From Thelocarpon superellum (Eukaryota), in NCBI GenBank assembly GCA_026025795.1, contig JAPEUG010000123.1, positions 1-40,877 of the forward strand: DNA of 40,877 nt, written 5' to 3'. Numbering within the stretch: position 1 is the first letter of the stretch; the number at the start of each line of letters is the position of its first letter. Both the position numbers and the translations under genes were made by a program. Positions 1-40,877 of this stretch are shown here, one piece after another. The notes beneath the pieces were generated by a model. The model was not told the DNA's origin, made no database searches, and saw only the letters and a program-made list of their open reading frames with translations.

Positions 1-2522
1 TCACGCACAGGACAATGCCTGTCTAGCCACGACCCAGAACACGCAAGAGGAGACCCTGGGCTTCGGCGCTGCTGTACACCGCCGATGCGCCCCGTGGCAC
101 AGTCCAGACAGGCGATCGAGGTGAGGAAGGCGCCGGCAGCAGGGTTCCATGGGCGTCCGTGCCGGGCGTGTGGGGCTGGTCGAGCCCGAGGCGAGATGAA
201 ATAAGCCGTCGACAAAGCTCTGGTAAGCTGTAGCAGGCCGAGTGGGCGGCCCAGGATCATCCCCACGGGCAGCGGATTGGTGCGGGAGAAGGCGTCGTAT
301 GCGGGTAAGGTCTACTCGGAGTCTGGGCCGGCCTTCGCTAGGTTATCAGGTACCCTGTACCTTTGCCCCGCGCGCCCTCGCTTCCCTGACATCCGCCATG
401 GAGCACCACATCGGCCGAGAGATGACGGCGATCCGATGGGCAATGGTTCACGAGCAGAGTGACGTCTGGATACCCAGGCGGTCGTCGCGCCTTTGCAAGC
501 GGTATCTGACGGGGACGGAGCGGCAACGAGCACGTTGCAGATGAGCGACGGCGGTCACTGCGGCATCGCGATGATCCTCGCCCCACATGGGCAGCGCACG
601 GTCACCGATCGGCTACTGGCACACCACCATGATGAGTGGCTCAAGCTCTGCGCGACCGGGCGAGAGTGGCAGAGTGGGTGGTGTTCAGTGGAGGGTTGGA
701 GGTGCATGACGAGATGCGGGTGTCCACCTCCCATCCACGCCACGACCGAGGTTGGGCGGCTGCTGCCTCGGACAGATTTGCGACGCGGTCAAAATGGGAG
801 GGGTGAAGGAACGCCTTGCCAGTGATTACGTGCTCCGTGCACCGTGCGTCCAACTGAGCGAGGATCGCCATCAAGACCCTCTCTACCATGGTGGTCGATC
901 CCTGGTTATGTGCACGCCGCCCTCTGATGGATGAGCGGACCCAGTCTTGATAATTCAATCTATTGGACATCATGCCCGGTCAACGCCGGCCACAGCCATC
1001 GTCGACGGTCGCACCACTAGGGTTGGGAGGGTCAGGATGGTGCCTGGCCAGACATTCTAGAGGCGGAACGGGTGGAGCGGGGCTGGGAAGAGAGGGGCCG
1101 GCGTGCGTGACCATCGACTTCTAGCGTGTGATGAAGAATGCGAGTGGAAGGACCGTTCGCCAAGTCCCCTCGCCCCTTTCTGCTCGCGCGTTGGCGAGTT
1201 GAAGGGCTGAAGCCAGCCGAGGGTGTTGCCATCCGTTTCCCATCTCGTTACGAGAGAACTCTGTATCAAGTCTTCCCGCGCGTATCGTCAACTCGCTACA
1301 TTCCGCCCTCGCCAGTCGCACGTCACGCACGTCCCCATCGCTACGGCTACGATAAGTCACCGATCGGTTTTGACAGCGGGGCCATGACATTCGCTTGTTG
1401 TTCCGACGCGGTCCACGTCCGTCCTCCAGGCACGAGGTGATTCTGTTGATCAAAAGTCAGATGTTGTTGACAGCATGCAGGCTGCAGAAACTAGAGATGC
1501 GACCCAAGAAGCGTCGGTCGGGTTTGTAATGCGCAAAATCTCCACGCGCTCCGTGCGCGGCTTGTGAACCAGGGATCCGGCCACATGTTGAAGCACGGTC
1601 ATGTGACTCCTTCCCTTGAACCTGATTGGGCCACGGACAGTAACACTTGGCACCCTTTCCTTCCCATCTGCACTCTCCACATCAACCCTCCAAATGGACG
1701 CGGGCTGACAAAAAGTACAGCCTTGAACGATGGGGTGCGTTCAATCGTCCTCGGTGGACTTTTGCGCGCCTAGGCTCGATCGAGACGTGAGACTCATCGG
1801 TAAGCTCAACAGCAGCGGGGTGCAATGTCTCTGTCGCAGACACCGGTACTGCACATCTCGTCCTCCCTGATCAGACTAGTACAGTTATTTAGACACGCCG
1901 CTCCTTGGCGAATCGCCTTCATGATCCAACCAACTGGTGGAATGACAACGATGATGGAATACGATGATGCACAGGGCCATCCAAACTATCCGCGACACCC
2001 TTGGTCGTTGGTACGTCGGTGGATAAAGGGCAGTGGTCAGTGCAAGGGTCGACGGCCTCGCCCAAGCGACAGTGTTGTTAGGCCACGTCAGAATGTTTCC
2101 AAAATCGGTATCCTGTTGCTTCAATCCTAGCCGGACACTCTCGGGAGGGGACTGGTATGACTACGGGTTCTAGAGGTCGACAGCCTCACCTTGGGAGGAT
2201 ATGGTAGATTGCAGGGAGTACATTGTATTGACTGACAATGGCCGGGGTGGACTAATCACCCAGAGGCGAGGTGACCTTCAAAATGATGACCGTGCCGTGC
2301 TCTTCTGTTTTCAATCTGTGTCAAATCATGTCTAGGATGGCTTCGTCCGCCATTTGGCAGACGGGCGGAGGGAGTAATATCGTGCAATAGCGTGACGGTA
2401 CCGTATACTGCTCGACTTTCTTGAGAAAATGGTATTCGACGAGATGGAGATGTTGTCGACTGGATCGTCACTGTGTGAAGGTCAAGGAAACCTGACTCGA
2501 TGTTCCCAATGAATCTGTCGAG

Positions 2523-2613
2523 TGTACGAGACAGAGATGTATTGCAAATGCTACGCGTAGCTGAGAGAGTATAAGGAGCGCACATGTGACTTAGTCACGT
2601 GTGCGCGTCCACA
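2523..2613 (+). mobile_element. 91-bp miniature non-autonomous element (TGT..ACA), diverged copy
   Basis: Starts TGTACGAG, ends TCCACA. Hand alignment gives about 70-75% identity over full length to the reverse complement of 10333..10423. Flanks CGAG/AGAG match 3/4 as a 4-bp TSD. Internal hairpin GCGCACATGTGAC-TTA-GTCACGTGTGCGC. Confidence 0.7.
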
Positions 2614-2669
2614 AGAGGAACATTTATGTACTATGGGGTTCCATGTGTCGGTTCCATTCTAGAAAATGA

Positions 2670-2840
2670 TTTGATGGGCTTTCAGATTCCGACCACACAA
2701 ATGGAAACGTCGTAGCGAGCTCGCTGGACACCGAGGTGGTGCTGATGAGATACTCCACGATAAATTCTGGCCGAGAGGGACCAAATCAGGAACCGTAGAC
2801 GATGCGTCTCGGATCAAAGACACTCAATTCAGGTAAGTAT
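2670..2840 (-). ncRNA. Candidate divergent U1-like snRNA or relic (speculative)
   Basis: Minus strand starts ATACTTACCTG at 2840, with TATAAA 37 nt upstream, hand-foldable stem-loops and ATTTGTG at 2702..2696. It lacks the AUUGCAC loop. The same bases read as a perfect CAG|GTAAGTAT donor on the plus strand. Confidence 0.2.
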
Positions 2841-4627
2841 CGATTTTGGTTCGGCAACGGTAGAGAGCGGATTTATACCTCTACACTTGCAACGCTGATA
2901 CCTCGACACGGATTTTTTGTCTACAACTACGAAACAAGATATTCGAACCATCGACAGACCTAAGAGATTGATTTCTGGAGCAAATCCTCTGTAGAGTGGC
3001 CCTATACATGCGGCTGTGACATGAGCAATGACAGCACTAGGTACAAGGAGACCCTTCGACTCGATGTAGTTGAGGTAGTCACGATCATCCATACACTGCA
3101 CCGACGTCCTGTCCCTACCCAAAGTGACGTGCCCGACATGCATGCAAAGTAGCAGCTTTCCAGTACAACAGCCCGATTCCGGGGTCTTGAAGAATTCTGC
3201 ATGCCTGCACATCCTGATGGTGACTTGTTTGCGAGGTTTGAGACACGCGTCGCCAAGATGGGGCTGTGGATGCAAATCACGAGGATCGAGCTTTGGCCGC
3301 GCATGACCACGCCATCACGCACAGCGAACGATAAAGCTGATTTAGGCCCTGCATTTGGGTTCAAGCTGTGACCCGCAGTCGTCTTCCCATCGTTGTAGGG
3401 TCAGGTGTGACATGGACTTTTGCTGCGGCTGGTTCAGAAAAGCGGTGTATCTTTTTGATATTTTAATGTTTGATTAAAAATGTCACCTCTCTGCACTATC
3501 GTCATCATTAAAATAGCCACCTCACATACTGACATGATCATGCCGAGATTCGAGCGGCCCGAGAACATAGATCTAGAAGACAAGTGCGGCAATTCCGGGA
3601 TAATCACAAAGGGACGACGGTCAGACAGTAAGACCTACCGGTGACGACCGCGGCGCAAGCGAAACTGACGCAATCACGCGTGTCGGGTGCGCGACTTAGT
3701 CCCATAACGCATGGAGATATCGTGATGCCATCCTGGTGCATAATCTCTGCGCCGCAATCTTTTCGCAATGCGTCCTACCATCCTTACTTCATCCTTGGTC
3801 GGGGGGAGGGGCGATCAGATGCTTGACGGACTCGCCATCTGTCGCTCTGCCGCTTGTGGAGGCCACGTTGGATCGCTTGAACACTGCCGGTCATGCTAGG
3901 GGGTGAAGACCTTCTACTTGGGGATTGGGGAGCTTTCCCGACATTCTGCCTTTCTCGCCTGGGTAACCGTCCAATACATGCCCTTGTATCCTCCATGCTG
4001 CAATCATATGCCGACTTGCCGTGCCTTATTTGCCAAGCTCGTTCACTCCTTTCTTAGCGGATTCATGCGGCATAATACTCATATCCGTTGCGTCTGACGG
4101 GTTAGGGCTGCTGTCAAAGCAACCCCCTACCTCGCTTTCCGACTCAAGCGAGTGACACCAATAGGCTCGATCGCCGAGGATCTCGATCGTCGCCATTGAC
4201 CCATCAACAACGTCATTGCAATCACGAGGAGAGCATCAGCATCCCGGGATAACGGCAGCGTCTATGCGTTTGCCACGGAGGGCCCCTTCTCCTATCATTC
4301 TGCCATGAATCCCGGCGTGCAGGCAGGGTTCTGCCGACGCCGCCTCGTCCTTTCTTGGGGAAACACCGTCTCATGGCCCCGCCGGTGAGATTGCGTCAAA
4401 TCACGCGCAGGCATCCGGCGATGAGATGTACGAGTAGGCCCAGGGTCCGTCGGTGAAGGTCAGGAATAACATCGGCCCATAGGGTCATGATCCTACCGGA
4501 GCGGCAGCGAAGGAACAACTCTATTGCCCCCCGTGAATCATCTCGAGCCCTCGCATGCGATACGAGGCCATGCGATGCCACGCGACGCGGAGGCGGACAG
4601 GAGGTAGTCCCAGATCTCCCAGAGTGA

Positions 4628-4832
4628 CATAAATACCTCGTCCTTGTCCGTCGGGGGACGCGTCGGTTCAAACGTCGCTCACATCCGTTCATCTCGCAGC
4701 ATCCAATCTTCATTCACCGGAATCTCTCACGTCCGGTACGCTCCCCGCGCCGTCAACCGGCAGCCTCACGTGGAATCTTCCCGCGTCTTCTCTTACGTTC
4801 CATCAAGGCTGACCCGACCCGATCATTTACAG
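4628..4832 (+). promoter_or_regulatory. TATA-like box and probable 5'UTR intron of the small peptide gene
   Basis: CATAAATA at 4628..4635. GTACGC donor at 4736, GCTGAC branch at 4808, TTACAG acceptor at 4832, the same signals as coding introns elsewhere in the window. Confidence 0.5.
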
Positions 4833-4882
4833 AGCTTTCTCTTCTCCCGAAGAATCTCCGTCCATCCATCTCCACCGCCACT

Positions 4883-5029
4883 ATGCAGTTCCAATTCTCC
4901 GCCCTGGCCGTCTTCGTCTCTCTCCTGGCCGTCGCCTTCGCTGCCCCCGCTCCCGGAGGCGGAGGCAACGAGGCTAGCTTCGCGTCGCACAAGGACTCTA
5001 GCGATGTGGGCTACGGTTCCGGCTACTAG
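4883..5029 (+). CDS. Small secreted peptide, 48 aa (MQFQFSALAVFVSLLAVAFA-APAPGGGGNEASFASHKDSSDVGYGSGY)
   Basis: Below the ORF-track length cutoff. Typical fungal signal peptide with AFA|APAP cleavage, A at -3, and strong C-ending codon bias. Confidence 0.75.
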   Translation: MQFQFSALAVFVSLLAVAFAAPAPGGGGNEASFASHKDSSDVGYGSGY

Positions 5030-5402
5030 ACCATGATCTCCCTCATGGCGAAAGCGGAGGCTGAGGTGGAGCCGGAGTTGGGCAATCCAGCTGGTCAATT
5101 ATAGAGGGGGATGTGTACTAGCTCGGAGTAGAATACATCTGTTAAGGAGCTTTCTCTTCTGACGGCCCGTTTATTGCCCCGTAGCTTTCGTCCAGGGATA
5201 CGCGGAGATCACCCTGCCATCATCCGATCGACCTATGGGATCGGTGGCCGTAAAATTGCTTTTAGATAGGTCCCTTGTCCAGTCTAAGAAGTGTGGGAGA
5301 TGGTACAAGGACGGTGCCTGGCAACGCTACAGCTTAACAAACTGTTACTTAAATCCAGCACAGCACAGCAAAGCATGAAACGGCCGTAACCTGACAATGA
5401 AG

Positions 5403-5435
5403 ACCCCCAGTGCTCTCTAACCCCCAGTGCTCTCT
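5403..5435. repeat. Tandem duplication ACCCCCAGTGCTCTCT x2
   Basis: Copies at 5403..5418 and 5420..5435. Confidence 0.85.
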
Positions 5436-5475
5436 CTCGTTTTCCCGTTACGTTTCTCGTTCGCCATGTCCCTGG

Positions 5476-7226
5476 CTATTTCTGTCCCGGGTCATCCGCA
5501 GACCACGGAGACGCATCGGGTTCTCGTCCCGGACAAGCTCGAAGACATTGTAGCAGATCTCGGGTCGGGAGTCGCGCGAACCCCTGTCCTTCATCGTCGA
5601 TGCCGATGCCCAGCAGGACGTCATCGTCGAGATAGCCCGTGTTCTTCCACATGGGCTCGTCGTCTCTTCGTCCCCACGCGTATGCGATGCTGACCGTGTA
5701 GGTAAATCGAGCCCAGAGCCCGCGCCCCTCTCGCACGGCGGCGGGTACATCCTCCCAGCCATCGGCCGCGGACCATCCAGACGCCGTTTCGTTGGCCAGC
5801 AGGATCGGGTGCTGGCTGATTCCTAGCATGCTGAAGGGCGGCGCGGCCGACCAGACCACCGCGTACCGCTCATATCGCAACGGCAGCTTGAAGGCGTCGG
5901 GATGCTTTCGATGCACGATGGCAAAGAAGACGGTGTTGTCGGCATTCGCCACACAGCTGGCGTCGGTGCGGTCACAGAGAATCAGTCGGAGCGAGTTGGT
6001 GGCCTGGTGCCAAGTGCCGCTTCTCTTCTGCACGTCTGGTTCGTCCGGCGAGGTCTCCATGAGACACGGCTTCTCCAAGGGGTCCGTAAGGTTTGTGGTC
6101 GTCAGTCCACCTCCCAGCAGCTTGGCGAATGATCGGCCACCCCGCGGCGACATCTCGTAATGCAGGTATGCCTCGTCGGGTGGAAAGAAGAGCATCCAAT
6201 TCTTCTCCACCGCCGATCGAGAGGAGGGAGGGTTCCGCGTCAGCTCGGTGAGAGACGGATAGGACATCAAGGGTCCGAGGGACGGATGAGAGGGCGACGA
6301 GGCCAACAGCTGTCGGAGTGCCGGATAGAGAGTCCGTAGGTCCGTCACCCAGAGCCCGAAGCACGCGTATCGAGACCTGGTTGCATTCGTCGTCAGTCTA
6401 GTCACCGTGCGGCCGGACAAGTTCGTCGGGCTTACTGCGTATTCACCATCATGAGCGGCTCTCCCCGCCCGCTCCAGAAGATCCTTGGATCGTGAAAGCC
6501 CGGAAGATCCACGTAGGTTCCATACTTGCCATCGCACCGCTCGGCGGGCGTCGGCGGGACGCTCAGTGTGACCAAGTCTGTCACACATCGCAACCCACCC
6601 GCGGGTCCCGTCAGCGCCAGATCCCCGACTGTGCAGAGAAGCTCGTCATCCGTCTGGGGTTCCGCGTGGGCCGGGTAGCAGACCCTGGCCTCGCACAAGA
6701 TGTTCTGTTGATAATTTCCGTCCGTGACCACGCGACTTACGAGCAGGTACTGGTTCTCCGACCACGACGGCAGCGAGATGATGGTGGGGTTCCAATATTC
6801 TCGTGCCTCATGCGTCTTTGACGAGGGCGGCACCAGGGAGATGTTCCGGATGAGCGAGGGGAGCCGGATGTGACCTGTGAATGTATTCGGGCGGGTCGGA
6901 CAGCGGAACAGCGTCTCCAGATGTGGATTGAGCACGGGCTGTGCCCAATGAGGGAGCCGACCGGTGCCATTCGGCGGCAGCGGTGCGGCTTTCGAGTAGG
7001 TATAATAAAAATTCTTCGGTGGCGAGAGGTAGCTCGAGGAGATGTTGAGCAACGGGAGGCTGGCGATCGGCACGCGGATTCCCTCGGTCGCGATGGGGCG
7101 ATGGAGATGGAGGTTCAGTTCCTCGATCGTGCTGGGCATGCGGATTCGTGACTTGTAGAAGAGTCCGAAGGTCAACAAAAGCAGGACGGGCACGAGCAGT
7201 CGACGGAGGGAGGGCACGTAGAACAT
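5476..7226 (-). CDS. Type II membrane protein, GT91 beta-mannosyltransferase/GH130-like beta-propeller, about 563 aa, 2 exons
   Basis: ORFs 6432..7226 and 5476..6588 join through intron 6435..6377 (GTAAGC..CTGAC..CAG), giving MVNTQ-SRYACFGLW. N-terminal TM anchor. Motifs HDPRIF and EKNWMLF resemble the DPR/EKNW motifs of GH130/GT91 propellers. Confidence 0.65.
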
Positions 7227-7496
7227 GGTCCGGGAAAGATGAAGAGAGATGCCTGCACGAGAGGAGGGTGACGGAGAGCGAAACAGTGAATTTCTAGCAT
7301 GTTCAAGAAAGGCGTCTCATCATATCACACGGCTTTTGCCGTTTCCATCCCACGTTATCGTTATCGTTACCGTTCCACGGACCCTTCCCTCAAACGCCGC
7401 GCTTCTCGTTAACAACGACAAGCTATCGTCCACCTGAGCAGCGAGGGGCTCCCGGTGTCTAGGGCGAAAAAATTATGTGCACAGACGGGCGCAGTC

Positions 7497-9399
7497 TCAG
7501 GACGATCCGACCGCTGGCTTTGGTCGGGCAAGTAAGGGATCAGCATCGGTCTCGGGCTGTCCTCCCCATCGAAGCTCTTCTGAATCATCGTCGTCGACGT
7601 CCTCGTCCTCATGAAGGTCGTCCTCGTCGATACTTCCATCTTCTTCATCCCCCTGCGCCCCTTCGAGCGACTCGCCCCGGATGCCGAAGCTCAGGCAGAA
7701 CCCAACCAAGGCCACCCCCCCAAAGACACCCCACGCCAGCACTTCGCCTTTGGGCCGCACCTGGGTGGACAAGGAGAACAGACCACCGCTGAGAAAGGGT
7801 CCAGCTGCGCGACCGGCGGCGGAGAGTGTCTGCGCGAGACCGTTCAACGTGCCCAGCACGTTATGGTTGGGCGCGGAGTTTGTGATCTGAAAATCCTTCT
7901 GTCAGCGGCCACGCCAGCCTGGGGAACAGTTCGTCGCTCACCAAGAGCAACGCGCTCGTCAGACCGCCCACCGTCGCCACCGTCTTGACCAGTAGCACCG
8001 CACCCAACTCCCCCCACAGCCAGATCTTCGCCTGGCCAAAGAAGACCGAGCTGTCCTTGTCGCCGACCCATGGCATAAGGAAGAAGGAGATGACAAAGCC
8101 GGCAAAGCCAACCCGATAGGTCGCTTTGTTGCCCAGCTTCTGCCGCAGGTAGCCGAAGGTAGTGAAGAATAGCGTGATGCCAATGGTGACCGCACCGGCA
8201 AAGGAAAGCGACAGCCCAATCTCCTCTGGAGAGAGCGCCCGGCCTGTGGGCGGTGGGGAGGAGGCAAAGATTGGATACAGGGAATTAAAGGAAACGTTGC
8301 AGAGTTGAAAGATCAAGTAGGTGACCAACAGGAGCATCGTGTCGCGATTGAGCACCTCCTCCGTCTTGAGCTCGGCGCTGGTATAAGGGAGTAAAGCTGG
8401 GATGGAGAGGGGGGATGACGCTTCAGTGCCGGCGTCGTCTTCGTCCTCGTCATTGGCGTTATCATCGTCATCATCGTCCTCACTTCCGTCACGGAGATGA
8501 TTGGAATGAACGGGCGCGCCGTTGCCCCGACGTCGATGGTCGGGCGCGTGCAGGCGTAGGTAGCTCGGTCGACTAGAGCTAGTGAATTGCCAGAGCCAGG
8601 CCATCAAGTTCTCCACGCGTTTCCCCAACGGCGGTAGTTCTCGAGCCTCTTCCAAGCTCTCCTCAAGAAAGAGCATGACGATGATCAAATCCAACACTAG
8701 CACGCCGGCGGAAAAGAGGTTGGGAGCGAGATAGGGATATGCGCTTCGCGGAGTCATCCTCGACACGAGGAGGCCGCCCACGGCGGGCCCTGTGATGCCA
8801 CCCAGACCATAGACGATGGGAAGGTAGAGGAAGGCTTTGGACTGGTTACTCCGGTCGGTGATCTCTCCCAAGCACGTCGACACGATGCCTTGATTGCCGT
8901 TGACGGCACCCATGAGCACCTGCACCAGGACCGCTTGCCATAAGGTGCGGCAAAAGCCAAAGGCGACGAAGCATGCGGCCGTCAGCAGCGTTCCGAGCAG
9001 AATGATCGGCTTCCTTCCGATGCGATCAGATGACCAGCCCCAGAAGAAGTTGGTGGCGAATTGTGCGAGGGCGAAGGAAGACGCGATGAGGCCCACGTAG
9101 AGCCCGACCTTGGACTGATCCACCTCGGGGAAGCTCGACGCCATCTCAGGGAGATAAGGGCTGATGGAATTGAAGGCGGTCTGCTCAGCGAGGGCGATGA
9201 GCGCAAGCACGACCAGCTGTTTGACAGGCAGCGGCGAGGAACCCGACGAGCCATGGTGGGAAGAGGAGAAGGGGTGGGAGCTGTGAGGACCATCATGGCC
9301 CGGGAGGAGAGGGGATGACGAGGGGGTGGGGCCACGGGACGTCGGAGGCTTTCCCGGAAAGGTTTGGTAGTGGAGAGTGGAAGATTTGCGGCGCTCCAT
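7497..9399 (-). CDS. MFS transporter (YCR023C/ZIFL-like, DHA1-related), about 615 aa, 2 exons
   Basis: MFS motif A WGWSSDRIGRKP, multiple TM helices, acidic central loop. Intron 7941..7887 (GTGAGC..CTGAC..CAG) joins SALLL-ITNSAPNHNVLGTLNG. Confidence 0.9.
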
Positions 9400-9823
9400 C
9401 GCGGGCGATGCGTCACCGTCCAGGCCCGCCCAACGGCCGCGACAGAACGCTGGGGAGACCTGATACGTTCATGCGCGATACCGGGTGATTATGCAGGAGT
9501 GGCAAGAGTGTAGACGCAATCACTCGTGCGCTGTCTCGAGAGGCCAGTGGGCCACGCCTTTGAAGATGAGAGGGGTCTTGACCCACTCACGGAGCCGGAT
9601 GCGTTGGATCCATCCCGCCGGCGGCCGGTGTCAGGTAGCGTAGTACACGATCGCCGGTCTTTCGGCGGGTCAGAAGCGACCGACAGGCTACAAGCGAGTG
9701 GCTAGTAATGGAACGAATGGGACAGGGCAGCGGAGAGACGAAACACACGATGTTTACGCGGCCAGCGTGGGGTGACTGATCGTGCCCATAGTGGCCCATG
9801 TCGAGTCATCACAGTACGAGCCA

Positions 9824-9848
9824 AGGCGGATCTGATAAGATCCCGCCT
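9824..9848. promoter_or_regulatory. GATA-centred near-palindrome containing ATCTGATAA (SreA-type consensus ATCWGATAA)
   Basis: AGGCGGATCT-GATA-AGATCCCGCCT about 430 bp upstream of the MFS start; ATCTGATAA at 9830..9838. Confidence 0.35.
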
Positions 9849-10150
9849 CGCATATTGATCTCGTCAGCGGAAGTGATGCACATTACCTAATGACTATGGC
9901 TTCTTTTTCCGCTCTGGATTGGCGCGTTGTTGTCGGATGCTACATGTGACGATCCTCTCTACACGGTTGATTATTGATTACGAAGACGAGCACGATTACT
10001 GATTTCACCCACTGCTGTGACGATGCTAGTTCCTCTCATTGAATCATCCTACCAAGCTCCTGACTTGAACTCGGAGTGATCGGTCGTGGTTCGTCACGTG
10101 AGTTTGCACCAAACGGCCTTCTTGAAGCCTGCTAAGCACTTAATCGCTTG

Positions 10151-10495
10151 TGTAGGAATCAGAGCTGAATTGTGACTTATATCCACGCGTAGCTAGGAAA
10201 GCATACAGCAGGTTGGAAGATGACATAAGCAGTGGTTGATTTGATAACAGGAGAGCACAGCGGAAATGCCGGCTTGCAGGTTCCTATATAATTAGAATGG
10301 GGAGACCCAAGCAGAATTTTGATAGTTAGCTGTGTAGGAGCGTGCACGTGATCTGGTCACGTGCCCACTCCTATTACTATCCCAGACTACGCATAGATTA
10401 GCAATTCAGCTCTGATTCCTACAGCTGTATACTATCTGATTCCTGCCCGCGCAACGCAGCGGCGCTCGTGACTGAATCACGTGCGCACCCCTACA
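10151..10495 (+). mobile_element. Outer miniature element (about 250 bp plus nested insert), TGTAGG..CCTACA
   Basis: 5' end TGTAGGAATCAGAGCTGAATTG is the exact 22-bp reverse complement of 10402..10423. The 3' end carries the same CGTGA-N5-TCACGTG hairpin and ends CCCCTACA. Flanks CTTG/CCTG match 3/4. Confidence 0.65.
10333..10423 (-). mobile_element. 91-bp MITE-like element nested in the outer copy, perfect 4-bp TSD GCTG
   Basis: TGTAGGA..TCCTACA 7-bp terminal inverted repeats; GCTG at 10329..10332 and 10424..10427; homologous to 2523..2613. Confidence 0.8.
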
Positions 10496-10797
10496 CCTGC
10501 CGTAAGCTATCTCCACTCTTCCACATCCGCATTGCTTACCATTTGACCAACACAACCCAATCCCCTCGCTCTTATGCCTGAACGTCGGAGGCGTGCTTTT
10601 GAAGATCATGTGTTCGTCTGCTCGCATGAGTCTGGAAGGCTCTTCAGAATGGATCGTGGCGACGTTGACATTATTGCTGCAAGCTACTTTGATTTCCGTT
10701 TTCGTCCATTCGATCGACGACTCATTCTCAACCAGACCAGGCCTCTGTCGAGATTCTGTTGGGAGATAGTTAGTCGGCTGGTCTAGTTCAATGACAG

Positions 10798-12000
10798 ATG
10801 AAGTATTTTCGCAAGGCTGATTCAACTTCTCCGCTTCATCCCTCCCTCTCTAGGCTCTCGCTCACGACAATGCATCATCTACTACCGCACGCCGGTGGTC
10901 GGGAACGAATATCCCGCAATCGCGGGCACAAGACAATGGAGCTTTGGAATCGGCTTCTTCGGCTCTTGGATCGCAAATCGCGCCTATGCAAGTCTCGCCA
11001 TGTCAAAGCATGTGTAGCGGGCCAGCTGACCGATCCCGTAGATATCGAGATACCAAGCTCCTCCGATCTTCCTCTCTTGGACACCACGGAGGCCCTCGAT
11101 GTCTCTGCCGCAAAGCCAAAGTCGCCGAGTCATCCCCCTGCCGATAAAGCCTCGTCGCCAATTCAACGTCTTCCACGAGAGCTCTTGCAGCGGATCTCAG
11201 ACTATCTTCCAGTGAGCTCCACTCTTGCCCTTCGACAAAGTAGCAAGCGCCTACGGGACCATGGGGGAGTGGAATCTATCGACACGCTGTACAAGCGCGC
11301 TCGCGCCGATCCGGTGGAGCGTTACCATCTAGTGCAATTCCAGGAAAGAGGAGGCTGGGTTCCGCGCTTGGCCTGCCACCGCTGCTTTCAAACCCATTCG
11401 CGTCATTGGTTTGACCGCAAAAACATCATGAGGTCCGCAGGAGAACGAGTTTGCCAACGAGTCTGGATCTGTCCCCATGGTTCCATGAGCATGACCCAGT
11501 ACCGCCAGCGACTTCAGGACTTTCAAAAAGCTGGCAAGGGCACGGTGTTGTTCCCAAAGGAACCATGTCCGGGTGGTCATGAGACGAAAGCCTTCGAAAG
11601 GGTGAGAGCCATTCATTGCCCGCCGTATTGTGACAGAATGTGGTGGTATAAGAAGGAAGACGGCAGCTGGTGGTTAACAGCCAGACATTATGTGCCTCTC
11701 TCCCTCTTGTCATACCTGGGGCACCCGCGGCCTTTCCAAACGGCATCGGAGGAGTCTGCAAAACTCAACAATACGTGGCTCTGCGCCCATACGACTCTCC
11801 GTGACAAATTCGCCAAACTAATTCACAACGCTACGGAGGCAACAAGTGAGGGTGTCCGAATGTTATGGTGTGCCCACTGCGGCTCCGAATTTCGGGGCTA
11901 TCTTTCCCAAAAGATCGAGGGCTACCTCCAAATTCAATGTGATCGACATTTTGGAAAGGGGAAAATGGATTCGAACTGGTTGAAGTATACTGTTCTATAA
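10798..12000 (+). CDS. F-box domain protein with Cys/His-rich C-terminus (start codon uncertain)
   Basis: Uninterrupted 400-aa ORF. F-box motif IQRLPRELLQRISDYLPVSSTLALRQSSKRL; CHRC..H, WICPH, WLCAH and WCAHC motifs. Several in-frame ATGs near the start. Confidence 0.75.
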   Translation: MKYFRKADSTSPLHPSLSRLSLTTMHHLLPHAGGRERISRNRGHKTMELWNRLLRLLDRKSRLCKSRHVKACVAGQLTDPVDIEIPSSSDLPLLDTTEALDVSAAKPKSPSHPPADKASSPIQRLPRELLQRISDYLPVSSTLALRQSSKRLRDHGGVESIDTLYKRARADPVERYHLVQFQERGGWVPRLACHRCFQTHSRHWFDRKNIMRSAGERVCQRVWICPHGSMSMTQYRQRLQDFQKAGKGTVLFPKEPCPGGHETKAFERVRAIHCPPYCDRMWWYKKEDGSWWLTARHYVPLSLLSYLGHPRPFQTASEESAKLNNTWLCAHTTLRDKFAKLIHNATEATSEGVRMLWCAHCGSEFRGYLSQKIEGYLQIQCDRHFGKGKMDSNWLKYTVL

Positions 12001-12497
12001 GTACTGGCCTTGGCCCCAGTCGATTCGTCCTTTGATTATATTACCATCTTTAGGAAGAGAATCTGTCGAATGTAGTATTTCGACTTCCTCCCGTGTCGGT
12101 TGTTACAAACATTCTACCAACATATTTGGATAAAGATGTGACCAATCGAGCAAATAGCCTTGCCCCCGAGTCGTTCCTTCCCTGCGTTCTACTATGTTCT
12201 ACTGAAGTTTAGAGAGAGCGAATCGGTCGAAGATGCAATTGCCTCTCCCCGATTGTTTCCCTCTTTCCCTGAGCCTCACCTTCCTCTTGTTACACTGACG
12301 TGTTTAGATTCATCTATGCGAACGATATATAATGGCTTCGACACCCTGATCTTTTTTGACACCTGCTGCACAAGACAATCGCCAGCACCACCACCACCAC
12401 CACCATCAACACTATTCTGTCCGCTTCCCCTCCGCTCCCCCACCCCCGGTTCCCCCCGTGCCCCCCGCTGCCTCCCGCTCCCCCGCCGCCGCCCACC

Positions 12498-12845
12498 ATG
12501 CCGCTCACCACCATCAGCATCATGATCGTGGTGATGGTCGCCTTGGCGGCCCTCTCCGCCCCCCGCCCCGTCCCCACTACCCTCCCGCTCCCCCCGATCG
12601 TCGTCTGCGGGGCCTGCCCGGCCTGCCCGCCATGCTTCCCGCCTCCCCCCAGCCCCGATGCCCCCCCGGTCGAGATCATCGCGGCGATCTCCGGCATGGG
12701 GGGTTGGATCTTCGGCCATCTTTTTCGGGCGTTCCTTTGGGGGTACGTCAAACAATTTTGGGCATACGCCTACCATGGTTTGGCTTCCGCCAGACGTCTT
12801 CACCGCGATGATAATTTCTACGAGATGGGGAATAACTCTCCTTAG
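12498..12845 (+). CDS. Possible small Pro-rich secreted or membrane protein, 115 aa
   Basis: Good ATG context (CCCACCATG), hydrophobic signal-like N-terminus, CGACPACPPC plus poly-Pro, second hydrophobic segment. Lies in low-complexity C-rich DNA, so it could be spurious. Confidence 0.35.
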   Translation: MPLTTISIMIVVMVALAALSAPRPVPTTLPLPPIVVCGACPACPPCFPPPPSPDAPPVEIIAAISGMGGWIFGHLFRAFLWGYVKQFWAYAYHGLASARRLHRDDNFYEMGNNSP

Positions 12846-12936
12846 GTAGAGAAAATCTCCCGTGTTGATATGATTCTAGTGCTAATAGACCGCTAGTGTG
12901 AGCCCCTGGTGACTATTCTTCCACGTTGCTCGTTGC

Positions 12937-15114
12937 TCATTCGTCGCCCCAAAACAGCTCGTGGAGCCTCCGCTCCTTTTCATTCTTAAGGTATCTATCC
13001 AGATTCGCGACATCGGGGTCGAATGCCTGCCCCTGATACACGTCGGGACGCTGAAATGGGCAGTCCCTGACGTCTTGCGCGAGATGCTGACATAGGTGCA
13101 TGTGCAAGAAGACCGCGACGCGACGGCTTCCTTCACTAGTAAGTCGCCATCTGGACGTACCAGCGACGTCCTCGCGGACAAAGTGTCGCTCTTCTGACGT
13201 GGTATCCTCCAGGTTTAGCCAGCCGTTTGTATCAATCCAGAAAGTCTCACCATCGCCATCCGCTCTTATCCGTTCGACGACATTTTGGGTCGCATCCTCG
13301 AATAGACCTTGGAACGGACGCAAGACATATATCGGTATGCGTGCGAGGCGAATGGAAGATGAATGATCGGTGGAACCCGGATTTGACGCAAGAGCTTGGT
13401 GAGTCTCCTTGGGATACGCCAGGCGTCGGATGGCTTTGACAAAGGAGACATAGTCGTCCTCAAAGCGCTGAGAGAAATCCCACGAAGTGAGATTGTACTG
13501 GTCTCGATGCTTCTCAAAGGAGCGGAAATCAGAGGCGCCGATGTTGATGACCTACTTCGGATCAGAGAGTGGACGGGTGTCGATGAATGAGTGAGCTTTA
13601 CCACGAGGTCCGGGTGCGGCTCTTGAAAGATCCAGGGACGTGCGAAGTAGGGCGAGGCCGGAGGGCCACTGTTGTGTCCAGGTAAGTTTGATAAGACAGT
13701 CGTGGCGGGAATGGAGCTCACCTGCGGAAGAAGACATCGCTCAGACCGGCTGGCGAGCCTACTCCGCCGATGCAATCTCGTGTGAGACACATCCCATCAA
13801 CGGCAGTGGCAACGTGGTCGACGCCAAACATCTCTCCGACGAGATACTCCCAGCTCATGACCCCTCCGAGAAGACATCTTCCACCACCGGCACCTCTTCC
13901 TTCTGCCGAATAGCTGGACAAGCCGAGATCATCAGTGACCATCTCCAAGATTCTCCTTGGCCGACTCCGTTCGAACGCTGCGTCCCCCAACGTGGCTTCA
14001 TCAACCTCCCCATCCGGCCGCGACGGACGGTCATCTTGTTTGAGCCGATCCAAGCCTCGCAAGTGCTCCTCGCGGATGCCCTGACTCCCCGCGTGCAGGG
14101 CATCTTCGTCGTCGAATTCGGCGGGCAAAGGCGATCCCGGAAGTCTCAAAAGTTGACCTCCTTGGTCGAGCCAGATGCCTTTCACTGCCAGGATGCTGTC
14201 ACCAAGAGTGCCGGCCATCGGAGCGATCACGCGAATCTCATGGGGATTGTTTGGGTCCAGGTCATTCAGACGAATGGCGATCAATGAGGTTGCGTTCGGG
14301 AGCAAGATGTACTCCTCTTGGTCGACTCGAGCAAGCAACGAGATGGGTGCGGGCGGCTGATAAAGCGAGGACGGACGGAAAGACAGATGGCCAACATTCG
14401 GCGTCACCACCTTGTCCATCGCCGAGCTGGAGACTGCGGGAGCGAGCAACGTGGCGGGCGCTGCCGCCGCGTTGCTCAGCGCGAGCAACACTGTGGAGGT
14501 GATGTTGACGGAGATGTCCAAGTACACTCCTACGAATAGCTTGTCAGTGACCTCCTTCGATGAGGGCGGACTAAGCTCCGTGGTACCTGGAAAGGTTCCA
14601 TCCATCCGCATCCGGTTGGGCGCGGCCATCCACCGGCCGACGTACTGGCAACTGTCAGTCTCTCTTCAACGTTCGTCATGGTGCACAGTGAACGGACGTG
14701 GATCTTGGGGTTACTGGCGGGAAAAAACTGCAACCCATCGGTCGCGCTCGGACCAAAGGTGTCGGTGTCGGAGCTGGGTGAGGCGGCACGATCCTCTCGA
14801 GCCACTCCTGTACGCCACAGATAGATGATACCGACCAGCATCAGGGCGATGCATAGCATACGCCTCGTCAGCATTCGCCGTGCTCGACGCTGATGGTTGT
14901 CGCTGTGGCTACTACTAGAGGTACGACGAAACAGACGGGCGGAACTGGGTGGAGTTGCCGGTCGGGCGTCCATTTCACCGGGCGGCGGATACTCCACCAT
15001 TTCAAGCCGCATATTCTGAAGCAAATGACGGTCGGCGGCCGAGGGCGAAGATGGCTGAGAGGTTGGAATCGGGGACGGGTCTGGACTCGCGCGGAGTGGT
15101 GATGTCCGAGGCAT
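12937..15114 (-). CDS. Membrane-anchored SGNH/CE2-like (GDSL-fold) protein, 5 exons, catalytic residues apparently missing
   Basis: Spliced model (introns 14697..14645, 14586..14530 and two more near 13720 and 13600..13550) gives NPKIH-YVGRW, DGTFPG-VYLDI, PDLV-VINIGASD, IPIYVLRPF and FWIDTNGW, which is CE2-like architecture after a TM helix. Confidence 0.7.
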
Positions 15115-15638
15115 CACGGGAAGGGAACAGGCGGAGTTTGCGGGGACGAAACGAGCGGGATGACGGATTTCCCGAAGACAGGCGTGCGAGGACCGAGTTT
15201 GTGGATTGACAGGTTGTTGATTGGTGGAGCGTGGATCAGCGGACCGCGAATTGATGGCGTGCGCTCGCGGAGATGGGACGACACGAGGATAAGGGAGTGG
15301 GAGGAACAACGCGTCTGCGTCTTCTCACCGCGTCAGCCTTAGCACCTATTTCTTGGCTGGGGCAGAGATGGGTTGTCAACCAATCAGCCGTGAGATGACT
15401 CCATACTGAGGTAGTGGAGCCGTCCGCACTGGCACGTTGAAGCGAACAAGTGCACTCACCCAGCACTCCGTAGGGATTTCTGGAGAGAGTCAAGTTGAGA
15501 AAGGGGGAGCAAGGAGCCAGAAGCGAGGAGCGAGGAGCGAGGTCAAGTGATAGCGAAGAGAACGTGACGAGTTGACCAGTCCATTTGAATTCACACAGAC
15601 AGCGCTCTACGTAGAGCACTATGTACAGGGGCTCGCGG

Positions 15639-16788
15639 TTAATCTACCGTAATGAGCGGAGATGCTTTGGGCCCAGCCTCCTGACGACTCAAGATCCACA
15701 TGAACAGAAACTGCACCACATAAGAGTAGAGAAACAAAAACTGCGTCCGGCGATTCCGTTGGGTGCGCGCGATGGTATTCCGATCGGCGGCGTTCTCCGG
15801 AAGGAGCACATATTTCAGGGAGCGAAGCTTGGGAGGGTCAGTCTGAGTAATACGTCACGACGGACGCTCCAGAGCGGGATCCTACCAGGAAGAAGGCGTT
15901 CGCCAAGAAGCAATACAAGAACACGGCCCATGAGAGCCATGATCCGGACGTGTGGCTTCTCGCGGACGTGGTCGCCGTGGCGGTCCGGAAGCCATCCAGC
16001 AGCTCGGTAACGATCAGGGTGGTGATGATGCCGACGAACTTGTAGCCCGAGTAGGCAACGAGGTCCAAGAGCTGTGATTCGTTGGTGATGGAGAGCAAGT
16101 AGCAGCCCATCTTGAGCGCCATAATCTCCACGATGACAATCACAAAGGCCGTCGTCGCGGTCAGGCCCAACAGCTCGGGGTGGAAGGCACCGCGCAGGCC
16201 GGCGAGGAGGGTCGAGAGGAGGATGTACGTCACAAACGCCATGACGGGAATATACATGTCCGGGCTGTTGATGTCCTCCCGCGGGGGCATGAAGATGGTG
16301 GATTGGGAAGACGGAGAGATGGTGGACTTTCGCGACCATGGGCGGTGCCGCCAGGGGAAGAGCACCAACATGAGTTTGGTCAAGACATAGCTGTTCGAGA
16401 CGTTGAAGTAGTGCTTCAGCGTGGGGATGGAGATGTATCGGTTGAGCTAGCCGGACGGTCAGCCATCGTGGTGGAGGCAGGGGCCGGGCCTGCCGTGACG
16501 CACGTTCTGCTCCATGTATTCTTGGCCGGCCATCACGGCGCTCTTGCCCACTTGGAAGCCCATCTGCGCCGTCTGGTCGTTGAGAAAGTTGCCGTAGGCC
16601 GGATGCATATGTCCTCCCTCACCCCCGGGCCCCGCCTGGGGCTGGTAGGGGTTGCCATAGCTCTGCTGCGGCGGGACGGGCGGAGGAGGTGAGCGCATCA
16701 TGGGGACGGTGGAGACATGCTGCGGCACGGGATGGTGTAATGGGGGCGAATGGGCGGGAGGAGGGTTGGAGTGGATCGGCCGCTGCAT
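15639..16788 (-). CDS. YIF1: Yif1/Hrf1 ER-Golgi transport membrane protein, 3 exons
   Basis: LKHYFNVSNSYVLTKL, PPREDINSPDMYIPVMAFVTY, LLDLVAYSGYKFVG, LRSLKYVLLP. Introns 16503..16447 and 15885..15828. Confidence 0.93.
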
Positions 16789-17118
16789 GGGTGGCAGTAG
16801 GCGGGGAGGACGCACACGCGGGCGAGATGTGGAATGGATCTGATGGGCGCGGCGAGAATGATGGGATGGCGACACTACTGCACTAACATACTTCATATCT
16901 CCCGTCTGCCTCTTCTCGCTGTCTTACTTCCACGTCGCGCGTTCGCGTGCTCGCCCCGTCCTGTTACCCGGCGATGGCCGCTTCCGCGCGGTCGTCGCTC
17001 GCAACCTGTGCTGCTCATGAAAGACGCAGTAGTCAGGCCGGTAAGTAGCCCACTAAATCCGCATCTTGATCGGGGTGCAGGTTCAGCACCCGACGCCTGC
17101 CGCTTCCATCCTCCCGCC

Positions 17119-19245
17119 ATGTTGGATTCCTTTGAGATTCTGACTACCTCTGGCGTCGTTTTATGGTCCAAGTCGTACAATGCCATCAGCCCTACGATCG
17201 TGAACAGCCTCATCACCGATGTATTTATCGAGGAGCGGGTGCCGGCGGGGCCTGCGGGGGACGTTGCACCCTTGGGGAGAGCGCCCTCGTACCAAAAGGA
17301 CCACTATACTCTTAAATGGAAGGCAGTCAAGGACCTGAAATTGATCTTCGTGGTACGCTGCCCGTTGTGGTCATGCTGTTCGTCGATGCTAAGGTTCTGG
17401 TCAGGCCGTGTACCAGTCTCTGCTCCATCTGTCATGGGTCGACAAGCTCTTGGACAACATCAGCACCATCTTTCTGGGACTCTACAGGCCACAGCTGCAG
17501 AGTCGACCCGGCAGTGTCTTTGACTGCCCCTTTGACAATTATTTCGATCAACAGATCCGAGAATTGGAGGACACGCCAATCGCCGCCCCGCCCGCCGGTA
17601 CTCGCAACGCCAGCTCCCCGCCGCCCTCGCGGGTTGTGGAAGACGCACCACCGCCTCTTCCGGGCGTGCTCAAAGGTACGAGGACGATCTGTCGGGCGGT
17701 CCGGACGTGACTGACGATACCTATAGCAGCCTCTCCACAGCCGTCCAAGGCCGACCGCTCGGACACCATATCGACTCCCCTATCCAGGCCAGATGTCACG
17801 CGCTCATCCAGCCCGGCGAACCATCTCTTATCCGCCACGAAGATTGGGCCCGGGGGCCGCACCTCGCGTCGGGCCCGCAAAGCGGCACATCATCCGTCGC
17901 ACGCGTCCTCAGGGGACGAGTCCCGAGAGCGGAAACCCAAATCGTCGAAGAATGCCGCCAAGGAGAAGCGCCGCTGGGATGGCGATGGTCTGGTGGACGA
18001 GGACGGCGACGTGGTGCTGGATTATTCCCAGCGTACCGCCGACGGCACGTCTGTCGAGCCCGGGAACGGGCGGCCACCCGGTACGCAGGACGCCGTCGAC
18101 CCGGCGTCGTGGGGCACGAAGACCGGCAAGGGCGAATTCGTCCTCAAGGATCTCGACGACGAAGTGCACTCGATCTTGTCGTCGGCGGACAGGAAGCCCG
18201 GGGGGACGACGACGGCGGATGGCTTGGTCGGCTCGAGCCTGGGCGCCATCGGCGGTCTGTTCCGAAACATGGTGGGAGGCAAGACGTTGACCAAGAAAGA
18301 CCTCGAAGCGCCCATGAAAGGAATGGAGGAGCATCTGCTGAAGAAGAACGTGGCGCGCGAAGCGGCCGTCCGATTGTGCGAAGGGGTCGAGCAGAGTCTG
18401 ATTGGGGTCAAGACGGGGAGCTTCCAGAGTACGCGAACCCTCGTGCCTGCCGGCTCTCCAACGCTGATGAGCACATAGGCGTCGAAAATACGATCCGCAT
18501 CGCCATGGAGGCGTCCCTCCGCAAGATCCTTACCCCCACGACCTCACTCGATCTGCTACGCTCCATTCAACGTGTCAATCGGCCCCCAGCGACGTCCCTG
18601 CAATCCTCGCGACCCTATGTGATCTCGATCGTCGGGGTCAATGGCGTGGGCAAATCGACGAATCTGTCGAAGATCTGCTTCTTTCTGCTGCAGAACCAGC
18701 ACAAGGTGCTGATCGCGGCCTGCGATACATTTCGGTCGGGGGCGGTGGAGCAGCTACGGGTGCATGCGCGGAACCTCAAGGAGCTGGGCGAGCGGGAAGG
18801 AGGGATGGTGGAGCTGTACGAAAAGGGCTACGGCAAGGACGCGGCCAACATCGCGCGTGATGCGGTGGCCTATGCCGCCGACCACGACTTCTCCGTCGTG
18901 CTCATCGACACGGCGGGGCGACGACACAACGACGCCCGCCTGATGTCCTCGCTGGAGAAGTTTGCCAAGCTGGCCCAGCCCGACAAGATCTTGATGGTGG
19001 GCGAGGCGCTGGTGGGGACGGACTCGGTGCAGCAGGCGCGGAACTTCAATGCGGCGTTTGGCGTCGGCCGGCACCTGGACGGCTTCATCATCAGCAAGTG
19101 CGACACGGTCGGCGACATGGTGGGCACATTAGTCAGCATGGTGCATGCCACGGGCATCCCGGTGGTGTTTCTGGGCACTGGTCAGCATTACAGCGATCTG
19201 CGAACCTTGAACATTGGGTGGGCGGTTCAATTGCTGATGAGCTAA
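17119..19245 (+). CDS. SRP101: Signal recognition particle receptor alpha subunit, 4 exons
   Basis: SRX N-terminus MLDSFEILTTSGVVLW; GTPase motifs GVNGVGKST, DTFRSGA, DTAGR, SKCD; three GTACG..AG introns. Confidence 0.95.
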
Positions 19246-19630
19246 TTGGGATTCGGCGTCCCTCTGACGCGATCATTGCGAGTATCTCCGCAAGCCCGTC
19301 AGTCCGCCCTGGGATTGTCGGACTTTTAGATCGTGGGTGTCTGCTACTCTGGGAACCGAGAGCGAAGCGCGACGTGGCGAGGCGGCGAGGTAGCTTGCTG
19401 CTGGGGCTGCAGGCGGCTCGTGGACCATTCGCCTCGGAAACTTTCGGATTAGACTAACATGACTTACGAGGCCGGGGCCTATTGATGAAACGAAACAATA
19501 TGAAGCACAATGTAAAGCTTGATACGACTGCGTACTTGTCCCGAGATGTTGCCACGGCCCCGCGGACAGTCTCCGGCCCACTCTAGGTCCCCTCCAGATT
19601 TATGATTCTCATTCGTCCCCCGGTCTCACG

Positions 19631-20346
19631 ATGACCCATCCCATCCTCGTCACCTCGCTCCAGGCGGGGGTCATGAGCGGCCTCTCCAGCGTGTTGGCGC
19701 AGGTCATCGACGCCTATCGTCGTGGGGTATGCGGTCGCCCCATCGCCATGGGCCGCGGGAAACTAATCGGGCGTGGGCCAGGTGCCGTTGGAGATTGATC
19801 TCCTCCCCGTCGTGCACTTCGCCCTCTTCAGCTTACTGGTGGTGCCACCGAATTATCTCTGGCAACGCTACCTTGAGGACACCTTTCCCGCCCATCCCGA
19901 ACGTCGGCCCGTCGAGGGCGGGCGAAAGGAGCGCGGCGACCAGGCCTCCGCTGCGCCGCGGTCGCCTTCTCTCCACCTGGGGAACACCTTCACGAAGTTG
20001 GCCCTCGATCAAGCGCTCGGTGCGTCCCTCAACACGCTACTGTTCCTCGCCGCCATGGGCGCCTTTCGGGGAGGCGGTGCGTCGGAGATCACGCGCCTGG
20101 TGCAACGGGTGAGCCACCCGCCCACTCACAGACCTGCGTGCCATCCATTCCGCGCAGCCTGAAACGACGCGCTGACCCGTTGTGCGTGGGTAGGACTTCT
20201 GGCCCGTGATGATCAGCGGGCTGAAGCTGTGGCCGCTGGTGTCGCTGCTCCTCTTCACCGTCGTGCCATTTGAGCAACGGATGCTCGTTGGGGGCTCGGT
20301 GAACTTTGCTTGGAGCATCTATCTCAGTTCCGTCGCGGCGCAATGA
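19631..20346 (+). CDS. Mpv17/PMP22 family membrane protein, 3 exons
   Basis: SSVLAQ, PPNYLWQRYLE, KLALDQ, LKLWPLV..VPFEQR..W.IYLS. Introns 19727..19781 and 20109..20193. Confidence 0.88.
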
Positions 20347-21102
20347 AGGCGCATCTCCCTTTCCCTTACAGCCCCCCGTCGATGCGTTGGACGCGGCGTG
20401 GCGAGTTGATTGGTGAGATGAGTGTCTCGCCGACGGGTTTCAGTTGGCTACATCACGCCGTACTTGGCTCCTCGCGCATGCACATCGGTCGCCACATCAG
20501 GTCAACCCTCGATCCGTGCTTTACACCAACACCGGTCGACGGTCTGTAGCTAGGTTCTGCCTCTGGACGAATTAGGTTGCTGCTAGCACACCGAGCTTAC
20601 GTGCTGGTGTGGGTATCGCGAGGTTTCGGCCTGGTATCGGTACTTTGACATTGGTTCCCTTGCGCCGTCCACCAAGGTGCACGCTCTATGGAGGTAGAGG
20701 GAGCGATGTGGCGCTTCGGTCGCGACTCGGATCGTCACCGCCGTGGAGCTTAGCGCGACCAGCGGGCGTGAGATTCCCGTGGTAGTCGTCCGTACGTCAA
20801 GTGATTCGCTAAGAGCGCCGTTGTCAGATCGCGTAGATCCAACATTGAGCCGCGAGGCAGACTCAGAGGCAGACAGCAAACACCGGATCATTGAGACCAC
20901 GATGTGGGCGCAGTCTGAAGGCCCGTTCCAAGCCCCCCGCGTGTCCGGAGAGCGATTGTGACACCTGTGCTCTGCAGCGTCATGAGCCACACCAGCCACA
21001 GTCGTGCAGACGTTCTCCCACGTTTCCGGTGCCTGCCACCGCGGTTGGGGCTGAGAACCAGCGGGACGCGGCCGTTCCGCAGTAGGACCCACGGCAGCCA
21101 CC

Positions 21103-21135
21103 ACTCGATTGACCTGTACTACTCGATTGACCTGT
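21103..21135. repeat. Tandem duplication ACTCGATTGACCTGT x2 (18-nt period)
   Basis: Copies at 21103..21117 and 21121..21135. Confidence 0.85.
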
Positions 21136-22135
21136 CGCTTGCGCATGGACTGCCTAGTTGGGCTCGATGGCGCTGACCAGGGGATCGAATGCGGACTAAT
21201 GCGTTGCTATGATTAGGCATGAGGTGAGATCTAGCCGTATGTAGGTTCTTAACGGTCATTACCGCGCCCCTTTCGGCCGAGCGGCGACGGACGTTTGCAC
21301 GTCATCCCTGCCCATGGCATGACTTCCTCCCTCTGATTTGTGGCTTGGGCCCATTGTCGGCACGTAACTGCCGCTTCATCTCCTCGGTCATGACCGTCGA
21401 CGGATCGATGCATGGGTGGCCGCCGGCTCGGCCTGGTCATTCCCGCCAGCGGGGTTGGCGGAACCATCGTGGCTGACCCCGCCGTGGCCGTGATGCGCAT
21501 GGTGGCTATGCCACCGCCCTTTTCCGAATCTCGATGCCGTCCGCCGCCTTCATTCGCGGGGATCTCTCCCCGCGGTGGGTCGATGGTCCAATCGGCCGGC
21601 CTGCGTGGTCTACCACCATCCCCGCGCCGGCGCCGCGCGGGTCCATCAAGATGCACCAGGAAGCCGTGTGGTCCTTGCACGGCCCTGGGCATTAGCTCTG
21701 ACGTTTGACCTGCAGCTAGTTACGTGCTGGCGGCTCGATAAGCTCGACGTTGGTGTCTTGCTTGCACGGCCATGACGCGATGCCTCTGCGTCTAGGGTCA
21801 TCCATGTGGAGATGGCTGCGTTACAAGAAGTGGAATCTTCACCCTCGTTTGCTTCGGTTCCTGCATCGGGGAGTCCTGGCTCAGACTCGGATGGAGCATT
21901 CTCCGGGCCCCTTCAGCCTCTTTCTTCCACTCGTCCTGGGGTCCCGGTCACTTTCGGCCTGCCCGAGTCTCTTCTCAGCCTCGGCGCTGGCATCTCGTGG
22001 ACGTCGTGCTGCACCATACATCAGGCACGACTAATCCGGCCTGAAGCTTCTCTCACCTCATCTCCCTGACGTGGCGACCTTGACGATTCTTCATCCATGA
22101 TATAAGAGCGTCTCTGCTTCTCCCTTGGCCCTAAC

Positions 22136-23251
22136 ATGTCTTCACCGCAAGCCGACTCATGCGACCCCTCAGACCCATCCAGATCGCAAGACAAAGGCAA
22201 ATCTGTTCTTCGCGAGCTCGACGCGGAAGCTACAGCGGAACATCTCGGTGCGAGCGACGTGCCATCCACTGGCCCAGCCCGTTCGTCCTCGGCCCCCCCT
22301 CGGCCTGAAGGATTGTATCAGCCTCGTGGCGGTGCCTCCCCCATCCAAGGACCGTATTCCTCTCCGGCCACTCCCGCTCTGGTCTCCTCGTCGCATTCGA
22401 TCGAACGTCAGCCCGGCATCGGTGCCATGTCTTCCTACTCTTCCTCGTCCCAGGACTCGGGCTACGGCTACTCCGGTCGGCCGCGGTACACGTTGATGAC
22501 GCCGGGGTATCCGCGCAGTCACCGGAACATGACACAAGTTAGTCCAGGTTTTATATATGTAATCGCGTCACTCCTGCCTGTCTCCCCGTGTCGCCTCTCC
22601 ATCCATGCCCGATTCTTTGGTCGCCTGCCGCGAACACGCTCCTGACGACGACCTGCAGAATGACCGCGACGAGCTGATCCGCTCCCTCCGCACGCACCGG
22701 ATCAAGACGCTCACGGAACTGCGACGAATCGAAAGGCTCTTTGCGGCCTTTGACGCCCCCGAGTACTCGGAGCCGATGACGACGGCGTGGGCGCACTACG
22801 TCAACTCCAACAACCTCCTCAGCGAGCTGCGCGGCCTCACGCGCAACTACCCCTTCAGCTCCGAGCTCCTCGACGAAGCCAAGTGGATGGTGATTGAGGA
22901 TCCGGCCAGCCAGCGCAGCTGGAATTTCTGCTGGTTGGTCTTGACCAAGATTCAAGAACAGTGAGCTTTGTCCCCACCTCAATTTCCGCTTCCACATCCG
23001 CGCGCCCGCCGCCAGCCAGCGTCACGCGCACTCTCACTGCACTGCCCCATGCTAACCCGGATTGCTGCGCCAGACAACTCATCTTCAAACACGCGCACCA
23101 ACAGGCGCAGAAACCATCCATGTGGGGTGGTCGGCGGCCCAGCTCACACGATGTGGCTCAGCTGGCGGACGAGTTCATCGCCGAGTGGACGCGCGCCATC
23201 CTGCAACTCTTGCGCCATTGGGACACGCCTCCGTCGACGACGGGGAGGTGA
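22136..23251 (+). CDS. Hypothetical protein, 3 exons, Ser/Pro-rich N-terminus plus helical C-terminal domain
   Basis: Introns 22538..22658 (GTTAGT..CTGAC..CAG) and 22961..23073 (GTGAGC..CTAAC..CAG) join three ORFs in frame; strong C-ending codon bias; TATAAGA near 22101. Confidence 0.8.
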
Positions 23252-23739
23252 TTTCTTTTCCTTCTCTTCTTCCTCTCTTTTTCGGTGTTCCGTTTTTCTT
23301 ATCTCTCGTTCTCTTGATCTGGCATTTGGTTCCGGATTTTCTGCCTCTCGCTGTTCCTCCTACTCTTTTCATTTCTTCTGTTTTCTCGTCAGCGTGCACG
23401 TATCAATCTTTGTAGGAATCTTCTCTGGTCTGCATTTCCTTTTTTCTGTTCTGTTCTCTTCTTTTCTTTCCCTTCACGTGACTTCCTTTCTTCGCTTGTG
23501 TATGCTTGTACGGCGAGCGTCGTAAGTTCGGCTTTTTGTTCTCCTTCTTCCGTGTTCGCCCTCGTGCGGTTAGCCAGCTGCATTTCTCGGCGGTGCTCTG
23601 TGTCCTCTGCTTCTGCTGCATCTAGCGTGTTGCATCCAGCCGGCGTGTAAGAGTAGTGGTGGTGATGGTGATGGTGGTATCTTTCGTGCTCTGTGTGATT
23701 CTCCTTGGTTGGAAGTCGCTTCTTTGCTCTACTACTTTG

Positions 23740-23870
23740 TCTCGTACTCCCACTTCTTCTCGAACTCCCACTTCTTCTCGTACTCTTACTTCTTCTCGTA
23801 CTCTTACTTCTTCTCGTACTCCCACTTCTTCTCGTACTCCCACTGCTTCTCGTACTCTTACTTCTCCTCG
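23740..23870. repeat. 18-nt minisatellite, about 7 copies (TCTCGTACTCCCACTTCT / TCTCGTACTCTTACTTCT)
   Basis: Directly visible tandem array starting about 55 nt downstream of the methylcitrate synthase stop codon. Confidence 0.95.
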
Positions 23871-23924
23871 CTACCTCGCGACAGTCATCCATACCCTCCC
23901 ACTTCCCTCCACTCATCCAAATCC

Positions 23925-25606
23925 CTACGTCCCGCCTACTGATTTCAAGATTCCCTCGAGATTAATGCTTTTGGGTCTCTCGATGGGCAGTCCGAGAGCT
24001 CGATCCCAAATCAACTGCGCCAGGGGTCCAAGGCCACGACTGACGCCAAACGTCACCGTGTAATATAACGTCTCGGTGAAGCCGTAGTGATGGAAGAGAA
24101 CGCCCGAGCTGGAATCAACGTTGGGGTGAGGATTCTTGGTCTAGATCACGGATGCGTCAGCGTTGTGGTCATGGATTGATGGAGAGCGGAGGGAAGAATG
24201 GGATGATGCACCTTTCCATGCTCGGTCAATACTTCCGGCGCCACCTCCGAGTTCTTCTTGACGAGCTGGAAGACGGGGTCGGCAGCGATCTCGGGCCGCG
24301 ACGAGGCAAAGTCCATCAAGGCCTCGAAGCGAGGGTCGGGTTTGCGGAGGACGGCGTGGCCGTAGCCCGGCACCACCTGGCCGGACTTCAACGTGCTCCA
24401 CAGGTAGTCCTTGACGTCTTGGTCGGTGAAGGAGGTCCCGATCGCGGCTTGCATCTTGAGGATCCATCGCAGGACTTCTTGCGCGGCGAGCCTGTCGAGA
24501 CACGTCAGTCGACGAAGCGCTCAGCAGAGCTTCGCAATCAGGAGAGCTTCGCAACGCACCCGTGGAGAGGGCCGGCAAGACCGAGGAGACCAGCACTGTA
24601 GCTGAGAAACGGGTCGCTGAGGGCGCTTCCCACCAGATGAGTAGCGTGGGCGGAGACGTTGCCTCCTTCGTGGTCGCCATGGAGCGCAATGTACAGTCGG
24701 AGAAGGTCTTGGAAGTTCTCGTGCTCCTTACCGCCTTTCCCCAGCATGGCCGCGAAATTGTACGCCCAGTCCTGCTGTAGGTCCACCTTGGCTGGCAGGG
24801 CGCCTCCGCCGCGGTACGCATTCTGGTAGATTTTGGCGGCAATCGTGGGCAGCTTGCCCAAAAGTGAGATGCTGTCGTCAAACGTGGGCTCCCAGTAGTC
24901 GGCCTTGCTCAGCCCCGCTTCGTAGGCCTTGGCAAAGCTGGAGGTATGATTGAGCGCGGCGACGGCAGCGGCAAACTGCGTCATGGGATGCAGATCCGTC
25001 GGGAAGTTATCGAGCATCTCCTCGAGAAAGGGGGGAATCGTCGCTTGCTCCGCCAGCTGGCGTGACAGACCACGCACTTGTGCGGTCGACGGCACTTGGC
25101 CCGTGAGCAGCAGCCAGAACATTGACTCGGGGAGCATCTCGGTCCCCGACGTGCCCTTGGGGAGATCGCTGCGACAGTCTCTGATCGAGCGACCGTGAAA
25201 GCGAATCCCCTCGTTTGGATCCAGCACGGAACTCTCCCATACCATCGCCTTGAGGCCTCTGTTTCGCCATCGTCAGCCCTTTACCCATGCGTTGTGCCCG
25301 TCTGGCAACGGTGCACCACCAACCTCATCCCACCAATCGTGTTCTCCACCTTGACGTCACCCAACACTTTGCCGCCATGATCCGTCTTGACCTGTCTCAA
25401 CAGCTCACGCTTGGCTGGGATGACCGCTTTCAGGGCGCTCTTCAGATCGGGTTCTGGCGTGGAGGAATACGACCGAGTAACGGAGGGGGTCGCGAGTCTG
25501 GGCGAGAGTCTCTGTCGTCATCGTCAGACATTGAGCGTCATCACCCATCCACACCTACCTGAGCGGTCCGGAGCACCCCCGGGGTGATGCGGTTGCTGAA
25601 CGCCAT
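23925..25606 (-). CDS. mcsA: 2-methylcitrate synthase, mitochondrial, 5 exons
   Basis: Citrate synthase fold ([25 protein letters not shown]) with GPLHG-LAAQEVL instead of LANQEVL; presequence [16 protein letters not shown]; head-to-head with methylisocitrate lyase. Confidence 0.92.
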
Positions 25607-25859
25607 GACAGAGGGCCGCCGTGATGTTCAGTCCCTTCGTCCCAGCTTTGGGGTGGCCTCCTCTGATTGCCAGCCACAGATTCCTCCGCCGTTAGCCGAG
25701 TGGTGGGGCAACGATCGGATAAGATAAGATCCGATTCCTGCCTCGGTCCTCCGTCAGACAACTTGTCCCGTCAAGTGGCGAGGAACGATGGTTGTTTGTC
25801 AAGTGTCAATGGTCACATGGTGGAGACTACGTGTTCGCATCTTGGGTGATGTCGTGAGC
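25607..25859. promoter_or_regulatory. Bidirectional mcsA-mclA promoter (253 bp)
   Basis: Divergent ATGs at 25606 and 25860. Contains the ATCGGAT-AAGATAAG-ATCCGAT palindrome (25714..25735) and CCTCGG (25741..25746). Confidence 0.8.
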
Positions 25860-27946
25860 ATGATGCGTCGGTCACATCCCATCCTCCACGGCCTTGGCCG
25901 CATCGTCTCCCGACCCGCAACGGCGACAAGCGTCCGCAGCTTGTCCGTGTCCTCATCCACCATGACCGCGGTCCACCTCTCGCCCGTCGATCCTCTGTTG
26001 TCCTCTGCCTTGCCTTCTGACGCGTTTCAATTGCTTCCAGCGTCCGCCAAAGATGGGGCTCATGAGGATGCATTGTTCGACCAACAAGTCCACGACGTGA
26101 AGCAATGGTGGGCATCGCCGCGGTATGAGGGTATCCGACGACCATACTCGGCCCAGGATATCGTCAGCAAGCGGGGCACCTTACAACAGACGTATCCAAG
26201 CTCCCTGATGGCACGCAAGCTCTTCACTTTGCTCCGAGAAAAGGAGGCCAACGGACAGCCGCTCCACACCAGTACGCCACTTCCCCTTCTCCTTTGCCGG
26301 AGCTGACAGACCCTCGGTCCTTTCCAGTGGGGGCCATTGACCCTGTGCAGATGACTCAACAAGCCGCTGCCCAAGAGGCGCTGTACATCTCCGGCTGGGC
26401 ATGTTCGTCCACGCTGACGACGACCCACGAGGTGTCGCCCGACTTTGGCGACTATCCCTACAATACGGTGCCCAACCAGGTTCAACGGCTGTTCAAAGCG
26501 CAGCAGCTCCACGATCGGAAACAATGGGACGCCCGTCGGCGAATGAACGCCGAGGAGCGTCGGACGACACCCTACGTCGACTATCTGCGGCCGATCGTCG
26601 CGGATGGGGATACCGGGTAGGCAACATCGACCGGCGTGACGGACCTCTTACCGACCCTTGACTGATCACTCGCTCCAGACACGGTGGCTTGTCGGCGGTG
26701 ATGAAGCTCGCCAAACTCTTCGCCGAGAATGGAGCGGCGGCGGTGCACTTTGAGGACCAGATGCACGGCGGCAAGAAGTGCGGGCATCTTGCGGGCAAGG
26801 TGCTGGTGCCGATGGGGGAACACATCAAGCGCCTCATCGCGGCACGATACCAATGGGATATGATGGGGTCGGAGAACCTGCTCATCGCCCGGACTGATGC
26901 CGAGAGTGGAAAGCTCCTGAGCAGCGCCATCGACGTGTGCGATCACGAGTTCATCCTGGGCGTCAACGACGTCGTGGAGCCCTTGGCCGAGCGCCTCGCA
27001 GCGATGGAGCACGAAGGCGCGACCGCAGAGGAGATTGATGTCTACGAGGCCACGTGGGTGAAGGAGCACGAGTTGATGACGTTTGACGAAGGTAGCCCGT
27101 GCCCTCCTATCGGTGACGTCCACCGCTGACGACGTGATGGCAGCCGCATTGCGGCACTTTCACACGCACGGCGTCGCTCAGACAAAGATCGACCGATATC
27201 GGTCAGACGTAGAGGCCGATCATGATTTGTCCTTATCCGCCCGGCGACGCTTGGCCAACGCCCATGGCGGCAGTGAGGTCCCCTTTTCGTGGGATACGCC
27301 TCGAACTCGCGAAGGCTTCTATCATTATCGCGCGGGACTCCCCGCGGCAACCAAACGCGCCATCCACTATGGTCCCTACGCCGATCTCTTGTGGCTCGAG
27401 ACCGCGAGTCCCAGCGTCGCGAAAGCGGCGGCCTTTGCGGGCGAGATTCGCGACACACACCCAGGGAAGCCGCTGGTCTACAACCTGAGCCCCTCGTTCA
27501 ACTGGATGGGTCACGGTTTCACCGAGAGCACGCTGCGTTCCTTCATCTGGGATCTGGCGCAACATGGGTAGGTTGACTTCACTCCGGCGCTCTCTCCCGA
27601 GGCGTCTTTGCTGATCTTGTGCCAGGTTCGTCTTACAGCTCATCTCCCTCGCGGGCCTGCACTCGACGGCGACCATCACGTCGGAATTGTCCAAGGCGTA
27701 CCAGCACGAGGGCATGCTCGCATACGTGCGGCTCGTGCAACAGCGCGAGAAAGATCTCGGCGTCGACGTGCTCACGCATCAGAAATGGAGTGGTGCACAA
27801 TACATGGACGGCATCCTCGGCAGCATCCAGAGCGGAAGCAGTTCGAGTCGGAGCATGGGCGAGGGCAATACTGAGACAGGTGAGTGAGTTGATAACATCC
27901 TGCCCCCCGCATCCCGCTCACCCTCTTGCCCACCGTAGGGTTTTGA
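25860..27946 (+). CDS. mclA: 2-methylisocitrate lyase, mitochondrial, 6 exons
   Basis: ICL fold with [10 protein letters not shown] and [10 protein letters not shown] (ICL has KKCGHM and WQFITLAGLH); Arg/Ser-rich presequence; short final exon GG TTT TGA. Confidence 0.92.
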
Positions 27947-28735
27947 GTCTTTCGGAATAGAGCACTGCGATGCGGTCATTGTCATCTACGTAGATCACCC
28001 TCGCTACCTGTACCATGCACCGCCACGTCTGTGCATGACGGTCTACGGACGCAAGGAGGTTACTGCGGCGCACGTGCGTCGATCAGTGGTACAGGAGCCC
28101 AGAGAACCGTCGGCGCCACGCTAGTCAGGTCTCATCCGAGATCTCGTCCTGTACACAGGGCCACGCAGGTGGAGACCTCTTCGTGCCGACGTGGAGTCCT
28201 CCCCACGTCCAATAATGCCCCGGCGAATGGACGATGTTCATCCGGTCGGATGGTGAGCCACGTTGCAAGCCAGGCTGCAGCGTGGTCCCCCATGCATCCA
28301 TCGTTTCCCTGTATCTCGTACAAGTCGGAGGCTGCGGTGGTGATTGCGGGGCATGAAGGACTGGAGACGTGAGACGATCTGGGCGGTCAGGCAAGGCGGT
28401 GGGATGGCACGAGCCGAATTGGTCGAGAGTCTCGGTTGGGGTGTCACGTTCCCGCGGTGTTCCTTGGCCCGTGGCCCCTGGGCGCGGCCATGTCGCCGAG
28501 GCGAACTTTTTTCCAGCCAGGAGCCGAGAGCGCGCCTCTCCACCCCACCAGAACATTATCATCGTGCCCGTTGTGCGCGCCATCGGTCCACGTCTCCCTT
28601 CTCCCTTGGCCCTCGACGTCGGCGTGTGCCTGTTCCGCGGATCCTCGGTCCCCTCGCACGCCGTTGACTGGATCCGACGACTGAGCGGCTTCCGGGCGCC
28701 CGCGGTCACCTTCGGCCGCATCGCGGTCCACGGAG

Positions 28736-31700
28736 ATGCCCCACCAAATCTCTCCTCCCCTCGCGCCCATCATGCTCGTCAAGGCGCCGGGCGTGGCGAG
28801 CCCAACCCGCGAGGACATTGCCTCCTTCCTCACCTCCATCTTCACCGCCGAGACGTCCCAGGCCGCCCTGGACGCCTCCTACGCCCTGGTCAACGTGCTG
28901 CTCCAGTCCGTGGGCTTCCGCGGCCTCCACGGCTACGGCATCTTGGCTGAGATCAAGAGTGCGGCCACGGACAAGAAGAGCGGCACCCGCCGCGAGAGCG
29001 CCATGATCCTGCTCGGCGCCCTGTTGGAGCGCTTCCCCGAGACGCAGCGGGTCAGCGAGGTCCTCTTCCTCCGTGACTCCGGCCTCATCCCCGTCGCCCT
29101 TGATGCCCTCGCGGACAAGGGCGCCGTCGTGCGCGAGTCGGCCCAGTATGCCTTGGATGCCCTCTTCACCACCTTGTCCGTCGAGGCCCTGGTCGTCGGG
29201 CTCCTCCCGGTCCTGGTCACGTACCTCCATCGAAAGTCGGGCAAGTGGCAGGGCGCCGTCGGCGCGCTGGGGCTGATGGGCCGCATGGCCGACCACGCCA
29301 AGGTGGGCATGGGCAGCAAGGAGGAGGAGCAGCGCAAGGATCTGCTGCGCGAGGCCATGGGCGCTCGGCTGGAGGGTCTGATCCCCGTGGTCGAGAGCGG
29401 CATGCACGACCTCAAGACCGAGGTCGCCAAGCAGGCCCTCAAGGCCATGACCTCGCTCACGACGTTGCTGTCCAACGACGACGTGGCCCCCCGCATCCCG
29501 CTCCTCATCACGACGATGGAGCAGCCGTCGGCGACGACGCTGCAGCAGGCCATCCACGCCCTCTCCCAGACCACCTTTGTCGCCATCGTCACCTCGCCCG
29601 TGCTGGCGCTGCTGACGCCGCTGCTCGAACGGTCGCTGAACACGCCGTCGACGTCGCAAGAGGTCCTGCGACAGACGGTCGTCGTCGTCGAGAATCTGAC
29701 CAAGCTGGTGCACGACCCGGTCGAGGCGCGCACCTTCCTCCCCAAGCTGAAGCCCGGCGTCAAGGGCGTGCAGGATCGCGCCTCGCTCCCCGAGGTGCGT
29801 GAGTTGGCCGATCGTGCCATGGCCGTCATCAATCAGGCCATGGGCGACGATGACGGACGCCTCAGCGACGGCGCCGTGGCCCCGGTCACGGCCGAAGAGG
29901 TCATGACGATCCTCGACCGCGAGTTCGCCACCGCGGGCGGCCTGGTCGAGCCTCGTGGTGATGCGGCCGTCTGGGACCGGACCCGACGCTACATAGGTGA
30001 GATGGCCCGTGAGGATATCCACGCGCGCCAGCTGGGCCGTCTCCCCCGGTCCATCGGGCCCTACCTGCAAGCCCTGTGCAAGGAGGTCGCGGCCGCCTCC
30101 CGCGTGGCCGAGGCGGTCCAGGCCCACTACCTCGCCGAGGATCGCCGCCGCTTCGGCCAACCCGTAAAGGAGGACACGGGCGAGGTGGAGATTGTCAACA
30201 CCGAGTTCTCGCTCGCGTACGGCGGCATGCTGCTGCTGTCGCACACCAACCTGCGACTCCTCAAGGGCCACCGATACGGTCTCTGTGGCCGCAATGGCGC
30301 GGGCAAGTCGACGCTGATGCGCAGCATCGCCGAGGGGAAGCTGGAAGGCTTTCCCAGCAGGGAGCAGCTCAAGACGTGCTTCGTGGAGCACAATCAAGGG
30401 GAAGACGCCGACCTCAGCATCCTCGAGTTTGTCGCCAAGGACCCCGAGCTGGCCGCCTCCGGTCGTGAGCGCATCGCCGAGGTGCTCAGCGAGGTCGGCT
30501 TCACCGCCGGCCCGCGCGGGCGTCAGCAGGAGCAGGTGGGCGCCTTGTCAGGCGGGTGGAAGATGAAGCTGGCCTTGGCGCGTGCGATGCTCATGGGCGC
30601 CGACGTGCTCCTGCTCGACGAACCGACCAATCACCTGGACGTGGGCAACGTCAAGTGGCTGCAGGACTACCTCAAGACGCACACCGAGATCACCAGCTTG
30701 ATCGTCAGCCACGACTCGGGCTTCCTCGACGAGGTGTGCACCAACATCTATCACTACGAGAGCAAGAAGCTGGTCTGCTACGAGGGGAACCTGGCCGACT
30801 TTGTCCGCGTGAAGCCCGAGGCGAAGAGCTACTACACCCTGTCCGCCTCGAACGCGCAGTTCAAGTTCCCGCCGCCCGGCATCCTCACGGGGGTCAAGTC
30901 GCTGACGCGGTCGATCATGCGCATGACCAACGTCACCTACACCTACCCGGGCGCGTCCAAGCCGTCGCTGTACAATGTTTCGTGCTCGCTGTCGCTCTCG
31001 TCGCGCACGGCCATCCTGGGCGGGAACGGGGCCGGCAAATCCACGCTCATCAAGCTGCTCACGGGCGAGACGATCCCGCAGGAGGGCAAGGTCGAGAAGC
31101 ATCCGAACTTGCGCATCGGCTACATCAAACAACACGCCCTCGAGCACGTGGAGATGCACATGGAGAAGACGCCCAACCAGTACCTGCAGTGGCGCTACGC
31201 CAACGGCGACGATCGTGAGGTCTTGATGAAGCAGACGCGTGTCTTGTCGCCCGAGGACAAGGCGCAGATGGACAAGTATGTCGATCTCGGCGACGGGAAG
31301 GGCGGTCGCCGGATCGAGAACCTGATGGGCCGACAGAAGTGGAAGAAGAGCTTCCAATACGAAGTGTACGTCCCTCGCCGCCCGGGGACGGCCTCCCGCT
31401 AACGGCGCCAGGAAATGGGTGGGGTTGCTACCCAAGAACAACGCCCAGATCTCGCGCGAGACGCTCTTGGAGCTGGGCTTCGACAAGCTGGTGCAAGAAT
31501 TCGACGATCACGAGGCCTCGCGCGAAGGCCTCGGCTTCCGCGACCTGTCGCCCAAGGTGATCTCGAAGCATTTCGAGGATCTGGGGCTCGATCCCGAGAT
31601 TGCCAACCACAACGAGATCTCCGGGCTGTCGGGCGGGCAGAAGGTCAAGGTGGTGCTGGCCGGCGCGATGTGGAACAATCCGCATCTGCTCGTGCTGGAC

Positions 31701-32138
31701 GAACCCACCAACTACCTGGACCGCGACTCGCTCGGCGGCCTCGCCGTCGCCATCCGGGACTACAAAGGCGGCGTCGTCATGATCTCGCACAACGAAGAGT
31801 TCGTCGGCGCGCTGTGCCCCGAACAGTGGCACGTGGCCGACGGACGAGTCACCCACAAGGGCCATCTCGCCGTGGCCATGGATCGCTTCGAGGATAGCCG
31901 GCCCGGCAGCAGCGTCGGCAGCAGTGCCGTCTCGTCCGCCACCGCCTCGGCCGCCGCCTCGGCCGTCAACTCGGGCGCGGAGGAGGGCGGGGAGATGAAG
32001 TTCAAGTCGAAGAAGAAGAAGAAGCTGACGCGCAATCAGCTCAAGGAGCGCGAGGTGCGGCGGAAGCTGCGACATATCGAGTGGCTGAATAGCCCCAAAG
32101 GCACCCCGCATCCGCCGGACACGGATGATGAGGCATGA
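28736..32138 (+). CDS. NEW1: eEF3-like ABC-F ATPase New1/Elf1, 2 exons
   Basis: HEAT repeats, two ABC cassettes (GRNGAGKST/LSGGW; GGNGAGKST/LSGGQ), chromodomain-like insert. C-terminus RHIEWLNSPKGTPHPPDTDDE is New1/Elf1-like rather than Yef3-like. Intron 31366..31411. Confidence 0.9.
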
Positions 32139-33338
32139 GAGATGATGCGCGCGTGAAGGATGCGGCCGCTGCATGCATCCTCCGCCGACGACGACTCTCC
32201 TTGGTTTGGTTTCGATGGCTTTCTGACATGACTTCTCGGGATAGACTAGTGCGGTGATTAGAAGGCATGGATTCCTGTAGACGAGTCGTCGTAGTGAGAG
32301 TTGGAGTTGCGAGTCGGTCGAGCGAATGTCTTCCGTCTTCCGTCTCGCTCCTCCACGTCCCGCCGGCGCTGGCCGCTGACCAAGCCTCACCCCCCGGTGC
32401 CATCTGACAAGGACCGGGATCGGGGCTCTCATCGACCGGGATGTGGAGCGCAACGAACGACGCGGAGGCGCACGACGCGAGCCTGCCTGACGGCGACGGC
32501 GTCGCGGTCACGTGAGCGCGGGCAAGGATCGGGCCCGCCCAAATTGAAATTCGAGCTGAGCAACGGCACCACGACGATACGGGTATCGCGGCGGCGGCCG
32601 ACTAAGGGACGCTTGTGCAGGACCAACGACGCACCGAACTAGGTCCCACCTCTCGTGGCCGCCGAGACCCGGCGGACCTTGGCGCCCGATGGCACGCATC
32701 GCCCCGCGTGGGTGTTGGAGCGGCAGCCATGGTGGATGAGCGTCCGAACATCGTACGAGGCCTGGTGGGACGGTGGGATGGTGGTCCAGGCGCGGGTGCA
32801 GGACATGTGCTGCACCCGGCCATCGACCGTCGGCTCGGCTGGAGGGGTGCTGTATCGTAGGGTGTGGCATGCGGAGTACACGCCCACGAACCCTTTGGCG
32901 GGATCCGGAGGGTGCGAGCCCTGCCCTCTCTCGTGCCCGTACCGGAGCCTACCCTGGGTGCCGTGCCGGTACCGCGATCGAAGATCGTTTCCTCAGTCAG
33001 CCTTGACTTTTCGCTTTCCTCGCTTTCTTTCTCGCTTTCGCTTTTGCCTTTTGCCAGGCCCGATTCGCCTGTTGGCCTGTTCGCTTGCCCCGAGAAACGT
33101 GCACCGTGCACCCATGCACCCTGCCCGTCACTCTCGCTCCTCCTTGCTCGTCGCTGGTTGCGCGCGATGCTCGCTCCCCGTCGCCCTGGTTCCGCCCATC
33201 TATCCGATCCAGCGACGTCAACTTCTGCTCCCCCCGCCCCAAAAGTTCTGCTAGCTGACGCTAGCGGCCTTTCCCAGCGCTGGCCGACTGGATCGTCCCG
33301 CTCTCCGTCCTCTCCTCGTCCCCCCGGAGCGCGCGGGC

Positions 33339-33374
33339 GCCCACGCCCACGCCCACGCCCACGCCCACGCCCAC
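33339..33374. repeat. (GCCCAC)6 microsatellite upstream of the permease
   Basis: Six perfect copies. Confidence 0.95.
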
Positions 33375-33879
33375 CCTCACCGCGCTGTGGCGCGCCGCCC
33401 ACCCACGAGGGATAGCTCCCACCCTTGCTGCTCTTGGCCTGGACCACGGCCCGATACTATGCTCGCCGTCGCATGATTGTGCGCAGGCCCAGGATTTCCA
33501 TGGCCTCGGTCGACTCCGACGTCTTATCTATCATGACTTCTGCCGTCCGGCGATTCCATCCACCCTCCCCCTTGCTGGTGCCTCCACCTCTCCCCTTCTC
33601 TTCCCCCGCCCCTTTGTGTTTGTGGTGACGGGTCTACGAGCGACCGTGGGCCCGTACTTTGTACCAGTAGCCCTTTCTCCACCTTGATTCCCGTACCTTT
33701 CCTTCTTCTTCCGTCTTCACCCCGGCCTCCCCATCTAGCTTCTAGCTCCATCGAGTAAACGTACCGCCGTGAGACATTGGATCCACCCTCCACCCACCCA
33801 CCCATCCTACCTCCACTGACTCTCCGTGACCTCCATCATTGGGACGTCTTCCCACCACCTCTCTCAAGCTCCTCTTGCC

Positions 33880-35637
33880 ATGGACAATGAGAAGGAAGTG
33901 AGCACGGCCTACGCGGCGTCGCAGGATGTGGTGGAGGATGCCAAACATATGGATGCGGATACCCTCAAGCTGGCATGTACGTCACTCGCTCTGTGCGCAT
34001 CTGGGGCGCGGCGCCGACTGACCTGGGCGCAGCGATGGGTTACACCCAAGACTTGGAGCGAAACTTCTCCGTCTGGTCTGTCCTCGGCGTCGGCTTCTCC
34101 CTGACCAACTCGTGGTTCGCCATCTCGGCGGCGTTGATCACGGGCATCAACTCGGGCGGGCCGATCCTGATCGTCTACGGCATCATCCTGATCGCCCTCA
34201 TCTCCATCTGCGTGGGCGTGTCCTTGTCCGAGCTCGCCAGCGCCTTTCCCAACGCCGGTGGGCAATACTTTTGGGCGCACGAGCTGGCGCCTAAGCGGTA
34301 CGCCAACTTTGCCTCGTATCTGACGGGATGGTTTGCCTGGGCCGGTGCCGTCTTCACCTCGGCCGCCGTGGCGCTGGCGGTGGGCAGTGCGGGCGTGGGG
34401 TGCTATCAATTGACCCATCCCGACTTGTACGTTCCGCTCCGATGGCTCCATCTCCCATCCCGCTCGCCGCCGACGCTGACGCTGACGCTGGTAGGGTGAT
34501 ACAACCATGGATGGTCGTGGTGGCGTACCAGCTGGTCAATGGGTTTTCCTACTTCTTCAATTGCTACGGCAAGGTGCTTCCGGCCATCGCCAGCACCTCA
34601 CTCTGGGTCTCGTTGATCTCCTTTGCCGTGATCCTCATCACCGTACCGGCCGCGGCGCCCACCCACCAGAGTGCGCAATACGTGTTTGCCAACTTTGTCA
34701 ACAACACGGGATGGCAACAGAATGGGATCGCCTTTATCGTGGGCCTCATCAACACCAACTGGGCCTTTGCCTGTCTCGATTGCGCCACGCACATGGCGGA
34801 AGAGGTGCCACGGCCCGAGCGGAACATTCCCATTGCCATCATGGGCACCGTGGCCATTGGGTTCGTGACGTCGTGGTTCTTCTCCATCGCCTTGTTCTTC
34901 AGCCTCGACAACCTCGACGCCATTCAGGCCTCGCTCACCGGCGTGCCGGTCCTGGAGCTGTTCCACCAAGCGCTGCGCAACACGGCCGGCGCCGTCGTGC
35001 TGGAGAGCTTGATCATGGTCACGGGCGTGGGCTGCTTGATCGCCTGTCACACGTGGCAAGCACGGTTGTGTTGGTCCTTTGCTCGCGACAAGGGTGTGCC
35101 AGGATACACGTACCTCGCCCGGGTCAACACGACCCTCGACACGCCATTGCATGCACACACCGCGAGCTCCGTCATCGTCTCCCTGCTGGGACTCCTGTAC
35201 CTGGGCTCCTCGACAGCCTTCAACAGGCAGGTTCCCCTTGGCTCTGACGTTGATCGATGGCTAACTCCTCACAGTATGGTCACGGCGTCCATCGTGCTCT
35301 TGTACATCTCCTACAGCATCCCCGTAATCTGTCTGCTGATCCGGGGACGCGACAACGTGACGCACGGGCCATTTTGGATGGGTCGATTTGGCTTCGCGTC
35401 CAACATCGTCTTGTGCCTGTGGACCCTATTCACCTTGATCATGTATTCCTTTCCCATCTACCAGCCGGTGACGGCAGCAACCAGTACGTCGTCACGATTC
35501 GCCCTTTTCCTTGACCCACCACTAACGTCTCGCGCAGTGAACTACGTCAGCGTCATCTACTTCATCGTCATCGCCATCCTTGTCGGATATTGGTTCATCC
35601 AGGCGCGACATACCTATGGCCATCGAAGTGGCAGTGA

Positions 35638-35669
<32 letters not shown>

Positions 35670-35731
35670 AGGTCGCCGACGTCGCGCAACTCGATGGTGC
35701 CTCGAAGGAATCATCATCAAACGACCTGTAA
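33880..35731 (+). CDS. HNM1: Hnm1-like choline/ethanolamine permease (APC superfamily, ACT family), 5 exons
   Basis: NFSVWSVLGVGFSLTNSW..SGGP..IVYGII..LSELASAFPNAGGQY and DCATHMAEE closely resemble yeast Hnm1. Four introns, including GC-AG 35227..35274; (GCC)10 poly-Ala at 35639..35668. Confidence 0.85.
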
Positions 35732-35900
35732 TGCGCCAGACCATCCCACGAGACTTTCACCCGTCATCCACGCGACGCTTCATCCACCGGGTTTCAACGT
35801 AGGAAGCTCCAGTCCTCGTCTCGTCCCGCCAGTCCCACGTGAAGAGGGAGGGCAGAAGCCATGCGTACGCGCGCTTGACACCGCAACTGGACGTAATCAG

Positions 35901-36011
35901 GAGAGAAGGGAAGAGAAGGGAAGAGAAGAGAAGAGAAGAGAAGGGCTGGGAAGAGAAGAGAAGAGAAGAGAAGAGAAGAGAGAAGTAAAGAAGAGGGAGA
36001 AGAGGAGAAGA
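35901..36011. repeat. Imperfect (AAGAG)n purine microsatellite
   Basis: AAGAG/AAGGG array between the convergent permease and GS-like genes. Confidence 0.9.
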
Positions 36012-36141
36012 AAACAACCAAATACCTAAAGGTATCAAATCGACACGGGGCCAGAGGGGTGGTTGGCGGGCTGATCTGATTGTATCAAGATATCAAGGGG
36101 GGGCTGGGCGGCGGAGTCAGGTGTCGCACAGAGTTGGGTAT

Positions 36142-36161
36142 GATAGGATAGGATAGGATAG
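36142..36161. repeat. (GATAG)4 microsatellite
   Basis: Four perfect copies. Confidence 0.9.
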
Positions 36162-36454
36162 GGCAGGACGGGGCGTAATGTGCGTGATTGAATGACACTC
36201 GCAAGGAGGCCTCCCCCCGATCACGGGGATGGAAGTGGTAGTCTCAAGTACGCCCTGACTATTCCAGTCATAGGTGTGTGCAGTTCATGTGGCACCCCCA
36301 AGGTACCACACAACGAGCATCTGCGATTGAATGGACGAAGAAGAGTCGGGTATGCGCAGACTGACCAGCGTCCGGCGATTGCTAGCTCGATACACGGCAG
36401 CGGCGGACGATAAACACGTGTATCTCAAATGGGACTTGGTACTCGCACAGCATG

Positions 36455-38133
36455 TCATACTGTCTCAATATATCGTTTGACTTCCCTATTCGCACCTCAC
36501 TGTCAAGATCACGCCCGTGCGTCGGGGACGGGCAGGAAACATACCAATCCGTGACGGCCACATCCCAAAGTCGAATCTCATGCTCCCTCGTACCGGCGAA
36601 GTGGTCGACAAAATCGTCACCAAAGACCTCGCGGGCTACGCTCCCCTCGGCTGCGAACCGCTCGTTGGCTTCCTTCAGGGACCGCGCTAGTCGCTGCCCA
36701 CTTGGAACCCCGCTGCCTCTCTCGCTTGTGTCCTCGCCCTTCCCCAGCGGTGGGATGGAGATTTCGAGCTTCTCTTCTATGCCACGGTATCCGAGGGCGA
36801 GAATGGCGGCGAGGGCGTAGTGTGGGTTTGCGTCTGCGCCTGGCACGCGAATCTCGAAGCGCGTGGCTTTCGCCGGAGCCGTGGGCGGGGCGATCAGGCG
36901 AATCGAGGCGCTGCGGTGCTCGAGGCCCCACGATACGGTGACCGGGGCCCAGAAGTTCTCGACCAGTCGTTTGTAGCTGTTGATCGTCGGAGCGAGGAGC
37001 GGCATGATGTCTGGGAGGCCCGCGAGGAGCCCGGCCAGGAAGTGTCGGCCCAGATCCGAGAGGTGGACCAGGTCGGGGTATGGGGCGTCTGGATCTGGCG
37101 TGGAGCGGTGCAACAGATTCTTGCCCGTGTCCTGGTCGACGAGTGAGACGTGCATGTGTCCGGAACATCCTGGTAGCCCTTCTCGTGGCTTGGCCATGAA
37201 GCATGGCGTGATGCCATGTTTGCTACCGAGCGATTTGACCACGTATCTGGAGAGGCGCGGGCAGGTTAGATGGGGGGCGTGCTTGTCACCACGCAGACGA
37301 ACTCACTTGAAGAGACTAGCTTTGTCGGCCATGGGCCCGATCTCTCCGTATTCCAATGCCTGTCCACGTCGTGTCAGAACCATCCCTTTCTTCGCACATC
37401 CTTACGTACTGCCTCGAACACGCCCGGTCCGGTCTCGGTATGCCATCCTTCGATCTTACAATCAAAGGAGACACACGCGTCGTATACGCCGTAGTAGTAG
37501 TCTTGATTCAAGACTGGACGTGTGACGCTATACCCAAACATACCCTCGGTGAGTGAGGGCAGCGTGTTGACTGAGTTCTCTTGTAGGAATTTCGCGATCG
37601 ATTGAGGCTGGCTGCCCGTCGTACCGTCCGTCGACGGAACACGGAACTGAAAGAATTCGTACTCCGCTATCGAGTGGTCAACAGGGGAGGATTCAAGGCT
37701 GGATTCGGGAAATGATACCCCCCGCCAACGCTCGCATGCCGTCCTTCCCAAGCTTCGTGACAAGGGTCTCCAAAAGACCTCGCGGACAGGCACTGACCGG
37801 CTTCTTGCTGTCGGGATCGTGAAAGGTAACGAGGAAGAAGGGCACGTCATTCTCCCATGGTATCCGTCGAAAGGAGTTGAGGTCCGGAACCGCAATCAGA
37901 TCTCGGTAGCCCGTCTCCGCTGTGCTTATCTTCAACTCCTTGAAATACGTCTGATCGTGCATGTCCCAGCCAAAGAGGACCGAGCAAAAGCCGAATCCCT
38001 CCTTCGCCACGGACAGGAACTTGTCCTTGGCCATGACCTTGCCGCGGAGGACGCCATCGACGTCGATTCCGGCCACCTTGACCTTGGTGTCATCTTGCAG
38101 AAGCTGGGGAAGCTTGGCAGCGGTGATGGACAT
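36455..38133 (-). CDS. Type I glutamine-synthetase-like gamma-glutamyl ligase (GlnA4/PuuA-like), 5 exons
   Basis: DGVLRGK, AEYEFF, HTETGPGVFE, FMAKP..GCSGHMHVS, NSYKRL..FWAP, RFEIRVPGAD, C-terminal VTDW-EVKRY. Not the eukaryotic GSII Gln1 type. Confidence 0.88.
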
Positions 38134-38972
38134 CTCGGGCGATACTCCGCCACATATACTCCCTACGGCGCGTTGATTGCGTGATCGGATGACGAAGAAG
38201 GCTAAGATCGATCAGGCCTCACTCGTCTCCTCGCCCAATATGACGAGTTTGTGCTGGTAATGGGTCTGGACTTGAAGGCGCTGGGGCATGCTCCTTCGTG
38301 GGGCATGGATGCCGGCTGGTGCGGCCGTGCCGTCATTCTCACTCACTCGCTTAAGGGCGGTATCCTGGCCGATCAGTGCAGCGCGGACATCCCAACCACT
38401 CGGACGTCGCGTGTAGAGACCCATTCTGTGCAAGTGCTGACCGTCTGAGGATGCACATCTGACTTGCGTCAAGCACTACCAGACGACGCGCTTACTTGTA
38501 CGGGAGAGGGTTTGCAAAATGACCGGACGCCTTCATAATTGACTGCGAATCTCTACACTGACGTCTGGCTTGGACTGATGGGCGCGCTCCACGATTGCAT
38601 ATCTAGCATAGTACCAAATCAGTGGTCGCGTTCCGTGGTAGACCATGTTGCAATATGGGAATAGAAGGGGGTGCTCCGTACTCGCTCTCTAAGAGGGGTT
38701 ACCCTTTATTTGCCAGTGGGGAACTTGAACCCTGCACACTCCCTCCCGTACGTGGTCCCGACACCGATTGTACGTATGACGGCCCAGGCCGCCACGTGCA
38801 TTCCTTGTGGCTAACCAGCTCGCGTGCCCCACCAAGGCATCTAGTCTTCTTTCCAGTGGGCCATTGGGCCATATCCGCATTCAAAGGGCTCTGTGGCCTG
38901 TGTCGAGCTTGTCTAGATACCAAACATACCTTTCATCCCTGTCAAGCTCATCCGCGATTCCTACGAGCTACC
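38134..38972. promoter_or_regulatory. Divergent promoter shared by the GS-like ligase and SDR genes
   Basis: Head-to-head ATGs at 38133 and 38973 with no credible CDS between them. Confidence 0.6.
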
Positions 38973-40073
38973 ATGACGTCCAGCGTTCCGAAAGGACGGC
39001 TGGACGGGAAGAATGCCATCATCACCGGCGCAGCTGGGTGAGTCATGGTCATGGGATGCCCATCCACCGAGACCGCCCATTCTGTACTCCGACTGATCTG
39101 GTTGCAGTGGTATTGGTCTCGAGACGACCATTCTCATGGCTCGAGAGGGGGCTTCGGTCCTTATGGCCGACATTAACGCTGCGGCGTTAAATAGCGCCCT
39201 CGAAAAGGTGCACGAGCTTGTCCCTTCCGCCCCGCGACTCGAGACCATCATCTGCGATGTATCCTCGGAAGGATCCGTCACGGCCATGGTCGAGCACGTC
39301 GACGCCTGGGGAGGCGTTGACGTCATGTTTAACAACGCCGGCATCATGCACGGCAAGGACGACGACGCTATCAACACTCCCGAAGCCATCTGGGATCTCA
39401 CGCAAAACATCAACGTCAAGGGCGTCTGGTTCGGGAGTAAACATGCCGTCCTGAGCATGCGTCGACACCAGAAACACCGAGGGAGCATCATCAACACTGC
39501 CAGCGTCGTGGCTTTGATCGGCAGCGCCACTCCGCAGCTGGCATACACGGCCAGTAAAGGGGCCGTGTTGGCCATGACCCGAGAACTGGCCATGGTACAC
39601 GCCAAGGAGGGTGTGCCGTCCCTTCCTCCTCCCTTCAACCCGCTACTCACACAACTCTTCCTCACCTAGGCATCCGTTTTAACGCGCTTTGTCCCGCGCC
39701 TCTCAAGTTCGTCCACGGCTCCTCTCCCTACCTCCACGTACGCCGTACTGACCAGCACCAGCACCCCCCTGCTACAAGACTGGCTAGGTGACGACGCAGC
39801 GAAGCGGCACAGGCGGGAGATTCACTTTCCCACGGGACGATTCGGCGAGGCCATTGAACAGGCACACGCCGTGGTCTTTCTCGCCAGCGACGAGAGTAGC
39901 TTCGTCAACGGGGCCGATTTCGTCGTGGACGGCGGGCTTACGAAGGTATGTTATCTTTCTGTTTGATCCCATTTGATTCAGGATGATGCAGGAAAGGGGC
40001 TGAGTGGATGATGAAGGCGTATACCACTGCCGAAGGACCCGCTACAGATCCCCCGCCCAACAATGCGCGTTAG
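38973..40073 (+). CDS. Classical short-chain dehydrogenase/reductase, Rv2857c/SCO1611-like, 5 exons
   Basis: TGAAGGIG, Asp after beta2 (MADIN, suggesting NAD), NNAG, catalytic S and YTASK, CPAPLNTPLL..HFPTGRF, DGGLTKAYTT; includes a micro-exon of about 37 nt near 39670..39706. Confidence 0.9.
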
Positions 40074-40877
40074 CAAGGGGGGGTCTGTACAGGGTGCGAG
40101 CCAGGGTGGGCTTGATGAACCGAAACGAGCAACGATGGATCAGTGACGATGATTAGACAGACGGTACACCGTAGACGAATAGAGCGAGGTCATGTTTGGT
40201 GAATCCACGTGTTGTCTGCAACCGTGGACATCATGTAGTCTGCCTTCGGACCTGTACTCTGCGCACGATCCGGACCCCAAGACTGAACAACATTAGCACC
40301 GGCGCACGCGAGCGCAGGAGATTGAAAGGCTCCACGTTTATTGGGTTCTTACCAGGAGCCTTCCCCCTTTTCGTGGACATGCTTTCAATAGCAGGGAGCA
40401 ACGCTCAAGTGCAAAAAGCGTCTTCACTTGACGGAAGAATTGGGGACGTGCAGAACAGTTTCCTCCGGCCGCTGGTACGGACCACTGGTGCTCGTGCTCG
40501 TAGTACGGGTAGTCCACAGTAGTACAGAGTGCGCGTACGAGCACAAGTACCAAGCTACGCTGTTGAACGGTCACGTGGATGGGTCGCTTATGTTACGACG
40601 GCTGTTTAGCTGGGGACGAGCGACATATCGTTCCGGCCCTAGCCCGGCTAGCTAGAGACTTACATGCATTCCCGACCGATGAGTCCGGCTTGCAGCTGGG
40701 TAAGTCAACCAGAGCCATCCGGCCAGAGGCGATATCGCCCCAGCTGGGGCCTCTCCAGTCCCTCGAGCCCCCACCGAACGTATCCGACCGCACGACCCAT
40801 GTCCGTACCTCGCCCCCCAACTCCATTCTAGCCCTGACTCCTTCGCAATGCGTCCCATGCCACAGAGGCGTGTCTCC

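Follow-up and report, generated by a model that had tools for sequence, protein, structure and literature searches.

The most plausible reading of the lichen-fungus locus described here, proposed with moderate confidence, is that a glutamine synthetase (GS)-like ligase and a neighbouring short-chain dehydrogenase (SDR) catalyse the two initial steps of a fungal gamma-glutamylation route by which a small amino alcohol, with ethanolamine as the likeliest candidate, is degraded as nitrogen source. Since the pairing is kept in most of the related fungi sampled and the bacterial kin lie in ethanolamine-breakdown operons, fungi probably have their own, undescribed version of this bacterial pathway. 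The bacterial ethanolamine gamma-glutamylation pathway is documented (PMC6529630; PMC10132767, in the parts of these sources that were available). Literature searches returned no fungal description of the route, in agreement with the preliminary description, which had regarded it as undescribed as a fungal gene cluster.

We infer the substrate, the order of the steps and the role of the permease as follows: (i) the ATP-driven ligase would form gamma-glutamyl-ethanolamide by attaching the amine to glutamate at its gamma-carboxyl; (ii) the NAD-type SDR would turn the free hydroxyl into an aldehyde; (iii) an aldehyde dehydrogenase (ALDH), whose gene is clustered in some fungi and absent from the window, would yield gamma-glutamyl-glycine; (iv) a hydrolase would free glycine and glutamate. 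In Thelocarpon, the adjoining ACT-family permease plausibly takes up the amine.

The window, i.e., the whole stretch of 40,877 nt that was analysed, contains the following features.

33880-35731, + strand: APC-superfamily permease, probably of the ACT family; 5 exons (33880-33976, 34033-34426, 34495-35226, 35275-35483, 35538-35731), 541 aa; hand-built model, translated.
36455-38133, - strand: putative GS-like gamma-glutamyl-amine ligase; 5 exons (38133-37719, 37666-37410, 37359-37307, 37246-36545, 36485-36455), 485 aa; hand-built model, translated.
38134-38972, no strand: divergent intergenic region common to ligase and SDR; 839 bp, from sequence.
38973-40073, + strand: classical NAD-type SDR; 5 exons (38973-39037, 39108-39610, 39670-39706, 39762-39945, 40017-40073), 281 aa; hand-built model, translated.

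The three genes announced by the preliminary description are thus real, intron-containing genes lying exactly at the positions given there. The divergent promoter is also borne out: the start codons of ligase and SDR point apart across the 839 bp, while permease and ligase are convergent. The three genes have 12 introns of 48-71 nt, of which 11 start with GT; the exception is permease intron 3 (35227-35274), which is GC-AG. The ligase model ends in TDWEVKRYIETV at its C-terminus. Compared with the hand-built models, a 10-aa block is missing from each of the deposited proteins P0001 and P0241; for each of the two genes this block is kept in 7/7 orthologues checked, and the hand-built models are therefore favoured. 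As previously stated, neither an ALDH nor an amidohydrolase gene is found in the 40,877-nt window, and this absence counts against the ethanolamine route.

Exon 4 of the ligase matches Pfam Gln-synt_C (195 bits) and is 73-79% identical to its orthologues across Pezizomycotina; the ligase is pan-fungal. The active-site residues were compared in 11 fungal ligase sequences (E. coli GlnA numbering). The metal, ATP and glutamate residues E129, E131, E212, E220, H269, H271, R321, R339, R344, E357 and R359 are kept in 11/11. The flap residue E327 is replaced by Trp in 10/11 and Y179 by Phe in 8/11, and D50 is not retained. Because the residues for metal, ATP and glutamate are intact and those of the ammonium site are lost, the fungal enzyme is predicted not to be a true GS but a gamma-glutamyl-amine ligase. 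An ordinary glutamine synthetase isoform is very improbable, as is the idea that the two genes are mere neighbours without common function. The source annotations do label the ligase «glutamine synthetase», and type I GlnA (TIGR00653) is the NCBIfam model that it matches best, but the score of 208 bits is far below the cut-off of 429 bits. With D50, Y179 and E327 lost as well, a true type I glutamine synthetase was rejected.

The fungal ligases form a clade (IQ-TREE, SH-aLRT 100) nested among bacterial ligases. The wider clade, uniting them with bacterial ligases linked to eat and Fe-ADH, is supported at 99 (FastTree) and 98 (IQ-TREE SH-aLRT). Identity is 39-46% to this eat/Fe-ADH-linked clade vs. 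30-32% to the GlnA4-type ligases, and a joint clade of fungal and GlnA4-type ligases is rejected by the AU test (p = 4e-9), the tested grouping having been named only after the first tree had been viewed. The ligase is thus not a GlnA4 orthologue, and the kinship to GlnA4 put forward in the preliminary description had to be abandoned. It must be noticed that the characterised ethanolamine ligases are found in the GlnA4-type clade and not in that of the fungal ligase, which counts against the ethanolamine route. Against a Streptomyces GlnA4-type ligase, the solved structure 5dm3 (which we take to be the Chromohalobacter ethanolamine enzyme) scores 394 bits and 11zs 426 bits; against the fungal ligase the corresponding scores are only 157 and 152 bits. 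5dm3 is the best PDB match of the fungal ligase and groups by score with the GlnA4-type ligases.

The neighbours of the bacterial kin ligases were scored within 7 kb at 80 loci. Fe-ADH is found in 45/80, ALDH in 37/80 and an APC permease in 27/80; the one such permease scanned (locus L049) passes the TIGR00908 «ethanolamine permease» model (430 bits, cut-off 382). On the other hand, 34/80 loci, some of them on short contigs, have neither Fe-ADH, ALDH nor eat, and this counts against the ethanolamine route. The fungal ligase itself lacks the neighbourhood of its bacterial kin (ethanolamine permease, Fe-ADH, ALDH) and has an SDR as partner instead; Fe-ADH has no match in any fungal locus nor in the window.

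These contexts bear on a second possibility, namely that gamma-glutamylation followed by oxidation acts on another amine: 1-amino-2-propanol, 3-aminopropanol, alaninol, or a broad range of amines to be detoxified. This is conceivable, though rather unlikely. It would agree with the low identity to the GlnA4-type ligases and the separate clade, and with the differing gene context, without eat and Fe-ADH, of one Bacteroidota subclade among the closest bacterial kin. Moreover, IpuC (isopropylamine, Paenarthrobacter, with an adjoining SDR) and PuuA are related GS-like ligases from similar ligase/SDR/ALDH/hydrolase clusters acting on other amines, and SDRs often oxidise secondary alcohols. Against it, the ligase kin stand beside TIGR00908 permeases in 24-27/80 loci, i.e., in an ethanolamine context; the SDR kin occur, independently, in GlnA4-type clusters and next to eat in Thermomicrobium; and the Ipu SDR, at only 36% identity, is placed outside the clade of the fungal SDR. 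In 4/80 fungal loci the pair has an orthologous ALDH next to it (65-75% identity from locus to locus), e.g., in the order ALDH-SDR-ligase-dienelactone hydrolase at locus L137, and the presence of this ALDH implies a primary alcohol.

The SDR matches Pfam adh_short and adh_short_C2, and its model displays the motifs TGAAGGIG, NNAG and S...YTASK. It also contains the three peptide motifs quoted in the preliminary description, two of which cross introns. When aligned with the 278-aa Schizothecium orthologue, 226 residues are identical. The best NCBIfam family is NF004713 (PRK06057), with 135 + 68 bits for the window SDR, scored by exon only; for two full-length fungal orthologues it is again at the top (277 and 294 bits; next family 207-211), under the curated cut-off of 404 bits. 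The Streptomyces (507 bits) and Arthrobacter (496 bits) SDRs pass this cut-off, and those of Thermomicrobium and Allomeiothermus score 356 and 320 bits. In the tree the fungal SDRs (support 100) are nested inside a clade of GS-linked SDRs (97), with Allomeiothermus as sister (96). The SDR is therefore placed among those of GlnA4-type clusters, as had been proposed; «close» resemblance to Rv2857c was too strong a wording, identity to the actinobacterial members being 46-50% and the NF004713 scores of the orthologues being below cut-off. Judging from cluster architecture, Rv2857c and SCO1611 would belong to NF004713. The best 7 PLSDB matches of the SDR (46-57% identity) are all clustered with a GS-like gene, 6/7 also with an ALDH, and the Thermomicrobium cluster adds eat. 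Neighbourhood and family searches support the view that bacterial relatives of both genes sit in gamma-glutamylation clusters tied to ethanolamine.

The unit conserved in fungi is the ligase-SDR pair, not a three-gene cluster. A fungal metagenome locus was taken as informative when its upstream flank measured 2.5 kb or more. Of 35 such loci, 28 have the SDR orthologue upstream of the ligase, 27 of them in divergent orientation; after merging of near-identical loci the count is 25/31. Where sequential tags were present in both match lists (5 species), ligase and SDR have consecutive locus tags in 4, namely Thelocarpon impressellum, Madurella fahalii, Sarea resinae and Sarcosagium campestre. The SDR is missing from 7/35 informative loci, and in Elasticomyces elasticus the two tags are widely separated; both facts count against the ethanolamine route. 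The functional link between ligase and SDR is supported, and adjacency across fungal classes, mirrored in the 7/7 bacterial SDR-kin clusters, argues against mere neighbours.

The permease does not follow this pattern. In the synteny check it stands next to the pair in 1/39 fungal metagenome contigs, which counts against the ethanolamine route; by locus tags the adjacency is seen in both Thelocarpon genomes and in Caeruleum heppii only (2/8 other species). The triad of the preliminary description is thus not a conserved fungal cluster. The permease matches Pfam AA_permease_2, and the sole NCBIfam match of P0241 is TIGR00907 (2A0304, amino-acid/choline type), with 485 bits for a cut-off of 598. 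The permeases in the GS-like clusters of Allomeiothermus and Streptomyces, both of TIGR00907 type, share 27-28% identity with it over ~530 aa. «Choline transport protein» and similar names come from the automatic annotation of the source databases; the permease, called Hnm1-like in the preliminary description, is a candidate for choline or ethanolamine transport.

GATAAG, the nitrogen-regulator site, is enriched about fourfold in the shared promoters: 74 sites vs. 17.4 +/- 4.2 in 300 shuffles (maximum 34). It is present in 32 of 34 distinct shared promoters of other fungi, and its density is 2.02 per kb vs. 0.39 per kb in the remainder of the same loci. This points toward nitrogen-catabolic regulators, and the pair may be under nitrogen regulation. 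GATA sites are also recognised by regulators without link to nitrogen, and the 839-bp shared promoter of the window has 0 HGATAR sites; both points count against the ethanolamine route.

Both proteins are strongly conserved (73-81% identity across classes), which would also suit a housekeeping or signalling role. Instead of serving nutrient breakdown, the pair could make or modify a gamma-glutamylated compound for signalling or storage. This has been suggested for FluG, in which the GS-like C-terminal domain would act on a gamma-glutamylated intermediate affecting development (PMC6478659, in the part available). Such a role appears improbable: the closest bacterial contexts are catabolic (permease, ADH, ALDH), some fungi have an ALDH clustered with the pair, the GATAAG enrichment favours nitrogen catabolism, and a Pfam search finds no FluG-type N-terminal amidohydrolase domain on the ligase.

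Aspergillus nidulans FluG, likened to the fungal ligase by description only, likewise has a GS-like gamma-glutamyl ligase domain, one devoid of GS activity (PMC6478659, in the part available), and differs by its N-terminal amidohydrolase fusion and developmental role. The E. coli Puu pathway (PuuA, PuuB, PuuC, PuuD, PuuP) also combines amine gamma-glutamylation, oxidation, a hydrolase releasing glutamate and a dedicated permease; its substrate is putrescine, an oxidase takes the place of the alcohol dehydrogenase, and PuuA is a distant, long-branched relative of the fungal ligase in the trees. The proteobacterial operon of Chromohalobacter salexigens, Agrobacterium tumefaciens and Phaeobacter MED193 encodes four enzymes (ethanolamine gamma-glutamylase, gamma-glutamylethanolamide dehydrogenase, aldehyde dehydrogenase and gamma-glutamylglycine amidohydrolase) and, unlike the fungal locus, a TRAP transporter (PMC10132767, in the part available).

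The ethanolamine cluster of Streptomyces coelicolor GlnA4 is SCO1610-SCO1615 (Krysenko et al. 2019, PMC6529630, in the part available). This cluster and its look-alikes (S. viridifaciens pKVP1, Arthrobacter U41) follow the same logic, i.e., a GS-like ligase plus an SDR, accompanied by an ALDH, a hydrolase and an amino-acid permease. They share with the fungal genes the SDR clade (46-50% identity, the fungal members being under the NF004713 cut-off), and their permease is of the TIGR00907 type to which the fungal one probably belongs. They differ in their ligase, which belongs to another clade (30-32% identity, AU p = 4e-9), and the window has no ALDH or PuuD-like hydrolase. They are operons; the genes of the fungus are of eukaryotic type, contain introns and have a divergent promoter.

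The closest ligase kin (39-46%) are those of the bacterial eat/GS-like/Fe-ADH/ALDH operons (Bacteroidota, Burkholderiales, Bdellovibrionota). There, the alcohol is oxidised by an iron-type ADH vs. an SDR in fungi, a fungal-type SDR being found in only 3/80 loci of the clade (distant, 31-34% identity), and the permease is TIGR00908 vs. probably TIGR00907 in the fungal window. Their ligases and the fungal ones have in common the active-site signature P264, W327 and F179.

Gene models were built by hand from the window sequence and then translated. The preliminary description had placed a permease, a GS-like ligase and an SDR side by side, the last two with a divergent promoter; the models and the Pfam matches agree with this arrangement.

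Gene models in the window
33880-35731, + strand: permease, 5 exons, 541 aa, Pfam AA_permease_2
38133-36455, − strand: GS-like ligase, 5 exons, 485 aa, Pfam Gln-synt_C (195 bits on one exon)
38973-40073, + strand: SDR, 5 exons, 281 aa, Pfam adh_short

The ligase and the SDR are divergent, with start codons 839 bp apart. The three models contain 12 introns of 48-71 nt each: 11 start with GT, and one (permease, 35227-35274) is a GC-AG intron, required if a 10-aa block of the permease is kept. Relative to the hand-built models, the deposited ligase (P0001, annotated as hypothetical protein, M1838_000490) and the deposited permease (P0241) lack one 10-aa block each. For either protein the block is kept in 7/7 orthologues, and for this reason the hand-built models are preferred. 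Between the SDR model and its 278-aa Schizothecium orthologue, 226 aligned residues are identical.

Elsewhere the window encodes an MFS transporter, an F-box protein, the SRP receptor, a citrate-synthase-like gene, an isocitrate-lyase-family gene and EF3. It contains neither an ALDH nor an amidohydrolase, as was already stated from the first inspection. At 24141-27159 the citrate-synthase-like gene (−) lies head to head with the isocitrate-lyase-family gene (+), and this couple is possibly a methylcitrate-cycle pair. A citrate synthase is also found at most 10 kb from the ligase in seven fungal metagenome loci, which suggests an old synteny. A recent bacterial transfer, or a contamination, was considered for the ligase and rejected: the genes have fungal introns, EF3 and other fungal genes are on the same contig, and the ligase occurs from chytrids to ascomycetes.

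The 11 metal, ATP and glutamate residues that were checked (E. coli GlnA numbering) are all kept in 11/11 fungal ligases. Those of the ammonium site are lost: Trp takes the place of the E327 flap residue in 10/11 and Phe that of Y179 in 8/11, and D50 is not kept. The same pattern (W327 and F179) is found in 40/40 sequences of the nearest bacterial clade. The fungal ligase approaches none of the NCBIfam equivalog cut-offs. Its active-site residues predict a gamma-glutamyl-amine ligase rather than a glutamine synthetase. It belongs to a pan-fungal family, with named representatives in chytrids, Kickxellomycotina, Basidiobolus, Glomeromycota and some Saccharomycotina at 43-52% identity. The highest-scoring match of the ligase in the representative library is a giant protein, P0361 (4424 aa; 544 bits, 31% identity). 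The ligase matches it in seven stretches, and matches two others, P0389 (2757 aa) and P0449 (1356 aa), in three stretches each; all three thus carry repeated GS-like domains within one chain.

The 80 closest bacterial loci (ligase 39-46% identical) belong to Bacteroidota, Burkholderiales, Bdellovibrionota, Poribacteria and others. Their neighbours were called within 7 kb of the ligase by ORF clustering and Pfam.

Neighbours of the ligase in the 80 bacterial loci
Fe-ADH: 45/80 loci, median distance 54 bp
ALDH: 37/80 loci, median distance 1.9 kb
APC permease: 27/80 loci, median distance 57 bp

When recounted by BLAST, the numbers were 45, 36 and 24 loci, respectively, with none of the three in 34/80 loci, several of which are on short contigs. 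The permease of locus L049, the sole one of the bacterial set that was scanned, matches TIGR00908 («ethanolamine permease») at 430 bits for a cut-off of 382. A fungal-type SDR is present in just 3/80 loci, and distant. Other neighbours of the bacterial ligase are a protein of 346 aa that matches neither Pfam nor NCBIfam (20/80 loci, e.g., L021:11326-12366) and a HAD hydrolase (17/80). It should be noted that a Bacteroidota subclade (L009, L011, L021, L033, L039, L047, L061 and L069) has no eat ethanolamine permease, Fe-ADH or ALDH.

The fungal ligases fall inside this bacterial clade with a support of 99 (FastTree, 103 rows) and 98 (IQ-TREE LG+G4, 56 rows). The ligase had at first been set beside GlnA4 (the Streptomyces coelicolor ethanolamine ligase). 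In the trees, GlnA4-type ligases, IpuC and PuuA are all placed outside the clade that holds the fungal sequences. An AU test rejects a clade uniting the fungal with the GlnA4-type ligases (p = 4e-9), a grouping named after the first tree had been seen. In the PDB, the fungal ligase is matched best by 5dm3 (157 bits) and 11zs (152 bits). The same structures score 394 and 426 bits against a Streptomyces GlnA4-type ligase, with a Bacteroidota ligase intermediate (271 and 257 bits). They match the GlnA4-type far better than the fungal ligase, and thus the enzymes that have been assayed are in the other clade.

The relatives of the SDR were searched among PLSDB plasmids with a fungal orthologue (P0124) as query. 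The seven best matches (46-57% identity) are all clustered with a GS-like gene; the next two (42-43%) have none linked.

Gene content around the seven best plasmid matches of the fungal SDR
Allomeiothermus: permease, aminotransferase, ligase, SDR, ALDH
Thermomicrobium: ligase, SDR, eat ethanolamine permease
Streptomyces viridifaciens and Arthrobacter U41: ligase, PuuD-like hydrolase, ALDH, SDR
Embleya, Arthrobacter StoSoilB13 and Nonomuraea: regions without annotation, same genes by tblastn

The Allomeiothermus cluster (A. silvanus pMESIL01, whose SDR is the nearest to the fungal one) has a gene of the PLP-dependent aminotransferase family between permease and ligase. NF004713 (PRK06057), the NCBIfam model of the SDRs of GlnA4-type clusters, has a cut-off of 404 bits: the Streptomyces (507) and Arthrobacter (496) proteins pass it, while Thermomicrobium (356) and Allomeiothermus (320) are below. 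For two full-length fungal orthologues the scores are 277 and 294 bits, about 65-88 bits ahead of any other family. A search with this model in 14 control genomes and one Piscinibacter genome gave no match over the cut-off. The close resemblance to Rv2857c announced in the preliminary description was overstated; the relationship holds at the level of the family. In a 32-row tree, with a thin bacterial sampling, 11 fungal SDRs (support 100) lie within the GS-linked bacterial clade (97) as sister group of Allomeiothermus (96).

The ligases of these SDR clusters are just 30-32% identical to the fungal ligase, so that the fungal pair appears as a mosaic. The ligase would originate from a lineage using Fe-ADH, and the dehydrogenase from the lineage of GlnA4-type clusters. 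Two unrelated types of alcohol dehydrogenase, Fe-ADH and SDR, are each paired with GS-like ligases.

Both fungal genes are highly conserved: ligase exon 4 is 73-79% identical across Pezizomycotina, and SDR exon 2 is 75-84% identical among fungal relatives. Between fungal classes, the identity of the pair is 73-81%. Locus tags were compared by eye between the ligase and SDR lists (best 120 matches each). Among the matches listed, tags are sequential in the one list and the other for five species. The genes are consecutive in four of them (Thelocarpon impressellum, Madurella fahalii, Sarea resinae and Sarcosagium campestre) and not in Elasticomyces elasticus. In four further species both genes are on contigs of equal length, one of just 20 kb. 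When metagenome contigs were scanned with P0001, 80 fungal loci (56-79% identity) were recovered; 35 of them are informative, with 2.5 kb or more of sequence on the upstream side of the ligase. An SDR orthologue is upstream of the ligase in 28/35 (27 divergent, and one tandem, L126) and absent in seven (L101, L106, L111, L112, L113, L122 and L167). Once loci whose ligase genes are at least 95% identical are merged, adjacency is found in 25/31.

The permease behaves differently. Only 1/39 fungal loci with at least 2.5 kb of downstream flank has a match, and a weak one. By locus tags, the best permease match adjoins the ligase in two of eight species (T. impressellum and Caeruleum heppii); it is apart from it in Sarea, Agyrium, Emmonsiellopsis, Peltula, Sarcosagium and Sclerophora, where some matches may be paralogues. 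These frequencies lead to the conclusion that the conserved unit is the ligase-SDR pair. The triad is restricted to a few lineages, and the three-gene cluster first supposed is thus not a general feature of fungi.

The permease is probably of the TIGR00907 (amino acid/choline) type, with 485 bits, below the cut-off of 598. The permeases of the Allomeiothermus and Streptomyces clusters are assigned to this type too (470 and 466 bits); aligned over about 530 aa, they share 27-28% identity with the fungal permease. Krysenko et al. (PMC6529630) report better growth on ethanolamine with a permease gene taken from such a cluster of Streptomyces. Judging from gene position, that permease would be of the same type as the fungal one.

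Four bacterial neighbours, i.e., the PuuD-like hydrolase, the PLP aminotransferase, Fe-ADH and the 346-aa protein, have no match in the fungal loci or the window. An ALDH adjoins the pair in 4/80 fungal loci, its copies being 65-75% identical to each other. In L115, L156 and L163 it is just downstream of the ligase and convergent, i.e., at the place of the permease in the window; in L137 the order is ALDH, SDR, ligase and dienelactone-hydrolase-family gene. A gene of this last family (PF01738) follows the ligase on the same strand, at a distance of 0.7-1 kb, in nine loci (L106, L108, L137, L140, L150/L152 and L168/L170/L171), some of which are near-duplicates and some without SDR. Speculatively, it could be the missing amide hydrolase, or plain synteny.

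An unbiased k-mer count over the fungal shared promoters ranked GATA motifs first (GATAAGA in 22/35 regions, shuffle maximum 15). The fungal nitrogen regulators AreA and NIT2 have GATAAG as their core site; other GATA factors exist. This motif is present in 32/34 distinct regions, with 74 sites vs. 17.4 ± 4.2 in 300 shuffles (maximum 34). Its density there is 2.02 per kb; elsewhere in these loci it is 0.39 per kb, and within the two genes themselves 0.29 per kb. In the window, the 839-bp shared promoter (38134-38972) has no HGATAR site. The enrichment fits a nitrogen-catabolic role, with a regulation that we infer from these motifs.

Ethanolamine is an abundant product of phospholipid turnover. 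To our knowledge, its breakdown in fungi is poorly defined and the gamma-glutamylation route is documented in bacteria only. The pair most plausibly serves to gamma-glutamylate and oxidise an amino alcohol, with ethanolamine as the presumed substrate and later steps likewise presumed. Two lines, counted as independent, point to it: (i) the relatives of the ligase are beside ethanolamine permeases, Fe-ADH and ALDH; (ii) those of the SDR are in GlnA4-type clusters and beside eat. A 2026 M. tuberculosis study reports that several GS isoforms accept ethanolamine (PMC13740247), which calls for caution in inferring a substrate from the clade alone.

In its full form, the proposal is that filamentous ascomycetes have an unrecognised, nitrogen-regulated gamma-glutamylation route for ethanolamine catabolism, in which an ancient pan-fungal ligase of the Fe-ADH-type bacterial clade was coupled at a shared promoter to an SDR, probably acquired by horizontal transfer, whose nearest relatives are all from bacterial GlnA4-type clusters. 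We hold it tentatively, as somewhat less probable than its contrary. If true, (i) eukaryotes would have their first defined Puu-like pathway of amine breakdown through gamma-glutamylation, as far as the literature searched goes; (ii) it would give a function to two highly conserved genes of Neurospora, Aspergillus, Trichoderma and many pathogens. The pair is widespread in ascomycetes, and the function proposed is concrete and can be tested in model fungi with knockout collections.

In the literature searched, which covers few subscription journals, «glutamylethanolamide» occurs in bacterial papers only, and no description of a GS-like gene or ethanolamine route of this kind in fungi was found, in keeping with the novelty first claimed for the gene cluster. 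An Ophiostoma «ethanolamine utilization protein» and a Neurospora metabolic model were retrieved and set aside as irrelevant to the gamma-glutamylation pathway. The bacterial ethanolamine pathway is documented (PMC6529630 and PMC10132767). Compared with this bacterial pathway, the fungal version would differ in being eukaryotic, mosaic and divergently transcribed.
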